Part shown: positions 1 to 64,000 of the stretch, one piece after another | How the letters are laid out: each line of letters opens with the position of its first letter | Numbering within the stretch: position 1 is the stretch's first letter | From: an uncultured Clostridia bacterium | GTDB lineage: Bacteria > Bacillota > Clostridia > TANB77 > CAG-508 | DNA length: 64,000 nt | Direction: 5' to 3' | NCBI GenBank assembly: GCA_944387555.1 | Contig: CALXFH010000004.1 | Coordinates: 12,483 to 76,482 of the forward strand | The notes under the pieces: model-generated | What the model saw: only the letters and a program-made list of their open reading frames with translations | Told to the model about the DNA's origin: nothing | Database searches by the model: none | Made by a program: the position numbers and the translations under genes

Positions 1-465
1 TTTTATTTTATTTTGAAGATTTACTGATAAATCTTTGATAATTGCGTCTGAACTTACAATTAAATTCACATATACTTTTACATTATTTTCTTTATCTAAT
101 TCAACTCTTGTTGTAACATCCTCTGTACTTTGGAAATTTAGTGCTACTGAATTTACCAAATTTTCAATTGTTTCTTTAGAAATTAGAAGTTTTCCACTAT
201 CATTTTCTAATAAAACTCCTTGTCTTTCTTTTATTTGTTCCTTTGATGTTGAATCAAAGAACACACATTTTATTGAAAGTAAGATAAATACAATACTTAT
301 TCCAAGTAATACTTTGCTTGATGTTTCTCCTTCTATTATTCTATAAACAATATTTCCTGCTAAATCCATATCTAGCCATCCAAATATTAATAAACACATT
401 ATTATTGATAATATTAACATGATATCTGCATATATAATTAATGTAATTTTTTCTAAAGTTTTCAT
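1..465 (-). CDS. amaP: Alkaline-shock membrane anchor protein AmaP-like; the 3' end runs off the left edge of the window
   Basis: Own translation of the minus strand from the ATG at 465-463: MKTLEKITLIIYADIMLILSIIMCLLIFGWLDMD...ISKETIENLVNSVALNFQSTEDVTTRVELDKENNVKVYVNLIVSSDAIIKDLSVNLQNKIK. The frame stays open to position 1, so it is absent from the ORF track (no stop in the window). It has two N-terminal hydrophobic helices, an RBS GGAGAATAAAAGAAATG, and lies directly downstream of asp23. Confidence 0.55.
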   Translation of the reverse strand, partial: MKTLEKITLIIYADIMLILSIIMCLLIFGWLDMDLAGNIVYRIIEGETSSKVLLGISIVFILLSIKCVFFDSTSKEQIKERQGVLLENDSGKLLISKETIENLVNSVALNFQSTEDVTTRVELDKENNVKVYVNLIVSSDAIIKDLSVNLQNKIK

Positions 466-520
466 TTCTTTTATTCTCCTTCTCTTTCTTTTTTTATTTC
501 AAATTTACTTTTTACATCTA

Positions 521-964
521 TTACTCTTCTTCATCTGATTTTTCACTTGTTGCTGTATCTGTATCAACACCTTGAACATGTACATTTACTTCTTCTACTT
601 TTAAACCTGTCATACTTTCTACTGCTTTTTTTACTCTATTTTGTATTTCAAATGCTACATCTGGTATTCTAGAACCATATTCTACTATAATATTTACATC
701 TATTTTTGCTTTATCTTCATTTATATCTGCTTTTATTCCTTTTGCTAAGTTTTTCTTTCCACTAAATACTTCAGATATTCCTCCTGCAAATCCTCCTGCC
801 ATACCAGCTACGCCTGGTACTTCTGATACTGCAACTCCAGCAATAACTGCTACTACATCATCTGATATTTTTATTCCATCATTTTCTGTTTTTATTTCAT
901 CATCTAGTTCTACTATTTCTTCCTTTTCTTGGTTTTCATTTTTTTCCTTATTTTCTTCACTCAT
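521..964 (-). CDS. asp23: Asp23/Gls24 family envelope stress protein
   Basis: ORF 521..1027 has the Asp23 core ISDDVVAVIAGVAVSEVPGVAGMAGGFAGG...KIDVNIIVEYGSRIPDVAFEIQNRVKKAVESMTGLKVEEVNVHVQGV. I prefer the internal ATG at 964 (MSEENKEK) because AAGGGAGGAA lies just upstream. Confidence 0.85.
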   Translation of the reverse strand: MSEENKEKNENQEKEEIVELDDEIKTENDGIKISDDVVAVIAGVAVSEVPGVAGMAGGFAGGISEVFSGKKNLAKGIKADINEDKAKIDVNIIVEYGSRIPDVAFEIQNRVKKAVESMTGLKVEEVNVHVQGVDTDTATSEKSDEEE

Positions 965-1083
965 ATTAATTCCTCCCTTAAAAAAAGATATACTTATATT
1001 TCCACATAAGTATATCAATTTTCTCAAATTTTTACAACCATTTTAAGATATTTTAATAAAATTTTAATTTATTCTAAAAAATT

Positions 1084-1551
1084 TTAGCCCCAGAAAATTA
1101 ATAATGTAAACATTGTTGCTACAATTATTTCTGGTCTTGTCCATTCTTCTGGTATAATTTTAAGTTCTCCGCCTTCTTTTTCATTTACTATTGCAATTGA
1201 ATAAGACTCTATATCTTCTGCCTCAAAATAGATACTAAAATCTTGTCTATTATTTGCCTCTGTTGTATTTATATCTACATATCTTTTTCCTACCATATTG
1301 TCTCTTGAAGAATATAAATCTATTTCTACATATTTTCCTGTTAAATTACTTTCGCTATCAACAATTGTTCCCTTTATTTTTCCATTTACTAATGTTGCTT
1401 GTGCCTCAGATATTTCAACTTGAGATGTATTATCTTTTCTTTCAATATCTTGATATGATGAGTTTAATCCCACATCAATTATAAATTCTGAAAACACAAA
1501 AAATCCCACAATTATTAATGCATATATTAAAAATGTTTTTAATCTTGCCAT
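1084..1551 (-). CDS. Hypothetical membrane-anchored protein (single N-terminal TM)
   Basis: ORF 1084..1611. The likely start is MARLKTFLIYALIIVGFFVF at 1551, preceded by GGAAAAGGTGGAAAG. There is a second hydrophobic segment at the C-terminus. No family was recognised. Confidence 0.5.
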   Translation of the reverse strand: MARLKTFLIYALIIVGFFVFSEFIIDVGLNSSYQDIERKDNTSQVEISEAQATLVNGKIKGTIVDSESNLTGKYVEIDLYSSRDNMVGKRYVDINTTEANNRQDFSIYFEAEDIESYSIAIVNEKEGGELKIIPEEWTRPEIIVATMFTLLIFWG

Positions 1552-1663
1552 TTTTCTTTCCACCTTTTCCCTTAATATATACATTATACCAGATAATAAA
1601 CGTAAAATCAAATAAAGACACTAAAAATCATAACCACCCGTATACTGGTAGTTATGATTCTAC

Positions 1664-4600
1664 TTATATTTCTATTATTTTATTTAAATACACAGAATAA
1701 ATATATGTATTTTTTACTTGTTTATTATAAGCTTGTTCTAGAGCTTGTTTATATAAATCTAATTGTTTTCTGTATTTGTTAACAAGTTCTTGTTCATTTC
1801 CCGCTTCCACATAATCAGTTTTATAATCAACAAGATTTAAGTTATCATCTTTATCAATGTAATACAAGTCAATAATACCTTGAACAAGTATATTTTCATT
1901 AGTCTCTTCTTTATAAATATCTTTTGCAGGAACATTTATATAAAAAGGCTTTTCTCTTTCTACTTCTTTTGCAGATTTTAATTCTTCCCATATTTTAGAT
2001 TTAGTAAACTCTAATATTTTTTTAGGATTAATTGCTTCTTTTTCTTTAGAAGTAATAATTTTCTTTGCTTCTAACTCTTCTAATAACTCTTTTACTTTTT
2101 CTAAATCGTAATTTACTTTTTCATCTAGCCTTTGCATACAAAGATGTACTAAGGTACCTTTCTTACTTGCTGTAATCTTTTCTTCTTCTCCTGTTTTTAA
2201 GAATTTAGGTTTTGGCAAAGTTATTTCTTTTTCTATTAATACTTTATCACCACTTTCTAACTGTTTTAAAGTTGTAACAGCAGTTTTAGTAGGTATTACT
2301 GTATCTAACATATTTGGATATTTATAATTTAATACATTACTTATTTTGTTTAGTTCTTCCTTATTTGTATCTTTACTTTTATCTTCCAATTCTTTTATAA
2401 CATCTATTTCTCCATTATCGACTTTCTTTAATGTTTTTATAAGTGTTTTTTTCTTATAAGTATTTAAATCTACTTTATCACTACATAAGTTTTTCTCATA
2501 TTGGTAAACAAGTAAAATCCAATCTAAATATTTTTTACATTTCTTAATTAAAATAGGATTAATCTTTCCATTTTCTTTTGGATATCTCTCAATACTTCCA
2601 TCTATTTTCTCTAAATCCTTTTTAAAATCTCTAGTTACTCCTGTTATAAATAACTTCTCTTTCGTTCTTGTTAATGCAACATATAATATTCTCATTTCTT
2701 CTGATAAAGTTTCTAATAAAATCTTATTTTTTATTGCTAGCTTACTTAACGTATCATATTTTACTTGTTTATCATAATCTATGTATTTAGCACCTATTCC
2801 CATATCTTGGTGAAGTAATACATCTTCTTTTAAATCATTTAAGTTAAATTGTTTTCCTGTGCTTGATAAAAATACAACTGGGAATTCTAGTCCTTTACTT
2901 TTATGAATACTCATTATCCTTACAACATCATCATTTTCACCAATAAGTTTAGCAGAACCCATATCTCCACTAGATGTTTTTAGTTTATCTATAAAGTTTA
3001 TAAAATTATATAGTCCTTTAAAGTTAGCTCCTTCATAATCTTTTGCTTTTTGGAATAACATTTTTAAATTTGCTTGTCTTAAATCTCCATTTGGCATAAG
3101 ACCAACGTAATTATAATATCCAGTATCACTATATATTTTCCAAATAAGTTCATCTAATGATAAATATTCTTGTTCTTTTCTCCACTTATCTAAATTATCA
3201 AAAAAGTTTTGTATTTTTTCTTTTAAGCTTTCCTCTACATCTATAATCGCTTTTTGCATACAAGTATAAAAATTATCATAAGCATCTGTTAGGCGTATTT
3301 TAACTAATTCATTGTCTGTAAATTTTCCTATATAAGATCTTAGTACCGCAACTAATGGAATATCTTGCATTGGATTATCTATTATTTTAAGTAGTGACAT
3401 TATTGTTTGTATTTCAATTGAGTCCAAATATTCTTGTGAGCTATCAGAAAATACTGGTATTTCTAAATTTAAAAGTTCTTGTTCATATACAGGTGCAGGA
3501 GTAGATGTAGACCTAAGTAAAATTACTATATCTTTATATTTAATATCTCTATATATTTTCTTATCTTTATTATTTTTATCTTTATCACATACTTGGAATT
3601 TACTATCTACTAATTCCTTTATCTTATTTGCAACAAATCTTGCTTCTAATTCTACATTTTCTATTCTATCTTCTTCCTCTATTTTTTCTCCATCATCTTC
3701 TAATTCTAATACTTTTGTTTCTTCTTCCTCTTCTGATAAATCAATTACATCAATCTCTGTATTTAAGTTTTGCTTTGGATCTGGATAATCTGCTCCTAAA
3801 TTCAAATATTCACCTTCGTTATATTCTATATTTCCTAAACTATCACTCATAATATCTTGGAATATTAAATTTGTAAAATACAAGATATTTTCTCTACTTC
3901 TAAAGTTCTTAAATAATTGTATTTTTAAATCATCATCATTTGTTTTAGTATCTTTATTTTTATAACTTTTATATTTACTAATAAATAATTCTGGCATTGC
4001 TTGACGGAATTTATAAATACTTTGTTTTACATCTCCTACCATAAAAATGTTATTTCCTTTAGATACTGAATTTAATATATATTCTTGTACTAAGTTGCTG
4101 TCTTGATATTCATCAATTGCAATTTCTTCATATTTTTCTTGGTACTTTTTTGCAATATCGGATGGAATAGGTTTTCCATCTTCTTTTATTAATATTTTTA
4201 ATGCAAAGTGTTCTACATCTTGGAAATCTACAATATTTTTTTCTCTCTTTCTTTTTGAAAATTCTTCTCCAAATTCTAATATTATATTTTTTAGTTTTAC
4301 TAATATAGAATACATATCAAAAATATCTTGGTTTGCTGTTTTAGAATCACAAACTAAAATATTATCTAATATTTTCAGATTATCTTTTACTGCATCTCTT
4401 ATTGCTTTTGCTTCATCTTTTTCAATAGTATTTATTCTTTTTCCTCTCCATGGTATAAATTCTATTGCAGAATTTATTTCATAAGCTTTATCCCAATTAT
4501 TTAAATTTTTCTTTAATGCCTCTAACATATCTATATCATGCATTATTATTTTTAAATAACCTTCTAAATCAGGATTAGAATAAAGAAGTTTTTCTGCAGT

Positions 4601-5293
4601 TTTTAGTGAAGAAATATCATCTATTAATTCATCCTCTATTTCTTTTAATAGAACACTACCCCAAGGTGTTTTGCTAAAGTCTTTATCTAAATCTTCTTCT
4701 ATATTAAACATTTCTACTTTTTTAGAAAGCCATTTTTCAGGAAAAGGGTTACTTTGTATATAATTATATATTTTTAATATTAAATCTTTTAATGGAGTAT
4801 CATCTCTGTAACTTGTATATGTATGGATTAATTTTGAAAAATCTTCATCTTCTTCATCATATTTTTTCTCAAAAATATCCTCTATTACTTCCTGTTTTAA
4901 TAATTCTATTTCTGTTGTATCTGCTATCCTAAAATTAGGTGCTAAGTTCTCTAATTCATAAAAATTATTACGCACAACTTCCAAACAAAAAGAGTCTATT
5001 GTACATATACTTGCTTTATTTAATAATGTTATTTGTCTAAGTAACTTTTCATCATTTGGATTTTCATCTAATTTTTTATATATTGCATCTAATACTCTTT
5101 CTCTCATTTCTGCTGCTGCTGCATTTGTAAAAGTTACTACCAATAATCTATCTATATCTATTCCGTCTTCTACAACTTTTTTTATTATTCTTTCTACTAA
5201 AACAGCTGTTTTTCCACTTCCGGCAGCTGCAGCAACTAGAATATTAGAGCCCTTTTCATTTATTGCCTGACTTTGTTCTTTAGTCCATTCCAT
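1664..5293 (-). CDS. addA: ATP-dependent helicase/nuclease subunit A (AddA/RexA type)
   Basis: 1209 aa. UvrD-type Walker A VAAAAGSGKTAVLVERI, helicase motifs (DEYQDSN, VGDVKQSIYKFR) and a C-terminal RecB-family nuclease motif GIIDLYYIDKDDNLNLVDYKTDY. Confidence 0.9.
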   Translation of the reverse strand: MEWTKEQSQAINEKGSNILVAAAAGSGKTAVLVERIIKKVVEDGIDIDRLLVVTFTNAAAAEMRERVLDAIYKKLDENPNDEKLLRQITLLNKASICTIDSFCLEVVRNNFYELENLAPNFRIADTTEIELLKQEVIEDIFEKKYDEEDEDFSKLIHTYTSYRDDTPLKDLILKIYNYIQSNPFPEKWLSKKVEMFNIEEDLDKDFSKTPWGSVLLKEIEDELIDDISSLKTAEKLLYSNPDLEGYLKIIMHDIDMLEALKKNLNNWDKAYEINSAIEFIPWRGKRINTIEKDEAKAIRDAVKDNLKILDNILVCDSKTANQDIFDMYSILVKLKNIILEFGEEFSKRKREKNIVDFQDVEHFALKILIKEDGKPIPSDIAKKYQEKYEEIAIDEYQDSNLVQEYILNSVSKGNNIFMVGDVKQSIYKFRQAMPELFISKYKSYKNKDTKTNDDDLKIQLFKNFRSRENILYFTNLIFQDIMSDSLGNIEYNEGEYLNLGADYPDPKQNLNTEIDVIDLSEEEEETKVLELEDDGEKIEEEDRIENVELEARFVANKIKELVDSKFQVCDKDKNNKDKKIYRDIKYKDIVILLRSTSTPAPVYEQELLNLEIPVFSDSSQEYLDSIEIQTIMSLLKIIDNPMQDIPLVAVLRSYIGKFTDNELVKIRLTDAYDNFYTCMQKAIIDVEESLKEKIQNFFDNLDKWRKEQEYLSLDELIWKIYSDTGYYNYVGLMPNGDLRQANLKMLFQKAKDYEGANFKGLYNFINFIDKLKTSSGDMGSAKLIGENDDVVRIMSIHKSKGLEFPVVFLSSTGKQFNLNDLKEDVLLHQDMGIGAKYIDYDKQVKYDTLSKLAIKNKILLETLSEEMRILYVALTRTKEKLFITGVTRDFKKDLEKIDGSIERYPKENGKINPILIKKCKKYLDWILLVYQYEKNLCSDKVDLNTYKKKTLIKTLKKVDNGEIDVIKELEDKSKDTNKEELNKISNVLNYKYPNMLDTVIPTKTAVTTLKQLESGDKVLIEKEITLPKPKFLKTGEEEKITASKKGTLVHLCMQRLDEKVNYDLEKVKELLEELEAKKIITSKEKEAINPKKILEFTKSKIWEELKSAKEVEREKPFYINVPAKDIYKEETNENILVQGIIDLYYIDKDDNLNLVDYKTDYVEAGNEQELVNKYRKQLDLYKQALEQAYNKQVKNTYIYSVYLNKIIEI

Positions 5294-5336
5294 ATATTTT
5301 CTCCTTTTTTATTTCAGTTTGTAATTTCTTTTTGAT

Positions 5337-5365
5337 ATTCTATCATTTGTAAACTGTTTTTTCAA
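5337..5365 (-). promoter_or_regulatory. Sigma-A type promoter candidate for addA
   Basis: Minus strand reads TTGAAA - 17 nt - TAGAAT with TG at the extended -10 position (aaaTGaTAGAAT), about 40 nt upstream of the addA ATG. Confidence 0.4.
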
Positions 5366-5397
5366 GAAAAAAAGAATATAACAAAAGTCATATTCTT
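5364..5397 (-). terminator. Rho-independent terminator after the DUF4190-like gene
   Basis: 8-bp stem AAGAATAT/ATATTCTT (5372-5379 / 5390-5397). On the minus strand it is followed by TTTTTCTT. Confidence 0.55.
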
Positions 5398-5417
5398 ATT
5401 TATCTTAATTATATTTT

Positions 5418-5726
5418 TTAAAATAATGATGTTAAAGTTGCTACAGATGTTATTATATTTATAATTACCCCAACTATATCAAATGCACCTACACATAAAC
5501 CTACAATTCCCATCCATTTATATTTCTGTTTTTCTTTATCAAATTTAACTATTCCTACTATACCTAACACAACAGCTGCTATTCCTAGTGGAAGACCAAG
5601 TATAAATAATCCTACTAATGATAAAATAAAACTAAGTAAGCCACATACATTTAAGTTTTTTTCTTCGTTTGAACTTGTATTAACATTTTCATTTTGTTCA
5701 ACTTCTTTTACTTCATTTTCGTCCAT
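5418..5726 (-). CDS. Small membrane protein, DUF4190-like
   Basis: 102 aa. Acidic N-terminus followed by two Gly-rich hydrophobic hairpins (GLLSFILSLVGLFILGLPLGIAAVVLGIVGIVKF...WMGIVGLCVGAFDIVGVIINI). Confidence 0.6.
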   Translation of the reverse strand: MDENEVKEVEQNENVNTSSNEEKNLNVCGLLSFILSLVGLFILGLPLGIAAVVLGIVGIVKFDKEKQKYKWMGIVGLCVGAFDIVGVIINIITSVATLTSLF

Positions 5727-5894
5727 AAAAAATACCTCCTTTTATATTATATATTTATATAATAAAGTATTTTTCTATTCCTGTCAATTTTTATCCAAAA
5801 ATTTCTTATAAAATTTTGTTTTAATTTTTATTGCTTTTTTATATGTTTATCTATATAATTAATTTAATATAATATTTTTAGAAAGGAGATTTGT

Positions 5895-6560
5895 ATGGAA
5901 AACGAAATAACTACTCAAAACAAATTATTTGGAAAAACTTTCTTTTGGATGTTTTTAGGGCTTCTTGGCTCTGCAATTGTTGCATACTACACATATTCTT
6001 CTGGATTATTATTTGATATTATTTTAAAAGGATATTGGGAGATTTTATTAATTGTAGAACTTGTTGCAGTATTACTTTTTAGCTTATTATTTAGAAAACT
6101 TCCAGCAACTGTTGTAGGTATTCTTTACTTTGTATATGCTATGCTAAATGGTATAACCTTAGCTACAGTTTTTGCAATATTTGAGCTTTCTTCTATTATA
6201 TATTTATTTGTAATTTCAGCTGTCATTTTTGCGATACTTAGTATTATTGGATATAAAACAAATAAAGATTTAAGCTCTTGGTCACCTTATATAACAGTAT
6301 TTTTAATTGCTGGTTTAGTCTTAAGTGTTATTAATTTATTTATATTAAAAAGTTCTATGCTTGACTTAATAATAGACTGGTTTGTACTTGCTCTATTTTG
6401 TGGAATTACTATTTATGATATTAATAAGATTAAAATATTACAAACTGTCCCAGATATTAATCAAGAAAAAATATATGTATACTGTGCTATGCAATTATAT
6501 TTAGATTTTATAAATATTTTCTTACGTATTCTTTCTATTTTTGGAAAAAGAAGAGATTAA
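5895..6560 (+). CDS. Bax inhibitor-1/YccA family membrane protein
   Basis: 221 aa, about seven TM segments, typical family ends (FFWMFLGLLGSAIVAYY ... AMQLYLDFINIFLRILSIFG). RBS AAAGGAGATTTGTATG. One of only two plus-strand genes. Confidence 0.8.
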   Translation: MENEITTQNKLFGKTFFWMFLGLLGSAIVAYYTYSSGLLFDIILKGYWEILLIVELVAVLLFSLLFRKLPATVVGILYFVYAMLNGITLATVFAIFELSSIIYLFVISAVIFAILSIIGYKTNKDLSSWSPYITVFLIAGLVLSVINLFILKSSMLDLIIDWFVLALFCGITIYDINKIKILQTVPDINQEKIYVYCAMQLYLDFINIFLRILSIFGKRRD

Positions 6561-6561
6561 A

Positions 6562-6606
6562 CAAAAAAGGAACTATAATTAAAAGCAATTATAGTTTCTT
6601 TTTTAT
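6562..6606. terminator. Bidirectional Rho-independent terminator
   Basis: Stem GAACTATAATT / AATTATAGTTT, with an A-run on the left and a T-run on the right. It sits between the convergent genes 5895-6560 (+) and 6614-6877 (-). Confidence 0.6.
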
Positions 6607-6613
6607 ATTTTCT

Positions 6614-6877
6614 CTAATCTAAATTTTCTTTTATCGCTACCATTAGTTCATTTGATTGTACTACTTTACTTACTCCTTGATACATATATTTTGCTCCTGT
6701 AAAATATACTTGATACCCTAAATTTTCAAGTCTTGTTCTACATAACCTTAAAAATTCTTGTGTTTCTTCTTCTGATAAATCAAATTTTATTCTTACCTCA
6801 TAAAATGTTACTATTACTATATTTTCATTTTCATTTATTTTATTATCCAAATATTCTGTTATTTCTTGCATTGTCAT
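6614..6877 (-). CDS. Hypothetical small cytoplasmic protein
   Basis: 87-aa ORF with an RBS (AAGGAGAGAGAAATAAAATG). No recognisable motif. Confidence 0.45.
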   Translation of the reverse strand: MTMQEITEYLDNKINENENIVIVTFYEVRIKFDLSEEETQEFLRLCRTRLENLGYQVYFTGAKYMYQGVSKVVQSNELMVAIKENLD

Positions 6878-6972
6878 TTTATTTCTCTCTCCTTTACTTG
6901 GTATATTTTACCACATTTTTTTAGAAAAATAAAGACTAAGAAACACTTTTTTTAATTTTTTATCTATTATCA

Positions 6973-7659
6973 TTATCTTCTTTCTATTTTTGTTCTATTA
7001 CCATAAGTATTGGCAGTACCTCTAGTAATACCACTACTATCTTTAAATTGTGTATATTCATGCTCTCCTACTTTATAAGTTGTGGCACTTCCTTTATAAT
7101 TGCCAAACTCATCTGAAAAACTTCTTGTTTTTACGCTTACATCTGGTATAATTGATTTCTTTTCACTTTTATAATCACTATAATTTGAAAGAGTTGCTTT
7201 TTTTGTATCTATATTTCCTTGTGTGGCTGGACGACTTGAAGGCATTATACACATAATTATAAACTCTGGAACTACAAGACAAATTACAGCTATAATTGTA
7301 ACTATAACTAATTCTAACATATCATCTGCCATATTCCATCCCATTGCAATAAAACCAACTATAACTGTTACAAAATAAAGTAATGTAGCAGTATTTACAA
7401 AAGTAATATCCATATGTTTTCTTGTAAAAAAATATATTATCCATAAAGCCACTTCAAGAACTGCAAAATATTTTATTCCAATCCATATAGTATTTAAGAA
7501 AACAAGAGTTGCTTCTGTTTTGTCTCCCAATAATTCTCTTAAAAGTAAAACTCCAGCCATAACACTTAATGCTAACATTAATACTAAACTTATTATTCCT
7601 ATTATATCTCTTTTTTCTTTTTTTGCATTTTCACTTTCCATTGTTATACCAACTTTCAT
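6973..7659 (-). CDS. Hypothetical polytopic membrane protein
   Basis: 228 aa. About five hydrophobic helices followed by a polar S/T/G/K-rich C-terminal tail. Starts 2 nt after the stop of 7662-8609. Confidence 0.5.
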   Translation of the reverse strand: MKVGITMESENAKKEKRDIIGIISLVLMLALSVMAGVLLLRELLGDKTEATLVFLNTIWIGIKYFAVLEVALWIIYFFTRKHMDITFVNTATLLYFVTVIVGFIAMGWNMADDMLELVIVTIIAVICLVVPEFIIMCIMPSSRPATQGNIDTKKATLSNYSDYKSEKKSIIPDVSVKTRSFSDEFGNYKGSATTYKVGEHEYTQFKDSSGITRGTANTYGNRTKIERR

Positions 7660-7661
7660 TT

Positions 7662-8609
7662 TTATTTTAGATTATATATTTGATTAGTTTCTTCTTGCTC
7701 AATTTGGTTATTACCAATTATTTTAAATTCTTTATTATCATTATCAAAATTAATTGTATCATATTCTAATTTGTAACTACTGTCTATATCATAACCAGTT
7801 CCTGGACTATCATGTACATATCTTGATGAATTATCAGCATTAATTGTAAAAGTATCTTCTCCACATACATATGAGCCATATGCTATTGTGTATTGTGCAT
7901 TAGATATTCCATCTGCTGTTTGTTTTAATGTATTATCATTTATTTTTTGTATTTCCTCACCAAGTTCTTTTTGTTTTTCTTCAGTAAGTATTATTGTATT
8001 TTTATAATTTTCATATGCTGATTTTAAATCTTCTGTTATAGTTTCACTTTCGATTTCTTTCATTGCAATTTTTGTTTCTGTATCTATATATGTATATTCT
8101 AATGTTTCATCATCTACTTCTATTGTTTCAGGTTTACTTTTTTGACTTACTATATCAGGTAAAGATATATAGTCTCCATCCTTCTCAACAAAATAATTTA
8201 ATTCTTTATCTTCTACGCTGTAGAAAACTCTTATATTTGCATCACTATAATATTTACTCTCATTTACCATATCGCCATCTAATGATAGAAAAGCTAACCT
8301 GTTTTCTATTTTATAAGCAAGTATAGGTATAGCTTCTTCATCATTTTCTATATTAATAAATGCTACATCCATATTTGTTATATCTTGTTTTTCAAATATA
8401 TTTTCTTTTATATATTTTTCATAATCTTCTAAAAAGCTATCATTTTCTTGTTCTTCTGTTGCTACTTCATTAGTTGTTTCTGCTTGATTATTGTCAACAT
8501 CCCCTTCTTCTAAATTTTTATTATACAATATTATTCCACCTGCTACTGCTAAAACAATTATTACTAATGCTATTGTAAATGTAACAGTTATAATTACTTT
8601 TTTCTTCAT
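7662..8609 (-). CDS. Hypothetical N-terminally membrane-anchored extracytoplasmic protein
   Basis: 315 aa. KKKVIITVTFTIALVIIVLAVAGGIILY anchor followed by an acidic extracellular region. No family recognised. Confidence 0.5.
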   Translation of the reverse strand: MKKKVIITVTFTIALVIIVLAVAGGIILYNKNLEEGDVDNNQAETTNEVATEEQENDSFLEDYEKYIKENIFEKQDITNMDVAFINIENDEEAIPILAYKIENRLAFLSLDGDMVNESKYYSDANIRVFYSVEDKELNYFVEKDGDYISLPDIVSQKSKPETIEVDDETLEYTYIDTETKIAMKEIESETITEDLKSAYENYKNTIILTEEKQKELGEEIQKINDNTLKQTADGISNAQYTIAYGSYVCGEDTFTINADNSSRYVHDSPGTGYDIDSSYKLEYDTINFDNDNKEFKIIGNNQIEQEETNQIYNLK

Positions 8610-8624
8610 TCCTCATCTTCCCTT

Positions 8625-8822
8625 CTATTTATTGTTTTCCATATACTTCTGTTGTTCTTCTGTTCTTTCTCTTACTGCATCTAATGAACTTCCATCTAAT
8701 ATATCTTGTGATTTTTGATATTGGTCCACACCTGCTTTCATTGCTTCTCCACAACCTGTTAAGGTTATTAAAGAAATTCCTAAAACTATTATTAATAATA
8801 TTGTTAATACTACTTTTTTCAT
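8625..8822 (-). CDS. Small putative lipoprotein
   Basis: 65 aa. Signal peptide ending in the lipobox LTGCGE. Confidence 0.55.
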   Translation of the reverse strand: MKKVVLTILLIIVLGISLITLTGCGEAMKAGVDQYQKSQDILDGSSLDAVRERTEEQQKYMENNK

Positions 8823-8836
8823 AACAATCCCCCTTT

Positions 8837-10012
8837 TTATTGTTGTTCTTCTGATATTTTTCCTATAATTGGTTTTCCTTCATAATTTATAAATCCCCAC
8901 TTATCATCTTTGCATACAGCTGCTAATCCTTCTTTAAAATCAGAAAAGCCATAAGCTATAGTTCCTTTTGCATCATAAATTGGATTGATTACAACTTCTC
9001 CTTTTTCGTTTATATATCCACATTTTTGTTCATCCTCATCAACTGTTAAATCCGGAACAAATGCTGCTAAGCCTTCTGAGAATGAAGATATATAACCATA
9101 TTGATAATCTACAACCAAATTTCCTTTAGTATCTATTACTCCACATTTCTCTCCATTACTAACAATAGCATATCCATTTTTAAAAGGCATTGCATTTTTA
9201 AATTGATAATCTATTACTAAATTACCCTTAGTATCTATAAATCCAATATTTTTTCCATCTTCTGATACTGCTGCTAAACCTTCTGAAAAGTCTGATGCTT
9301 TTTTGTATTTTTGCTCTATAACAACATCTAAGTTTTCATCTACATATCCATACTTTGTATCTGAAATCCTACTACTAGTATCATTATATTTAGCCGTGCT
9401 TTTTGTCGCTAAACCTTCACTAAAATATCCTAGTCCTAGATTATCTAGTGACATTTCTACAATTTCATTTCCTTGTGTATCAATATAACCTGTTTTAGAA
9501 GTAAAATCTCTTGCAGTTTCACTTTCTACTTCTGCAATACCATTTTTAAATGCTTCTATTCTATAATATTTTCCAAATGGTACAACTTCATTTCCTTCTT
9601 TGTCTATAACTCCCCATTCATCATCTTGATATACTCTTGCAACTCCATTTTGAAATCCTTCTGGTCCAGTATTGTCGTATTGACATTTTATAACTTCATT
9701 TCCTTCTTTATCAACAAAACCTGCTTTATCGTCTTTAAGCACCATTCCTAACCCATCTGAAAACGGCATAGCTGCATCATATTTATATTCTATTACAGTA
9801 TTTCCTTGGTTATCTATGTATCCCCATTTATCATCTTTACAAACAGGTGCTAACCCTTCTGAGAAATTCATCGCTGTATCTAATTCCAAATTTAAATCTC
9901 CTACTTTTGTTACATTAACTTTTTTATCTTCTTCATTTCCACATCCAGTTAAGCAAATTAATGACATTACTAAAATAAAAACTATTCCTAATACTAAAAC
10001 TTTCTTCTTCAT
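8837..10012 (-). CDS. WG-repeat (KWG-type) lipoprotein
   Basis: 391 aa. Lipobox CLTGCGN and at least nine repeats of the type F(S/K)EGLA.V..D.KWG(Y/F)ID..GN.VI. Confidence 0.8.
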   Translation of the reverse strand: MKKKVLVLGIVFILVMSLICLTGCGNEEDKKVNVTKVGDLNLELDTAMNFSEGLAPVCKDDKWGYIDNQGNTVIEYKYDAAMPFSDGLGMVLKDDKAGFVDKEGNEVIKCQYDNTGPEGFQNGVARVYQDDEWGVIDKEGNEVVPFGKYYRIEAFKNGIAEVESETARDFTSKTGYIDTQGNEIVEMSLDNLGLGYFSEGLATKSTAKYNDTSSRISDTKYGYVDENLDVVIEQKYKKASDFSEGLAAVSEDGKNIGFIDTKGNLVIDYQFKNAMPFKNGYAIVSNGEKCGVIDTKGNLVVDYQYGYISSFSEGLAAFVPDLTVDEDEQKCGYINEKGEVVINPIYDAKGTIAYGFSDFKEGLAAVCKDDKWGFINYEGKPIIGKISEEQQ

Positions 10013-10025
10013 TTTTTACCCCCTA

Positions 10026-11204
10026 TTATCTTGTTTCTTCTGCTACATTATTATCAGCTTCTTGAATTAAATATACAAATTCTAATGATTCATCTTCTTT
10101 ATCTGTTTTTTCTACCCCTAAAGTTTCTTTATCTATTAAATATGCTTGCTCTCCTTCAGTAGAAATATCTTGTCCCCAACTCATTACAGCTTGCACTTTA
10201 CCATTTCCTAAATCAATGAAATTCATAAAACTATTTTCTTGCTCTTTCATTATTGTTTTTGTATTTCCATTTTCCATAACTTTTAATACATAATTTGGAT
10301 ATGGTTCTTCGCTTACCGCTGCACAATAATATAATTTACCATCTATATATGCACCAGACATGTAAAGGTCATCTATTTTTATTTTTTCTCCAGTATCTAC
10401 TTTATATATATAATAGTTACTTCTTCTATCATTCCCCTTACCTTCTTCTTTAGCATATAATATAGCTTCGCTTGTACTTCCAGGGCAAAGGCTTACATTA
10501 TAATAATATGTTCCATTTCCATAAGGTGCTCTTGACTCACTATCAGCACTATCTATTGTTTTTATTTCTCCAGTTTTTATATCATATTCTTTTAAATAAT
10601 TTTGTGGCGACCTTTCTGTGTAATATATTTTTCCATTTTTCTTATTTACATACATTCCAAATATTTCTTCTGCATCCACTACATTTTCAGTTTCTCCTGT
10701 TTCTAAATCATAAGAAACTAAATTTTCTTGGTCTGCATCAAAATATATTTTTCCATCATATACTCCCATATTTTTATAATGATTAGGATTTTCTAAATTA
10801 TAAGAAAAGATTTTGTTCAATTCATAATTTCCATTTCCTTTAGTTAAATCAATTTCATAGAAATCTTTTTCTTTTTGTAAATATATTTTTCCACCAGAAT
10901 AATCTAATGTTTCATATTCTGTTGTTCCGAAATTTGTTATATCAAATATTGTTCCATCTTCTTTTAATGCAACAATTTTATATTTACCATCTTCTATTTG
11001 CTGTGCAAATCCACATACATCTTCTAATTCATCATTTAATTTTACTGTTTCTCCTTCTTGTGAAGTATTTTCTTCATTTTGAGGTTCTTGTGAAGTTTGG
11101 CTATTATTACTTCCACAACCTGTTAAAGCAAATACCATAACAAATAATAATAATATAATTCCTATTCTTAAAATGATATTTTTCAATCTTTTTTCCCCTT
11201 TCAT
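10026..11204 (-). CDS. Lipoprotein with a predicted beta-propeller (DUF5050-like); paralogue of 14960-16582
   Basis: 392 aa. Lipobox ALTGCGS and repeated GKIYY/GKLYY blades. A clear paralogous stretch, LDYSGGKIYLQKEKDFYEIDLTKGNGNYELNKIF, matches LDYSFGKLYLQKGTEFFSIDLTKGDGNYQLESIY in the 540-aa protein. Confidence 0.65.
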   Translation of the reverse strand: MKGEKRLKNIILRIGIILLLFVMVFALTGCGSNNSQTSQEPQNEENTSQEGETVKLNDELEDVCGFAQQIEDGKYKIVALKEDGTIFDITNFGTTEYETLDYSGGKIYLQKEKDFYEIDLTKGNGNYELNKIFSYNLENPNHYKNMGVYDGKIYFDADQENLVSYDLETGETENVVDAEEIFGMYVNKKNGKIYYTERSPQNYLKEYDIKTGEIKTIDSADSESRAPYGNGTYYYNVSLCPGSTSEAILYAKEEGKGNDRRSNYYIYKVDTGEKIKIDDLYMSGAYIDGKLYYCAAVSEEPYPNYVLKVMENGNTKTIMKEQENSFMNFIDLGNGKVQAVMSWGQDISTEGEQAYLIDKETLGVEKTDKEDESLEFVYLIQEADNNVAEETR

Positions 11205-11591
11205 CTAATTTGCATACATATCTGATAAGTCTCTAAACATTGTATCAAAGTAAGTATTATTTCTATCTCCATCTACATTTACTGCATATCTCGCTAAATT
11301 TCCATTTGAATAAACTTTATAAATTATTTCTACATATTTCCCTGTAGATTTTTCTACTCCAGATATCATTACAAAATCCTGTCCATCTTCTGTGTATTCT
11401 GTCCATTTTACTCCACTCATTACTGCTTTAGTTGCTTGATCCCAACTGTATCCAGTTTCATCTCCCCAAAATACAAATTCTGATTGTTTTAATTCTTTTA
11501 TAAGTGGTGTATCTCCACATCCTGTAAGCAAAACTAACATTATTACTCCTAATACTACTAAACTTACTACTTTTAATACTTTCTTTTCCAT
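11205..11591 (-). CDS. Small putative lipoprotein
   Basis: 128 aa. Lipobox LLTGCGD. Its stop abuts the start of 10026-11204. Confidence 0.55.
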   Translation of the reverse strand: MEKKVLKVVSLVVLGVIMLVLLTGCGDTPLIKELKQSEFVFWGDETGYSWDQATKAVMSGVKWTEYTEDGQDFVMISGVEKSTGKYVEIIYKVYSNGNLARYAVNVDGDRNNTYFDTMFRDLSDMYAN

Positions 11592-11646
11592 ATTTGTTCC
11601 CCTTTCTTTTACTTATATTTTCATTTATATTTAAACATTAAAAACT

Positions 11647-12741
11647 TTATTTATTTTTATATTCTTCTACTGCTGTTTCAAATATATTTGTTTTTTGCTC
11701 ATCTGTATAATCTTCCATTAATGTATATGTTTTTAAAACCTCTGGCTCTATATTGCTATTATCAAAATATTCATTCAAAAGTTTGTTATATTCCTGTTCT
11801 GTCATTGTTTGATCATTTGCTCCTGCCTTATCTTCTAACCAAATACTATGTTTACCTTTAACTGTTGCTATTGTTTTTCCTTGTAAATTTTCTATTATTT
11901 TAAAATAATTATAATCAGGTTCTACACTATCCTTATCATAATGAACCACTAATTTTTCATCAGGTATTTTTACAAATTTTTCTCCTTGTCTTATTGCTAT
12001 TGTTGTTTTTTCTACTACTTTTCCATTTTCTATTGTATATACATGTGTATACATGTCTCCTGCATTAACAAAATCTTCTGCATCGTAATATAGTAATTCT
12101 GGAACATCATCAAAATTTAAATCTATTAATGCTATAAATGGTCCTATTAATGGGTCATCTTCAATTGCTCCTTCATCTTCTTTTAAATCATTTTTAACAA
12201 AATCTAAATAAAGTTGTTCCCAATCGGTACTATCTCCATATTCTTGTGAAAGCTTATATGTTTCTCCTTGATATAATGTTTTATCAAATGTCATTCCAAA
12301 ACCAATATTATCTTTTAATGAACCATCTTCTAATATTTCAAATTCTAATTCATCATTTATATCTTTTGTTGTCATATCAGCTGTATTTTGGTCAAAATAT
12401 TCTACTTCATTATATGTTCCTATTAATTTATTATCTTTTATTTCAAATGTTCCCTTTTGTGTAATTTGTGCAAAACCATCTACTAATGTTATGTTATTAT
12501 CGTTAATTTCTAAATATATATCTTCATCTGGTAATTCTTCATCTTGATTTTCTACTACCATATCATATTTCCCATTTTTTATAGGACTTTCTTCTACTAC
12601 TTCATTTTCTACAGTGTTATTTTGTGTATTTTCTTCAACTACTTGTTCTTCAGTTTTTTGTCCACATCCTGTAAGCACTAGTAATGTAGCAAATAAAACC
12701 AAAGTTAAAACCAAATTAAATAACTTTTCTTTTTTAATCAT
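11647..12741 (-). CDS. Putative lipoprotein with an N-terminal lipocalin-like module
   Basis: 364 aa. Lipobox LVLTGCGQ. The module NGKYDMV...ITLVDGFAQITQKGTFEIKDNKLIGTY resembles modules in the 271-aa and 540-aa lipoproteins. Confidence 0.55.
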   Translation of the reverse strand: MIKKEKLFNLVLTLVLFATLLVLTGCGQKTEEQVVEENTQNNTVENEVVEESPIKNGKYDMVVENQDEELPDEDIYLEINDNNITLVDGFAQITQKGTFEIKDNKLIGTYNEVEYFDQNTADMTTKDINDELEFEILEDGSLKDNIGFGMTFDKTLYQGETYKLSQEYGDSTDWEQLYLDFVKNDLKEDEGAIEDDPLIGPFIALIDLNFDDVPELLYYDAEDFVNAGDMYTHVYTIENGKVVEKTTIAIRQGEKFVKIPDEKLVVHYDKDSVEPDYNYFKIIENLQGKTIATVKGKHSIWLEDKAGANDQTMTEQEYNKLLNEYFDNSNIEPEVLKTYTLMEDYTDEQKTNIFETAVEEYKNK

Positions 12742-12778
12742 TTCTACATTCCCCTTTACATTTTTTTAATATTTCTTG

Positions 12779-14146
12779 TTAATCTCCTAATACTGAACTT
12801 CCAGATACTAGTGTTGTTTTTCCAGTATCGAAATTATATACATAGCCATCTCTTATATCTAAATATGTAAATTCTTTTTTATCTGTGTTATATACAGAAT
12901 GTGTTCTTTTATCATAAAAACTAATATCTCCTGTTGTATCATTAAAAATATATCCAGAGCCTGAATCCACATATGTTTCATTTCCATTTTCATCTATAAA
13001 ACAACCTATTCTATCATCTATGAAACCTGATGCACCACTAGTTGCTGCAACTGCTTTTAACATTTCTCTATTTTTTTCTCTTCTTATTTCTTCTTGTATT
13101 TTTGCTTCTTGTTTTGCTCTATACATTTCAGTTGTTGTTGTTTCTGGTAAATATGCATCTACGCTCGTATTAGTGTCATACACAGCTGCTGCACCTTGAT
13201 TTTTATTTAATTTACTAATAAAAGCTCTTGCATCTTCAATTCCTAATTCTAATGCTTTTTCTAAGTTTCTCCTTGCGGTTATTGTATTTTTTGTAACAAT
13301 CTTTCCTTCCATATATGCTATTCCAAGTAAAAAATATGCATTTGGACTTCCTAGTTTCGCTGCTCTTTCATAACAATCAATTGCTTTTTTCGGATTTCTT
13401 ATATTATCGCTTCCATTTTCTAAAATATATCCTTCCATTGTCAAACACTCTGCTATATCACACTCGCCACCTTTTGAATACCATTCTAAAGCTTTTTTCT
13501 CATCATTTAAAACATTGTTATCTGGTAAATACAAATTTCCTATACAGATAGCTACAATTCTTTTTCCATGTTCAAAAGCTTTTTCATACCAAGAAATGGC
13601 TTTTTGGTAATTTTTTTCTACATATTGTCCATTTAAATACATTTGAGCAATAGCATCTTCTGAGTCTGCATAGCCTACTTTTGTTCCCATCTCAAAATAT
13701 TCAAAAGCTTTTCCGAAGTCTTGTTTTACATCTTTTCCATAATAATATATAGCTCCTATACTTTGATATGCAATTCCACTTTTATATAGTTTAATTGCTT
13801 TTTCAAAACATTCAATTGCTTTTTCTATATTTTTACTAATGCCTAATATTCCTAATTGATAAATTGCTCCTAAATCAATTAATGCCATTTCTTTTTTCTC
13901 TTCTGCAAGCTTTTTACATTTATTAAATGCTTCACTGTAATATTCTTCTTTTCTTAGCGCTAGTATAACTCTAATTAAATTATGACAAGAAATTTCATTT
14001 TCATTTGAGAATTCTAATAATTCTTCTATCCCTTCTTTGGTTTTTCCTTCATATTTTACTTTATTTATTGCTAAAGCTATTTTTGCATTTAAATCACCTT
14101 TTTTTGCTTTTTCTTTTATAGCTTTAATCATTTCATTTTCTTCCAT
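12779..14146 (-). CDS. Sel1-repeat (SLR/TPR-like) protein, no signal peptide
   Basis: 455 aa. Multiple Sel1-type repeats (e.g. AIAQMYLNGQYVEKNYQKAISWYEKAFEHG; AYFLLGIAYMEGKIVTKNTITARRNLEKALELG) followed by a beta-rich tail. Confidence 0.75.
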   Translation of the reverse strand: MEENEMIKAIKEKAKKGDLNAKIALAINKVKYEGKTKEGIEELLEFSNENEISCHNLIRVILALRKEEYYSEAFNKCKKLAEEKKEMALIDLGAIYQLGILGISKNIEKAIECFEKAIKLYKSGIAYQSIGAIYYYGKDVKQDFGKAFEYFEMGTKVGYADSEDAIAQMYLNGQYVEKNYQKAISWYEKAFEHGKRIVAICIGNLYLPDNNVLNDEKKALEWYSKGGECDIAECLTMEGYILENGSDNIRNPKKAIDCYERAAKLGSPNAYFLLGIAYMEGKIVTKNTITARRNLEKALELGIEDARAFISKLNKNQGAAAVYDTNTSVDAYLPETTTTEMYRAKQEAKIQEEIRREKNREMLKAVAATSGASGFIDDRIGCFIDENGNETYVDSGSGYIFNDTTGDISFYDKRTHSVYNTDKKEFTYLDIRDGYVYNFDTGKTTLVSGSSVLGD

Positions 14147-14155
14147 ATCAAACTC

Positions 14156-14941
14156 CTATAATACTGGTTGATCATTTACAAATTTGCCAGCATAACATTT
14201 TCCATTTTCTAATCTTAAAACACCATCTACTCTAAATCCATTTTCCCAGTCTCCAACATATGCTCCATCTTTATATAATTGAAAACCTAATCCATGTTTT
14301 ACTCCTGCTTGTTGTTCACCAGCATAGCATGCTCCATCCGTATATATTACAACTCCCGTTCCTGTCATTCTATGTAAATCATCAAACTCACCTAAATATC
14401 TTAAGCCATTTTGCCAAATGTATATGCCTCTTTTTAAAGCTCCATTTTGAACATATCCTTCAAAATAGTCTCCATTCTCATAGAAAATTCGTCCATTTCC
14501 ACAATGTGCATCTCCGCCTGTGCCATCTTTAAATATAATATCTCCAATATTTCCTTTTGCTGGCACAAAGTTTTTAACAAAATTTATATATTTCCATGAA
14601 GCTTTTTCATATAATTTTATTGTTTCAGACACATCTTTAACTATATCTCCTGTATATTTATAATTTGCTGCTCCTGTTATAATATTTCCTACACCTTCAG
14701 TTGCCATATGTGCTCCATACCAGCCTCCGCCACTTACTGCTCCAAGAAGTCCAAAACTAGCTTTTACTATTCCTTTAGCTATTCCACCTTTTCCCATCTT
14801 TTTACCACCTTGTGGGCTTGAATATTTGCTATATTGAACTTCTGTTTCTTTTATATTATCAAGTGGTTTTTCAAAATTAACAAAATCTAATTCTTTTACC
14901 ACTCCATGTTCTTGTCTATATATCTCATCTTCTTGATCCAT
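14156..14941 (-). CDS. MORN-repeat protein, no signal peptide
   Basis: 261 aa. Gly-rich segment GKGGIAKGIVKASFGLLGAVSGGGWYG followed by MORN-like repeats (YENGDYFEGYVQNGALKRGIYIWQNGLRYLGEF; GACYAGEQQAGVKHGLGFQLYKDGAYVGDWENG). Confidence 0.7.
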   Translation of the reverse strand: MDQEDEIYRQEHGVVKELDFVNFEKPLDNIKETEVQYSKYSSPQGGKKMGKGGIAKGIVKASFGLLGAVSGGGWYGAHMATEGVGNIITGAANYKYTGDIVKDVSETIKLYEKASWKYINFVKNFVPAKGNIGDIIFKDGTGGDAHCGNGRIFYENGDYFEGYVQNGALKRGIYIWQNGLRYLGEFDDLHRMTGTGVVIYTDGACYAGEQQAGVKHGLGFQLYKDGAYVGDWENGFRVDGVLRLENGKCYAGKFVNDQPVL

Positions 14942-14959
14942 AATAAATATATCCCCTTT

Positions 14960-16582
14960 TTAATTATCTTTCTTTTCTATTTTTATATTTACTGTTAATT
15001 CTTCTTTAGTATTTGTAGTTGTTTGCTTTGTTGGTAAAAGCAATACTATTTTTCCTTCTTCTTCACTTATTGTAAGTTCATTTGCTATTGTATCTATTGG
15101 ATTTTTATCTGTTCTTTGGTTATTTAATAATTTTACTTTATTTCCTTCTATTTCATAATTTCCTGCTTGATTATACTCAAATGACATTCCCATACTATAA
15201 GTTCCATCTTCATTAAATATAACACTATTATTATCATTTAATTGTGAACCTAATACAAATGAAATTCCAAATTCTAAACTATCTGTAGTTGTTGCTCTCC
15301 ATTCTCCTACTAAATCTTCTTTTTTTATTGCTCCTTCTTCATTTCCTTCTGTTTTATTTTCCGTATGCGTATCTGATCCTTCTACAATATAAGACATATT
15401 TCTATACGTTACATTTGTTTTATTTCTTTCAAATGTATCTTTATTTATTAAATAAGTATCTACATATGAATCATAAGCATCATAATTATTCCCATCTATT
15501 TCTGCTTGTATATCTCCATTTGCTAAAACATATATTTCGTCTATATTGCTATCTGGAGTAGGTTCAATTATTTCTTTTGTCTCACCATTTTCATATACTT
15601 TTAAAGAGCTTTCAGTAGAAGATGGTCCTAAATCCTTATGTGTTGCATAATATAATTTTCCATTATCATAAAAGCTTATACTTCCTTCTCCATATTCATC
15701 CATGTCTTCATCTATTTTTGTTTCTTCCCCAGTTGTAACATTATATTCATATCCTGTTGTTTTACTTGTTATTTCATATCCACTTGCTTCATCTACGCCA
15801 TAATTTCCTTGTACTCTTTCATAATATATAAAACCATTATCTGTCACAGGTCCCATATAAAATCTTTTTCCTGCTTCTGTATTATTATCTGTGCCTTTTT
15901 TATATTCTGCTTTTTTTAATTCTGTTTTTTCACCAGTTGCTATATTATATGTTCCTAAAACTCCTCCCCAATCTTGTCTAAAAATTTTAACTGGTGATTT
16001 TGTATAATAAATATATCCTCTTTTTTTATCAACTACAAATCTTCCATCTATATCTCCATTATATTCAATCTCTTTTGTTTGTTTTGTTTCTAAATCATAT
16101 CCTTCTATTAATTGATTTCCTCTATTATAATAAAGTATTCCATCATATACATACATGATTTTTGGTGTCCAGTCTGGCTCTGATGATACTTTATATATAC
16201 TTTCTAGTTGATAGTTTCCATCACCTTTAGTTAAATCTATAGAAAAGAACTCTGTTCCTTTTTGTAAATATAATTTTCCAAAGCTATAATCTAAGGCTTC
16301 ATATTCTACTTGCTTTCCCTCTTCTAAGTTATGCTCTACTAAAGTTACTTCACTTCCGTCTTTTTTTAAGGCTACTGTACTTGCTTTTCCTTCTTCTGTT
16401 CTATTTGCAAAAGCATATACTCCTTCTAATTCTGGATTCAACTCTACACTTAACACATTTTCCTCTTTATTTTGTTCTTCTACAGTTGTGTTATTTTCAT
16501 TATTATTTCCACATCCTACTAAAGTAAATACCATAATTGTAAACATTATGACTAAAAATATTATTTTCGCTTTTTTCACCAT
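14960..16582 (-). CDS. Lipoprotein with a DUF5050-like propeller and a C-terminal lipocalin-like module; paralogue of 10026-11204
   Basis: 540 aa. Lipobox TLVGCGN. Paralogy is described under 10026-11204. C-terminal module: LVGEWRATTTD...FNEDGTYSM...GNYEIEGNKVKLL. Confidence 0.65.
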   Translation of the reverse strand: MVKKAKIIFLVIMFTIMVFTLVGCGNNNENNTTVEEQNKEENVLSVELNPELEGVYAFANRTEEGKASTVALKKDGSEVTLVEHNLEEGKQVEYEALDYSFGKLYLQKGTEFFSIDLTKGDGNYQLESIYKVSSEPDWTPKIMYVYDGILYYNRGNQLIEGYDLETKQTKEIEYNGDIDGRFVVDKKRGYIYYTKSPVKIFRQDWGGVLGTYNIATGEKTELKKAEYKKGTDNNTEAGKRFYMGPVTDNGFIYYERVQGNYGVDEASGYEITSKTTGYEYNVTTGEETKIDEDMDEYGEGSISFYDNGKLYYATHKDLGPSSTESSLKVYENGETKEIIEPTPDSNIDEIYVLANGDIQAEIDGNNYDAYDSYVDTYLINKDTFERNKTNVTYRNMSYIVEGSDTHTENKTEGNEEGAIKKEDLVGEWRATTTDSLEFGISFVLGSQLNDNNSVIFNEDGTYSMGMSFEYNQAGNYEIEGNKVKLLNNQRTDKNPIDTIANELTISEEEGKIVLLLPTKQTTTNTKEELTVNIKIEKKDN

Positions 16583-16605
16583 TTAAATTTTCCTCCCCTT
16601 ATTTT

Positions 16606-16653
16606 AAAAAATAAAAAAACTTAAAATTATGATTTTACTCATATTTTAAGTTC
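16606..16653 (-). terminator. Intrinsic terminator-like hairpin placed directly in front of the RBS of 14960-16582
   Basis: Minus strand: ACTTAAAAT-(14 nt)-ATTTTAAGT followed by TTTTTTTATTTTTT, then immediately AAGGGGAGGAAAATTTAAATG. The stem is AT-rich. Confidence 0.45.
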
Positions 16654-16778
16654 TATTTTTAGGCATAATAAGACTGTTGTTATTTCTAACAACAAAATTA
16701 AAAACATAAGCACATGTAATTGCAGTGTCTTTAATATTTTTCATATTTATACCAACTTTCCCCTTTATTTCCATTACT

Positions 16779-16807
16779 ATTATAACAAATAAATTTTATT
16801 TTGTGAA
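16779..16807 (-). promoter_or_regulatory. Sigma-A type promoter, copy A of a duplicated promoter module
   Basis: Minus strand TTCACA - 17 nt - TATAAT with an extended TGt. About 33 of 37 nt are identical to the module at 17702-17736. Confidence 0.5.
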
Positions 16808-16844
16808 CATTTTATGATAAATTTGTCATTTTTTATCGTTTTTA

Positions 16845-17660
16845 CTAATCATTTTCTATTACAACTTTTGATACCATTTCATTTTCATACTCTAAAGTAA
16901 CATTATATGTCATACCACTAGCAATTTGTGAACTTAAATTACTAATATCTGTTGCTGAAGAATATTCTTTTCCATTGTATTCTACTGTAACTGTATTTTC
17001 TGTATCAGATGCATTACTACTATTTATTGCTGTTAGCAATGTTCTTACTTTAACTCCTGATTGTTCTCCTTCATATTGCTCAAATTTTGCATTAAAAGTA
17101 TCTGTTTGTGCTTTCTCTAAAGCACTTAATGTATTATTTGCGTTTGTATTTGCACTTGTATTATCTGTATTTTCTACATCTTCTACATAGTCAAAATTAA
17201 GGCTTGCCTCTTCATCAGAAATATCTCCAGTTTGAGTAAATAACATATATTTATCCACTGGAATACTATCATCTGATGCAATTACTATTGAATCAAATTC
17301 TATTACCCATGCAGCATTTTTTCCTTCAGGATCTTCTATTTCTTCATTTTTAACTTCATAAGTTCCTGTTCCACTATTATTCTTATCATCTTTATATTCA
17401 AATGTTTTATCTGAATTTAATATAATTGTTGCTCCTTTTGCTAAATCTTTTCCTTCATATGTTCCATATTTTAAAATGTTGTTTCCTACTTCAATTCCAT
17501 CTTCTGCACTTGAAGTTTCTGTATTATTTTCAGTATTTGATGTATTTTCTGTAGTTTCCACGTTTTGATTTTCTTGTTTTTTACTTCCACATCCTGTTAA
17601 TAAAAATAATCCACTAATTAATAATATTATAACTAGTAAACTTAATATTTTATTTTTCAC
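16845..17660 (-). CDS. Putative lipoprotein with a lipocalin-like module
   Basis: 271 aa. GTG start after AGGGGGA. Lipobox LLTGCGS. Module KYGTYEGKD...NSDKTFEYKDDKNNSGTGTYEVKNEEI. Confidence 0.6.
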   Translation of the reverse strand: MKNKILSLLVIILLISGLFLLTGCGSKKQENQNVETTENTSNTENNTETSSAEDGIEVGNNILKYGTYEGKDLAKGATIILNSDKTFEYKDDKNNSGTGTYEVKNEEIEDPEGKNAAWVIEFDSIVIASDDSIPVDKYMLFTQTGDISDEEASLNFDYVEDVENTDNTSANTNANNTLSALEKAQTDTFNAKFEQYEGEQSGVKVRTLLTAINSSNASDTENTVTVEYNGKEYSSATDISNLSSQIASGMTYNVTLEYENEMVSKVVIEND

Positions 17661-17701
17661 TTTAAAATCCCCCTTATATTTTTGTTTTATTTTCTTTGCT
17701 A

Positions 17702-17730
17702 ATTATACCAAACATATTTTATTTTTTGAA
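17702..17730 (-). promoter_or_regulatory. Sigma-A type promoter, copy B of the duplicated promoter module
   Basis: Minus strand TTCAAA - 17 nt - TATAAT, about 40 nt upstream of the GTG of 16845-17660. Near-identical to 16779-16813. Confidence 0.5.
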
Positions 17731-17747
17731 CATTTTATAATAATTTT

Positions 17748-18257
17748 TTATTCAATTTTTTTATGTTTTTCCTCTTCTATTATTGATTTTATAAGCATTA
17801 TAAATAATAATATAATTCCTATAGTAACACTTATATCAGCAATATTAAAATTTGGAAAATCAAACAGATTTACATCTATAAAATCTATTACATAGCCTCT
17901 AAATATTCTATCTATTAAATTACCTATTCCTCCTACTAATATTAATACTAATGATATTAATATTTTAAAATTAACATCTTCTTTTCTTTCTTTTATAAAT
18001 TTTATTATAATTCCAAGTATTATAATATTTACTAATATTATAAAAAGTAAATTGTTTGAACCAATATTAAATGCAGCTCCTGTATTTTCTGTATATGTAA
18101 AACTTAAAAAACTTGGAATTATTGTAATATTTTTTTCTATAATTATAAATTTTGATATTTGGTCTAATAAAATTATAATAATTCCTATAATTATTAATAT
18201 TATTATTTTTTTATTTTTAATTTCTTTTTTTACACTTTCTTTAATTTTCTTTTCCAT
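17748..18257 (-). CDS. lspA: Lipoprotein signal peptidase (signal peptidase II)
   Basis: 169 aa. Motifs YTENTGAAFNIG and GGIGNLIDRIFRGYVIDFID. Four TM segments. Confidence 0.9.
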   Translation of the reverse strand: MEKKIKESVKKEIKNKKIIILIIIGIIIILLDQISKFIIIEKNITIIPSFLSFTYTENTGAAFNIGSNNLLFIILVNIIILGIIIKFIKERKEDVNFKILISLVLILVGGIGNLIDRIFRGYVIDFIDVNLFDFPNFNIADISVTIGIILLFIMLIKSIIEEEKHKKIE

Positions 18258-19062
18258 TTTGTTTTCCTTTTTTACTCACTTTTTGCACTTTTATTTTTTT
18301 ATAAACTAAAATTATAATACATATAACGCATAATACAATTGATAATATTTGTGATACTCTAAAGTTTCCTATCATTAAACTATCTGTTCTAAGTCCTTCT
18401 ACAATTGCTCTTTCTAATCCATATAGTGTTAAATATACACATACCATCTGTCCTTTATATTTTCTTTTATTCCTTAATAAATACAAAATTACAAATATTA
18501 TAAAGCAACTTATAGATTCATATAAAAAGGTTGGATGTACTTCAATATATTTTCCATTTTCAATTATTCCCATTCTAAAAATACTCGTTGTTTCTATTCC
18601 ATGAGCTTCCACATTAAAAAAATTTCCCCATCTTCCTATTGCTTGCCCTAAAGCTAGATATGGCACTATATAATCTAACATATCTAATATACTAATTTCC
18701 TTTACTTTACAATATATAGCAATTGTAATAACCGCTCCAATTATTCCTCCATATATTGCTAATCCTCCATCTCTAATATTTAGTATTTCTTTCGGATATT
18801 CTAGATAATAATTTAATTTAAATAATACAAAATATAATCTTGCACATATTATTGAAATCGGAATTACTATTATCAATACTTCTAATATATTATCAAAATC
18901 TATGTTATATTTCTTATCATCTTTTTTACAAAGAATTATTCCTATTCCAAATGCCAAAACTATTAATATAGCATACCAATAAATATCAATTCCGCCTATA
19001 CTAAATGCTACTCTATTTATATTAAGGTATAAATTTATTCCTGGAAATGTAACTTCATTCAT
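18241..19062 (-). CDS. lgt: Prolipoprotein diacylglyceryl transferase
   Basis: 273 aa. Motifs IYWYAILIVLAFGIG and GQAIGRWGNFFNVEAHG. Overlaps lspA by 17 nt. Confidence 0.9.
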   Translation of the reverse strand: MNEVTFPGINLYLNINRVAFSIGGIDIYWYAILIVLAFGIGIILCKKDDKKYNIDFDNILEVLIIVIPISIICARLYFVLFKLNYYLEYPKEILNIRDGGLAIYGGIIGAVITIAIYCKVKEISILDMLDYIVPYLALGQAIGRWGNFFNVEAHGIETTSIFRMGIIENGKYIEVHPTFLYESISCFIIFVILYLLRNKRKYKGQMVCVYLTLYGLERAIVEGLRTDSLMIGNFRVSQILSIVLCVICIIILVYKKIKVQKVSKKGKQNGKEN

Positions 19063-19127
19063 TTTCTTCTCCTACTTTTATTTTCTATTAGATATTATCA
19101 TAATAATTAGAAATTAACAATAGTAAA

Positions 19128-19148
19128 AGGCATCTATTTTAGATGCCT
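19128..19148 (-). terminator. Terminator-like hairpin after the DUF4143 ATPase gene
   Basis: Stem AGGCATCTA/TAGATGCCT (9 bp, 3-nt loop). Only a short TTTT follows on the minus strand. Confidence 0.45.
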
Positions 19149-19187
19149 CTATTATAATTTTTGCTATAAATATTAGGAAATACTTTT

Positions 19188-20495
19188 TTAAATTATTTTC
19201 TCAATTTCTCCAATTGCATATAGTGGTATATTAGTAAGCCATTCATCTTTTTTATATTCTGCCATAGATGTTCTTACATTTTTAGTAGTTCCATATTTAT
19301 TAACAAATTCTTTCAAACTTTTTGCTTTCAAATTTTGCTCTGCCTTTACTTCTATAGGAATTATATCAGCCCCTAACTGTATAATAAAATCCACCTCTGC
19401 AGTTGCCCTTTCTGCTGACCAATAAAAAACTGATATATCTTTATTGGATTTTAATTCTGTTAACACAAATTGCTCTGTGAGTGAACCTTTAAACTCTGTA
19501 AAAATTTTACTTCCCTCTAATAAAATTTTTTCATCAATGTTTGCCATTGCACCTAAAAGCCCCACATCTAATATATATAACTTAAATGCACTTATATCTT
19601 GGTATGCAATTAATGGAATATTAGGTTTCTTTATTCTATCAACTTTGTATACCAAGCCACAATCTACCAACCAGGATAAAGCAAGTTCATACTCTTTTGC
19701 TCTTGCTCCTTCTTTTATTAATCCATATATAAATTTCTTATTTTCTTTTGCCAATTGAGATGGTATACTGTTCCATAACATTCTTAATCTTGGCACTATT
19801 TCGTTTGGAGCATGTTTTGAAAAGTCTTCCTCGTATGCATTTAATAATTGATTTTGAATTCTTCTTACTTGTTTTAAATCTTTTGTCTCAACATATCTTT
19901 CTACTGCTGCTGGCATTCCGCCTATAAAATAATATTGTCTTAATAAATCTATTAATTTATCTTTAAATATTCCTATTAACTTCCAATCTCTTTTTTCTAG
20001 TAACTCTACTAATTTTTCCTCTCCTAATGCTAATAAAAATTCTTTAAAGTTCAATGGATATAAATCCATAAAATCCACTTTTCCAACTGGAAATGATGTT
20101 CCTTCGTGTAAAGCCACTCCAAGTAGCGAACCTGCAGCTATAATATTATATTCTTTTGCATTTTCATAGAAATATTTTAATGAAGTTAATGCCTTTGGTA
20201 CTTCTTGTACTTCATCAAAAATTAATAGTGTGTCTTCTTTTTTTATATCAACACCTGTTTCAATTTTTAATCCTTGTATTAATCTTTCTATATCAAAGTC
20301 TCCTTGGAATAACCTTTCCATTCTTTCGTTTCCATCAAAATTTACATATGCTACTTTTTTATAGTACTTTTTTCCGAACTCTTGCATCAACCAAGTCTTA
20401 CCAACCTGCCTTGCCCCTCTTATTATTAAAGGCATTCTATTTTTTGAATTTTTCCATTCTTCTAACTCTTTTAATTTTTCACGATACATAAGCAA
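19188..20495 (-). CDS. AAA-type ATPase with a C-terminal DUF4143 / PD-(D/E)XK-like module
   Basis: 435 aa. Walker A RGARQVGKTWL, Walker B LLIFDEVQ, and a C-terminal nuclease-like signature AEVDFIIQLGADIIPIEVKAEQN. Confidence 0.75.
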   Translation of the reverse strand: MLMYREKLKELEEWKNSKNRMPLIIRGARQVGKTWLMQEFGKKYYKKVAYVNFDGNERMERLFQGDFDIERLIQGLKIETGVDIKKEDTLLIFDEVQEVPKALTSLKYFYENAKEYNIIAAGSLLGVALHEGTSFPVGKVDFMDLYPLNFKEFLLALGEEKLVELLEKRDWKLIGIFKDKLIDLLRQYYFIGGMPAAVERYVETKDLKQVRRIQNQLLNAYEEDFSKHAPNEIVPRLRMLWNSIPSQLAKENKKFIYGLIKEGARAKEYELALSWLVDCGLVYKVDRIKKPNIPLIAYQDISAFKLYILDVGLLGAMANIDEKILLEGSKIFTEFKGSLTEQFVLTELKSNKDISVFYWSAERATAEVDFIIQLGADIIPIEVKAEQNLKAKSLKEFVNKYGTTKNVRTSMAEYKKDEWLTNIPLYAIGEIEKII

Positions 20496-20543
20496 GCCTC
20501 CTTTTTGTATTATATGTCAATTATACCACATTTATTACAAAAA

Positions 20544-20621
20544 TTCAAAGGAAAATTTGATTATTCTTACATTTTTTCAAACGAAAGTCTTTAATATTCA
20601 TACACTTTTTCAAAGGAAAAT
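20544..20621 (-). repeat. Three phased direct repeats upstream of the ATPase gene
   Basis: Plus-strand TTCAAAGGAAAAT at 20544 and 20609, and the degenerate TTCAAACGAAAGT at 20576. Spacing is 32 and 33 nt. Confidence 0.5.
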
Positions 20622-20683
20622 ATTAATTTTATTAAAAATAAAGTATATGATTTCTCATACACTTTATCTTAATTTCATTATTA

Positions 20684-22510
20684 TTATGCTTCTTCTTCAA
20701 CCTCAAATTGTGAGTTATAAAGGTCACTATAGAATCCACCTTTAGCAAGTAAACCTTCATGTGTTCCTTGTTCTACTATATCACCGTGGTTCATAACTAA
20801 GATAAGGTCAGCATTTTTAATAGTTGATAATCTATGTGCAATAATAAAGCTTGTTCTACCTTTCATTAAGTTATCCATTGCATCTTGTATTTGTATTTCT
20901 GTTCTTGTATCAATAGAAGATGTCGCTTCATCTAATATTAATATCTTAGGGTCTGCTAAAATTACCCTTGCAATTGTTAGTAATTGTTTTTGTCCTGCTG
21001 ATACATTACTTGATTCTTCATTTAAAAGAGAATTATATCCATTTGGCAATGTTTTTATAAAGTGATGAACATGTGCTGCTTTTGCTGCTCTAATTACTTC
21101 ATCATCTGTTGCATCTTCTTTACCATATTTAATATTATCTTTTACAGTTCCTCCAAATAACCATGTATCTTGAAGAACCATACCAAACATCTTACGAAGT
21201 TCTCCTCTTTCGAAGTCTTTAATATTATGACCATCAACTAAAATTGCTCCACTGTTTACATCATAGAATCTCATAAGAAGTTTTACCATTGTTGTTTTTC
21301 CTGCTCCTGTAGGTCCAACAATTGCAATTTTTTGTCCGTTCTTTACACTACAATTAAAGTCATTAATAATTGTTTTATTTGGATCATATCCAAATTTAAC
21401 ATGGTCAAATACAATATTTCCTTCTAATTTTGATGTATCAATATTTCCTTTTGCTGTATCTACTTCTTCAGGTTGCTCTAAGAATTCAAAAATTCTTTCA
21501 GCAGCTGCTGCCATAGACTGTAACATACTAGAAATTTGTGCAATTTGGTTTATTGGTTGAACAAATTGTCTATTATATTGTATAAAACTTTGGATATTAC
21601 CAACTGTAATTGTTCCATTAATTGCTAAGTATCCACCAGCTACTGCAACACCTACATATCCAACATTTCCTATAAAGTTCATTACTGGATGTATTAAACC
21701 TGATAAGAATTGTGATTTCCAAGCTGAATGATATAATGTATCATTTGCCTTTTCGAATTCCTTATCTACTTTTCCTTCTGCATTAAATACTTTTACAATA
21801 TTTAATCCACCATATATTTCTTCAACTTGACCATTTACATGTCCTAAATAATCTTGTTGAGCTTTGAAGTATTTTTGTGATCTACTTACAATAATTTTTA
21901 CTAGTACTCCTGCTATTGGTAATATAACAAGTGATATTAAAGTCATTTGCCAACTTATTGAAAACATCATAATTAATATACCAACAATTGTACAAACAGA
22001 GGTAATTATTTGTGTAATACTTTGGTTTAAGTTCATACTTAAAGTATCAATATCGTTTGTTATTATTGATAATACTTCACCATGTGTTTTTGTATCAAAA
22101 TAATTCATTGGTAATTTATTTATTTTTTGAATAATATCATTTCTTAGTCTATAAGTAAGTTTTTGTGAAACTCCTGTCATTGTAAATCCTTGAATTAGTG
22201 AGAATAATGCACTTGCAACATATAATCCAAGTAATCCAAGAAGTATTGCTCCTAGTTTTCCAAAGTCAATTCCTGAACCTCCAGATAACTTACTTACTAA
22301 ACCATTAAATATTTCTGTTGTAGCATTTCCAAGTATTTTTGGTCCTATAATTGTAAATATAGTACTTCCTACTGCAAATACCATTACAATGATTAATGCT
22401 ATTTTATATTTTGATAAATAATTTTTTATTAATTTTTTAGTTGTCTTCTTAAAGTCTTTAGCCTTTGCTGTAGACATATTACTTCTAGGTCCTCCCATTG
22501 GTCCTGGCAT
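20684..22510 (-). CDS. ABC exporter, fused permease/ATPase subunit (heterodimer partner B)
   Basis: 608 aa. Six-TM exporter domain, Walker A GPTGAGKTT, signature VSAGQKQ, Walker B ILILDEATS. Confidence 0.85.
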   Translation of the reverse strand: MPGPMGGPRSNMSTAKAKDFKKTTKKLIKNYLSKYKIALIIVMVFAVGSTIFTIIGPKILGNATTEIFNGLVSKLSGGSGIDFGKLGAILLGLLGLYVASALFSLIQGFTMTGVSQKLTYRLRNDIIQKINKLPMNYFDTKTHGEVLSIITNDIDTLSMNLNQSITQIITSVCTIVGILIMMFSISWQMTLISLVILPIAGVLVKIIVSRSQKYFKAQQDYLGHVNGQVEEIYGGLNIVKVFNAEGKVDKEFEKANDTLYHSAWKSQFLSGLIHPVMNFIGNVGYVGVAVAGGYLAINGTITVGNIQSFIQYNRQFVQPINQIAQISSMLQSMAAAAERIFEFLEQPEEVDTAKGNIDTSKLEGNIVFDHVKFGYDPNKTIINDFNCSVKNGQKIAIVGPTGAGKTTMVKLLMRFYDVNSGAILVDGHNIKDFERGELRKMFGMVLQDTWLFGGTVKDNIKYGKEDATDDEVIRAAKAAHVHHFIKTLPNGYNSLLNEESSNVSAGQKQLLTIARVILADPKILILDEATSSIDTRTEIQIQDAMDNLMKGRTSFIIAHRLSTIKNADLILVMNHGDIVEQGTHEGLLAKGGFYSDLYNSQFEVEEEA

Positions 22511-22511
22511 A

Positions 22512-24779
22512 TTAATTACCTCCTTTCTTGTCTAATTCTTCTTCTGACAATTGTGATAAGGCAATTTGTCTATATGTTTCGTTGTTTTTAATAAGTTCAT
22601 CATGTGTTCCTATTCCTACAACTTTTCCTTCTTCTAAAACTATAATTTGGTCTGCATTTAGAATTGTACTAATTCTTTGTGCTACTATTATAACTGTTTT
22701 GTCTTTTGTTATTTCAGATAAAGCTTCTCTTAAAGCTGCATCTGTTTTTAAGTCTAATGCTGAGAAACTATCATCAAATACAAATATTTCTGGGTCTTTT
22801 GCTAAGGCTCTTGCAATAGAAATACGTTGTCTTTGTCCTCCTGATACGTTACCCCCACCTTGTGCTATTGGGTCTTGGTATTTCTTCTCTTTAGTCTCTA
22901 TAAATTCTGTTGCTTGTGCTATTTCTGCTGCCTTTTCCATTCTTTCATCTGACATATTATCATCAGCATATTTTATGTTTGATTCTATTGTTCCAGAGAA
23001 TAACAATCCTTTTTGTGGAACAAATCCTATAATATCTCTTAAATCTTTTTGAGATACATCTTTTACATTTACACCATCAATTCTAAGTTCTCCACCAGTT
23101 ACATCATAAAATCTTGGGATAAGATTTACAACTGTTGATTTTCCACTTCCTGTACTTCCAATAATTGCTGTTGTTTTACCTGGCTCTGCTGTAAAGTTTA
23201 TATCTTCTAGAATTTCTGTATCTGCATCTGGATATCTAAATGATACATTCTTAAATTCTACTAATCCTTTTTTATTTGGATCAAATTTCTTTGTTTCTTC
23301 TTTATCTTTTATGCTTGGTTCTGTTTCTAGAACTTCATTTATACGGTTTGCTGAAACTGATGCTCTAGGTAGCATAATTGAAATCATTGAAATCATTAAG
23401 AATGCCATAACTATTTGCATTGTATATTGGATGAATGCCATCATATCACCAACTTGCATTATACCTTGGTCTACATTGTTGCCTCCAACCCATACAATTA
23501 AAACTGTTATTCCATTCATGATTAACATTAATGCTGGCATCATTATAGTCATTGCACGGTTTACAAATATGTTCGTTTTCATTAAGTCTTTATTTGCTCC
23601 GTCAAATCTCTTTTCTTCTTTTTTCTCTGTATTAAATGCTCTAATTACTTGAAGTCCACTTAATATTTCTCTTGATACTAAGTTTAGTTTATCTGTTAAC
23701 TCTTGTAATTTTCTAAACTTAGGCATAGCAATAATAAATAGTGTAACTACTATAAATAGAACAGCAAGTATTGCAACACCTATAATCCAAGCCATTGAAT
23801 TATCACTAGTTGTTAATACTTTCATAAATCCACCAATACCAATAATTGGTGCATATACAACAACTCTAAATAGTATTGCAATTAACATTTGTATTTGTTG
23901 AATATCATTAGTACTACGTGTAATTAATGATGCTGTTGAAAATTGATTTAATTCTCCTGTTGAAAAGCTAAGTACTTTCTTAAATACTTTTTCCCTTAGA
24001 GTTTTTCCAAGTTTAGCTGCTACTCTTGCAGATAAAAGCATAATTGTAATAGCTGATGCCATACTAATTAATGCGACTCCAAGCATTTGTAATCCTGTAA
24101 AGATTATATAATTATTTTGAAGTTTATCTGTATCTACTCCTAAATCTTTATATATGTTTTTTACTTCTGTTACTGCTGCTTGCTCTTTTATTGAGTCTTG
24201 CATTTCATCAATTTGCTTTGTAAATTCACTTAATACTGCACTTCTTTGTTCTTCTGGCATAGATTTAATTATGTCAAGAATACTCATGTTTTCTAGAACT
24301 GCTTTTTGTTCTTCTGGTACGTTTTGAGCAAAAGCTTCTTTTATTTTTGCTGCTGTCTCTTCGCTTGTTACTGTAGAAAGCTCCATTAATGGTCCTGCCA
24401 TAATGCTAGATAGCTCATCTTCTTTAGTAGAGTCTATATCATTTAATACATATATTGTATCTGGCTCTACACTATAGTCTTTTCCTAAATAATTTTTTAA
24501 TACTTTTTCTTGTTCTTTAGTTGGGCTTTCTCCTACTAAAGTATAATTTTCAGTTATTTTGTCATCATCTTCTGAAAATATTAAGATATTTTCCAAATCT
24601 TCTTTACTAATTATTTCTGGCACTGCTGTTTCAATTCCACCAGATTGTATTCCTTCATTAACTATTTTTGATGTGTAATCTGGTAATCTTAAATCTGCTT
24701 GTGCTTGTACTATTAACAATAGAATAATTAGTACAACTGCCCAAAAAGAATTTTTTAGATTTTTTAATACTTTTAGCAT
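22512..24779 (-). CDS. ABC exporter, fused permease/ATPase subunit (partner A) with a long extracytoplasmic insert between TM1 and TM2
   Basis: 755 aa. Walker A GSTGSGKST, signature VSGGQRQ, Walker B IFVFDDSFS. About 190 aa of acidic, helical sequence lie between the first hydrophobic helix and the next. The stop is 1 nt from the start of 20684-22510. Confidence 0.85.
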   Translation of the reverse strand: MLKVLKNLKNSFWAVVLIILLLIVQAQADLRLPDYTSKIVNEGIQSGGIETAVPEIISKEDLENILIFSEDDDKITENYTLVGESPTKEQEKVLKNYLGKDYSVEPDTIYVLNDIDSTKEDELSSIMAGPLMELSTVTSEETAAKIKEAFAQNVPEEQKAVLENMSILDIIKSMPEEQRSAVLSEFTKQIDEMQDSIKEQAAVTEVKNIYKDLGVDTDKLQNNYIIFTGLQMLGVALISMASAITIMLLSARVAAKLGKTLREKVFKKVLSFSTGELNQFSTASLITRSTNDIQQIQMLIAILFRVVVYAPIIGIGGFMKVLTTSDNSMAWIIGVAILAVLFIVVTLFIIAMPKFRKLQELTDKLNLVSREILSGLQVIRAFNTEKKEEKRFDGANKDLMKTNIFVNRAMTIMMPALMLIMNGITVLIVWVGGNNVDQGIMQVGDMMAFIQYTMQIVMAFLMISMISIMLPRASVSANRINEVLETEPSIKDKEETKKFDPNKKGLVEFKNVSFRYPDADTEILEDINFTAEPGKTTAIIGSTGSGKSTVVNLIPRFYDVTGGELRIDGVNVKDVSQKDLRDIIGFVPQKGLLFSGTIESNIKYADDNMSDERMEKAAEIAQATEFIETKEKKYQDPIAQGGGNVSGGQRQRISIARALAKDPEIFVFDDSFSALDLKTDAALREALSEITKDKTVIIVAQRISTILNADQIIVLEEGKVVGIGTHDELIKNNETYRQIALSQLSEEELDKKGGN

Positions 24780-24818
24780 AATCCTCCTCCTTTTATAATT
24801 AAAATAACACCATATCTC

Positions 24819-24848
24819 ATTATATGTGACATGGTGTCATTTTGTCAA
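24819..24848 (-). promoter_or_regulatory. Sigma-A promoter candidate for the ABC exporter operon, with an embedded palindrome
   Basis: Minus strand TTGACA - 18 nt - TATAAT. The spacer contains the palindrome TGACAccaTGTCA. Confidence 0.45.
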
Positions 24849-24876
24849 TATTATTTAATACAAATTCACAAAAAAT

Positions 24877-25530
24877 TTACATTTTTCTAAATACCCCTGC
24901 AACTTTTCCAAGTATTTCACAATTAGGCACGATAATTGGGTCCATTGTACTATTTTCTGGTTGTAGTCTAATATGGTCTTTTTCTTTATAAAATGTTTTA
25001 ACTGTTGCTTCATCTCCTATTAATGCAACTACTATTTCCCCATTTTCTGCTGTATTTTGTCTTTTTACTAATATGTAGTCTCCATCTAAAATTCCAGCTT
25101 CAATCATACTTTCTCCACGTACAGTTAGCATAAAACTTTCTGAATTTCCAACAAAGTCAATTGGAATTGGGAATGTATCTGTTACATTTTCTACTGCAAG
25201 TATTGGCTCTCCTGCTGTTATTTTACCAATTATAGGAACATCTACTAATTCTTTTTGTGTATAGAAGTCTTTGCTTGATGTCATTTTTGGTTCTCCTGAA
25301 CCACCTTTTAAAAGTCTCATAGTTCTTCCTTTTTTGTCTTGTCTTTTAATATAACCTTTTTCTTCTAGTTTCTTTAAATACCCATGTACTGTTGCTGTTG
25401 AGCTTAGCCCTACTGCTTTTCCTATTTCTCTTACTGATGGTGGATATCCTTGTGTCATTATTTGTTTTTCGATGAATTTTAGTATTGATTTTTCTCTTTT
25501 ATTTAGTTCTGGTTTCTTCTTTCTTTGCAT
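24877..25530 (-). CDS. lexA: LexA repressor
   Basis: N-terminal winged [37 protein letters not shown], cleavage site ITAGEP, and the Ser/Lys dyad context ([11 protein letters not shown] ... ATVKTFY). I prefer the ATG at 25530 (GGGAG 8 nt upstream) over the GTG at 25539 used by the ORF track. Confidence 0.9.
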
Positions 25531-25561
25531 ATTTATCACTCCCGTTTTCTATTATGAACAC

Positions 25562-25607
25562 ATAATATCATACAAACAAAAGAATGTCAAACGTTTTTTC
25601 GAAAAAA
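25562..25607 (-). promoter_or_regulatory. lexA promoter with a putative SOS (Cheo-like) box
   Basis: Minus strand TTGACA (25590-25585) - 17 nt - TATTAT (25567-25562) with TG at the extended -10. CGAAAAAACGTTTG (25601-25588) overlaps the -35 and matches CGAAC-N4-GTTCG at 8 of 10 specified positions. It is embedded in the perfect 14-bp palindrome TTTTTTCGAAAAAA (25594-25607). Confidence 0.5.
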
Positions 25608-25656
25608 GTTAAAAAAGTTAAATTTTATTTAAAAAGAAAGAAATTTGTTAGATAGA

Positions 25657-26512
25657 TTAGTTGCTCACTATTTTTAATACTTCCGCTAATTTAATTCCTG
25701 TTTTTTCAGCTATTTCACTTGGTGACATATTATTTTTAAATAACGATTTTATTATACTTTGTTCTCCTAGCTTTTTGCCACGTTTTTCTCCTTTCTTTTC
25801 ACCACGTCTTTCGCAATAATTATTTTCACTAATCCTATCCATTTCCCATCTTTCTCTTAAATCTTGTAGTCTTCTTTCTTCTGCTTCTCCTGTTAAATAG
25901 TTATAGTCTTCTTTTGCCTCTTTTAAAACTTTATTTTTTGTAATCGCCATATCTATATACCTCCTATCATTATTAATAAATGCTAACCATTGATTTACTG
26001 TATCATTTATATCTATATTATTAGCCTTTTCAAACTTTTGTAATTCTATAAAATACCATTCTAAATCTTTTATAACCTCATGTTCTCTATGTTTATCTAA
26101 TACTATAGCTGTTTTTGAAATATATTCTTTATGTTCTTTATATAAAATGTAATCTAAAATATTTATCATAATAACTTTTTTAATTTTAGAATATTCTGTT
26201 CCGTTTTCCTACTTCCCTTGATATTATTTTTGAGCTATAATATTTTGTCCTTTGTTCTATATTATGATTATTTCTTTTTTGCATTTCTATATTTACTATA
26301 ATTTCATCATTTATTTCTACTTGTAAGTCCATACTTCCACCTTTTTCCTCTTTAAAGAGTTTTTCTACATGAACTTCTTCAAATACTTTTATTTTATTAA
26401 TTTCTATTTTTAATAATGAACTTAAGAAATCAACTAAATACTTTTCATTGCCTTTTCTAGAAAAAAATGATTTAAATACTATGTCGTTTTTTAGATTTAT
26501 TTCCAACTTCAT
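25657..26512 (-). pseudogene. Rpn-family (PD-(D/E)XK nuclease family transposase, YhgA-like) gene split into two ORFs by a frameshift
   Basis: The N-terminal ORF (26186-26512: KNDIVFKSFFSRKGNEKYLVDFLSSLL...DLQVEINDEIIVNIEMQ...YYSSKIIS) and the C-terminal ORF (25657-26169) are the two halves of one family member. Reading +1 from about 26205 gives ...VGNGTEYSKIKKVIMINILDY, which restores continuity. The extra base falls in the run GGAAAAC (T4 at 26204-26207 on the plus strand). Confidence 0.7.
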
Positions 26513-26808
26513 TCTTCCTTTCTATTATATCAATTAAATTTTACCTTTTCAAGTGTTAACTAAATATTTACATATGTTTTCCATAAAGACAAATGACTTA
26601 AACTTTAAAAAGCATAATTAATAAGCCTAAACAATTTAGGATTTTTAACAAATTTAAATTAATTTATTTTTGGATTTTTCAGTTTAATTGATTAAAAAAT
26701 CTTGATTAAAATAATTAAAAAATATTTTTTAATTTAATTTGAAAGCCATCTGGCTTATAGAATATCTATTATATATCACATTTTCCATAAATTGTAAATA
26801 GTTTTTAA

Positions 26809-26841
26809 CAAAAAATTTTAGACGCTTAAAGTAAGCGTCTA
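26809..26841 (-). terminator. Rho-independent terminator of the sporulation block
   Basis: 10-bp stem TAGACGCTTA/TAAGCGTCTA with a 3-nt loop. It overlaps the TAG stop of 26839-27666 and is followed on the minus strand by AAATTTTTTG. Confidence 0.7.
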
Positions 26842-27666
26842 TTGAATAAAAGTACTTGGGTCTATTTGAACACCATCTTTTAATATCTCAAAATGTAGAT
26901 GTGGTTCATCTGCAATTTCAAAAGTCGCAGTATTACCAACAGTACCAATGCTTTGTCCTTTTTCTACCTTTTCACCTTCTATTACAAACTCAGAACTCAA
27001 AAGGTTAGCATAAACAGTTTGGTAACCATCATCATGTTCAATAGTAATTGTTAAACCATATCTTGGGTCATTTTTAATAGTTTTAACAGTACCTGCTTCT
27101 GCTGCTTTTACAACAGTAGTTTTATCTGCTTTAATATCAATTCCTAAATGTGTAGTCCATTCTTGAAGAGTTTCAGAATAAACTAAATTATCTTTAGCAA
27201 AACCTTTCATAATTTCACCTTCAACAGGTCTTTCAAAAGATAATTCTTTTTTAGTTTCTTCTTTTTCCTCTACTGCATTAGTTTGTGTAGTTTTATTGTT
27301 CTTAGTTGTTTTAGTTGTATTTGTTTGGTTTTGTGTGTTTGTTGTATTATTTGTAGCATTTGTATTGCTTGTGTTATTTGTAATTTCATTTTGAGCTTCG
27401 TTTATAGATTTACCAATCTCTGTACTTACACTTTCTGTATTTGTATTAGTAGTATTTGTACTGTTATTATCACTTGTAATATTTGCCATATCTTCAAAAT
27501 CTAGCACATCGTTTTGCATCTGTTCATTTAAATGTCTACTATACATAAGCAAAGCAACCAAAATAACTGTAAGAACAGCAACTCCTATAATAGAATACAT
27601 TATAATTTTATTTTGCATAGCATCTTTATTATTTCTTGCCCTATTATCTCTTCTCATATTTCTCAT
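26839..27666 (-). CDS. M23/LytM-domain membrane protein, SpoIIQ-like by position
   Basis: 275 aa. N-terminal TM (IIMYSIIGVAVLTVILVALLMY), an N/T-rich linker, and a C-terminal LytM domain with an intact HxxxD (THLGIDI) and HxH (PHLHFE). It lies immediately downstream of spoIID, as spoIIQ does in clostridia. Confidence 0.6.
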   Translation of the reverse strand: MRNMRRDNRARNNKDAMQNKIIMYSIIGVAVLTVILVALLMYSRHLNEQMQNDVLDFEDMANITSDNNSTNTTNTNTESVSTEIGKSINEAQNEITNNTSNTNATNNTTNTQNQTNTTKTTKNNKTTQTNAVEEKEETKKELSFERPVEGEIMKGFAKDNLVYSETLQEWTTHLGIDIKADKTTVVKAAEAGTVKTIKNDPRYGLTITIEHDDGYQTVYANLLSSEFVIEGEKVEKGQSIGTVGNTATFEIADEPHLHFEILKDGVQIDPSTFIQ

Positions 27667-27741
27667 ATTAATCCTCCTTAAAAGTTTTATTAATACAAGT
27701 ATTTCCTATTTTGAAGAGATTATACATTTTAGGATAATTTT

Positions 27742-28759
27742 TTATAGAGAATTTACATCTTGAATTTCAACACCAACATAAAAATGTTTAATTATATCTT
27801 CATAAGTTTTACCTTCTTTAGCTAGAGTATCTGCGCCTGTTTGGCTCATTCCAACACCATGGCCATAACCTTTAACTGAAAACTTTATATTTCCATTTTC
27901 TTTTATTATCTCAAAATTAGTAGACCTTAGACCAAGTAAACTTCTAGTTTCTGTTCCTGAAAGCTCATGATTTCCAAACTTTACAGTTTTCACTCTTCCA
28001 CTATCTGTATAGTCTAAAATCTTTAAATCATCATCATTATTAAAATCAATTGTAATATCTTCATATTTAGTTTTTAGTTTCTCTATTAACTCCTCTCCGA
28101 GTAAAAGTAGCTTCTGAACTATACTGTGTATATCCTTCTTCTCCTGCAGTTTCTACCACTTGTAAATAAGGATATTCAGTTCCACCACCCCAAACATTTA
28201 CAGGAAGTTCTGTTGTACCGCCACTATTTGAATGGAAAAATGCGTTTATAGGAGCTCCATTATATGTAATAATTTTTCCTTGGGTCTCATTTACGCACTG
28301 TTCTATTTTTGCCCAATTACTTTCTCTTTTATCTTCATCCCATTTAGCTAGTCTGTCTTCTTTTGAAATCCAAGCTTGACAACAAGAAGAGTCATCACAA
28401 ATATCAGCGTTATAATGTTTTTTATTTTGTATTTTATAAATAGTATATGTTCTTGCAACAACTGCTTGTGCTTTTAATGCTTCTAATTCAAAATCAGCAG
28501 GCATCTCGGCTGATACAACATTACAAAGATATGTATCTAATGGAACTTCTTCTACTTCGTTAGTTTTTGCATGCAATAACTTTATTGTTCCATAATTTTT
28601 ATAATCATATGTATTATTATTTATATTTTCTGTTTGTTCTGCATTTTTTGTTGTTTCACTTTCTGGAACTTTTGCTTCTACATCTTTTTTTGTAAGCATT
28701 GCCGGAAGCAAAAAGAATATTAATAAAAACACAAAAAAATAGATAAAAACTTTCCTCAT
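27742..28759 (-). pseudogene. spoIID: Stage II sporulation protein D (lytic transglycosylase), interrupted by a 1-nt frameshift
   Basis: ORF 28067-28759 carries the N-terminal two thirds (LCNVVSAEMPADFELEALKAQAVVARTYT...AFFHSNSGGTTE...YSSEATFT). The +1 frame then continues EELIEKLKTKYEDITIDFNNDDDLKILDYTDSGRVKTVKFGNHELSGTETRSLLGLRSTNF...GYGHGVGMSQTGA (ORF 27742-27993). The frames switch within about 28088-28110. Confidence 0.8.
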
Positions 28760-28793
28760 CCTACCACTCCTAAAATTCCCCTCTATATATAAT

Positions 28794-29522
28794 TTATGAG
28801 CATAATTTAGTTTTCATACTATTTAAAACCTTTCTTTCTATTCTAGATACTTGAACTTGTGTAACACCTAGAATTTCAGCCACTTGGCTTTGTGTTTTTT
28901 CCTTAAAAAATCTAAGTAAAATAACTTTTTTATCTCTTTCATTTAAATCTTTAATTAGCTCATTTATTGCAATTTTATTGGTAAGAATTTCTGCTTCGTC
29001 TTTATCTGTAGATAATCTATCAATTAAATTAATACCTTTTTCACTTTTTGAATTACTATTTGAATTTCCTTCAATAGACTCTGGCTTTCTTGTCGCTTCC
29101 ATTGCTAAGACTATATCTTCTTTAGATACTTTTAACTCTTTTTCAATTTTTTCAATACTTATATCTTCTCCCTTTTTATAAAAATATTCCTTTTGCAATT
29201 CTCTTATTTTAATTCCTAATTCTTTAATACTTCTACTTACTTTAACCGGTCCATCATCACGAATATATCTTTTGATTTCTCCTATCATATAAGGAACAGC
29301 ATATGTCGAAAGTTTTACTTCAAAATTAGTATCAAATCTTTTTACAGCCTTTATAAATCCCATACTTGCTATTTGGTATAAATCCTCTGTTTCATAGCCT
29401 CTTCCTTGGAACCTTTTTACAATAGACCAAATAAGTCCATTATTACTATTTATCAAATTTTCTAGCTCTAATTTATCTCCTTCTTGAGCCTTTTTTATGG
29501 TTTGTCTATCATTTTCGTACAT
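28794..29522 (-). CDS. sigF: Sporulation sigma factor SigF
   Basis: 242 aa. Regions 2-4 of a sigma-70 protein with the SigF-type sequence NNGLIWSIVKRFQGRGYETEDLYQIASMGFIKAVKRFD...YAVPYMIGEIKRYIRDDGPVKVSRS. Follows spoIIAA-spoIIAB. Confidence 0.9.
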   Translation of the reverse strand: MYENDRQTIKKAQEGDKLELENLINSNNGLIWSIVKRFQGRGYETEDLYQIASMGFIKAVKRFDTNFEVKLSTYAVPYMIGEIKRYIRDDGPVKVSRSIKELGIKIRELQKEYFYKKGEDISIEKIEKELKVSKEDIVLAMEATRKPESIEGNSNSNSKSEKGINLIDRLSTDKDEAEILTNKIAINELIKDLNERDKKVILLRFFKEKTQSQVAEILGVTQVQVSRIERKVLNSMKTKLCS

Positions 29523-29538
29523 ATTCTCCTCTTTTCTT

Positions 29539-30009
29539 TTAAGAATTTGCTGTTAGCATTTTAAATTCATCCTCATCTTTGTCTTCTTTTGGTTTTATAA
29601 TTTTAGACATAGTAACTTTAGTTCCTAAGCCCACAACAGACTCAACTTCCATTTTATCCATAAAACTCTCCATAATAGTAAATCCCATACCTGACCTTTC
29701 TAAATTAGGTTTTGTTGTATACAATGGCTCTTTTGCCATCTCTACATTTTCAATACCTTTTCCTTTATCAGAAATTTCTATTATAATTTCATTTTCTGTA
29801 AGCCAGCTTGAAATTTTAACAACTCCTTGTTTTTTATCATAACCATGAATAATACTATTAGTTACTGCTTCTGATACAGCAGTTTTAATATCTGCAAGTT
29901 CTTCTATAGTAGGATCTAGTTGTGATGCAAAAGCTGCAACAGCTATCCTTGCAAAAGCCTCATTTGAAGACTTACTAATAAATTCTAATTTCATCTCATT
30001 ATTATACAT
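29539..30009 (-). CDS. spoIIAB: Anti-sigma F factor (serine kinase) SpoIIAB
   Basis: 156 aa. HATPase_c motifs ([14 protein letters not shown]; ISDKGKGIE; [11 protein letters not shown]). Confidence 0.9.
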
Positions 30010-30025
30010 ATTTCCTTCCTTTCTA

Positions 30026-30132
30026 AAAATGGGGACGTTTCCTTTTGTCCACTTTTGCGCAATCTGGGACAGTTCCTTTAATGATATGTCCCCAATTGCT
30101 CATTTTTGTGCAAAAGGAAACGTCCCCATTTT
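30026..30132. repeat. 107-bp palindromic intergenic element (22-bp perfect inverted repeat arms) between spoIIAA and spoIIAB
   Basis: Arms AAAATGGGGACGTTTCCTTTTG (30026-30047) and CAAAAGGAAACGTCCCCATTTT (30111-30132) are exact reverse complements. The 63-nt core contains further GGGAC/GTCCC words. A related copy lies at 41431-41470. Confidence 0.85.
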
Positions 30133-30136
30133 CACT

Positions 30137-30451
30137 TTAATTTAGTTCCACTGTTGGAATTAATTTTAATAATCCGCTCATATCAAATATTCTTTTTACA
30201 CTTTGAGTTAAGTTACTTACACCTAATTTTGCACCTATCATGTTTGCAAACTTATACCTTCCGATAACTAATCCTATTCCTGCGCTGTCCATGAAAGTAA
30301 CACTATCAAAATCAAATACAACTTTTTTAGGCATATATCTTTCCATTTCATAATCCGCTTTCCTCCTTATCTCTTGTACACTATGGTCGTCAATTTCAGA
30401 CGTGACTTTTAAGACCAGCAGCTTGTCCTTTTCATAAAATTTTGACTCCAT
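30137..30451 (-). CDS. spoIIAA: Anti-sigma F factor antagonist SpoIIAA (STAS domain)
   Basis: STAS sequence ...VVFDFDSVTFMDSAGIGLVIGRYK... with the phosphorylatable Ser context DSAGIG. I prefer the start MESKFYEK at 30451 (GGAAGGAGATATATATG). The ORF-track extension to 30514 overlaps the promoter. Confidence 0.85.
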   Translation of the reverse strand: MESKFYEKDKLLVLKVTSEIDDHSVQEIRRKADYEMERYMPKKVVFDFDSVTFMDSAGIGLVIGRYKFANMIGAKLGVSNLTQSVKRIFDMSGLLKLIPTVELN

Positions 30452-30534
30452 ATATCTCCTTCCTTTCCAAAAATTTACATTAATTATTATAGTACTGTTT
30501 CCAATTTTTTCCAAGAGTAAAAAATTAGAAGTTT

Positions 30535-30560
30535 TGTCGATTTCAGAGAACTTTTCGACA
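30535..30560. promoter_or_regulatory. Inverted pair of Spo0A-box-like heptamers upstream of spoIIAA
   Basis: TGTCGAT on the plus strand (30535-30541) and a perfect TGTCGAA on the minus strand (30560-30554). They form the 9-bp inverted repeat TTTTGTCGA...TCGACAAAA, 85-110 nt upstream of the spoIIAA ATG. Sigma-A-like hexamers TTGGAA-17-TATAAT lie at 30514-30486. Confidence 0.45.
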
Positions 30561-30582
30561 AAATCTTAACTTTAAAAATTCA

Positions 30583-30621
30583 CAAAAAATAGAGAGAAAG
30601 TTTTATTAAACCTTCTCTCTA
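30583..30621 (-). terminator. Rho-independent terminator after 30650-31060
   Basis: Stem TAGAGAGAA/TTCTCTCTA, followed on the minus strand by TTTTTTG. Confidence 0.6.
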
Positions 30622-30649
30622 AAGCAAGCAATTTCTGCTTTACTTGTGA

Positions 30650-31060
30650 CTAAACCGTAATGATTTCAACTTTCCTCTGGAATCTAATGATGCTTAACTT
30701 TTGCCCCATACTCTCACTATAAAGAGTAATACCAAGTTCTGCATCTTCTAGGTCTTGACAAGGAAGCATATCTTCCACAATTTCTTTTAAAATTTTAACT
30801 TCTTCTTCATTCATAGAATATGAATATTTTCCAATAACAATCTGCACATAACTACTTTTTGAAAATTCTAAAATATATGGTATAACCTTTTCAAAATCTT
30901 CGCAGCAAAAATCCAGGAAAACGTCTCCATCTTCTTCTTCTGAGAACAAAAAGTTAAAATCTGGTGATTCTTCCTCCTTGTCTGGTTTATAAATACTTAA
31001 AGTCCATCCATTGAGATTTTCCGTATCCGCATTTTTTACTATCAGTTGGATACATCCCAT
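30650..31060 (-). CDS. Hypothetical acidic cytoplasmic protein
   Basis: 136-aa ORF. RBS GAAAGGATTAGCAATG. Own promoter candidate ATGACA-17-TATAAT at about 31150-31122. No family recognised. Confidence 0.5.
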   Translation of the reverse strand: MGCIQLIVKNADTENLNGWTLSIYKPDKEEESPDFNFLFSEEEDGDVFLDFCCEDFEKVIPYILEFSKSSYVQIVIGKYSYSMNEEEVKILKEIVEDMLPCQDLEDAELGITLYSESMGQKLSIIRFQRKVEIITV

Positions 31061-31284
31061 TGCTAATCCTTTCTACGATTTAGCCTTATATACCATGCAC
31101 ATAAGTGCATAGTTTATATTATAACATATTTTTATATATTTGTCATTAACAAACTTTTCATTTCAGATAAATTATCCTAATTTTTGTTTCTGTTCAGACT
31201 TGAAGTATTTTTCTTATGAAAATCTAATTTAAGGTTCTTTAATAAAATTTTAGAGATTAACCACGCTGACTAAATTAATAAATT

Positions 31285-33933
31285 TTATATAGTCTGAACA
31301 GTAACTAATTTTTCTAAAACTTTTTCTAACATCTCTTTATAGTTCTTTAATTTTTCTTGTTCTTCTTCTACTTTTGCCTTAGGTGCTTTATTTACAAACC
31401 CCGGATTAGAAAGCATTTTTTCACATCTTGCAACTTCTCCTTCTAGTCTTTTCTTTTCTTCTTCTAATCTCTTCTTTTCCTCTTCCTTATCAATTAAACC
31501 TTCTAATGGCATATAAAGTTCAATTCCTTCTACCATTATATTTATGCTATCTTCTGGAATATCTTTGCTATTATCCTTTACTTCTAAAGAACTTCCAAAT
31601 GCTAATTTTAATAAAATATCTTCTAATTCTTTTATTTCTTTTTCATATTTTTCTGTTACAAATATTAATTTAGATTTTTTACTTGGATGAATATTTTTAG
31701 TAGCTCTCACATTTCTAACTTCTACAATTAAGTCTTTTATTTTTTCTACTGTTTCTTCTTCTTTTCCATAATCAATATTTTCTTTTTCTGGCCAAGAAGA
31801 TACCATTAATTCTTTATCATCATATTTTACTAAATTATCATAAATTTTAGATGTTACAAATGGCATAAATGGATGTAATAATTTTAAACATGTTCTAAAT
31901 ACTTTATCAAGTACATATGATGTTTTTACTTTTTCTTCTTCTGTTCCATTATAAAGACTTATTTTTGCCATTTCTATATACCAATCACAAAATTCGTTCC
32001 ACATAAAGTTATAAATTTTATCAATTGCTACACCTAAATCATATTTTTCAATATTATTTGTTATTTCTACTACTAATTTATTTAATTTATTTAATATCCA
32101 TTTATCCTCTATTGATAATTTATCTGTATTTTCTCCTTTTGAAAATTCTATTATTTTTTCTTCATCTGGTCTATTCATTATAATAAACTTAGCAGCATTC
32201 CATATCTTATTTGCAAAGTTAGATGCTTGGTCTAATTTTTCTGGCATATATCTAATATCATTTCCCATCGTAGTTCCAGATAATACTGAAAATCTTAATG
32301 CGTCTGCTCCATATTTATCAATTACCTCTAATGGGTCAACACCATTTCCAAGTGTCTTTGACATCTTTCTTCCTTGGCTATCACGTACAATTCCATGTAT
32401 TAAAACATCACTAAATGGTTTTTCTTTCATTGCATAATATCCTGAAAATACCATTCTTGCTACCCAGAAAAATATAATATCATATGCTGTAACTAATACA
32501 TTAGTTGGATAAAATGTTTTTAGATCTTCTGCATCTTTATTTGGCCAACCAAGTGTTGAAAATGGCCATAATGCTGAACTAAACCATGTATCTAATGTAT
32601 CTGGGTCTTGTTCTAGATTTTTAGAACCACATTTTTCACATTTCTCTGGCATTTCTTTTGCAACATTAATATGATTGCAATCTTTACAATAATATGCTGG
32701 TATTCTATGTCCCCACCACAATTGTCTTGAAATACACCAATCTTGGATATTTTCCATCCAATTAAAATATGTTTTTTCATATCTTTTTGGTATGAATTTT
32801 ACATCATTCTCTTTTACTGCTTTAATTGCTGGCTCTGCTAATTCTTTCATTTTAACAAACCACTGTTCTGAAACTCTTGGCTCTATTTTAGTTTTACATC
32901 TTTCACAAGTTCCAACATTATGAGTATAATCTTCTATTGATACTAATGCACCTAGTTCTTTTAATTTATCTACAATAATTGGTCTTGCTTCTATTGCTGT
33001 CATACCTTTTACTTCTGGCATTAAATCTCCCATTATTGTTTTGCTATCAAATACTTCTATAAATTCTAGATTATTTCTTTTTCCAGCTTCATAATCATTA
33101 GGGTCATGTGCAGGTGTAATCTTAACACAACCTGTTCCAAATTCTTTATCTACAAATTCATCTGCAATAATTGGTATTTCTCTATTTACAATTGGAAGTA
33201 TACAAGTTTTTCCAACTAAATCTTTATATCTTTCATCATCTGGGTTTACAGCAACAGCAGTATCTCCAAGCATTGTTTCAGGTCTTGTTGTTGCAACTTC
33301 TACATATTTTTCTTCACCTTTAATTTTATATCTTAGATGCCATAGGTGAGATGCTTCTTCTTTGTATTCAACCTCTGCATCTGAAATTGCAGTATTACAA
33401 CTAGGACACCAGTTTACCATTCTTGTTCCTTTATAAATGTATCCTTGGTTATATAAATTAACAAATTCTTCTAAAACGGCATCAGACAAACCTTTATCAA
33501 GAGTAAACCTACGTCTATCCCAGTCACAAGAACAGCCTAGTTTTCTTTGTTGCTTTTGGATTTCTCCACCATAAAGATGGGTCCAATCCCAACATTCTTC
33601 TAAGAATTTTTCTCTTCCTAAATCTTGTTTTGTTTTTCCTTCATTTCTTAATTTTTGAACAACCTTCATCTCTGTTGAAATTGCTGCATGGTCAGAACCT
33701 GGAAGCCATAAAGTATTATATCCTTGCATTCTTTTAAATCTAATTAATATATCTTGAATTGTACCATCTAGGGCGTGTCCCATGTGTAATTTTCCAGTTA
33801 CATTTGGTGGTGGCATCATAATACAAAAACTTTCCTTTGTCTTATCCATACTTGGCTTAAAATAACCTTTTTTCTCCCATTCTTCATATAATTTGTCTTC
33901 AAATTCTTTTGGATTATACTTATTTTCTAACAT
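31285..33933 (-). CDS. valS: Valine--tRNA ligase
   Basis: Class I motifs PPPNVTGKLHMGHAL and KMSKTLGN, an editing domain, and a C-terminal coiled coil. I prefer the start MLENKYNP at 33933 (GGAGAG 7 nt upstream). Confidence 0.95.
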   Translation of the reverse strand: MLENKYNPKEFEDKLYEEWEKKGYFKPSMDKTKESFCIMMPPPNVTGKLHMGHALDGTIQDILIRFKRMQGYNTLWLPGSDHAAISTEMKVVQKLRNEGKTKQDLGREKFLEECWDWTHLYGGEIQKQQRKLGCSCDWDRRRFTLDKGLSDAVLEEFVNLYNQGYIYKGTRMVNWCPSCNTAISDAEVEYKEEASHLWHLRYKIKGEEKYVEVATTRPETMLGDTAVAVNPDDERYKDLVGKTCILPIVNREIPIIADEFVDKEFGTGCVKITPAHDPNDYEAGKRNNLEFIEVFDSKTIMGDLMPEVKGMTAIEARPIIVDKLKELGALVSIEDYTHNVGTCERCKTKIEPRVSEQWFVKMKELAEPAIKAVKENDVKFIPKRYEKTYFNWMENIQDWCISRQLWWGHRIPAYYCKDCNHINVAKEMPEKCEKCGSKNLEQDPDTLDTWFSSALWPFSTLGWPNKDAEDLKTFYPTNVLVTAYDIIFFWVARMVFSGYYAMKEKPFSDVLIHGIVRDSQGRKMSKTLGNGVDPLEVIDKYGADALRFSVLSGTTMGNDIRYMPEKLDQASNFANKIWNAAKFIIMNRPDEEKIIEFSKGENTDKLSIEDKWILNKLNKLVVEITNNIEKYDLGVAIDKIYNFMWNEFCDWYIEMAKISLYNGTEEEKVKTSYVLDKVFRTCLKLLHPFMPFVTSKIYDNLVKYDDKELMVSSWPEKENIDYGKEEETVEKIKDLIVEVRNVRATKNIHPSKKSKLIFVTEKYEKEIKELEDILLKLAFGSSLEVKDNSKDIPEDSINIMVEGIELYMPLEGLIDKEEEKKRLEEEKKRLEGEVARCEKMLSNPGFVNKAPKAKVEEEQEKLKNYKEMLEKVLEKLVTVQTI

Positions 33934-33981
33934 ACACATTCTCTCCTTTTCTTATTTTCCTTTTAATTTAATTTTTATTTT

Positions 33982-34806
33982 CTATTTATAAAATTTTACT
34001 TTATAACTACATTCAAATTCTTCATTTGGTTTTAATCTTAAAATATTTTCTTTTGACTCTAACTTTCCATCTGTATTTACTTTATCTGCTGTATTCATCC
34101 AAGGCTCTATACAGACGAATGGTGCTCCTTTTTTTGCCCATATTCCTAAATATGGGAATCCTGTAAAATCAAATTCTAAAATAGTTTTTTCATTTTCTTT
34201 TAAATATACTTTATTAGACTCTATATTTGTCATAATAATTGCATCATTTATAAAACTATCTTTATTTAAATTGATACAATTATTAGATAAAATATTAGGA
34301 GCTTCTTCTTCTAAAACCAAACCATCTTTTAAACTCATAAACTTTATATTATCTTCTTGTTTTTCAAATTCTATTTTATATTTACCACTAGAATAATCAC
34401 ATATAAATGCTGGATGACCACCTAAACCAAATATCATCTCTTTTTTATCTTTATTTACAACCTTATACTTAGTAATTAATGTATTATTCTCTACTAAATG
34501 AGTTACATATAAGCTAAATTTATATGGAAATTTTTCTAATGTTTCACTATTACTTTCTAAAACATATTCATGTTTATTTTCACTTTTTTCTAATTCTTTA
34601 AATTCCATATCTCTTGCAAAGCCATGTTGTCCCATATGATAAGTTTTTCCATCTATGATTGTTTCATCATTTTTCAGTCTTCCTACAATAGGAAATAATA
34701 TTGGTGCATGTCTATTCCAATATTCTCCTTGATGCAGCATTTCTTTTCCATCTAGTTTTATACTTATTAGCTCTGCTCCACTTTTTTTACTTTTAATCTC
34801 TAACAT
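33982..34806 (-). CDS. Aldose 1-epimerase family (LacX/YihR-like) protein
   Basis: 274 aa. Mutarotase-fold signatures (APILFPIVGRLKND...HGFARDMEF...GLGGHPAF...VCIEPW). RBS AAAGGAGAAG. Confidence 0.6.
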   Translation of the reverse strand: MLEIKSKKSGAELISIKLDGKEMLHQGEYWNRHAPILFPIVGRLKNDETIIDGKTYHMGQHGFARDMEFKELEKSENKHEYVLESNSETLEKFPYKFSLYVTHLVENNTLITKYKVVNKDKKEMIFGLGGHPAFICDYSSGKYKIEFEKQEDNIKFMSLKDGLVLEEEAPNILSNNCINLNKDSFINDAIIMTNIESNKVYLKENEKTILEFDFTGFPYLGIWAKKGAPFVCIEPWMNTADKVNTDGKLESKENILRLKPNEEFECSYKVKFYK

Positions 34807-34845
34807 AAAACTTCTCCTTTAATTTTTTATTTATCTTTTCTTATA

Positions 34846-35125
34846 TTCAAAAAGCTCGCCCCTAAAATAAGGGCGAGCATATTTCTCACGGTACCACCTT
34901 AATTATTATCTAAAAACATTTTATTAAAATAAATTATAAGAAATATAATAATTTATAGATAACATCTTAATTAACCTTTAACGGAGTTTACCCGAATATT
35001 CTTAAATCAAAGTTTCTCAGAATATTAACAAAAAAGCTACCTTCAATTTACCTATATTTAAGAAGCTTCCAGCTTATAACTTCTATTCTCTAAAAATTAG
35101 TATAAATCTACTCCTCTTTTTTATT
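34846..35125 (-). promoter_or_regulatory. T-box riboswitch leader (specifier probably GUA, Val)
   Basis: Minus strand contains the T-box sequence AATTAAGGTGGTACCGTGAG (34904-34885), the terminator GCTCGCCCTTATTTTAGGGGCGAGC plus TTTTTG (34878-34846), Stem I elements (GAGGAGTAG, AG-bulge AGAGA, distal loop TGGAA) and a specifier loop ending UGAAGGUAG (35044-35036). Confidence 0.8.
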
Positions 35126-35183
35126 GTTTTTTCTTATACATTAATATTATTACACATTTTTACAGATTTTACAAGTATTTTTG

Positions 35184-35224
35184 GAAAAAAATTGAGACAA
35201 AAAAGGCCCGTCCCCCTTTGTCTC
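35184..35224 (-). terminator. Terminator hairpin after the Fe-ADH gene (member of a repeated hairpin family)
   Basis: Minus strand GAGACAAAGGGGGACGGGCCTTTTTTGTCTC followed by AATTTTTTT. 27 of 31 nt are identical to the hairpin at 47059-47089. Confidence 0.65.
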
Positions 35225-35233
35225 ATTTATCTT

Positions 35234-36394
35234 TTACATTGCTCTTCTATATAATTCTATGAAGTCTTCTTTTGTTACTTCTCTTGGATTTCCTGGTTTA
35301 CATGGATCGTTCATTGCTTTTTCTGCAAGCATTTCAAAGTCTTCTTCTTTTGCTCCATAATCTTTTATTGTTGTTGTAATTCCTACTGATTTACTTAATT
35401 CTGATATCATCCATACAAATGTATTTATAACATCTTGGTCATTTAAGTGCTCTGCATCTGGTCTTCCTATATTTACTAATATTTCTCTAAATCTTTGTGC
35501 TGTTGCTGGGTCTTCTCCATTAAATCTCATAACTGTTGGAAGTAACATTGCATTTGCTATTCCATGTGGTGTATCATATACTGCTCCTAATTGATGTGCC
35601 ATTGAGTGTACTATTCCAAGACCAACATTTGAAAATCCCATTCCTGCTATATATTGAGCCATTCCCATTTTTTCTATTGCTACTGGGTCTTTATCGTTTA
35701 CAGCTGCTGGTAAGTATTTAAATATCATTTTTATTGCCTGCATATGGAACATATCTGACATATCATTATGTGCTTTTGTTATATATCCTTCTATTCCATG
35801 TGTTAAAGCATCCATTCCTGTTGCTGCAGCTAAAGATTTTGGCATTGAAGCCATTAAATCAGAATCTACAATTGCTAATATTGGTATATCATTTGGGTCT
35901 ACACATACCATTTTTATTTTAGCATCTTCATCTGTTATTACATAGTTTATTGTTACTTCTGCTGCTGTTCCAGCTGTTGTTGGCATTGCAATTAAAGGCA
36001 TTCCTCTATTTACTGTATCAGATGCTCCGTTTAATGATTTGATATCGCTTCTTTCTGGATTTGTCATAACTATTGAAATTCCTTTTGCAGTATCAATACT
36101 TGAACCTCCACCTACTGCTACTATTAAATCTGCTTTTGAGTCTTTACAAGCTTGTACTCCATCTAATACATTTTTAATTGTTGGATTTGGTTTTATTTCA
36201 TCATATAAATCATAAGGTACACCTGCTTTATTTAGTACTTCTTCTACTTTCGCTGTAACGCCTGCTTCTACTAGTGATTTATCACTTACAAGAAATACTT
36301 TTTTAAATCCTCTCTTCTTAATTTCTCCTGCTAACTCTTCTCTTGCTCCTTTTCCAAAATAAGATGTTTCATTTAATACAAATTTTTCAGACAT
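35234..36394 (-). CDS. Iron-containing alcohol dehydrogenase (lactaldehyde reductase/FucO-like)
   Basis: 386 aa. GGGSSIDTAKG, metal His motifs ALTHGIEGY and VHSMAHQLG. Length and N-terminus are typical of group III ADH/FucO. Confidence 0.8.
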   Translation of the reverse strand: MSEKFVLNETSYFGKGAREELAGEIKKRGFKKVFLVSDKSLVEAGVTAKVEEVLNKAGVPYDLYDEIKPNPTIKNVLDGVQACKDSKADLIVAVGGGSSIDTAKGISIVMTNPERSDIKSLNGASDTVNRGMPLIAMPTTAGTAAEVTINYVITDEDAKIKMVCVDPNDIPILAIVDSDLMASMPKSLAAATGMDALTHGIEGYITKAHNDMSDMFHMQAIKMIFKYLPAAVNDKDPVAIEKMGMAQYIAGMGFSNVGLGIVHSMAHQLGAVYDTPHGIANAMLLPTVMRFNGEDPATAQRFREILVNIGRPDAEHLNDQDVINTFVWMISELSKSVGITTTIKDYGAKEEDFEMLAEKAMNDPCKPGNPREVTKEDFIELYRRAM

Positions 36395-36445
36395 TTTAAA
36401 ATTCCTCCTCTTTATTTTTATAATAATATATTTTCCCTTTTATTT

Positions 36446-37102
36446 TTAAGCTTCACTATAATCTGATGGTATTTGGAATAAGTTTTGGTCTACGTCATTT
36501 GATATATTTACTTTTAATAGTTCTTGCTTATCTCCTTCTATAGTTTTTATATAAACTAATTTATCACCATCAAAATAAAATCTAGTTTTAACATCACCTG
36601 AGTCTTCTGTAAAATCTCCCATTGCAAAATCTGTTAATCCTGTATATTCTTCATAAGAATAATTTTTATTGTTTAATTCTTCTCTTCCTGTTTCATATTC
36701 TAAATCTTTTACTTCTTCTAATCCTCTTATTACCATATTTAAATTTGTTTGATTATTTGAATATGTATAATAAGTTTTTGTATCATCTTGTAATAAATAT
36801 GAATTTCCATCTTTTATTATGTATTTTGTTTCTTTTCCATTAAAAGAAGTATCCGTATAAGCCATATCATTTGATTTTGCATAATACATATGATTTTCAT
36901 CATCTAATGTCAATTCGAAACTAAAACTATTATCTGCTTGTAATGTTTCATATAGTTTACTTACTTTTGAGCTTTCTGCATTATTACTATTTTGTCCATT
37001 TCCACCATTTTTATTAAATACAAAAAACCAAACTACTCCTAAAATTACAAGTAATACTATAAGAACAATTACAGCAATTATTGCTTTTTTCTTTTTATCC
37101 AT
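36446..37102 (-). CDS. Hypothetical N-terminally anchored extracytoplasmic protein
   Basis: I prefer the start MDKKKKAIIAVIVLIVLLVILGVVWFFVF at 37102 (GGTGAG RBS). No family recognised. Confidence 0.5.
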   Translation of the reverse strand: MDKKKKAIIAVIVLIVLLVILGVVWFFVFNKNGGNGQNSNNAESSKVSKLYETLQADNSFSFELTLDDENHMYYAKSNDMAYTDTSFNGKETKYIIKDGNSYLLQDDTKTYYTYSNNQTNLNMVIRGLEEVKDLEYETGREELNNKNYSYEEYTGLTDFAMGDFTEDSGDVKTRFYFDGDKLVYIKTIEGDKQELLKVNISNDVDQNLFQIPSDYSEA

Positions 37103-37179
37103 AATCTCACCTTTTTCAAAAAATTTGTCCCTAGAAGACATTTCTACAAGATTGAAATGTCTTCAGTGGACATATTACA

Positions 37180-38613
37180 CTATAAAATGTTTTTTAATAC
37201 TATTGTTTTTAGTCTTGACATTTCTTCTAATGTTGTCATTACACCTTCATTTCCAATTCCAGAATGTTTCCATCCTCCAAATGGCATTTCAAATGAACGA
37301 TAGAAGCTTGATCCGTTTACTACTGCTCCACCACATTCTAGTCTATCTGCTATTTTCATTGCTCTTGATACATCTTTTGATATTACACAACCACATAATC
37401 CATATGAAGATTGGTTAGCAATCTCAATTGCTTCTTCTACATCATCAAATCCGATTACTGGAATTACTGGTCCAAATACTTCCATATCTTTTGATATTCC
37501 CATATCTTTTGTTACATTATCTAATATTGTTGGATAATAGTAAGCATCTTCTCTTCTTCCTCCACAAACAACTTTTGCTCCTTCTTCTACTGTTTTGTTT
37601 ACTTGGTCCTCAATTCTTTTTGCTGCATTTATATTAATCATTGGTCCCATATCTGTATCTTCTTCCATTGGGTCTCCAACTTTTAGTCCATCTATTACTT
37701 CTTTCATTCTATCAATAAATTCTTGTTTTCTTGAATTATGAATTAAAAATCTCTTACTTGCACAACATACTTGTCCACCATTATATAATCTTCCCCAAAT
37801 TGTTTCTTTTACAGCTAAATCCATATCTCCATCTTCTAAGAAGATAAATGCATCATTTCCACCAAGCTCTAGCATAACGTGTGTTAAGTTTTTAGATGCT
37901 GTTCCCATTGTTTGAATTCCAGCTGCTGTTCCACCTGTTAATGATACTAAATGTACTCCTGGGTGTCTAGCTAAGGCTTGTCCTGCTGTTGGTCCATCAC
38001 CTGTTAATATTTGAATACATCCTGCTGGTACTCCTGCTTCAATCATTAATTTTACATATTCGATTAATGTTAAAGGATTATAATTTGATGGTTTTACAAT
38101 TATACTATTTCCCATCATTAATGCTGGTGGTACTTTTTGACAGAACAAATCACTTGGGAAGTTAAATGGTATAATTGCAGCTATAACTCCTATTGGATAT
38201 CTTTTTGTGAATTGTATTGTTTTTTCTTGTCCTGCTTCAGATCCTTCTGGAATACTTTTTCCATATAAGTGTTTTGCTTTTTCTACAAATCCTCTTACAC
38301 CAATTCTTACATTTGCAAGTTCTCCTCTTGCTTCTTTTATTGGTTTTCCTGTTTCATTAGATAATAGTGTTGCTAGTCTTTCTTTGTTTTCTTCTATTAA
38401 ATCTACAAATTTATATAAGATATCTGCTCTATCATATATAGATACTTTTTTTCTTTTCTTTTGTTCTACCATTGCTACTTTAACAGCTTCATCTACATCT
38501 TCATCTGTTACATTTGGCACTGTATCTATTAATTCTTGAGTTGCTGGATTAACAACTTCTATTGTCGCACCATTTGAAGCATCTTTCCATTCATAACCTA
38601 TTAGATTTTTCAC
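37180..38613 (-). CDS. NAD(P)-dependent aldehyde dehydrogenase
   Basis: 477 aa. GTG start after AAGGAGG. Catalytic motifs MLELGGNDA and NGGQVCCASKRF. Confidence 0.85.
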   Translation of the reverse strand: MKNLIGYEWKDASNGATIEVVNPATQELIDTVPNVTDEDVDEAVKVAMVEQKKRKKVSIYDRADILYKFVDLIEENKERLATLLSNETGKPIKEARGELANVRIGVRGFVEKAKHLYGKSIPEGSEAGQEKTIQFTKRYPIGVIAAIIPFNFPSDLFCQKVPPALMMGNSIIVKPSNYNPLTLIEYVKLMIEAGVPAGCIQILTGDGPTAGQALARHPGVHLVSLTGGTAAGIQTMGTASKNLTHVMLELGGNDAFIFLEDGDMDLAVKETIWGRLYNGGQVCCASKRFLIHNSRKQEFIDRMKEVIDGLKVGDPMEEDTDMGPMININAAKRIEDQVNKTVEEGAKVVCGGRREDAYYYPTILDNVTKDMGISKDMEVFGPVIPVIGFDDVEEAIEIANQSSYGLCGCVISKDVSRAMKIADRLECGGAVVNGSSFYRSFEMPFGGWKHSGIGNEGVMTTLEEMSRLKTIVLKNIL

Positions 38614-38724
38614 ACTTGCTCCCTCCTTATTATTTACTGGTCTACAAATTTTTTGTACTCCGCCATTATAGTTTTCTAAAGTACATACATAATTCTTATT
38701 ATTTTGTGGTTTTTTCCCCTCTCT

Positions 38725-39891
38725 TCATTTACCAAATGCTGTGAATGATAACATTAATCCACCTGTTGTGTTAGAACCGTGGTCTTTTACTCCATATTCA
38801 CCAAATGTAAATACTCCTAGGAATGGTACTCCTTTTGCTTCTTTCTTTAATTGTTTTGATACTTCTCCTATTCTATCTCCTATTGCTAATCTTCTTCCTC
38901 CACAATGTACAAGTAAATATGCTCCTATATCTCCTTCCATTTCTTTGTTTAATTCTTTCATTGTATTTCCTGTTGCATTTATTAATTCATCAACTGTTGC
39001 TTCCATTTGTATTACTGCTGTGTTTACTGCCAAATTTGCTCCGATATTCATTGAGCCATCTTTATTTCCATACATTGGATGACGTATTGCTATTAAATCT
39101 CCTAATCTATCTTTTACTCCCAAAGGTTTTGTAACTGTTGTTGTTAATAAATTGTTTTCTTTTAAGTCTTTAGCTTTTGCTCCTGTCCATTCTGCATATT
39201 TCTTTTGAGCTGGTACTCCATCAATTTCTACTAAAGTTCTTTTTCCTTTTATTTTTGTAATTACACCTGAATTTGTTGTTTCATTATAAGCTCCTGTAAA
39301 TACATTTCCAACTTGTTTATCTGTATAGAAAAATGCTACAGCTGCTCCATCACTAAATATTTTATCATTTGTATAAATGCTCCATTTTCCTTCTACAGTA
39401 TTATCTGCTGCACTTCCACCAAAGATTGGAACTCTTCCTACTACATCTTCAATTCCTTTTATGTATTCCTCTTCTTCTGCTGGTGATGCAACCATATAGA
39501 AGTATGCCGGTACACAATCTTTTCCTGCATTTTTCATTGCTTCTTTTGCTAATTTTCTTCCTGTTTCTCTTGGGTCTTTTCCTCTTTCAGAGCCTGCAAC
39601 TCCAACTTTTAAGTCTGGATCTCCCAAAGCTAGAATTCCAGTAAATCCTTTTTCTCCTGTAACAAATCCATCTGGTGTAAGAAGTCCTGCACTAGATGTA
39701 CAACCTATTATTGGTGCAGTTCCAAGTTCTGATTTAGCTCCTTCTAAAACTTCTTTTACGTTACTATCTACTGATGTATATAAAAATGCTACTTTAGTTT
39801 CAACTAAATCTACGACTGCTTTTGCTGCTGTTTCCTTTCCTTGTTCATAACTATTTTCGTTTGTACTCCATGCTACGTTTGATTTTAACAT
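38725..39891 (-). CDS. FIST-N/FIST-C domain protein (stand-alone)
   Basis: I prefer the start MLKSNVAWS at 39891 (AGGAGG RBS). Typical FIST features: APIIGCTSSAGLLTP..., ...VHCGGRRL..., FGVFTFGEYG. Confidence 0.65.
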   Translation of the reverse strand: MLKSNVAWSTNENSYEQGKETAAKAVVDLVETKVAFLYTSVDSNVKEVLEGAKSELGTAPIIGCTSSAGLLTPDGFVTGEKGFTGILALGDPDLKVGVAGSERGKDPRETGRKLAKEAMKNAGKDCVPAYFYMVASPAEEEEYIKGIEDVVGRVPIFGGSAADNTVEGKWSIYTNDKIFSDGAAVAFFYTDKQVGNVFTGAYNETTNSGVITKIKGKRTLVEIDGVPAQKKYAEWTGAKAKDLKENNLLTTTVTKPLGVKDRLGDLIAIRHPMYGNKDGSMNIGANLAVNTAVIQMEATVDELINATGNTMKELNKEMEGDIGAYLLVHCGGRRLAIGDRIGEVSKQLKKEAKGVPFLGVFTFGEYGVKDHGSNTTGGLMLSFTAFGK

Positions 39892-40041
39892 AATTACTCC
39901 TCCTTTGTAATTTTTTATCCTAACCAAATTATACCATATTAACCTTTTTTTACAATTAATGACACAAAAACGTAATATAATTGTAAAGAAAATGTATTAT
40001 TTCTCTAAAATCAATAGAATTACTATTTTTAAAAAATTAAA

Positions 40042-40081
40042 AGCAAAAAGATATTTTAATTTGTTCATATATCTTTTTGCT
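40042..40081 (-). terminator. Strong Rho-independent terminator ending the cohesin/dockerin operon
   Basis: 13-bp stem AGCAAAAAGATAT/ATATCTTTTTGCT, followed on the minus strand by TTTAATTTTTT. Confidence 0.75.
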
Positions 40082-40095
40082 CTATCTTTATAAAT

Positions 40096-41409
40096 TTACT
40101 TTTGCTTATTTTTCTTCTTTTCAAGCAATATAGAACTACTTGCAAGAATTAGGACTATAGCAATTAGTACAAAAAATGCTACTATTTGATTTCTTTCTTC
40201 TTTTCCTTCTTGTTCATTCTTTTCTATCTGTTCTTGATTTTCTTTATTCTGTTCTTGCTCATTACTTGTTTTTTGTATTTCATAAATTTGCTTTAATTTT
40301 TCTTGGTTACTTTTCTGTTCTTCTTGGTATTTAGCTTCTTCTTCACTATTTCTTTTATAAACATTTATATTGTATTCCTTTTTTGTATAACCATTTCTTG
40401 CAGTAACTGTAATTTTAATTTCATTGTTACCTTCTTTAAGTGTATCATCTCTTTTTATTTCTACTGTTGCTTCTTCATCTTCTGGAATTGCGAGTAAATT
40501 TATTTGTTCTGTGTTGTTTCCTACTTCAACATTATAATTAGTAACAGTATTATCAAAAGCAGGGTAAAGAAGATAGTTTTCAATTGCAAGAGTTTCTAAA
40601 TTAGTATTTGCTGCCTCTAAATCATTAGTTTTAGTAACATTAATTAGATATGTGCTATTACTTGTTTTATCAGGTGATGTTACTTGTACTTTTATTGTAT
40701 TTAAACCATTTTGTAAGTTAGTATTTCCTGTAATTTCTACTTGTGCATCATTATTTTCTGCTGTTGCTAAAACTTCTATATCTTTAACATCATTTTTAAC
40801 TGTTAAATAATAATCAAAAATATCATTTTGAAACTCTGGTACCATACCTTCTATGCTAAGTCTAAGGTTTTGAAGTTTTGAATTACTTTCATTTATATCT
40901 TGTCCTACTTCTTCTCTTGCTTGTTTTTCTAAAGTTGTTTCTTCTTTTCCAATCTGTATTTGTTTTTCTTTAAAACTCGTTTCTACTTTTTGACCTTTTT
41001 CAGTATAAAATTCTCCATTTATATTAAAAGTAGCTATTCCATTTTCTTTAGCTTTAAACTTAAATGTTTCTATGCTTCCGCTTCTTGGACTTGTTCCACC
41101 TTGCTTGTCATACCAAACATAAATAATTCTATTTCCATCAACATTTATATTGTCTTCTTTATTTTCTTTTACAAATTCAAATTTATCATTATCAAAATAA
41201 AGATATAAAGTAAAAGCTGCAGTTTTAAAATTATCTATATTAACACTAATTTCTATTTCTTCACCTACATCGATAACATCTTTATTACTTTCTAAATAGA
41301 CATTTCCTGTAGTGTTTGCATAAACCTTGCAAGCTGAAATTATATTTATTAGAAAAAGAAATAAAATTAATAATAATAAAATTTTTTTGTTTATATTTTT
41401 AACCTCCAT
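40096..41409 (-). CDS. Secreted cohesin-like protein with two cadherin-like beta-sandwich modules and a C-terminal TM anchor
   Basis: 437 aa. Signal peptide (...SACKVYA/NT). Cohesin-like module (VGEEIEISVNIDNFKTAAFTLYLYFDNDKFEFV...IIYVWYDKQGGTSPRSGSIETFKFKAKENG). Two modules of the type L.NL.L....L.P.F......Y...V........V.A.......V.I.G...L..G.N.I.I.VT. A Q/E/K-rich coil, then IVAFFVLIAIVLILASSSILL followed by KKKNKQK. Confidence 0.65.
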   Translation of the reverse strand: MEVKNINKKILLLLILFLFLINIISACKVYANTTGNVYLESNKDVIDVGEEIEISVNIDNFKTAAFTLYLYFDNDKFEFVKENKEDNINVDGNRIIYVWYDKQGGTSPRSGSIETFKFKAKENGIATFNINGEFYTEKGQKVETSFKEKQIQIGKEETTLEKQAREEVGQDINESNSKLQNLRLSIEGMVPEFQNDIFDYYLTVKNDVKDIEVLATAENNDAQVEITGNTNLQNGLNTIKVQVTSPDKTSNSTYLINVTKTNDLEAANTNLETLAIENYLLYPAFDNTVTNYNVEVGNNTEQINLLAIPEDEEATVEIKRDDTLKEGNNEIKITVTARNGYTKKEYNINVYKRNSEEEAKYQEEQKSNQEKLKQIYEIQKTSNEQEQNKENQEQIEKNEQEGKEERNQIVAFFVLIAIVLILASSSILLEKKKNKQK

Positions 41410-41430
41410 GTCTCTCTCCTTTATAAGATG

Positions 41431-41470
41431 TGTCCCAGATTACGCAAAAATGCGCAAAAGGAAACGTCCC
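41431..41470. repeat. Second copy (half-element) of the GGGAC palindromic repeat family
   Basis: The reverse complement GGGACGTTTCCTTTTGCGCATTTTTGCGTAATCTGGGACA matches 30032-30071 at 36 of 40 positions. It fills the 60-nt gap between two cistrons of the cohesin operon. Confidence 0.8.
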
Positions 41471-43716
41471 TATTGTTCTATTTCTTGAAGCCCTAATATA
41501 TGTCTTTGAATTAATAGTAAATCAACAGAACTTGGTTTTGATGATGTTTTTCTTACATTACTTGCTTTCATAAATATACTATCTAACTTTTGTAACTCTA
41601 GTATATGTCTTTGTAATACTAATAAATCAACACTATTTATCTTTCCATCTCCATTACTGTCTCCATACACTATAATTGTATATTCTCTTAAAAGAATTCC
41701 ATTTTCTTTTACTAAGATTTTACTTCCAGTTCCTACAATATCATTATCTCCTAAAGTTTCACCTTTATAGTTTACAAATTCTAATTCTAAATCTGTTGTA
41801 ATTAAGTCTTTTAAATCAGATACTTTGTTTTTATCATAATTTATTCCTGAAATTTCTAAACTATCTACATTTAAAGAACTATCAAAGTGTATTTCTGAAT
41901 CTTCCATTTTTCTTACTACTGTTACTTTACATTCTTTTTTGATTTCTTCATTTTCTTTTGATTTAACTGTAATTATTGCTGTTCCTTCTTGCTTTGCTTC
42001 TAAATTTCCGTGTTCATCTAATGTTACTGTATCTTGCTTATTACTCTCAAAAATAATACCTTTTTCATTTGCATCATCTGGCTCTACATAGGCATTTATT
42101 TTAAATGTATCCCCTACTTGCATATAGACATCATCATTATCTATTAATATGTCTGTTACTTTACTATAAACTTCCACTTCTAAAGTAGCTTGTACATCAT
42201 TCTCTTCTGCTTTTACTGTTATAGTTGCTTTTCCACTTGTTATTCCTCTTAAGTTCCCATCACTATCTACTGTTACGATATTTGGATTACTAGATGAATA
42301 TATTACTTTATGGTCTTTTGCTTCTTCTGGCGAAATTTTTATATTTAATTTTTTAGTTTCTCCTTTTTGTATAACATTATTATCTAAACTCATTTCTATA
42401 TTTTCTATCTGTACTGGTGGGACTTCTGTTACATAGTTTTGTGAAATATAACCGATAATTCCATTAGAAAGTCTTACCATATCCCATCTATCACCAGTTC
42501 CGACGCCCTTTTTTATTCTTGTCATCTGGTTTCCTTCTTGCACCATTGTAATTACTTCATAAGAAGTACTAGGTCCTGTTCTTACATTTACATTAGTAGC
42601 ATTACAATATACTTTTGTATTGTCATCTGTAAAATTACTTGGCTCAATACTTGGACTTTGTGTTGGAATATCAGGCATATTATTATATATTGGAATAATA
42701 AAATTCATTGGTATATCTAACAAATTACTTTTTTTATAACCTGTATATATAGATTTTGACTCACTATAAGGAGCAAGTACATTTGTCATGTACTGGTGCC
42801 AAAATAAACTACTTCCTGTTACATCAAACTTTTGTAAATATACTGTATCTTGTCCTTGATTTATATAACTATCTCCTATAAAAATAGCTCCTCCTGTTAT
42901 TGCTCTTTCTTTAGTGTTCCATGGAATTAAAAATTTAGTTTTAGTTGCTTCACTAGCGCCTTTTCCATCTTTTGCATACTGAAGTCCATTTTTAATTGCT
43001 CCCATGGGCTCAGAAGAACTTGTTGCTCCTATATTATAAAAATTATATAAACCTTCAAAACCACTTACTGTTCCGCTAATTGAAGCATGTGATAAAAAAG
43101 GTCCTACTTCTTGTTTTATTCTAGATGCTAAATGATATGGACTTACCTTTGAAGTTTGTCCTCCTCTTAATATTAAGTCCGAATATTTTTCAGACATATT
43201 AATAGTTTGTCCTGTACTTGTTACATAAGATACCTTTGTATTATAAAATTCTGTACCATAAAGTATTTTTTCAACTCCATCTAAATTATTTGTTTGCTCA
43301 CTAAAAGATAGCCCCTCAAATTGGAATATTCTAACTTCATTTAGAAAATTTCTTGGGTCCATACAAAACTCTACTGCTTGTCTTGAACTATCCACCCAAC
43401 CTGCGTCTACTTCAACATTATATTCTCCAGGTTTTGTATTTTTCCATCTATCAGAATAGTTTTTAGGAACTAAGTTTTTACCAAATTCATTTTCATTATC
43501 AATAACGTAATTCCAATCTAAATTTGTATATAAAGCCGTAAACTTCCAATTCGGATGTTTTGTAGCTAATTCTTCTAAATACGGTTTATAACTTTCTGGA
43601 AAATCTTCTATACCATTAGATCTACCCTCTCCATTTACAACAGCAAAAATTATGCATCCTAAAAAAAGAATTATAAAAAGTACTATATATGTTTTTTTAT
43701 CTTTTAAAATGCTCAT
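41470..43716 (-). CDS. Dockerin-tagged putative peptidoglycan hydrolase (GH73-like glucosaminidase - SH3b - 2x Big_2 - dockerin)
   Basis: 748 aa. N-terminal signal/anchor. LytB/Atl-like region (HLASRIKQEVG ... GQDTVYLQKFDV ... WHQYMTNVLAPY). SH3b (VNVRTGPSTSYEVITMVQEGNQMT...WDMVRLSNGIIGYISQNYV). Two Ig-like Big_2 modules (SSSNPNIVTVDSDGNLRGITSGKATITV; ...VTLDEHGNLEAKQEGTAIITV). C-terminal dockerin YGDSNGDGKINSVDLLVLQRHIL plus a degenerate second repeat. Confidence 0.7.
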   Translation of the reverse strand: MSILKDKKTYIVLFIILFLGCIIFAVVNGEGRSNGIEDFPESYKPYLEELATKHPNWKFTALYTNLDWNYVIDNENEFGKNLVPKNYSDRWKNTKPGEYNVEVDAGWVDSSRQAVEFCMDPRNFLNEVRIFQFEGLSFSEQTNNLDGVEKILYGTEFYNTKVSYVTSTGQTINMSEKYSDLILRGGQTSKVSPYHLASRIKQEVGPFLSHASISGTVSGFEGLYNFYNIGATSSSEPMGAIKNGLQYAKDGKGASEATKTKFLIPWNTKERAITGGAIFIGDSYINQGQDTVYLQKFDVTGSSLFWHQYMTNVLAPYSESKSIYTGYKKSNLLDIPMNFIIPIYNNMPDIPTQSPSIEPSNFTDDNTKVYCNATNVNVRTGPSTSYEVITMVQEGNQMTRIKKGVGTGDRWDMVRLSNGIIGYISQNYVTEVPPVQIENIEMSLDNNVIQKGETKKLNIKISPEEAKDHKVIYSSSNPNIVTVDSDGNLRGITSGKATITVKAEENDVQATLEVEVYSKVTDILIDNDDVYMQVGDTFKINAYVEPDDANEKGIIFESNKQDTVTLDEHGNLEAKQEGTAIITVKSKENEEIKKECKVTVVRKMEDSEIHFDSSLNVDSLEISGINYDKNKVSDLKDLITTDLELEFVNYKGETLGDNDIVGTGSKILVKENGILLREYTIIVYGDSNGDGKINSVDLLVLQRHILELQKLDSIFMKASNVRKTSSKPSSVDLLLIQRHILGLQEIEQ

Positions 43717-43717
43717 C

Positions 43718-44329
43718 CTAATCTTTCTCCTTTGCTTTTACTATAATTCTTTTACTAGAATCATTTGTACAAGTAATTAGAGTTACCTCTTTTCCTCCAC
43801 CTGTTTCTTGTGATAAACAACTTACATCATCTGGTAAAACCATATATATGTCATAAATTTCATATTCTACTCTTCCTACATTATTGTCTATAATAAAAAG
43901 ATTATCTCCTACAATTAAATCTTTTAAATTATGGAACATGTTTTTATTTTTGAAATTATGTCCTGCTATACAAAAATTTCCAGAAGTATTGGGCTTTGCT
44001 CCCCAAAACTTTACAGCTGAAATATTTAAAGACGAATTTGAATATGTTTTTAATACATAAGTTTCTAAATTTATTTTAGGTATTTCTAATTTTGCTAACA
44101 CATCATACCCTTTATATTCTAAAGCAACTTCTTCTTTTGGATATTCTTTTTCTATTTCTTTAGTTTCTTCATCAGTAGTAGTTATATTAGTACTTACATT
44201 TTGTACTTTATAGTTTTCCTCCTCTATCTTTTTTTCATTATAATTTTCAATTCCAAGCCAAGTTAAAATACTAAAAATAATTGTAACTAAAAAGATATTA
44301 ACAATTCTTTTTTTACTTTTCGTTTTCAT
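43718..44329 (-). CDS. Sortase (cysteine transpeptidase)
   Basis: I prefer the start MKTKSKKRIVNIF at 44329 (GGAAGGA RBS). N-terminal TM, His motif FCIAGHN, catalytic TLITC, Arg in KRIIVKA. Confidence 0.85.
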   Translation of the reverse strand: MKTKSKKRIVNIFLVTIIFSILTWLGIENYNEKKIEEENYKVQNVSTNITTTDEETKEIEKEYPKEEVALEYKGYDVLAKLEIPKINLETYVLKTYSNSSLNISAVKFWGAKPNTSGNFCIAGHNFKNKNMFHNLKDLIVGDNLFIIDNNVGRVEYEIYDIYMVLPDDVSCLSQETGGGKEVTLITCTNDSSKRIIVKAKEKD

Positions 44330-44426
44330 TTGCTTATCCTTCCTAAGGCTCTTTTTATGTAAGTAAATGAGAAAAAATCTCATTTACTTTTCTTTTTATT
44401 TATTTTTTCTTCTTTATTTTTATTTT

Positions 44427-45500
44427 TTATTCTTTTATTTTCTTTTTGTTATAATAAATAACAGTTCCAGTGAGTATTGCTAGTATTGTAGAAATTGGAA
44501 GATATATATTTGTACCTGTTTTTGGAAGTTTAGTTGGCATTTGGTTTTCTGTTACATTTTCTACAACATTTTCCTCTACTTCTACTGGTGGAGTTATTTC
44601 TTCTGGATTATTTTCTGTTGTTCCATTTTCTGTTCCACCTGTTGTTGGAGGTGTTGGTGCTTGTTCTGCTACTGTAAAGTCAAATGTTTTTTGGGCAATT
44701 ACTGAGTCAGAATTTTCTCTATCTATTAATTTTAATGTAATTTGATAATCTCCTGCTTCACTAAATATTCCTCTAACATTTAACACTTGTGATACATCTT
44801 TTCCACCAATTGCATATCCTTGTTCTTCTCCCCAACCACTTTCTATTATGTCATGGTCTAATTGAGATTCATCTGTTCCTATTAACTGTACATCTCCTGC
44901 TCCTGTGCTTTCAGCTACAAGTCTTGCTTTGTTATAGTATTTTCCCATAGGTGAAGAATAAGAAAGTTTCATTTCATTTTCTTCTCCTTTTACAAGTGTT
45001 CCATTTACTGATTCTAAATTTAATGTATAATCTATATATTCTGGCTCAACTGTTACATTTTTAGTAATTGGAGTTGTTATATCATCATAAGTTACAGAGG
45101 CGTCTGAATTTGCTAATCCTTCTGCTGTTATATTAAATTCTGTTGGATTTGAAGTTGTTAAATCTGCTTTTGCTCTAAATGTTACGCTCATATTTGTACG
45201 TGGGTTTGTTCCTCCAGTACTATCATAGAAAACAACTCTTACCTTAGTTCCAGTATCATTTGCTGTTCCACCTTCGCTTGATACATACTCAAATATGCTA
45301 TTATCATAAGCAACATCAAATGTATATGAACCTAAAGCCTGACCAAATTCTATATTTACTTTTACTTCTTCACCTGGTCTTATTAAATCCTTAGAAGTTT
45401 CTACATTTATAGTATCTAATGAATCCGCATATACATTCCCTGTAAAAACAGTAACACTTATTATCATTAAAATTGCAATTAAACTAACTATTTTTTTCAT
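44427..45500 (-). CDS. LPKTG-anchored surface protein with an N-terminal cohesin-like module
   Basis: 357 aa. Signal peptide (...GNVYA/DS). Cohesin-like module (PGEEVKVNIEFGQALGSYTFDVAYDNSIFEYV...VRVVFYDSTGGTNPRTNMSVTFRAKA). P/T/E-rich stalk. LPKTG followed by a hydrophobic segment and KKKIKE. Confidence 0.7.
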   Translation of the reverse strand: MKKIVSLIAILMIISVTVFTGNVYADSLDTINVETSKDLIRPGEEVKVNIEFGQALGSYTFDVAYDNSIFEYVSSEGGTANDTGTKVRVVFYDSTGGTNPRTNMSVTFRAKADLTTSNPTEFNITAEGLANSDASVTYDDITTPITKNVTVEPEYIDYTLNLESVNGTLVKGEENEMKLSYSSPMGKYYNKARLVAESTGAGDVQLIGTDESQLDHDIIESGWGEEQGYAIGGKDVSQVLNVRGIFSEAGDYQITLKLIDRENSDSVIAQKTFDFTVAEQAPTPPTTGGTENGTTENNPEEITPPVEVEENVVENVTENQMPTKLPKTGTNIYLPISTILAILTGTVIYYNKKKIKE

Positions 45501-45604
45501 TTAAAAATTCCTCCTTTTTTATTTATATATTTTTATTATGTCGAATTTTGTTATTTTTTATTTAGTAATTTTTAGAAGGATTTTTTAATTGTCGTATTAA
45601 AGCA

Positions 45605-45638
45605 TAAAAAAACGTAATAGAAATTTTTTCTATTACGC
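45605..45638 (-). terminator. Rho-independent terminator after dgkA
   Basis: 10-bp stem CGTAATAGAA/TTCTATTACG, followed on the minus strand by TTTTTTTATG. Confidence 0.7.
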
Positions 45639-45673
45639 ATTTTTCATTTTTTTATTTTATTTTATTTTATTTT

Positions 45674-46045
45674 TTATTTTATAAAATTTAAAATTTTTGG
45701 AATAAATATAATTAAGCCAACAATTACACTTCCAATTGCTAAAACAAGTACTGCTCCAGCAGCTACGTCTTTTGCAATTTTTGCTTTTTCATTTTTTTCC
45801 ATAGTTATCATATCGACAACTGTTTCTATTACCGTATTAAACAATTCTCCTGATATTACCAATGCAAACATAATAACTAAAATTATCCAATCTAATGAAC
45901 TTATTTTAAGTACTATACCTGCAATTATTACAAGTATCATTATTAATATATGTATTTTCATATTTTGCTCTGTTTTAAATGATGTAGCAATTCCGGTAAA
46001 AGCATATTTAAAACTATTTATTAATTTTTTCGTTTTTGTTTTCAT
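45674..46045 (-). CDS. dgkA: Diacylglycerol/undecaprenol kinase DgkA family
   Basis: 123 aa, three TM segments. Motifs FKYAFTGI...EQNMKIH and ELFNTVIETVVD. Confidence 0.85.
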   Translation of the reverse strand: MKTKTKKLINSFKYAFTGIATSFKTEQNMKIHILIMILVIIAGIVLKISSLDWIILVIMFALVISGELFNTVIETVVDMITMEKNEKAKIAKDVAAGAVLVLAIGSVIVGLIIFIPKILNFIK

Positions 46046-46697
46046 TTCTATCTTCTCTTTCTATTATATATTTTTTAACTAAGCTTGTATATATTATTAA
46101 GTAACATACTGATATTAAAAATCCTGCAATTACATCACTTGTATAATGTACTCCTAAATATATTCTAGTTACTCCAATTAATATTATTAAAATACTTAGG
46201 AAAATAATTAATACTATTTTTAACTTTTTGTTTTTAAAATATTTATATATTAAATATATTAAAAATCCATAAAATGCCATTGATATCATTGAATGTCCAG
46301 ATGGGAAACTATATCCTGTTTCTGAAATCAATTTAAATTCATTTGGTCTTGGTCTTTGTACTATGTTTTTTAATAATATATTTAATATTGTTGCAATTAC
46401 TAAATTTAATAAAATACAAAAACTGATTTTTTTATTCTTTATTAATAATAACAATATTATTGTTAAAGTACAAATTACAATTGCTCCTCCTAAGTTTGTA
46501 ATTACTATTGCAATTGGTGTCACAGATGGATCTATTAGGCTAGAAACTATACCATATCCCATTATATCTAATTTCATTATTTCTTTTTCAAATACATCTT
46601 CTGCAATTGCAATTACTATTATCAATAATACAAATAATATTATCCACTTTATATTTTTTATACTAAAATCTTTTACTTTTGTTATCTTTTCTCTCAT
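46014..46697 (-). CDS. PAP2-family phosphatase (undecaprenyl-diphosphatase/BcrC-like)
   Basis: 227 aa. The three PAP2 motifs KNIVQRPRP, SFPSGHS and TRIYLGVHYTSDV. Overlaps dgkA by 32 nt. Confidence 0.8.
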   Translation of the reverse strand: MREKITKVKDFSIKNIKWIILFVLLIIVIAIAEDVFEKEIMKLDIMGYGIVSSLIDPSVTPIAIVITNLGGAIVICTLTIILLLLIKNKKISFCILLNLVIATILNILLKNIVQRPRPNEFKLISETGYSFPSGHSMISMAFYGFLIYLIYKYFKNKKLKIVLIIFLSILIILIGVTRIYLGVHYTSDVIAGFLISVCYLIIYTSLVKKYIIEREDRNENKNEKINK

Positions 46698-46801
46698 TTG
46701 ACTTCTCTTTTCTTAAAAAGTATAGATATATTTTAGCATTTATTATAGAAAATAGCAATAAAAATTTAGGAGATACTCTTAAGCATCTCCATATATTTTT
46801 A

Positions 46802-47020
46802 TTATACTACTTCATATCCAGCATCTTCTACTGCTTTCTTTAAAACGCTATCATCTACATCTTCTTTTAAAGTAACTTCTGCTGTTTTATTTTCTAAGCT
46901 TACATTTACAGATTTTACTCCTTTTACTTCTTTTAGGGCTGCTTCTACTTTTTTAACACAGTGCATACAGCTCATTCCTTCAATATTTAATGTTTTTACA
47001 ATTTTTTCTTTTCCAAACAT
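46802..47020 (-). CDS. copZ: Copper chaperone CopZ (HMA domain)
   Basis: I prefer the start MFGKEKIV at 47020 (AAAGGAGGAA RBS). Metal site GMSCMHC. Confidence 0.85.
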   Translation of the reverse strand: MFGKEKIVKTLNIEGMSCMHCVKKVEAALKEVKGVKSVNVSLENKTAEVTLKEDVDDSVLKKAVEDAGYEVV

Positions 47021-47058
47021 TTTAAATTCCTCCTTTATATTTTTATTTATTTTTAAGT

Positions 47059-47089
47059 GAGACAAAAAAGGCCTGGCCCTAATTGTCTC
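47059..47089 (-). repeat. Intercistronic hairpin between copA and copZ (same family as 35194-35224)
   Basis: Plus strand GAGACAAAAAAGGCCTGGCCCTAATTGTCTC. It overlaps the copA TGA stop. 27 of 31 nt are identical to the ADH terminator hairpin. Confidence 0.6.
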
Positions 47090-49295
47090 ATCTTAGTCTT
47101 AACGCATTTAATATTACTGTTAAACTACTAAGTGTCATAGCTAAACCTGCTATCATTGGGTTTATTGATATTCCTATTGGTTTTAATACTCCTATTGCAA
47201 TTGGTATCATTAAACTGTTATAGAAAAATGCCCAGAATAAGTTTTGTTTTATGTTTCTTATTGTCTTTTTACTAATTGTTATTAAGTCTAATATTCTACT
47301 TAAGTCATTTTTCATTAATATAACATCTGATGAGTCCATTGCAATATCTGTTCCTGAATTTACACTAACACCTATATCTGCTGTTGCTAATGCTGGGCTA
47401 TCATTTATTCCATCTCCACACATCATAACAGCTCTGCCTTCTTTTTTCAATTCTTTTATTGTTTTTGTTTTTTCTTCTGGTACTACATCTGCAATTACTT
47501 TTGATATTCCTATTTCTTTTGCAATTAATTTGGCTGTTTCTTCATTATCTCCTGTTAACATTATTGTTTCAATATTGTTTTCATTTAATTTCTTTATTAC
47601 ATCTTTTACATTTTCTCTTACTAAGTCATTTACTCCAATTAAAGCAATTATTTTATTTTCTTCTACTACATAGATAATACTATTTCCTTCTTTTGCTAAC
47701 TTACTTTCTTCTTCTTTTATTTTTTCTTCATTATTTTCTATATTAAAATGTTCTAATATTTTATAATTTCCAAGTAAATATTCTTTTCCTTCTACTTTTC
47801 CTGTTATTCCTAGACCACTTAAGTTTTTGAAGTTTTCTACATTATATTTTCCAAGTTTCTTTTCTTTTAAGTATTCTTCAAATGCTTTTGCTATTGGGTG
47901 TGTTGACCTTGCTTCTATACTTCCTGCAATCCTTAGTATTTCTTCTTCATTTAAATTACTACTATAATTTAAAACTTTAGATATTTTTAATTTTCCATAT
48001 GTTAATGTTCCTGTTTTATCAAATACTATTGTATTTATATTTCTAGCATTTTCTAGAATTTCACTTTTCTTTACTAATATTCCATTCTTAGCACATTTTC
48101 CTTCACTTACTACTATTGCAAGTGGTGTTGCTAAACCTAGTGCACATGGACAGGCTACTACTAATATTGTTACAAATGTTGTTAATGCTTCTCCAATATC
48201 AAATCCTAATACCAAATATGCTATAAATGATACAATTGCAATTAATATTACTATTGGTACAAAATATCCACTTACTTTGTCTGCCACTCTTGCTATTGGT
48301 GCTTTTGTATTACTTGCTTCTACTACTAATTTTACAATTTGTGATATTGTAGAGTCTCTTCCTATTTTTTCCGCTTCATATTCTAAATATCCATCATAAT
48401 TAATACTTCCTGCTATTACTTTATCACCTTGTTTTTTACTTACAGGCTTACTTTCTCCCGTTAAAAAAGACTCATCTAAATGTGCTTTTCCACTTATTAT
48501 TTTTCCATCTACTGAAATTCTATCTCCTGCATGACTAACTACTGTGTCACCTTTTTGGATTTCATCTATTGTTACTTCTTTTTCTTTTCCATCTATTTTT
48601 ACAATAGCTTTACTTGGTGTTATTTGTACTAATTTTTGAATTGCTTCTTTTGTTTTATCCTTGCTTATTCCATCTAAGTATCTTCCAAGTTTTATAAAGA
48701 ATATTACTATTGCTGATGACTCAAAATATAATTCATGTACAAAAGAATTATCTCCTCTTATTATCATAACCATACTATATGTACTATATAAAAAGCTACT
48801 TAATACTCCTATTGCAACTAATGTATCCATATTAGGTGCTTTATGTATTAAATTTTTAAATCCACTTTTTATTATATCAAAACCATATACTAAGAATAAT
48901 ATTGTAAGTATAAATAATGTTACTGAATAATTTATAGGATTTTCATGCATATTTAAGAATTTAAATATTGGAAGACCTATCATATGTCCCATTGATATAT
49001 ACAATAATATTACTGCAAGTACTCCAAATATTATAAATAATATTTTATCTTTTTTGTGGTTATTTTCTTCCTCTTTTCCTGTATATTCTCCTAAACTTTT
49101 GAACCCTGCTTTTTTTACAAATGTATCTAGCATTTTTCTATCTACTTTTTGTTCATCATATTCTACCTGAGCTGTTGCCATAACTAGATTTACACTTGCT
49201 GAAATTATTCCATCTTGTTTATTTAAATACTTTTCTAGTCCATTAGAACAAGCACTACATGTCATACCTTCTATTTTTAATACAATTTTCTGCAT
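47088..49295 (-). CDS. copA: Copper-translocating P1B-type ATPase
   Basis: 735 aa. N-terminal HMA GMTCSACS, TM CPC motif VVACPCALGLATP, phosphorylation site DKTGTLT, hinge GDGINDSPAL. Confidence 0.95.
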   Translation of the reverse strand: MQKIVLKIEGMTCSACSNGLEKYLNKQDGIISASVNLVMATAQVEYDEQKVDRKMLDTFVKKAGFKSLGEYTGKEEENNHKKDKILFIIFGVLAVILLYISMGHMIGLPIFKFLNMHENPINYSVTLFILTILFLVYGFDIIKSGFKNLIHKAPNMDTLVAIGVLSSFLYSTYSMVMIIRGDNSFVHELYFESSAIVIFFIKLGRYLDGISKDKTKEAIQKLVQITPSKAIVKIDGKEKEVTIDEIQKGDTVVSHAGDRISVDGKIISGKAHLDESFLTGESKPVSKKQGDKVIAGSINYDGYLEYEAEKIGRDSTISQIVKLVVEASNTKAPIARVADKVSGYFVPIVILIAIVSFIAYLVLGFDIGEALTTFVTILVVACPCALGLATPLAIVVSEGKCAKNGILVKKSEILENARNINTIVFDKTGTLTYGKLKISKVLNYSSNLNEEEILRIAGSIEARSTHPIAKAFEEYLKEKKLGKYNVENFKNLSGLGITGKVEGKEYLLGNYKILEHFNIENNEEKIKEEESKLAKEGNSIIYVVEENKIIALIGVNDLVRENVKDVIKKLNENNIETIMLTGDNEETAKLIAKEIGISKVIADVVPEEKTKTIKELKKEGRAVMMCGDGINDSPALATADIGVSVNSGTDIAMDSSDVILMKNDLSRILDLITISKKTIRNIKQNLFWAFFYNSLMIPIAIGVLKPIGISINPMIAGLAMTLSSLTVILNALRLR

Positions 49296-49609
49296 TATTG
49301 AAACCTCCTAAATAAATTTACTACTTCATCTATTATCTCATAGTTCCCCTTTTCTAAATCATTATATACACAAGTATACATGTGATTTTCCAATATATGA
49401 TTTGCTAAACTTTTTATTGATTTATTTATTGCTGATAGTTGAATTAAGACATCATCACAATATCTATCTTCTTCTATCATTTTCTTTACTCCTCTTACTT
49501 GCCCTTCTATTCTATTTAATCTATTATTTATTATTTTCTTTTCTCCTTCACTTCTTTTTGTTTGTTTTCTACAACAATTATTTTCCACCCTTCTCACCTC
49601 AATATGCAT
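49295..49609 (-). CDS. csoR: CsoR-family copper-sensing repressor
   Basis: NRLNRIEGQVRGVKKMIEEDRYCDDVLIQLSAI...LENHMYTC (C-H-C ligand pattern). The 5' end is uncertain because the ATG at 49609 overlaps the predicted -10. A GTG at 49588 behind GAGGTG is more plausible. Confidence 0.85.
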   Translation of the reverse strand: MHIEVRRVENNCCRKQTKRSEGEKKIINNRLNRIEGQVRGVKKMIEEDRYCDDVLIQLSAINKSIKSLANHILENHMYTCVYNDLEKGNYEIIDEVVNLFRRFQ

Positions 49610-49649
49610 TATATACCCCTATAGGTATTTTGTAAAGGGAGGGGTATAT
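49608..49649 (-). promoter_or_regulatory. cop operon promoter with CsoR-type operator
   Basis: Minus strand TTTACA (49636-49631) - 17 nt - TATAAT (49613-49608). The spacer is occupied by ATACC-N6-GGTAT (49613-49628). A 10-bp inverted pair ATATACCCCT / AGGGGTATAT lies at 49611-49620 / 49640-49649. Confidence 0.55.
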
Positions 49650-49805
49650 ACTTTTTAGATATAATATATGAAAATTAATACTTCCGTCGTAATTTCTATT
49701 TTAATATGATATAGTTGCATTGAATATAATATTACACTAATATTGCTATATATAATAAAGTATGATATATAATATATATATTAATAATAAAGGAGATGTC
49801 GGTAT

Positions 49806-50075
49806 ATGTTAATAAAGTGTAGTGAGTGCGGAAAAGAAGTAAGCGACCAAGCTTCCACTTGCCCTAATTGTGGAGCACCTATTAAAGAAGATGAAATTAA
49901 AAAAGAAATAAAAGCGGGAATAAAAATAAGTAAGAAATTAGCCATAATTCTTATAATCGCTTTATCTTTTATTATTATATGTGCTTTTATATTTGGTTAT
50001 TTTATACCAGCACATACATATGTTACCAAAGACAGTAATGGTAACTACGTAGAAGAATTTCGCCTTTTTAAATAA
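49806..50075 (+). CDS. Zinc-ribbon membrane protein
   Basis: 89 aa. CSECGKEVSDQASTCPNCGAPI followed by one TM helix. RBS AAAGGAGATG. Confidence 0.65.
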   Translation: MLIKCSECGKEVSDQASTCPNCGAPIKEDEIKKEIKAGIKISKKLAIILIIALSFIIICAFIFGYFIPAHTYVTKDSNGNYVEEFRLFK

Positions 50076-50082
50076 TTTTAAT

Positions 50083-50109
50083 AAAGTCCCTAATGGGACT
50101 TTATTTTTT
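50083..50109 (+). terminator. Rho-independent terminator
   Basis: AAAGTCCC-TAAT-GGGACTTT followed by ATTTTTT. Confidence 0.75.
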
Positions 50110-50172
50110 ATATAAATTTAATACAATATTACAACGATTGTACTTCTATATTTTATTTTAATATTATATAGA

Positions 50173-50208
50173 AAATACACACTCTGCTTGGCTATAGAGT
50201 GTGTATTT
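50173..50208. other. Orphan 13-bp perfect stem-loop in a gene-free interval
   Basis: AAATACACACTCT (50173-50185) / AGAGTGTGTATTT (50196-50208) with a 10-nt loop. No adjacent ORF end and only weak T-tracts. Confidence 0.6.
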
Positions 50209-50299
50209 AAATACAATCTATTGGCAACCACTTCATGTGGCTCCTTATTTCTATATTTTTATTATAACATAAATTATTTTTTTGTCAAATTTTAAAATT

Positions 50300-50352
50300 G
50301 TTGCAATAGCTCAGTTGGTAGACAAACTGACTCTTAATCTGCTGGTCCTCAG
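50300..50352 (+). pseudogene. tRNA-Lys(CUU)-like 5' fragment (acceptor 5' strand, D-arm, anticodon arm, variable loop; no T-arm or 3' acceptor strand)
   Basis: GTTGCAATAGCTCAGTTGGTAGACAAACTGACTCTTAATCTGCTGGTCCTCAG. The D-loop block TAGCTCAGTTGGTAGA and the anticodon block CTGACTCTTAATC are canonical. The D-stem and anticodon-stem 3' strands carry mismatches. No GGTTCGA-type T-loop follows. Confidence 0.55.
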
Positions 50353-50354
50353 TA

Positions 50355-50678
50355 CTATTTTTTATTTTTTTTTATCATTTTGTAGTTTTCTATATCTATC
50401 TTTTCATTATTATGGAATACATTTTCTAGTTTTTTAGTTTTTATTAATTCTTCTTTCTTTTGTTTTGTTAACTTCTTAATTGCATATTCTAATTTAGATG
50501 CTAAAGATTTATTTTCACACTCCCATACCGCTTCTAACTTCTTAGCCAAATGTGTATAAGTATATTTAGCACATTTCTCATTTTTAGAAAAATGCTCCTC
50601 CATTCTTCTTTCTATATCTACAGTAATTCCTGTATAAATAGAATTATCCATGCATCTTAGCATATATATGTAATACAT
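50355..50678 (-). CDS. GIY-YIG nuclease family protein (UPF0213/YhbQ-like)
   Basis: 107 aa. MYYIYMLRCMDNSIYTGIT...RRMEEH... Its start is 1 nt after the stop of 50680-52587. Confidence 0.75.
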   Translation of the reverse strand: MYYIYMLRCMDNSIYTGITVDIERRMEEHFSKNEKCAKYTYTHLAKKLEAVWECENKSLASKLEYAIKKLTKQKKEELIKTKKLENVFHNNEKIDIENYKMIKKNKK

Positions 50679-50679
50679 T

Positions 50680-52587
50680 TTATTCTACTCCTTTAAACTC
50701 CCAAGTATTTGCGTTGTCATAAGAATAGTATATTTTACTATTACCACCTTCATAGTCGCCATCACTTCCTTGACCAACTTCTAAAGTTAATGTACCATTA
50801 TCATCTTTTTCAGGTAATTCATAATAATCATAAATATTACTATCTTCTTCTGTTTGCTGTACATTCATTCTTGTAAAAGTTACTCCGCCATCTCTTGTAA
50901 TATATAATTCTGATGTATTTCCACTTATTTCTGGCATTGTTAAAAAGCCTAAGTTTTCATCAAAGAATTTTATTTTGCTTCCTCTTCTAAAAATCTCTTC
51001 TCCACTATTTCCAAAACCTTTAAATACAACTTGCCATGTTTTTCCACCATCTGTTGTTTTACTAATATCACCAAAGGCTACTCCTACTGCTACATCTTTA
51101 AATTCTAACATATAACCCAAATTAGGATTTAAAAATTGCATAGCTTGAACAGTAGTTTTTCCTAATTCTACTGTATTCCAATTTACTCCCATATCATCTG
51201 AATATACTAGATATTCTTTCTCATCATCTCTGTATGGGAAAAATGTTTTTTCTTCTCCTACTTGGTATGTTCCTTCTTCAAATTTATCCACATTTGAAAA
51301 ATCTCCTGGAACTTCTATTACATTTTTACCATCATAACTAATATATAATATTCCATTTTTTATTTCATAATCATTGGCATCCACATCAGCAATATTATAA
51401 TTACTTAAATCATCATCTTTATTGCTACTACATCCTAATGTATATATTTTGCTTCTTTCCATAGTAACTTCACACAAAGTAATTGTTCCATCTCTTAATA
51501 TATCAGTTTTTCTATCTATTACACAATCTTCGTTTAATGATATTACAAACCTAGGTATATTATCTTTATATAGTACTACTGCTGTTACTCCAAATTGTTC
51601 ACAATCTTCATATTCAAACAATTCTTTTGTTTTTCCTGTTTCAATTGTAATTCCTTTTGAATCAAATATAATACTAGCTGAATTTGTATAATTTGGTGTT
51701 TCATTCCATTCTCCTTCTAATGCTGGCACTACATTATAGTAAAAATCTCCACCTTCTCTATCTCCATATGTTGCAACATACTCTCTTAAAATTCCATCTC
51801 TATCTTTATAAGTTATATTACATATATCTTCTGCAAGCCATTGTGTTTTAATTGCTCCTTCTACCTGTGTTGAAAATTCTTGTTCACTTGTTGCAAATAA
51901 TAGCTTCGCATCTTTGTAATAGGTAATCCTTCCCGTTTCATTATTTTTCTTTAAAACTAATTCGTTTGAAAAATTATTAGAAAACTCTACTATACATTTA
52001 TTTTCAAAACCATTATTTATCATAAATGCTAAATTAATAATTGTAAGTAATACCATAATTACAATAGTTATTATATTTTTTATTTTATTTCTTTTTAAAT
52101 TAACTAAAGCTAAAAAGATTAAACAAAATGTTATTATAATAATTTCATTTACAATATAAAACAATAAATCACTTACATATACATAATCACGTGGTTTTAA
52201 TATAAATAAATATCCTAATTGTAAAATAAAGCTAAACACAAATAATACACATGCTATTATTCCTATAGTTCTTTTTAAGATTTTTATTCTTCTTTCTCTT
52301 TTCTCCTTTTTTAATGTAACTTTTTCTACCGCTTCTTCTATTTTCTTTTCTATATCTTCTTTACTTATTTTTTCTTTTCCTCTTTCTCCATTTAATATTT
52401 CAGAAACATCTACATCAAATACTTCTGCAAGTGAACCAAGCATAGTTATATCAGGGAAACTTAATCCTCTTTCCCATTTTGATATTGCTTTATCTGTTAA
52501 TCCTATTTTTTCAGCTAATTCTTTTTGTGTCATATTTTTTTCTTTTCTAAGTTCCTTTATAAAATTTCCAAATTTTAAATTATCCAT
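50680..52587 (-). CDS. Membrane-bound XRE-family HTH protein with an extracytoplasmic BNR/Asp-box propeller-like domain
   Basis: 635 aa. HTH FIKELRKEKNMTQKELAEKIGLTDKAISKWERG. Three TM helices. Asp-box-like repeats (SDDMGVNWNTV, TTDGGKTWQVV, TRDGGVTFTRM, SYDNANTWEF). Confidence 0.7.
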   Translation of the reverse strand: MDNLKFGNFIKELRKEKNMTQKELAEKIGLTDKAISKWERGLSFPDITMLGSLAEVFDVDVSEILNGERGKEKISKEDIEKKIEEAVEKVTLKKEKRERRIKILKRTIGIIACVLFVFSFILQLGYLFILKPRDYVYVSDLLFYIVNEIIIITFCLIFLALVNLKRNKIKNIITIVIMVLLTIINLAFMINNGFENKCIVEFSNNFSNELVLKKNNETGRITYYKDAKLLFATSEQEFSTQVEGAIKTQWLAEDICNITYKDRDGILREYVATYGDREGGDFYYNVVPALEGEWNETPNYTNSASIIFDSKGITIETGKTKELFEYEDCEQFGVTAVVLYKDNIPRFVISLNEDCVIDRKTDILRDGTITLCEVTMERSKIYTLGCSSNKDDDLSNYNIADVDANDYEIKNGILYISYDGKNVIEVPGDFSNVDKFEEGTYQVGEEKTFFPYRDDEKEYLVYSDDMGVNWNTVELGKTTVQAMQFLNPNLGYMLEFKDVAVGVAFGDISKTTDGGKTWQVVFKGFGNSGEEIFRRGSKIKFFDENLGFLTMPEISGNTSELYITRDGGVTFTRMNVQQTEEDSNIYDYYELPEKDDNGTLTLEVGQGSDGDYEGGNSKIYYSYDNANTWEFKGVE

Positions 52588-52709
52588 TTTTTCCTCCTTT
52601 GACTAGAAAAAGTTTATCACTTATAGCTTTTTTATTCAACCGACTATTAGTAGAATTATTCATTTTTCTTGAAAAATAAAGGAAAAAATAAGGAGGAATT
52701 TTCTCCTTA

Positions 52710-53366
52710 TTAATTACTTGTTAACTCTATTGCAATTTTAGAAAATAGAAATTCATATGGATTATAATTAAGATTGCTTGTTATCTGTTTTATTCCTGGT
52801 AAAGATTCTTCTAAGCTTTCTATTTTCCTTGCATTTTCCATACTAGTATCTATAACATAATAAGCATTTAAGGGGTTATTATCACCACCATATCCAGAAA
52901 GTAAATTTTCGTTATCTTTAAATTTTTCTTTTAATTCATCCAATGCATCTTCTTTTGAATGATATTCTATTTTTGCATTTTTATCTATATTATTTATAGC
53001 ATTTTTTATATCTTCCATTTGTTCTTCTGTTATATCATTATTTAAATAAATTTCAATTTTTCTTGCTTCATGATAATAATAAACAAATATAAAAATATTA
53101 AATAAGATAATAATTGTAAGTACTGTTCCAATAACTATAAGTAATTTATTTTTTTTACTCATTTTTTTCTTTACTTTTTTTAGATAATCTATTTCTTCTT
53201 CTTGTTTATTATCTTCTACTCCATCTTCTTTCATTTCATTAAATACTTTTTTACATTCTTCACATTTCTTTAAATGTTTTTCAACTAATTCTTTAGATGC
53301 TGTATGTAAAGTTCCATCTTGATAACCAAATAACAAATCTTGTACTATTTCACATTCCTTCTTCAT
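52710..53366 (-). CDS. Anti-sigma factor (zf-HC2) with an FtsX-ECD-like extracytoplasmic domain
   Basis: 218 aa. HLKKCEECKK zinc-finger motif, one TM, and a C-terminal segment IEIYLNNDITEEQMEDIKNAI...IEYHSKEDALDELKEKFKDNENLLSGYGGDNNPLNAYYVI resembling the FtsX extracellular domain. Overlaps the sigma gene by 17 nt. Confidence 0.6.
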   Translation of the reverse strand: MKKECEIVQDLLFGYQDGTLHTASKELVEKHLKKCEECKKVFNEMKEDGVEDNKQEEEIDYLKKVKKKMSKKNKLLIVIGTVLTIIILFNIFIFVYYYHEARKIEIYLNNDITEEQMEDIKNAINNIDKNAKIEYHSKEDALDELKEKFKDNENLLSGYGGDNNPLNAYYVIDTSMENARKIESLEESLPGIKQITSNLNYNPYEFLFSKIAIELTSN

Positions 53367-53851
53367 TTTCTCTTTCCTCCTTTAATTTTTGTTTTCCTCT
53401 AAAAAATACGACTCTTGCCCAACTAGAAGTTTTTCCCATTATTTCTGCTATTTCTTTATAATTCAAATTACCAAGTATTCTTAAATACATTACATTTCTT
53501 GTTTGTTCATCTAGTTTTTGTATCTTTTTAAATATTTCTATTTTTTCTTGTTTTTCTAGAACTTCTTCTTCTAAAATTGCACTAGATACAATTACATCTT
53601 CTGCTTCTTCAAAAGAAATTTTGTCTACTTTCTTTTCCTTTTTCAAAGTTTTATACCAAATATATTTAGCAATTTGACAAAGCCAAGTAGAAATTTTGCA
53701 TTCGCCTTTAAATTTTTCAATATTTTTTATTGCAACTTCAAAAGTTTCTTGGACAATTTCTTCTGCTACTTCTTTGTTTCCGACTTAAGCAGAATATATA
53801 TTTATATACAGTTTTTGCATATTCTTGGTAAATTTTTTCTATATCCTGCAT
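53350..53851 (-). pseudogene. ECF-type sigma-70 family sigma factor, interrupted by a 1-nt frameshift
   Basis: The ATG at 53851 (RBS GGGGGA) gives MQDIEKIYQEYAKTVYKYIFCLS, which then stops at 53738. The +1 frame continues NKEVAEEIVQETFEVAIKNIEKFKGECKISTWLCQIAKYIWYKTLKKEKK... into ORF 53350-53646 (region 4: NLNYKEIAEIMGKTSSWARVVFFRGKQKL). The switch falls within 53775-53790 (CGGAAAC). Confidence 0.75.
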
Positions 53852-53962
53852 AACATTTCCCCCTTCTATAAAATAAGTGTTTAAGAAATGTGATTTTGTT
53901 ACAAAATTTTTAAATTTTTTTAAAAGAAAAAGGAGAAAATTCTCCTTCTCCTTATCTCTCTT

Positions 53963-54718
53963 TTATTGTTGCATTGTTTCTAATGATGACATTAAATTTG
54001 TATATTCTTCGTATGCGCTTTGTGTTGTAAACACTATTTGTTCTCCTTGTATTTCCCATTCATCTTTATTATCACTTAAGAAGTTGAAAAGTGTTTCTAA
54101 ATCGTCTAAAGCTGCTTTAGCTTCATCTTGTGCTGCTTTTAATTCTTCTATTGCTTCTTTCATACTACTACTTGATTCTTCATCTACTGCTAGTTGTTTA
54201 TATAGTTCCTTATAATATTCTCCTACATCTTTATCATCTATTTTTGAAAGCATATTTTCTTCGTTTGTATATTCTTCCATTTTAGTTATATAATCATCTA
54301 TAGCCTGTCTCATCGTTGCAATTTCAGCTTTTGTATTTGCAAAATCTGGTCCATCTTCTTTTATATTATCAAAAGAAACTAAATTCATAACTTTTTCTTC
54401 ATCTAAACTTTTTGATAATTCTTGTGTTTCAACAATTACATCATTTATATAATCTTTAAGTGTTTTTTCGACTACTGCATATGATCCAGTAGTTTTTATC
54501 TCCATATCTACTGGATTTTCTACTAATGTTCCATCTTCATTTACAATTTGTATTTCTGATAGCTTATTTACTTCTGCTATCAACTTCCCTGTTTGATTTC
54601 CATGATAATAAATAAATCCTCCTGCTATTAAAAGAATAAGAACTACTATTATTACAACAGTTATTATAATCTTTTTCTTACTCTTCTTTCCTACTTTTTC
54701 ATTACTTTTTTCTCCCAT
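53963..54718 (-). CDS. Hypothetical N-terminally anchored, coiled-coil-rich extracytoplasmic protein
   Basis: 251 aa. KKKIIITVVIIVVLILLIAGGFIYY anchor. No family recognised. Confidence 0.5.
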   Translation of the reverse strand: MGEKSNEKVGKKSKKKIIITVVIIVVLILLIAGGFIYYHGNQTGKLIAEVNKLSEIQIVNEDGTLVENPVDMEIKTTGSYAVVEKTLKDYINDVIVETQELSKSLDEEKVMNLVSFDNIKEDGPDFANTKAEIATMRQAIDDYITKMEEYTNEENMLSKIDDKDVGEYYKELYKQLAVDEESSSSMKEAIEELKAAQDEAKAALDDLETLFNFLSDNKDEWEIQGEQIVFTTQSAYEEYTNLMSSLETMQQ

Positions 54719-54807
54719 ATTAATCCATCCCTTCTTATTTTTAATTCTTTTCCATTATACTATTTATATTTCTCAATTACAAGTAAATATTATTATTTAG
54801 AAAAAAA

Positions 54808-54840
54808 TTAAGAAAGTATATTATATTTATACTTTCTTAA
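54808..54840 (-). terminator. Rho-independent terminator after 54861-55286
   Basis: 13-bp stem TTAAGAAAGTATA/TATACTTTCTTAA, followed on the minus strand by TTTTTTTCT. Confidence 0.7.
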
Positions 54841-54860
54841 AATTAAAAGGAGATATTTTG

Positions 54861-55286
54861 TTAAGCAATACCTAAAGCTTTTTCTACTCTTTCATGTCTA
54901 AACTTAAACTCTTTATGTTCCGCATTATTAATTTCTATAGCAGTTTTTAGTCTATCGCTTATATCTTTTTGATTATTAAGAATATTAGCTAAATTAGAGT
55001 TTTGCATTACATCAAGTTTTTCATTTATTTTGGTAAGTTCTTGCCTAATTCCTTTGTTTTCATTTTTAATTTCTTTTACTTCTACTTCTACTTTGCTTAA
55101 TCTTGTATCCATACTTTCTACTTTTATTTCTACATTTCCTAATCTTGTATCCATACTTCCTACTTTTGTTTCTACATTTCCTAGTCTTGTATCCATACTC
55201 TCTACTTTTGTTTCTACCTTATCTAATCTTGTGTTTACTTTACCAAATTCTCCTTGTATTTTCTCCCAAAGTTCTTGAATTTCCAT
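54861..55286 (-). CDS. Hypothetical coiled-coil protein with 14-aa tandem repeats
   Basis: 141 aa. Repeats (V/I)E(T/I)KV(E/G)SMDTRLGN x3, plus degenerate flanking copies. Confidence 0.55.
   Translation of the reverse strand: MEIQELWEKIQGEFGKVNTRLDKVETKVESMDTRLGNVETKVGSMDTRLGNVEIKVESMDTRLSKVEVEVKEIKNENKGIRQELTKINEKLDVMQNSNLANILNNQKDISDRLKTAIEINNAEHKEFKFRHERVEKALGIA
55101..55226 (-). repeat. Three in-frame 42-bp tandem repeats inside 54861-55286
   Basis: Units at 55101-55142, 55143-55184 and 55185-55226 (tcttgtatccatact[t/c][t/c]ctacttttRtttctac...). Degenerate partial units flank both sides. Confidence 0.85.
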
Positions 55287-55540
55287 AGCACTTCATCTCC
55301 TTCTTAATTATTCTGTTCAAATTTTAACACCATTATATTTTGTTTACAAGTCTGTAAATTTTACTTTTTACGTGTAGAAACCATTCTTTACTCTCTTTAC
55401 ATCTTTTTTTCTTTGTTTTTCTCACTTTTTTAAAACCTTCTTGTTCTAATTTACTTATTTGTTTTACTAAAAATAAAACAAAGCATAAATTCTAGGCTTT
55501 TACTAAAATTCATACTTTGTAATTTTTTGTTATAATATTT

Positions 55541-57250
55541 TTACATTTTGTTTGGCATTTCCATACCAAGTAATTTAGTTCCTTCTTTTAATACTTTAGC
55601 AGCTGCATAACTTAAGTAAACTCTTGCATCTTTTACTTCTTTATCATCTACCATTATTTTATTTTCATTATAAAAACTACTATATGCTTTTGCTAAATCA
55701 ATTAAATATCTTGATAAAATTGAAGGTTCTTCTTTCTCTGTTACTTGAACTAATATATTTTCAAAATTATATATTAATTTTAATATTTCTTGTGAATATT
55801 TATCAGCTAGCTTTTCTACATTTACATCTTTTACATTTGGAATTTCCCCTGCTTTATCTAATACGCTCTTTATTCTTACATAAGTATATTGAATATAAGG
55901 TCCCGTTTCTCCTTGGAAATTTAAAATTGTATCCCAATCAAAAACTTCATCTTTTACTCTATTATTTGATAAATCATTAAATATAACAGCTCCTACTCCA
56001 ACTTTTTTAGCAGTTTCATCTTTATCTTCTAAATCAGGATTTTTTTGTTCGATTACTTCTTTAGCTCTTTCTATTGCCTCATTTAATAAGTCTTCAAGTT
56101 TTATTGATGTTCCCTCTCTTGTTGACATTTTTCCTGTTGGTAATAGCACCATTCCAAAAGGTACATGTTTTAATCCTTTTATATATTTTTCATCTAATCC
56201 CAAATATTTTGCAGTTGCAAATACTTGTTTAAAGTGTAATACTTGTTCATATGATGTAACATATAAAGCTTTTTCAAAATCATATGTTCTTGCTCTATAA
56301 AGAATTGCTGCTAAATCTCTCGTTGCATATGTTGATGAACCATTTGATTTTATAATAATACATGGCGTATCTATTCCAACATCTGTTAAATCTACTATTT
56401 TAGCTCCTTGAGATTCTACTAATTTCCCTGACTTTTCTAAAAGTTCTATTACTTCTGGCATTTTATCTGAATAAAATGCTTCTCCATTCCAAGACTCAAA
56501 TTTACTTCCAAGCATATCATAAACTCTTTGGAATTCTTTTAAACTAACAGCTTTAAATTTTTCCCATAATTCAGTGCAATATGGATCTCCTTCTTCTAGT
56601 TTTTTGAAGTTATCTCTACATGCTTCTAATACCTTTTCATCTTCTTTACATAAATTATTTATCCTAATATAAATTTTTGTTAACTCATCTATAGGGTTTT
56701 TATCTATATCATATTCATCACCCCATAATTTGTATCCTTCTATTAACTTACCAAATTGAGTTCCATAATCTCCTATATGATTTATACCTGTTACATTATA
56801 CCCTAAAAATTTATATATGTTAGATAAAGCTCCTCCAATAACTGTAGAACGCAAATGTCCTATATGGAATGGTTTTGCAATATTAGGTGCAGAGTAATCT
56901 ATTACAATATTTCTTCCTTCTCCTATTTTAGCTCTTCCATATTCTTCTTTACTTGCTACTTCATTTAATACCTCTTTTGCAAGTATTTCTTTATCAACAA
57001 AAAAGTTTAAAAAGCCTCCAACGACTTCTACTTTTTCTATTCCTGTTCCTTCTAAACTTATTTTTTCTTTTATTTCATTTGCAATTACAGGTGGCGCTTT
57101 TTTTAATTCTTTTGCTAATTTAAAGCAAGGAAAAGAATAATCACCATTTTTCGTATCTTTTGGTATTTCTATATATGATTCTAATTCTTTTTTATCAATA
57201 TCTACCACTTTTCCTAATTCTTCTGTAATTTTAGTTTTAAAATCTATCAT
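55541..57250 (-). CDS. argS: Arginine--tRNA ligase
   Basis: 569 aa. HIGH motif PNIAKPFHIGHLRS, an MSTR-type second motif (GKMSTREG), and a DALR anticodon-binding C-terminus. Confidence 0.95.
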   Translation of the reverse strand: MIDFKTKITEELGKVVDIDKKELESYIEIPKDTKNGDYSFPCFKLAKELKKAPPVIANEIKEKISLEGTGIEKVEVVGGFLNFFVDKEILAKEVLNEVASKEEYGRAKIGEGRNIVIDYSAPNIAKPFHIGHLRSTVIGGALSNIYKFLGYNVTGINHIGDYGTQFGKLIEGYKLWGDEYDIDKNPIDELTKIYIRINNLCKEDEKVLEACRDNFKKLEEGDPYCTELWEKFKAVSLKEFQRVYDMLGSKFESWNGEAFYSDKMPEVIELLEKSGKLVESQGAKIVDLTDVGIDTPCIIIKSNGSSTYATRDLAAILYRARTYDFEKALYVTSYEQVLHFKQVFATAKYLGLDEKYIKGLKHVPFGMVLLPTGKMSTREGTSIKLEDLLNEAIERAKEVIEQKNPDLEDKDETAKKVGVGAVIFNDLSNNRVKDEVFDWDTILNFQGETGPYIQYTYVRIKSVLDKAGEIPNVKDVNVEKLADKYSQEILKLIYNFENILVQVTEKEEPSILSRYLIDLAKAYSSFYNENKIMVDDKEVKDARVYLSYAAAKVLKEGTKLLGMEMPNKM

Positions 57251-57348
57251 CTTATTCTCCCTCTTTTATGTTAAATTTCTTTAATATTATATTATGTAAA
57301 AGCCCAAAAGTCAATAAAATTCTATTATTATAGAAACTAAAATTTATT

Positions 57349-58365
57349 TTATTTTTTATTACTACTGCTCTTAATTATATAATTCCATGAATCTTTACAC
57401 ATATCATCTAAAGTTTTAGTTGCAACCCAACCTAATTCATCTTTTGCTTTTTTAGGGTCTGCATAACATGTTGCAATATCTCCTTCTCTTCTTGGTGCTA
57501 TTTTATAAGGTACTTTCTTTCCAGTTGCTTTTTCAAATGCTTTTACCATATCTAAAACACTATAACCTTTTCCTGTTCCTAGATTATAAATAAATAATCC
57601 TTGATTTTCTTTATCTAATTTATTTAAAGCACATACATGTCCTTTTGCTAAATCTACTACATGTATATAATCTCTAACTCCTGTTCCATCAGGTGTATCG
57701 TAGTCATTGCCAAAAACAGATAGTTCTTTTAAAGTTCCTGCTGCTACTCTTGCTACATATGGCATTAAATTATTTGGAATGCCTTGTGGTTCTTCACCAA
57801 TTAATCCACTCTCATGTGCTCCTACTGGATTAAAGTATCTAAGTATACATATATCCCATGTATTATCTGACTTATATAAATCTTTTAATATTTGCTCTAT
57901 AAATAATTTAGATGTACCATATGGATTTGTTGTTCCACCTGTTTTACAATCTTCTGTTAAAGGTATTCTCTCAGGTTCTCCATATACTGTTGCTGATGAA
58001 CTAAATATAAATTTTTTAACATTATATTTTTTCATAGTTTCTAGAAGTATTAAACAACCTGTTATATTATTATGATAATACTCTAATGGTTTTTGTACTG
58101 ACTCCCCTACAGCTTTATATCCTGCAAAATTTAATACTGCATCTATTTTATTTTCTTCAAAAACTTTTTCTAACTTTTCTCTATCTAAATAATTAAGCTC
58201 ATAAAATTTAAAATCTTTTCCTGTTATTTTTTTTATTTTATCTAAGACCTCTTTCTTGCTATTTGAAAAATTATCTACTATTACAACCTCTTTTCCTGCA
58301 TTTAATAATTCTACAGCAGTATGACTTCCAATAAATCCTGCTCCTCCTGGTAATAATATTGCCAT
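57349..58365 (-). CDS. galE: UDP-glucose 4-epimerase
   Basis: I prefer the start MAILLPGGAGFIGSH at 58365 (AGGAGG RBS). Catalytic YGTSK and typical GalE blocks (RYFNPVGAH, DGTGVRDYIHVVDLA). Confidence 0.9.
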   Translation of the reverse strand: MAILLPGGAGFIGSHTAVELLNAGKEVVIVDNFSNSKKEVLDKIKKITGKDFKFYELNYLDREKLEKVFEENKIDAVLNFAGYKAVGESVQKPLEYYHNNITGCLILLETMKKYNVKKFIFSSSATVYGEPERIPLTEDCKTGGTTNPYGTSKLFIEQILKDLYKSDNTWDICILRYFNPVGAHESGLIGEEPQGIPNNLMPYVARVAAGTLKELSVFGNDYDTPDGTGVRDYIHVVDLAKGHVCALNKLDKENQGLFIYNLGTGKGYSVLDMVKAFEKATGKKVPYKIAPRREGDIATCYADPKKAKDELGWVATKTLDDMCKDSWNYIIKSSSNKK

Positions 58366-58481
58366 TTTCTTTACCTCCTTTTTTTCATCCACATTTTCAC
58401 TTTTTAGATTATATTACAATATTGGTTTAAATACAATACTGAAAATTTAAAAAACTAATAATAACACATTTTTATAGAAAA

Positions 58482-58510
58482 AGAAAAAAGATAGAAGCAA
58501 AACTTCTATC
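58482..58510 (-). terminator. Rho-independent terminator after cysS
   Basis: Stem GATAGAAG/CTTCTATC overlapping the TAG stop. Followed on the minus strand by TTTTTTCTTTTT. Confidence 0.65.
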
Positions 58511-59895
58511 TATTTCTTAGATACTTCTGTTCCTTCTTTTGTATCTTTTATATTATAACCTTTACTATTTATTAAATCTCTTAATCTATCAGACTCTTCC
58601 CAATTTTTATCATTTCTTGCTTGCTTTCTTTTTTCTATCAAATTCAATATTTCTTCTGGTATATTCTCTTCTTTTTTGTCTTCTTCATCAATTTTAAGTC
58701 CCATTACTGTATCAAATTTAAGTAATAATTGTGCAAGTTTAGGTGATTTCTTATTATTACGTACAACCTCCCAAACTACTCCCATTGCTAATGGCATATT
58801 TAAATCATCATTAATTGCTTTGTGGAATCTTTCTTCAAATTCATTAACAGTATCATCATCCACTTCATCTGTTCCATTTAAATGTAATTTGTAGCCATTT
58901 TTTAATCTCTCTAAGGATTTTTCCGCTGCATCCATTCCTTTCCATGTAAAGTTTAGTTTATTTCTATAATGTGAAGAATAACTAAATAATTTATAAGTTA
59001 AAGGATTATATCCTCTATCTATTATATCTTTTAGTAAATAAACATTTCCTAGACTTTTAGACATCTTTCCACCATCTATTAATAGATATTCACCATGAAG
59101 CCAATATCTAGCTGGTATTTTTCCACAATAACCTTTGCTTTGTGCAATTTCATTTTCGTGATGTGTAGGTATTAAATCTATTCCTCCTGTATGTATATCA
59201 AATTGTTCTCCTAAATATTTTTGTCCCATTGCTGAACATTCAATATGCCATCCTGGATAACTTGGTCCCCATGGACTATCCCATTTCATTAAATGGTTTT
59301 CTGGTGCTTTTATCCAAAGTGCAAAGTCATAAGGATTTTTCTTTTCTGGGTCTACTTCTACCCTTGCTCCTGCTTTTTGATCCTCCACATTTAAATTAGA
59401 TAGAACTGGATATTTATCTAATTTTGATACGTCAAAATATATTGCTGTAGAAGTTTCGTAAGCATATCCCTTTTTTACTAATACTTCAACATATTGAAGC
59501 ATTTCTTTTATATGATCTGTTGCCTTACATACAATTTCTGGTGTTTCTATATTTAAAGCTTTTAAATCATCAAAAAATAATTTTGTGTAATGCTTGGCTA
59601 TTTCTTCTGGAGATTTATGTTCTTCTCTTGCTGACTTTATCATTTTGTCTTCTCCTTCATCTCCATCAGAAACTAGATGTCCTACATCTGTTATATTCAT
59701 TGCATGTTTTATTTTATATCCATTATAACGTAAAACTCTCCTTAATATATCTTGAAATATATTTGTTCTCAAATTTCCTATAGTTGCATCTTTATATACA
59801 GTAGGACCACAAGAATATATTTTAACCTCTTTTTCATCTATTGGCTTAAAAACTTCTTTTTTTCTTGTTAATGTGTTAGTAAAAAATATATCCAT
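58510..59895 (-). CDS. cysS: Cysteine--tRNA ligase (HIGH motif reads TIGN)
   Basis: 461 aa. SCGPTVYKDATIGNLRT, Zn ligand blocks GWHIECS and THHENEIAQ, and KMSKSLGN. Confidence 0.9.
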   Translation of the reverse strand: MDIFFTNTLTRKKEVFKPIDEKEVKIYSCGPTVYKDATIGNLRTNIFQDILRRVLRYNGYKIKHAMNITDVGHLVSDGDEGEDKMIKSAREEHKSPEEIAKHYTKLFFDDLKALNIETPEIVCKATDHIKEMLQYVEVLVKKGYAYETSTAIYFDVSKLDKYPVLSNLNVEDQKAGARVEVDPEKKNPYDFALWIKAPENHLMKWDSPWGPSYPGWHIECSAMGQKYLGEQFDIHTGGIDLIPTHHENEIAQSKGYCGKIPARYWLHGEYLLIDGGKMSKSLGNVYLLKDIIDRGYNPLTYKLFSYSSHYRNKLNFTWKGMDAAEKSLERLKNGYKLHLNGTDEVDDDTVNEFEERFHKAINDDLNMPLAMGVVWEVVRNNKKSPKLAQLLLKFDTVMGLKIDEEDKKEENIPEEILNLIEKRKQARNDKNWEESDRLRDLINSKGYNIKDTKEGTEVSKK

Positions 59896-59915
59896 AATTC
59901 CTCCTTACTTCCTAT

Positions 59916-59941
59916 AAAATACCAAGATAACTTGGTATTTT
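59916..59941 (-). terminator. Terminator-like hairpin between the PBP gene and the cysS RBS
   Basis: 11-bp stem AAAATACCAAG/CTTGGTATTTT with a 4-nt loop. The 3' arm supplies the U-tract. The cysS RBS AAGGAGGAA follows within 12 nt. Confidence 0.5.
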
Positions 59942-59958
59942 ATAAGATTATTATTTTA

Positions 59959-62601
59959 TTATTCAATGCTTCTGGCAGTTCCTCCAGTTTCATTTGTTCC
60001 TCCTGGTGTTTCTGGTTCTTCTGTACCTCCAGTATCTCCTCCTGAGGAACCTCCTCCAGGATTTCCGCTTCCTGAACTAGTATCTGTATTTCCTCCTGAT
60101 GTATTTTCATCTGGCGTTTCTATAGGTCTTGTTATTGTATTGTTAGCAGGTGTGCTTGGTTCTTCTGGTTCTACAACTTTTGGTGAGGTGTGAATATTAC
60201 AAGTCTCATAAACTCTCTCTCCATCAGTTGTTACTTTTCTATCTACTGGTGTCCATAATTTTAATTGTTCTTTTGGTAATACTGCTCCATAATAATTTGT
60301 TGTTACTTCACAATATTGAGAACAGTATTCAGTTGCTATTTTTCCAGATTCTGAACATATTCTTTGACTTCCATGTCCTTGACATTTTTCTGGTAAATTA
60401 TTTGAAGCAAATATTTCTGTATAAGTATCTGTACAACCAGTTGTTGCTAAACAACCTGTTGTTCTACATACTGTTTCTTCTACTATTCCATTTGGTCTTT
60501 CAAAAGTTGCTCCATCTAAATCTTTATGTATATCTGTCATTATAGCATCCCAAATTTGTCCTGCTGGATTTTGGCTAAATCCTCTTACTTCCTCATTATT
60601 GTCATAACCAAACCATGTTGCTGCTGCATAATATGGTGTAAATCCACAAAGCCATCTATCATTACTATTATCTGTCGTTCCTGTTTTAGCAACTACGTCC
60701 ATTCCTTTTATTGCACAATATGTTGCTGTTCCTCCGCTCTTTGTTGGCTCCATTCCTATTTGTTTTGCAAGATATGCAGTTTGCTCTGAAAATACTCTTG
60801 TTTCTTCTTGGTTTGGTGTCAATACTGTATTTCCGCTTGAATCAACTACTTTTGTATAGAATGTTGGTGTTATATAAACTCCATCATTTGCAATTGTTCC
60901 ATATGCTGACGCCATTTCTAATGGGCTTGCACCATGAGTCATACCCCCGATTGCCAAAGCAAGCACTTCATCATCTTCTTCATCTAATGATGATAGTCCC
61001 ATTTTTTGTAAATATTCTAATGATTTCTTTGGTGTTAATTCTTTCATTATCTTAACAGCTGGTATGTTTTTAGATCTTCTTATAAACTCTCTTATATCCA
61101 TTGATTTGTTATCATATTTATCATCATCTTTTGGTATATAATTATTACCAAAATCTGTCTTTTCATCCATATATCTCGTAGATGGTGTTATTACGCCTTC
61201 CTCTAAACCTGGCGCTACATCTGCAATCATCTTTATAGATGAACCCGTTTGTTTTTTCATTTGAGTTGCTCTATTCCATCCAGATCCTGACTTTTCTCCA
61301 AGCCCTCCTGCTACTGCAACTACATTTCCTGTTTTATAATCTACAATTGCCATTCCAGATTGCGTATGATCATTTATTAAGTTACCATTTCCATCCTTAT
61401 CTCTTCCACTTACAATATATTTTTCTTTTTTGTATTCTTCTTCTACTCTTGCTTGAATATTTGTATCTACTGTTGAATAAATTGTAAGTCCACTACTATA
61501 TACATAGTTTTCTGCTATTGGTCTTGTAACTCCTCTTTCTTCCATTACCTGATTAATTACTTGGTCTAATACCGCATCTGTATGGTAAGAATAATTTGAT
61601 GAAGTTGACACATTTCCTTTTTGGAAGTTCAATCCATTGTCTACTTCTGCTACTGCATCATTATAATCTTGTTCTTCTTCAATAAAGCCTAGTTCTTTCA
61701 TTTTAGCTAATACTGTTTTTGTTCTATTCTTTATTTTTTCTGTATTATCTGTTGATGTATCAAATGGGTTATATGAAGATGGTGAATTATTTATTCCTGC
61801 CATAAACGCACATTCTGCTAAAGATAAGTCTTTTGCACTCTTATTAAAATAATATTCAGCACCCAATTCTACTCCATGAAGATTTCCTTCTCCACCGACA
61901 TATAGGATATTTAAGTACAATTCTAGAATTTGGTCTTTTGATATCATTCTTTCTACTTGATATGCTTTTGCCCATTCTCTTATTTTTCTATATATACCTG
62001 CTAATCCCTGTGACTCATCATCTTCAGTTATATTTTTTACAAGCTGTTGTGTTATTGTACTTCCTCCATAACTTGAGCTTCCCCTAAATATTGTATTAAA
62101 TATAGCTCCTGCTGTTCTCTTCCAGTCAACACCATGATGTTTATAAAATCTTTCATCTTCTATTGCCACATATGCTTTTGGTAAATATTTTGACATATCT
62201 CCTAGTGATATAATTTTTCTTTTCTCATCACCACTAAGATTTGCAATTACCCCTCCGTTTTGGTCTACTACAACAGAATTTGATGCTTTTATATTTAATT
62301 CATCTTTACTTATTTCAAAGTCATCTCCAAATAGCCCAAAGAATATTCCGGCTACTATTCCAGCACCAATTACACATAATAGTAAGAATATTATGACTGC
62401 TACTTTAAGTGCTGTTTTTACCTTGGGATTCATTCCTTTTTTCCCATTTTTCTTTCTTTTCATACTACTCTTTGTTCCATTAGTTGTTTTAGTTGCGTTG
62501 GTCTTTTTCCTTGCTGTTGGTCTTCTTCTATTTTGAGTATTTGAAGGCCTTTTTCTATTTTGATTACTACTTGTATTTCTTCTATTACTACTATCTGGCA
62601 T
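59959..62601 (-). CDS. Class A penicillin-binding protein (transglycosylase/transpeptidase, PBP1A-type)
   Basis: 880 aa. GT51 motifs EDERFYKHHG, GGSTITQQ and RKIREW. Transpeptidase motifs SSIK, SKN and KTGT. Basic N-terminal tail, one TM, and a C-terminal Cys-rich region followed by a G/T/P/S-rich tail. Confidence 0.9.
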   Translation of the reverse strand: MPDSSNRRNTSSNQNRKRPSNTQNRRRPTARKKTNATKTTNGTKSSMKRKKNGKKGMNPKVKTALKVAVIIFLLLCVIGAGIVAGIFFGLFGDDFEISKDELNIKASNSVVVDQNGGVIANLSGDEKRKIISLGDMSKYLPKAYVAIEDERFYKHHGVDWKRTAGAIFNTIFRGSSSYGGSTITQQLVKNITEDDESQGLAGIYRKIREWAKAYQVERMISKDQILELYLNILYVGGEGNLHGVELGAEYYFNKSAKDLSLAECAFMAGINNSPSSYNPFDTSTDNTEKIKNRTKTVLAKMKELGFIEEEQDYNDAVAEVDNGLNFQKGNVSTSSNYSYHTDAVLDQVINQVMEERGVTRPIAENYVYSSGLTIYSTVDTNIQARVEEEYKKEKYIVSGRDKDGNGNLINDHTQSGMAIVDYKTGNVVAVAGGLGEKSGSGWNRATQMKKQTGSSIKMIADVAPGLEEGVITPSTRYMDEKTDFGNNYIPKDDDKYDNKSMDIREFIRRSKNIPAVKIMKELTPKKSLEYLQKMGLSSLDEEDDEVLALAIGGMTHGASPLEMASAYGTIANDGVYITPTFYTKVVDSSGNTVLTPNQEETRVFSEQTAYLAKQIGMEPTKSGGTATYCAIKGMDVVAKTGTTDNSNDRWLCGFTPYYAAATWFGYDNNEEVRGFSQNPAGQIWDAIMTDIHKDLDGATFERPNGIVEETVCRTTGCLATTGCTDTYTEIFASNNLPEKCQGHGSQRICSESGKIATEYCSQYCEVTTNYYGAVLPKEQLKLWTPVDRKVTTDGERVYETCNIHTSPKVVEPEEPSTPANNTITRPIETPDENTSGGNTDTSSGSGNPGGGSSGGDTGGTEEPETPGGTNETGGTARSIE

Positions 62602-62691
62602 TTTCTTACCTCCTTGCCAATTTTTAATTGGTCAAATACATTATATTATATTTTAGGAAAAAATGGAAGCTTTTTATAAAATTTTAAGAAA

Positions 62692-63553
62692 TTATAAAGA
62701 AGTCCTTTTACCTATTAGTTTCTTTATCCTTACTTTGTCCCTTTTTATTTTTCTTTCTATATATTCATATGGCTGTTTTTTATAAAGCATTGCCTCATAT
62801 ATATCTTTTTGAAAATACAACTTACTTTTATCATAATCAAATTCTTCAAAATTTTCAAAAGATATTTCATAATCATTTATATTTAAGCCATTAAATCTTT
62901 TTTTATTAATAATTACATTACTGCATAAATTAACAACTATGGCTTCATCTGGAATATTGTATTTGTTTACTTCTTCACTTGTAAAATCCACATTTAATAT
63001 AATCTTTGACCTTATAAGACTTTTTTTCTTATTATTTGTCACTGTTATCATTGTACCTTCTTTTTCTAATATATCTTTTTCTAATTTTTTAAACTTTCCG
63101 GCATTGGTTGTTACTATATTAACACTTTTATATGTCCTTATAATGTTTTTTATATTTTCTATTATGTAATCACTATCATTTTTATTTACCATTATACTTA
63201 CATTTGTTTCTTCTTTTTTTAACTTTTCCTTTTTTACTATATAATCTAGTACCTTATTTGATAACACGCAAAATAGCCATCTTCCATTTACTATATTTAT
63301 TCCATAACCACTCAATAATTTTACAAAATCTTCTTGTCTTTTCAAATTTTTACTTAAAATTACAGATTTACAACCGGCTTTTATCTAAAATCTTTTTTAT
63401 TTTTTTTGCTAAAATCCTAGCTTTTTTATCATCTAATACTTCTCCATAATTTACAGGTAATATAATTTTATCTTCTATTATCTCAACTATATTAAATATT
63501 CTAGCCACCAATACAGGCTTGTCAGTTTCTTGAATATAATACAAAAAAATCAC
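62692..63553 (-). pseudogene. Hypothetical protein, apparently one gene split by a 1-nt frameshift
   Basis: ORF 63368-63553 ends ...AKKIKKILDKSRL*. The +1 frame is open from 63384 and reads IKAGCKSVILSKNLKRQEDFVKLL... into ORF 62692-63345. The switch must lie within 63371-63384, which contains an A4 run on the coding strand. The 5' start is uncertain (GTG 63553 or TTG 63544 behind GGGAG). Confidence 0.55.
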
Positions 63554-63601
63554 TCCCTATATATTTTATTAAAATATATGTGAGTGATTTTTAATTTATA
63601 A

Positions 63602-64000
63602 CTATAAAATTATATCTCTTTTTAATAAATTATTTTTTACAGTTCCTAAACCTATAAATTTTCCAGAACTATAAATTCTATAAACTCCATCTTTATTTTC
63701 ATTACTTAATCTTACACCATTTAAAAATAACATTAATTTCTTAGAATTTAATTCTATTTCTTCCTTATCCTTAAATAATTCTTCAATTGATATTATATGT
63801 TTTTCCAAACTTTCTTTATCTGTGCTATCATCTATTATAATTGAATTCTTTATACTAAATTCTCCAACCTTTAGTCTCTCTAGCCCTGACATATATCCTA
63901 TTGTCCCTAATTTTTTAGCAATATCTGTGCACAAACTTCTTATATATGTTCCTTTTGAACAACTTACTTTAAATTCTATTTCTTTACTTAACTTATTTAT
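63602..64000 (-). CDS. truB: tRNA pseudouridine(55) synthase TruB, 3' portion (5' end beyond the right edge)
   Basis: The frame is open to position 64000. Own translation of 63935-64000 gives ...INKLSKEIEFKVSCSKGTYIRSLCTDIAKKLGT..., containing the TruB block CSKGTYIRSL, followed by a PUA-like C-terminus. Confidence 0.8.
   Translation of the reverse strand: MNKLSKEIEFKVSCSKGTYIRSLCTDIAKKLGTIGYMSGLERLKVGEFSIKNSIIIDDSTDKESLEKHIISIEELFKDKEEIELNSKKLMLFLNGVRLSNENKDGVYRIYSSGKFIGLGTVKNNLLKRDIIL

Follow-up and report, generated by a model that had tools for sequence, protein, structure and literature searches.

A REPIN-like palindrome between spoIIAA and spoIIAB of an uncultured Clostridia bacterium belongs to a dispersed repeat family probably linked to a RAYT/TIRYT-type transposase

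The window, that is, the whole stretch of 64,000 nucleotides analysed here (contig CALXFH010000004.1 of assembly GCA_944387555.1, from an uncultured Clostridia bacterium), carries a spoIIA operon on its minus strand. The stoichiometry of the proteins encoded by this operon decides the activation of sigma-F in the forespore. The spacer between spoIIAA and spoIIAB measures 127 nt, nearly all of which is occupied by a palindrome composed of two repeat units (U1 and U2). A third unit (U3) is found elsewhere, and these three are the only ones in the 64-kb window. The features are as follows:

30137..30451, minus strand: spoIIAA, anti-anti-sigma factor of 104 aa with a STAS domain (ORF; PF01740/PF13466 matched on the identical gene in L195)
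29539..30009, minus strand: spoIIAB, anti-sigma kinase with a HATPase_c domain (ORF; PF13581/PF02518), its Shine-Dalgarno sequence at about 30012-30021, just 3′ of the hairpin
28794..29522, minus strand: sigF (ORF; Sigma70_r2/r4), 16 nt after spoIIAB
30026..30132, no strand assigned: REPIN-like doublet of two inverted units, cores outward and GGGAC tails inward, a geometry shared with 23 of 26 close pairs at related loci and with the units that flank the RAYT gene
30026..30078, plus strand: unit U1 (core, 30026-30047; internal hairpin region, degenerate; tail CTGGGACAG, 30064-30072)
30080..30132, minus strand: unit U2, the 5′ unit in the mRNA sense, with its core at 30132-30111 and the tail TTGGGGACAT, complement of 30088-30097
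41426..41476, minus strand: solo unit U3, ACAATAGGGACGTTTCCTTTTG-GCGCA-TTTT-TGCGT-AATCTGGGACACATCT

The spoIIAA ORF, as listed, extends to an upstream TTG. Three features precede the gene: a terminator (30621-30590), the region of which aligns poorly with a sister species (L012), and two elements that L012 has kept, namely paired Spo0A-box-like words (TGTCGAA at 30560-30554) and a site resembling a promoter (30514-30486).

The original prediction described a perfect 22-bp inverted repeat filling the spacer almost entirely, and its coordinates and sequences proved exact: AAAATGGGGACGTTTCCTTTTG at 30026-30047 faces its exact reverse complement at 30111-30132. In 100 dinucleotide shuffles of the window, this 22-mer found no match with up to 3 mismatches. 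The total of 107 nt was returned by a repeat finder as an imperfect palindrome, with arms of 53 nt that are 77% complementary and separated by 1 nt. The palindrome starts 4 nt past the spoIIAA stop codon and ends 16 nt ahead of the spoIIAB ATG, where, as had been noticed, it abuts the Shine-Dalgarno sequence AAGGAAGG. The two further related words pointed out between the arms, at 30064-30076 and 30088-30097, are genuine and correspond to the GGGAC-containing inner tails of the two units. When aligned with 31 units of the family, U1 retains four of the five hairpin pairs. A very stable RNA hairpin had also been anticipated, and the predicted fold of the spacer RNA indeed reaches -60.3 kcal/mol, compared to -25.3 ± 3.6 kcal/mol for shuffled sequences (z = -9.8, with 0/200 shuffles as good). 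The window gave no Rfam match at gathering thresholds, and scanning the element by E-value yielded only sub-threshold, generic miRNA-hairpin noise.

The arms recur at 41455-41476 in the window, within U3, and at no fewer than 114 loci of related genomes, which agrees with the proposal that the palindrome is an insertion. U3 sits between two minus-strand genes, its 5′ end including the TAG at which the upstream gene stops; in L049, variant units occupy the orthologous gap. The unit is about 50 nt long, starts with (x)ATTGGGGAC and finishes with GGGACACATCT. It consists of a variable word of 5-6 nt, a near-invariant core ATTGGGGACGTTTCCTTTTG, a 5-bp hairpin closed by a TTTT or AAAA loop, and a tail (A)TTTGGGACACATCT. 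The GTAG/CGTC tetranucleotide tag of canonical REPs is absent from the unit ends. The stem of the hairpin differs between genomes (GGACA/TGTCC, GCACA/TGTGC, GCTCC/GGAGC, GCTCG/CGAGC or GTTGG/CCGAC; GCGCA/TGCGT in the solo unit of the window) with clear covariation: over 32 units, 93% of the cells are paired and both sides have changed in four of the five pairs, which none of 500 shuffles equalled. A second type of unit has the tail module inverted (…GGTAnATCTGTCCCTTTTGGTAC).

The core 18-mer TRGGGACGTTTCCTTTTG was found at a minimum of 114 loci in a collection of species-representative genomes, chance alone being expected to give about 35 matches over the full 596 Gb by our own arithmetic. These loci are concentrated in about 50 MAGs labelled Clostridia, Clostridium, Clostridiaceae, Eubacteriales or Bacillota, which account for 111 of them; the three matches outside these taxa look like chance. 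Among the matches listed, the MAGs originate from rabbit, mouse, human and other guts, with at most 10 loci per MAG. Counting the 16-nt core with up to 2 mismatches gave 157 cores among the matches listed, 126 of them intergenic; most of the others touch the ends of ORFs, probably due to over-extension by the crude gene caller.

The arrangement of the units was examined in the same set of listed matches. Close pairs (less than 400 nt apart, n = 26) are in the (+,-) orientation in 23 cases, with the cores outward as in the doublet of the window, and in tandem (+,+) in the three others, the (-,+) orientation being absent. Solo units are oriented with or against the flanking genes equally often (33 vs 33), which favours an element acting at the DNA level and argues against a strand-specific cis-regulatory RNA as the function of the whole family. 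In 17 of 21 instances, the genes on either side of a doublet are co-directional; doublets often span the whole gap, 3-4 nt from the end of one gene and 13-28 nt from that of the other. Such gap-filling being common in the family, the position in the spoIIA operon is typical of it. The centres of the doublets range from 52 to 352 nt, and some enclose further hairpins or an additional, unrelated palindrome (L066, L081).

Other identities were considered for the core and rejected. As a sigma-54 -24/-12 site it would have the wrong spacing, and most copies read TTTTGG instead of TTGC. It does not match the Spo0A box. A SpoIIID GGACA site was discarded since the motif is dispersed in both orientations over more than 100 unrelated loci. 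A literature search by sequence string in both orientations returned unrelated primers only, and no description of the repeat was found.

Clustering of the ORFs across the 114 loci listed for the 18-mer yielded housekeeping families only, with no recurrent IS or DDE transposase. A transposase surfaced only on inspection of unit pairs 0.4-4 kb apart. In L067, a (+,-) pair of units about 1 kb apart encloses an ORF of 266 aa that matches the Pfam family Y1_Tnp (PF01797) with 57 bits, for a cut-off of 23. Its best NCBIfam model is that of the REP-associated tyrosine transposase, with 65.6 bits for a curated cut-off of 80, the IS200 transposase model scoring 21 bits. A C-terminal helix-turn-helix gave sub-threshold scores only, at residues ~228-256 (HTH_23, E-values of 0.02-0.08; HTH_28, 0.18; Sigma70_r4_2, 0.02), among them one in the homologue from L023 (HTH_3, 7e-4). 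This homologue, 46% identical, adjoins a unit, as do gene remnants in L034 and L071. Altogether, 2577 homologues of the L067 protein were retrieved at E ≤ 1e-10, one of which is named RayT by JGI. Many are on contigs of about 1 kb, as expected if the flanking repeats break assemblies.

Eight further ortholog groups, with 58-80% amino acid identity to the L067 protein, are all encoded between a small ORF and radA, followed by disA wherever the locus reaches that far. Units flank the transposase gene in inverted orientation, cores outward, in 9/9 related genomes (L067 and the eight ortholog groups). The flanking core varies with the protein: GGGGACGTTTCC, GGGGACGTTTCCATTTG or GGGGACGTTTCTGTTTG accompany the closer ones, GGGGACAGGTCC those of L204 and L210, and GGGGACAGTCCCC that of L206. 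A single syntenic Y1 transposase with its own dispersed flanking repeat, diverging together, is the signature of REP-RAYT systems, and the co-variation of the inverted units with the transposase points to a non-autonomous element of the REPIN/TIRtron type. Neither the RAYT gene nor radA was found within the 64-kb window, and the exact unit variant of the window was never among the units flanking the eight homologues looked up.

To our knowledge, REPIN-RAYT systems have been characterised almost entirely in Proteobacteria. In Pseudomonas and Enterobacteria, REP doublets are moved by a REP-associated tyrosine transposase encoded in single copy (Bertels & Rainey 2011, PMC3116915; Bertels et al. 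2017, PMC5581495). The Clostridia family resembles these systems in its short extragenic repeats, present alone or as inverted doublets of fixed geometry, and in the persistence of copies at orthologous sites across species. In related genomes it also has a Y1/HUH gene with inverted copies of the unit on both sides; the chromosomal position of this gene is conserved, and the units diverge along with it. It differs by its host, an uncultured, AT-rich, Gram-positive gut bacterium, by units that lack GTAG and have GGGGAC words around a covarying 5-bp hairpin, and by a longer transposase (~260 aa) with a C-terminal extension that scores below the NCBIfam RAYT cut-off.

Another parallel is offered by the TIRYT genes, which are RAYT-like and flanked by terminal inverted repeats sharing the motif GGGGWSAS, some of which belong to repeat families of moderate abundance in dimeric arrangement (Di Nocera et al. 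2013, PMC3733652). TIRYT corresponds to subclass 2.1 of TnpA-REP, described as long proteins with a C-terminal helix-turn-helix (Bac_DnaA_C, HTH_23 or HTH_28) and no REP-like sequences nearby (Quentin et al. 2018, PMC6006769). It is probably equivalent to the Group 1 RAYTs, which are "also found in the Clostridia", only Groups 2 and 3 being clearly linked to abundant 16-mers (PMC5581495). Like TIRtrons, the Clostridia system combines a RAYT-like Y1 gene with terminal inverted repeats that contain GGGGWSAS-type words, here GGGGACAG or GGGGACAC in the flanking units of L204, L206, L210 and L043. The flanking repeats likewise can form moderately abundant families as dimers or clusters, and the protein is long, with the possible, sub-threshold C-terminal helix-turn-helix. 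Unlike in TIRtrons, the main and most conserved core word, GGGGACGT, departs from GGGGWSAS at one position, the seventh, and unlike in subclass 2.1, units are near the gene in 9/9 genomes. No description of the radA-adjacent synteny or of the Clostridia repeat family was found in the TIRtron and TnpA-REP literature compared. The family is thus filed as a Clostridia REP-type repeat that is previously undescribed in the literature found and that belongs to the known REPIN/TIRtron kind.

The distribution of the element at the spoIIAA-spoIIAB junction was then compared between genomes. A protein identical to SpoIIAB is present in 45 collection blocks; SpoIIAB was read in 23 contigs and the spacer compared in four, where the 127 nt are identical in 4/4 same-species contigs. 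The sister species L012 (86% identical in DNA, 90% in SpoIIAA and 94% in SpoIIAB) has the element at the same position, with six substitutions and a 3-nt deletion in the flanking T-run. The element is absent from L132 (SpoIIAB 93% identical), where the spacer is about 37 nt, and from L193 and L120-L128 (SpoIIAA 80-83%, SpoIIAB 82-86%), which have the 32-nt spacer AAAATTAATTGGTAAGAAAGGAATTAAAAAAT. The spacers of relatives therefore provide the empty sites expected of an insertion, and conservation across distant relatives, the alternative set beside the original prediction, was not observed. Presence in two sister species and absence from the next relatives are most simply read as a gain of the palindrome in the lineage from which the window species and its sister both descend.

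Among relatives with SpoIIAB at least 70% identical, 51 distinct spoIIAA-spoIIAB spacers range from -8 to 323 nt (median 66), 29 of them being 60 nt or longer and 14 folding at -15 kcal/mol or better; the spoIIAB-sigF spacers are at most 38 nt in 22 of 24 cases. Many close relatives have a plain spoIIAA-spoIIAB spacer of 11-36 nt. Others have REP-type palindromes made of other unit variants (L144, with a GGGACAGGTCC core, L184 and L080) or, depending on the lineage, AT-rich hairpins, GC-rich repeats or a conserved pseudoknot-like motif. Either the junction is simply permissive, or an RNA structure is useful there.

The pseudoknot-like motif, GGTTTATAGGTAAAACC-AyAAAAA-CCTAAAT, does not occur in the window. 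It is located 10-20 nt upstream of the spoIIAB ribosome-binding site in 15 relatives or more. The hairpin loop UAGGU can pair with a downstream ACCUA past the A-rich linker, and this second helix is 96.7% paired with two compensatory pairs. The motif, which has no Rfam match, also precedes the gene of a GerAB-like permease (L018), sigF (L138) and, in L078, a small membrane ORF that follows a GerAC-like gene.

Between the window and L012, the element is identical at 98 of 104 sites (94%, in this single species pair), against 74% for the third codon positions of the four flanking genes and 76% for two other spacers. With a neutral identity taken as 0.75, the binomial P for this conservation is about 3e-7. 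Identity of 94% against some 75% makes a purely passive passenger insufficient as an explanation. Of the orthologous unit pairs in other species pairs, six of seven are at most 1 percentage point above the conservation of their flanks; the seventh (L037/L085), another doublet, is 3 points above (0.96 vs 0.93).

As to the nature of the palindrome, it is most probably a non-autonomous element of the REPIN or TIR-repeat type, comprising two inverted units of about 50 nt, linked to a RAYT/TIRYT-type Y1 transposase and gained before the two species diverged. The kind of element is ordinary, its location unusual. The original wording, a MITE/REP-like insertion, holds for its REP/REPIN part, owing to the tie with the RAYT/TIRYT transposase, and not for a MITE in the classical sense, which would be a deletion derivative of a DDE-transposase IS, mobilised through its terminal inverted repeats and generating target-site duplications. 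The terminal inverted repeats, small size, many copies and intergenic location would all suit a classical MITE, but neither the window copy nor 22 other doublets inspected showed direct repeats on their flanks. Moreover, the sole coding element found between inverted units is the Y1/HUH transposase and not one of the DDE type, the clustering of neighbouring ORFs gave no recurrent IS transposase, and solo units and tandem sub-repeats are common, as for REPs; such an origin is very unlikely. The Correia elements of Neisseria and the BOX and RUP elements of pneumococci are also small, abundant, intergenic and modular palindromic repeats, which can alter the expression of their neighbours, and we know of none that is linked to a Y1 transposase. 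Correia and RUP duplicate their target sites and go with IS elements of the DDE type, unlike the Clostridia family, with its Y1 link and no target duplication seen. That the palindrome is instead an ancestral regulatory RNA structure or small RNA gene proper to the spoIIA locus, and not a repeat, has even less to commend it and can hardly be credited. The hairpin is very stable and conserved in the sister species, but over 100 unrelated loci carry the same units, in either orientation, and the alignments exclude that these copies are unrelated. The structure is also missing from relatives with 93% identity in SpoIIAB, and it matches no Rfam family beyond the sub-threshold miRNA hairpins.

A mobile REPIN origin is compatible with a present role, and the palindrome may conceivably be kept by selection as a cis-acting hairpin of the spoIIA mRNA that sets the SpoIIAA:SpoIIAB(:sigma-F) ratio, a reading that is less likely than not. 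It would operate by shielding the spoIIAA segment from 3′-exonucleases, by partial termination, or by modulating translation termination and re-initiation at the junction. The excess of conservation of the element over third codon positions and other spacers speaks for it, and so does the contrast with orthologous units elsewhere, which, but for the one doublet, hardly exceed their flanks; nevertheless, the former figure comes from one species pair and 104 sites, and repair or conversion can also homogenise a palindrome. Within the clade, the spoIIAA-spoIIAB spacer shows unusual plasticity, more than a quarter of the distinct versions being well folded (14/51) while the spoIIAB-sigF spacers are mostly short, and related REP-type palindromes have settled at the same junction in L144, L184 and L080. 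Conservation and this repeated occupancy lend a measure of indirect support to the consequences that the original prediction suggested as possible: an attenuator, a site of RNA processing or stabilisation, or a shifted SpoIIAA:SpoIIAB ratio. Against this, the plain spacers of many close relatives indicate that a hairpin is not required for the operon. In the mRNA of the window, the 3′ arm of the stem (…GUCCCC) is followed by AUUUUUAG, in favour of termination; in L012, the stem is followed only by CCCCAUUAG (AUUAG), so that the terminator-like U-run is not conserved, and the terminator scan made no call at the palindrome. The wider proposal that the REPIN has been domesticated for intercistronic control of spoIIA, the junction being a regulatory hub of the clade that repeatedly recruits RNA structures to set the ratio triggering sigma-F, appears unlikely. 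Among the recruits would be REPINs in three or more unit variants, hairpins rich in AT and the pseudoknot-like motif that also precedes germination-receptor genes.

For the REPIN-like element itself, the following course can be proposed. By analogy with published RAYT (TnpA-REP) biochemistry, a RAYT-type transposase would recognise the conserved words and the small hairpin of the unit on single-stranded DNA, and would copy doublets in trans to new intergenic sites without target duplication. One doublet would have landed between spoIIAA and spoIIAB before the window species and its sister separated, and would now be fixed there. Co-transcribed with the operon, the element is predicted to form a hairpin of about 50 bp, the base of which, judging from its geometry, would bring the spoIIAA stop codon beside the spoIIAB ribosome-binding site. 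This proximity could preserve coupled expression, which would explain why the operon tolerates the insertion.

Local effects can be envisaged from the palindromes of E. coli operons. The malE-malF REP in E. coli is an mRNA stabiliser, and the spoIIAA segment of the mRNA may similarly be shielded from 3′ exonucleases. Partial transcription termination at the spacer hairpin is another candidate effect. [quoted passage not shown] As with the REP/BIME elements of E. coli operons, the palindrome is co-transcribed between cistrons, a few nucleotides past a stop codon, and can form a stable hairpin; unlike there, where effects were measured, those considered here are predicted from the sequence, and the RNA decay machinery of Firmicutes is different. 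An effect on SpoIIAA:SpoIIAB expression may be inferred as possible, and as the candidate effects push the ratio in opposite ways, no sign is predicted.

An abundant repeat family of gut Clostridia is thus tied to a radA-adjacent RAYT/TIRYT gene in 9/9 genomes, for a class of transposases in which earlier surveys found few or no repeats. These repeats probably fragment metagenome assemblies. If the element does alter the ratio of SpoIIAA to SpoIIAB, it would illustrate concretely how a selfish palindrome can rewire a developmental switch.

The spacers of the spoIIA operon were compared between loci L115-L194 from related genomes and the window (spoIIAA-spoIIAB at 30010-30136, spoIIAB-sigF at 29523-29538). 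Within the clade the spoIIAA-spoIIAB spacer varies greatly: it has 51 distinct versions ranging from -8 to 323 nt (median 66), with several unrelated inserts that form hairpins. Short spacers are the rule between spoIIAB and sigF, where 22 of the 24 distinct versions measure 38 nt or less. In L187, L190 and L194, the spoIIAA-spoIIAB spacer is AT-rich except for GC-rich repeat-like inserts (for example …GACGCGTAGGCGTAGCAACGCGGAGCGG…), which belong to a different element family.

Fifteen spacers (L117, L133, L134, L137, L138, L140, L148-L150, L152, L162, L179 and L181-L183) contain a conserved pseudoknot-like motif of about 32 nt, GGTTTATAGGTAAAACC-AyAAAAA-CCTAAAT, located 10-20 nt 5' of the spoIIAB ribosome-binding site. 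Pairing in its second helix reaches 96.7%, and two of the pairs are compensatory. The motif has no Rfam entry and is absent from the window. It is also encountered ahead of a GerAB-like permease gene (L018 ~3043, minus strand), of a small membrane ORF following a GerAC-like gene (L078 4154), and of sigF (L138 3496).

The region upstream of spoIIAA was surveyed on the minus strand (window 30486-30621) and displays the following features:

30621-30590, minus strand: terminator-like hairpin followed by a T-run
30560-30554, minus strand: Spo0A-box-like word TGTCGAA
30535-30541: second Spo0A-box-like word, an inverted near-copy of TGTCGAA
30514-30486, minus strand: promoter-like site TTGGAA-17-TATAAT

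Both Spo0A-box-like words and the promoter-like site are kept in the sister species (L012), where the terminator region aligns poorly.

A solo repeat unit lies between two co-directional genes:

41426-41476, minus strand: solo repeat unit

The upstream gene (748 aa) takes its TAG stop codon from the 5' end of this unit (AATAGGGAC), and the unit stops 16 nt short of the start codon that follows. In a relative sharing 71% DNA identity, the orthologous gap (L049 6130-6290) contains units whose core differs (GGGGACGGTTCC).

The surroundings of the transposase gene were examined in L067, the source of the reference protein, and in all eight ortholog groups that were looked up. A 99-128-residue ORF without Pfam match is always found on one side and radA on the other, followed by disA wherever the locus extends far enough. 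In all of them a conserved palindrome, AAAAAGTATAGCA-N(10-17)-TGCTATACTTTTT, separates the upstream repeat unit from the gene start (L067 4233-4332; L199-L210, 5' of the transposase gene); it could serve as an operator or as a terminator. Many homologues of the transposase are known solely from contigs of ~0.9-1.3 kb, which suggests that short-read metagenome assemblies routinely fragment here at the flanking repeats.

A second palindromic element (…GAAAAAAGCGCATTGAAAGTGATTGA…TTAGAAATTCT…), unrelated to the repeat units, is nested centrally in two doublets of different unit types from different species (L066 7230-7380; L081 5620-5790). Tandem arrays occur at L052 ~740-800, L078 6341-6440 and L002 3774-3860, consisting of sub-modules, such as GGGGTATCTGTCCCTTTT repeated three times, or of entire units head to tail. 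These arrays show that the repeat family is modular in build, like BIME and BOX elements.

Follow-up and report, generated by a model that had tools for sequence, protein, structure and literature searches.

Cohesin and dockerin modules as a probable surface tether for a peptidoglycan hydrolase in an uncultured gut Clostridium

Why should an uncultured gut Clostridium encode cohesin and dockerin modules, best known from cellulose-degrading complexes, beside a peptidoglycan hydrolase? In the window analysed here, by which we mean the whole 64-kb stretch of DNA, there are exactly one dockerin and two cohesins, and all three fall within four minus-strand genes, g1-g2-g3-g4. On balance we favour the view that this cassette is devoted to tethering one peptidoglycan hydrolase to the surface, the cohesin and dockerin parts probably serving to hold an autolysin on the surface of the cell that makes it. 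The genes and the signals around them are the following.

45612..45638, minus strand: intrinsic terminator of the upstream DAGK-like gene (terminator scan; fold of -14.7 kcal/mol, z = -5, then a U-tract)
44427..45500, minus strand: g1, wall-anchored cohesin protein, 357 aa
44358..44389, minus strand: 12-bp hairpin in the g1-g2 gap, stable and without a U-tract (fold of -14.4 kcal/mol, z = -5.3)
43718..44329, minus strand: g2, dedicated sortase, 203 aa
41470..43716, minus strand: g3, secreted peptidoglycan hydrolase with a C-terminal dockerin, 748 aa
40096..41409, minus strand: g4, membrane-anchored cohesin protein, 437 aa
40042..40081, minus strand: intrinsic terminator at the operon end (fold of -15.7 kcal/mol, z = -5.0, then the U-tract UUUUAAUUUUUU)

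All four open reading frames are present where an earlier note on this DNA had placed them. The mechanical reading frame of g2 runs on to 44383, and a start at 44329 is supported by the ribosome-binding sequence GGAAGGA upstream of the ATG; the gap between g1 and g2 is thus 97 nt, and not 43 nt as first given, while the subsequent gaps of 1 and 60 nt were correct. The operon is bounded on its 5' side by the terminator at 45612..45638. The one proposed at its end is confirmed by fold and U-tract; a consensus terminator scanner gave no call at this site, with its A/U-rich stem and 14-nt loop. The hairpin between g1 and g2 is possibly an attenuator or an mRNA stabiliser. Neither the neighbouring genes nor the ten largest other open reading frames of the window include a glycoside hydrolase, in agreement with the earlier statement that polysaccharide-degrading enzymes are missing nearby.

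The two putative receptors share an N-terminal cohesin and differ in their anchors. In g1 a signal peptide (aa 1-25) is followed by the cohesin (aa ~28-152), an Ig/FN3-like domain (aa ~155-280), a P/T/E stalk (aa 281-321), the motif LPKTG (aa 325-329), a TM helix and a KKKIKE tail.

45045..45419, minus strand: cohesin module of g1 (nine predicted beta-strands; profile matches to the NagJ, CipC and CipA cohesins)
44514..44528, minus strand: LPKTG, the sortase cleavage motif of g1 (seen in the sequence itself)

The g1 protein passes the Pfam Gram_pos_anchor model (21.7 bits, cut-off 20) and falls slightly below the cut-off for Pfam Cohesin (22.0 against 24.1 bits), a model matched by 57 of 59 g1 orthologs. 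Its AF2 model (pLDDT 77.5) contains two beta-sandwich domains that score above 90, and finds its best Foldseek match in the NagJ cohesin-FN3 module 2w1n (E = 4.9e-10). Among the 72 orthologs with a readable C-terminus, LPKTG or LPQTG occurs in 70 and LPKAG in one; L325, P326 and G329 of the sorting motif are invariant across orthologs, and K327 and T328 nearly so. The g4 protein combines a signal peptide, a cohesin (aa ~33-160), two cadherin-like modules (aa ~180-352; Pfam Cadherin-like, 84.8 bits), a charged E/K/Q stalk (aa 353-408), a TM segment (aa 409-429) and a short basic tail. LPXTG is absent from all 56 of its orthologs, 49 of which have a C-terminal hydrophobic stretch. Pfam Cohesin has no direct match in g4 and matches only 3 of the 56 orthologs; a phmmer search links the N-terminal module to the Clostridium perfringens NagJ cohesin 2jh2 (E = 2e-4). 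The cohesins of g1 and g4 are paralogs, as seen from hhalign (98.5% probability, E = 1.9e-15) and from reciprocal HMM matches of 1e-11 to 1e-12.

Given the marginal cohesin scores in the window, a different explanation deserves attention, namely that g1 and g4 are adhesins for host or dietary ligands with no cohesin-dockerin pairing, the sole purpose of co-expressing the hydrolase being to open the wall in places for the insertion of these surface proteins and the sortase product. Cadherin-like modules are indeed frequent in the surface proteins of such loci. Nevertheless, Foldseek and profile searches group the modules of g1 and g4 with the true dockerin-binding cohesins of C. perfringens NagJ/GH84C (PDB 2jh2, 2w1n, 2ozn), their closest solved relatives in sequence and fold at ~15-20% identity. 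The C. perfringens complexes also represent a non-cellulosomal use of cohesin and dockerin, but they join secreted glycoside-hydrolase toxins acting on host glycans, and not an envelope-tethered autolysin.

The presumed cargo, g3, is built of the following parts.

42682..43611, minus strand: GH73-related catalytic module of g3, aa ~36-345 (phmmer, NCBIfam SagB)
42430..42594, minus strand: SH3b (SH3_3) wall-binding module of g3 (Pfam, 37.8 bits, cut-off 27)
41917..42402, minus strand: Ig-like spacers of g3, two Big_2 modules (Pfam, 76.9 bits over two stretches)
41668..41910, minus strand: X-like beta module of g3, aa ~603-683, directly before the dockerin (conserved block in A1)
41473..41667, minus strand: type-I dockerin of g3, aa 684-748 (Pfam Dockerin_1, 31.7 bits, cut-off 22.9)

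The best sequence relatives of the catalytic module are the Staphylococcus aureus GH73 N-acetylglucosaminidases AtlA-gl (6fxo, 1.3e-7), SagB (6fxp/6u0o, 6e-7; NCBIfam SagB, E 6.6e-10) and AtlE (4pi7), with which the catalytic Glu and the YNF(Y/F)G(I/V)GA and HQY(A/M)T(D/N) blocks align. The conserved E203 corresponds to the catalytic Glu of LLETG/LVETG and is the putative general acid, the roles of catalytic residues in GH73 glucosaminidases being taken from PMC7170848. In contrast to these enzymes, the module of g3 spans ~320 aa, including a long and conserved N-terminal stretch, carries YMTN (aa 309-312) in place of YA(S/T)D and has no match to Pfam Glucosaminidase PF01832; the equivalent D-to-N change reduced the activity of AtlA-gl (PMC7170848). 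AF2 modelled the catalytic domain poorly, with a pLDDT of 45.7. The entire module is found again in 2727 cluster representatives. We infer that g3 is a GH73-related, catalytically active endo-N-acetylglucosaminidase. A segment similar to the X-like module was detected with a custom HMM ahead of the dockerin of another protein, in a related genome (L085). The domain calls of the earlier note for these three proteins thus all stand: the cohesin-like module and LPKTG sortase substrate of g1, the glucosaminidase-like region, SH3b, two Big_2 modules and dockerin of g3, and the paralogous cohesin, two cadherin-like modules and TM anchor of g4. None of the outcomes that the note had listed as refuting its reading was observed.

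The dockerin itself has its best profile match in 2ccl, the dockerin of endo-1,4-beta-xylanase Y (7.7e-7). Its first repeat has the canonical loop DSNGDGKINSVD, whereas the second, NVRKTSSKPSSVD, is degenerate in the window species. The loss of the D/N ladder described for this repeat holds for the window sequence; the family consensus of the second loop, N-I-N-K-N-G-K-K-P-T-S-V-D, atypical as it is family-wide, shows that N-x-N-x-N-G is retained in part elsewhere. In addition, both helices read SVDLL(V/L)(L/I)QRHIL and the recognition surface consequently remains symmetric; a single binding mode, previously deduced from the degenerate repeat, is thus unsupported. These helices are nearly invariant over 80 species, a sign of strong constraint on the dockerin that speaks against the adhesin explanation, as does the finding that other dockerin types in the same lineage have different helix sequences and adjoin other cohesins, a sign of specific pairs.

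The remaining gene, g2, encodes an N-terminal TM anchor and the sortase residues His (in IAGHN), Cys (in TLITC) and Arg near the C-terminus, and the initial sortase call is borne out by Pfam Sortase (85.9 bits) and TIGR01076. None of the NCBIfam sortase class models, class D included, reaches its cut-off. The best PDB matches are 4d70, a sortase family protein which we take to be C. perfringens SrtD of class D (E = 3.6e-15), and 2kw8, presumably the class D sortase of Bacillus anthracis (E = 3.5e-13), and g2 thus appears closest to class D. In Bacillus, class D sortases have their role in sporulation, and one distant locus (L091) adjoins spoIIE, so that sortase and hydrolase might act only in spore formation or germination and not in vegetative division. 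We consider this highly improbable, since the window and most loci show no linked sporulation gene, g2 falls below the class D cut-off, and the ancestral form of the cassette has no sortase, as outlined below.

The distribution of the genes provides the main argument for a dedicated pair. The four-gene order, which the earlier note had proposed to check in related genomes, is retained, more than expected by chance, in uncultured gut Clostridia: 72 of 80 genomes, taken at species level, have it, and contig ends account for six of the eight incomplete cases; the genes flanking the cassette vary between genomes. Relatives of g3 were counted in at least 287 species. Further away, among 61 distantly related representatives of the catalytic domain, Pfam Dockerin_1 is found in 22 and SH3_3 in 41, and at four distant loci (L090, L092, L093, L094) a hydrolase-dockerin gene is directly followed by a cohesin/cadherin-like/TM gene. 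A second, independent sample, drawn from metagenomes and covering 80 loci of distantly related hydrolases, has a cohesin gene of this kind immediately downstream in 13 of 14 dockerin-bearing lineages, and a sortase gene in none of the 80 loci. Co-inheritance in differing neighbourhoods and recurrence in distant lineages strongly back, at the level of comparative genomics, the earlier proposal of a dedicated pairing between cohesins and dockerin. Some loci depart from this pattern: the partner has no detectable cohesin at L091 and a weakly cohesin-like one in the L133 type (hhalign 72%), while at L095 and L132 a cohesin gene follows a hydrolase without dockerin. Such exceptions would fit adhesins that never bind the enzyme, and they suggest that the partner may also work through contacts other than the dockerin. 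The co-occurrence in 13 of 14 independent lineages and in the 80-species family nevertheless makes an adhesin function without pairing quite unlikely. The same data indicate that the widespread ancestral core is a two-gene pair of hydrolase-dockerin and membrane cohesin, the wall cohesin and sortase being a lineage-specific addition, so that "minimal", as the four-gene system had been termed, misstates its origin.

A tether on the producer's own envelope would operate as follows. Exported through its signal peptide, g3 would bind the wall by SH3b and extend an Ig-like stalk of ~300 residues ending in the type-I dockerin, which would plug into either of the two paralogous single-cohesin receptors of its operon. 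The cohesin of g4 would be carried by two cadherin-like modules and a charged stalk above its C-terminal membrane anchor, and that of g1 by an Ig-like module and P/T/E stalk, with the class-D-like g2, presumably specific for g1, predicted to join it covalently to peptidoglycan at LPKTG. In either case the hydrolase would be retained on the envelope of its producer, membrane-proximal or wall-bound, most likely for septum splitting or wall turnover. Could the wall cohesin instead display the enzyme outwards, lysing neighbours or harvesting peptidoglycan fragments in a small-genome gut organism without remodelling its own wall? The combination of SH3b with Ig-like modules is typical of endolysins and bacteriolysins too, a part of the catalytic region is similar to phrog_759 (E = 3e-7), a family of phage tail-associated cell-wall hydrolases, the enzyme could reach past the wall on the long stalks of g1 and g3, and a relative with a circular 1.8-Mb genome (L070) suggests a reduced lifestyle. 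However, the cassette includes no immunity or regulator gene and shares the base composition of the housekeeping genes around it, and the ancestral partner is membrane-anchored, which would place the enzyme inside or under the wall. Moreover, no gene of the cassette is as conserved as g3 (58-94% identity over 80 species), which almost the whole lineage has, as a housekeeping function would lead one to expect. We therefore regard a weapon or scavenger as unlikely.

Retention of an autolysin on its own envelope has partial parallels. SagB, assigned by NCBIfam to a "peptidoglycan release complex", is a GH73 enzyme positioned by a membrane partner, a conceptual parallel to g4, although that partner is a polytopic membrane protein and the positioning of g3 would depend on cohesin and dockerin. 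The best functional analogy for g3 is C. perfringens Acp, a cell-separation autolysin combining GH73 with SH3b repeats (PMC8470621). Acp, with ten SH3b domains, is retained by these repeats alone, without dockerin, cohesin partner or sortase. The architecture of g1, with an N-terminal cohesin and a C-terminal LPXTG for covalent wall anchoring and reception of dockerin-bearing partners, is that of the sortase-anchored single-cohesin scaffoldins described for Ruminococcus flavefaciens ScaE, R. bromii Sca2 (PMC4611034) and Limousia cSca5 (PMC12997984). These receive polysaccharide-degrading complexes (cellulosome, amylosome, mucinolysome), whereas the only operon partner of g1 is a peptidoglycan hydrolase, and the cassette adds a dedicated sortase and a second, membrane-anchored cohesin paralog. 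[quoted passage not shown] 2015, PMC4611034, citing Wegmann et al. 2014); that sentence does not describe operon, sortase, dual anchoring, conservation or function, and we found no functional study in the literature. Among entries given as unique to R. albus there is likewise one for GH73 (PMC4081043). Finally, the description of the hydrolase as the only enzymatic cargo is valid for this operon and window but not for related genomes, where other dockerin proteins adjoin the cassette, e.g., a transglutaminase-like protein of 1277 aa and a cohesin-dockerin adaptor.

The four genes that the earlier note described as a sortase, cohesin and dockerin operon are all present as consecutive open reading frames on the minus strand of the window, and two terminators bracket them:

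45612-45638, minus strand: terminator of the gene upstream of the operon (terminator scan and folding)
44427-45500, minus strand: g1, predicted wall-anchored cohesin protein, 357-aa ORF
43718-44329, minus strand: g2, sortase, 203 aa (the mechanical ORF extends to 44383 and encodes 221 aa)
41470-43716, minus strand: g3, GH73-related hydrolase with dockerin, 748-aa ORF
40096-41409, minus strand: g4, membrane-anchored cohesin and cadherin-like protein, 437-aa ORF
40042-40081, minus strand: operon-end terminator, a hairpin of -15.7 kcal/mol (z = -5) followed by a U-tract

The operon-end terminator, already claimed from inspection, is borne out by the stability of its hairpin and by the U-tract; with its A/U-rich stem and 14-nt loop, it was not called by a consensus terminator scanner. 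The true start of g2 is almost certainly the ATG at 44329, to judge from the GGAAGGA ribosome-binding site upstream of it and from the gene calls on identical metagenome contigs, which use the same start. The 221-aa alternative, starting at 44383, lies inside a hairpin and has no ribosome-binding site, and was rejected. The gap between g1 and g2 is therefore 97 nt and not 43 as first given, while the following gaps of 1 and 60 nt stand. This 97-nt gap contains a 12-bp hairpin (44358-44389, minus strand; -14.4 kcal/mol, z = -5.3) lacking a U-tract, which may attenuate read-through or stabilise the g1 transcript, with more scaffold than sortase and enzyme as the outcome.

Many contigs from gut metagenomes carry the locus in identical form. 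Across a scan of one genome per GTDB species, relatives of g3 were found in at least 287 genomes, the best 80 of which all belong to uncultured gut Clostridia (human, mouse, chicken, goat and rabbit samples) and include Ca. Scatovivens faecipullorum, Ca. Neoclostridium roslinense and a 1.8-Mb circular MAG. Conservation of the four-gene order, which the earlier note had suggested checking in related genomes, is extensive: g1-g2-g3-g4 is intact in 72 of these 80 genomes, and contig ends explain six of the eight exceptions. Two loci, L056 and L058, have room upstream of g3 yet show no match to g1 or g2, and so appear to have g3-g4 alone. The genes flanking the cassette vary between genomes; thus, the cassette is inherited as a unit. 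Its most conserved member is g3 (58-94% identity over the 80 genomes), with g1, g2 and g4 at 34-89%.

The N-terminal module of g1 is a cohesin, as proposed. The window protein itself scores 22.0 bits on Pfam Cohesin PF00963, below the cut-off of 24.1, but 57 of 59 g1 orthologs match that model at E <= 1e-3 (best 8.2e-10), and a profile built from the orthologs ranks the C. perfringens NagJ cohesin first, followed by the CipC and CipA cohesins. An AF2 model of g1 (pLDDT 77.5) contains two confident beta-sandwiches, a nine-stranded jelly-roll at aa 30-150 with pLDDT > 90 throughout and a second at aa 155-280, after which come a disordered P/T/E stalk and a C-terminal helix. The best Foldseek match of this model in the PDB is 2w1n, the NagJ cohesin-FN3 double module (E = 4.9e-10), and further cohesins (3l8q, 5nrm) are among the matches. 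The C-terminus has the composition of a sortase substrate: LPKTG, 24 mostly hydrophobic residues and KKKIKE. In agreement with this earlier reading, Pfam Gram_pos_anchor passes (21.7 bits, cut-off 20) and LPKTG or LPQTG is kept across the orthologs.

The assignment of g2 as a sortase likewise holds (Pfam Sortase PF04203, 85.9 bits against a cut-off of 26.6). Its His-Cys-Arg triad can be read in IAGHN, TLITC and a C-terminal Arg, and aligns with that of 4d70. The closest solved relatives are 4d70 (3.6e-15) and 2kw8 (3.5e-13), which we take to be C. perfringens SrtD and a B. anthracis class D sortase, respectively. None of the class-specific NCBIfam sortase models reaches its threshold on g2 (class D 38.8 against 165, SrtD 50.4 against 140, class C 67.3 against 160). 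With the class D threshold missed and the nearest structures presumably of class D, we therefore call g2 class-D-like and leave its class unassigned. In four species, but not in the window, g1 has directly upstream of it another sortase of about 255 aa, a paralog with 41-45% identity to g2:

L027:4021-4788, and also in L042, L045 and L048: second sortase paralog, just upstream of g1

The architecture first described for g4 was recovered as well, with two Cadherin-like modules (Pfam), a charged stalk and a C-terminal transmembrane segment; an LPXTG motif was never found in g4 orthologs. Its N-terminal module is more divergent, and Pfam Cohesin is matched directly by just three of 56 g4 orthologs. 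The module matches the NagJ cohesin 2jh2 (phmmer E = 2e-4; profile search E = 1e-3), and hhalign of the g4 and g1 cohesins gives 98.5% and E = 1.9e-15 over 148 columns. By these profile comparisons the two modules are clearly homologous, and the paralogy suspected from shared residues is upheld. Conserved in both are E44, E45, D66, N81, D93, G96, G97, F108, A110, K111 and E127; these residues fall mostly in loops and in predicted strand 7, and pinpointing an interface from them would require coordinates.

The enzyme of the operon is g3. Its N-terminal ~320 aa resemble the S. aureus GH73 glucosaminidases AtlA-gl (6fxo), SagB (6fxp/6u0o) and AtlE (4pi7), with GH73 homology at 1e-7 in a phmmer search against PDB chains and a match to NCBIfam SagB at 6.6e-10. 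In the alignment, E203 of RIKQEVGP takes the position of the catalytic Glu in LLETG (SagB) and LVETG (AtlE) (residue roles after PMC7170848); it is invariant across the g3 family and in distant representatives. The glucosaminidase-like region proposed previously is thus supported by homology and by its aligned Glu, but in two respects it departs from the type. Pfam Glucosaminidase PF01832 matches neither g3 nor any of 61 distant representatives of the catalytic module. In addition, the HQYMTN block, which aligns with HQYATD, carries the YA(S/T)D motif as Y309-M-T-N312, with Tyr and Thr kept and Asp replaced by Asn family-wide; the equivalent change in AtlA-gl, D217N, lowers activity (PMC7170848). 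The peptidoglycan-hydrolysing activity that we infer for g3 would probably serve the cell's own wall, and the C. perfringens GH73-SH3b autolysin Acp offers a functional analogy (PMC8470621). That g3 is instead a displayed weapon or a scavenging enzyme would be compatible with the same domain content, and we regard this as unlikely. An AF2 model of g3 aa 25-360, from a 37-sequence alignment, had a mean pLDDT of 45.7 and was discarded. We also rejected a lipoprotein reading of the N-terminus (LFLGC): the Cys is unconserved, and a V-x-A|S site for signal peptidase I is present in most orthologs.

Downstream of the catalytic module, Pfam finds the SH3b (SH3_3) and two Big_2 modules that had been noted by eye, and the C-terminus is indeed a dockerin, with 31.7 bits on Dockerin_1 PF00404 (curated cut-off 22.9) and a profile match to the dockerin of endo-1,4-beta-xylanase Y (2ccl, 7.7e-7). 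The first repeat has a canonical loop (D-S-N-G-D-G-K-I-N-S-V-D), as stated before. The second was said to have lost its Ca2+-binding ladder, and this is true of the window, where the loop reads N-V-R-K-T-S-S-K-P-S-S-V-D, one residue longer and without the D/N ladder. It is less true of the family, whose consensus N-I-N-K-N-G-K-K-P-T-S-V-D keeps three N (positions 1, 3 and 5) and a G (position 6), and in distant relatives the second loop is fully canonical. Measured against two EF-hand-like Ca2+ loops (D/N at 1, 3 and 5; D at 12), each with its helix, g3 falls short through repeat 2, and this loop argues for a second Ca2+ site that is weakened or lost. A single binding mode had been suggested from the degenerate repeat, and this we do not retain. 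Both helices keep SVDLL(V/L)(L/I)QRHIL; therefore the putative recognition residues stay duplicated, and the dockerin sequence is no argument for a single mode.

What points to binding of this dockerin by g1 and g4 is genomic co-occurrence. The g3 catalytic module is a self-contained domain with 2727 representatives at 50% clustering, 1502 of them scoring < 1e-30. Among 61 diverse representatives SH3_3 occurs in 41, Dockerin_1 in 22 and Cadherin-like modules in 18, with SLH or GW wall-binding modules in a few. By our own dockerin HMM, 37 of 150 representatives have a dockerin at the C-terminus; in some of these both Ca2+ loops are canonical, and in others the second is degenerate, as in the window. 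In four distant loci (L090, L092, L093 and L094) the gene following the dockerin-hydrolase encodes a cohesin-bearing protein: our cohesin HMMs score these partners at 1e-4 to 1e-10, the L090 partner matches Pfam Cohesin, and the full products available (L090, L093) also carry cadherin-like modules and a C-terminal TM segment. No sortase gene is found in these four loci. A second, independent sample of 80 metagenome loci, seeded with a distant member, gave 17 clusters at 70% identity, 15 of which have a dockerin. The downstream gene carries a cohesin in 13 of the 14 dockerin clusters where it could be read, and the sole exception is a cadherin-like partner whose N-terminal domain aligns weakly with the g4 cohesin (hhalign 72%). 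A reading in which no cohesin-dockerin pairing takes place, and these proteins have adhesin functions instead, could draw on the cadherin-like modules; set beside the repeated adjacency of dockerin and cohesin genes, we find it quite unlikely.

A gene for a cohesin-like, TM-anchored partner also comes after two homologous hydrolases without a dockerin (L095:5001-9711, L132:3898-9063), so that features other than the dockerin may contribute to recognition of the hydrolase by its partner. In place of a dockerin, the L095 hydrolase has a long acidic D/G/T-rich tail at its end, and a cadherin-like module is present in the L095 partner as well. L093 holds tandem paralogous hydrolases with the same catalytic module (L093:292-2820 and L093:2926-5490), and only the second has a dockerin and a cohesin partner after it. 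From this distant-neighbourhood pattern we conclude that the ancient unit comprised the hydrolase, usually with a dockerin, and a membrane-anchored cohesin/cadherin partner. On the same comparison of gene neighbourhoods, the duplicated wall-anchored cohesin and the dedicated sortase are an addition in the lineage of the window.

Other cohesin and dockerin genes lie beside the cassette in some relatives:

L085:3965-4867: cohesin-dockerin adaptor, 300 aa
L085:10222-10905: IPQTG-anchored cohesin, 227 aa
L014:10633-14466: transglutaminase-like, Ig and dockerin protein, 1277 aa
L012:11739-13164: second sortase and small LPXTG cohesin-like protein

In the dockerins of L085 and L014 both loops are canonical, and the helices are of a different type from those of g3. 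Cohesin-dockerin pairs in the lineage thus fall into at least two specificity groups, one of which g3, g1 and g4 seem to form as a dedicated set.

Sortase-anchored single-cohesin scaffoldins are already known (ScaE, Sca2, cSca5; PMC4611034, PMC12997984), as are non-cellulosomal cohesin-dockerin systems, namely C. perfringens toxin complexes, amylosomes and mucinolysomes (PMC4611034, PMC12997984). In a single sentence, Ze et al. (2015, PMC4611034) credit R. bicirculans with just a lone dockerin and a lone cohesin, 'associated with a GH73 enzyme', and a comparative table in PMC4081043 has GH73 among the families unique to R. albus. Our literature search for a characterised dockerin-tagged autolysin found no such paper. 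With one cohesin per scaffold, the present system is not a multi-enzyme scaffoldin complex of the cellulosome, amylosome or mucinolysome kind. The window holds one dockerin and, in line with the first remark on the surroundings, zero polysaccharide-degrading enzymes; there is no glycoside hydrolase among the cassette neighbours and the other window genes examined. The novelty lies in a dedicated operon that brings its own sortase, in the predicted anchoring of paralogous cohesins to both membrane and wall, and in the breadth of the hydrolase-cohesin gene pair.

A further feature of some relatives concerns the hydrolase gene itself, where one extra C lies between the codons for Pro96 and Gly97 (CCN C GGN), at the same place in five related loci spanning two divergent sub-families (L011, L012 and L019; L069 and L071):

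L011:7276-7302: extra-C site
L012:7279-7305: extra-C site
L019:6294-6320: extra-C site
L069 and L071: same site

After the extra C the original frame reads Pro then CGG, with a stop a few codons later; CGG accounts for one of 16,419 codons in the long ORFs of the window. The +1 frame is open through the remainder of the gene, both halves are under purifying selection (dN/dS ~0.1-0.2), and truncated products of 630-646 aa (P0006-P0016) are common in the protein collection. The site looks like a candidate for programmed +1 ribosomal frameshifting. In the window the extra C is absent and the equivalent site (~43426-43431) is intact.

In the mechanism we propose, g3 would be secreted and its dockerin would then be bound either by g4, at the membrane, or by g1, which g2 would attach to peptidoglycan in the wall. 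Such a tether would keep a potentially lethal glucosaminidase cell-associated and limit how far it can act; septum splitting or wall turnover is the most plausible purpose. Taken as a whole, this is the mechanism we favour, with moderate confidence; a sporulation-specific role would deploy the same conserved cassette in another setting, and appears very improbable. More tentatively, and with rather less confidence than in the tether itself, we put forward that cohesin-dockerin pairing may be a widespread, so far unrecognised means by which Clostridia tether and control their own peptidoglycan hydrolase. The membrane cohesin would be the original partner in a large family of GH73-related autolysins, the duplicated, sortase-fixed wall cohesin of the gut lineage would add a second docking station (membrane or wall), and in some species the dose of enzyme would perhaps also be set by a programmed +1 frameshift at a Pro-CGG site within the gene.

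How Gram-positive bacteria avoid death by their own wall hydrolases is a long-standing question. Known controls on autolysins include wall-binding repeats, teichoic-acid exclusion and membrane partners such as FtsEX or SpdC; if the proposal is true, a cohesin-dockerin tether would be a new, modular answer, and the role of the pair would widen from nutrient-polymer degradation to cell-envelope housekeeping. The question reaches across the 2727 catalytic-domain representatives, about a third of those sampled having a dockerin, and the four-gene form across a large, common group of uncultured gut Clostridia, for which the pair might serve as an orthogonal surface-display tag. With domains this small and soluble, such a tether would lend itself readily to testing.

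The other genes of the window have housekeeping functions (tRNA synthetases, ABC exporters, a class A PBP, copper homeostasis, an AddA-like helicase), and with this neighbourhood, a uniform base composition (G+C ~27% throughout) and g1 and g4 lacking PHROG matches, an origin as a prophage or mobile island was rejected. An Rfam scan of the window returned no matches, and Pfam gave nothing at E <= 1e-5 for a 540-aa ORF (14960-16582, minus strand). In this species the genes immediately upstream of the operon encode a PAP2 phosphatase and a DAGK-family kinase (45674-46697, minus strand), enzyme types that can act in undecaprenyl lipid-carrier recycling; the two genes show no linkage to the cassette in the other genomes examined. 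The minus strand carries all 29 ORFs of >= 250 aa, and the GC skew stays negative from end to end (1-64000): the whole window lies on one replichore with a strong gene-strand bias.
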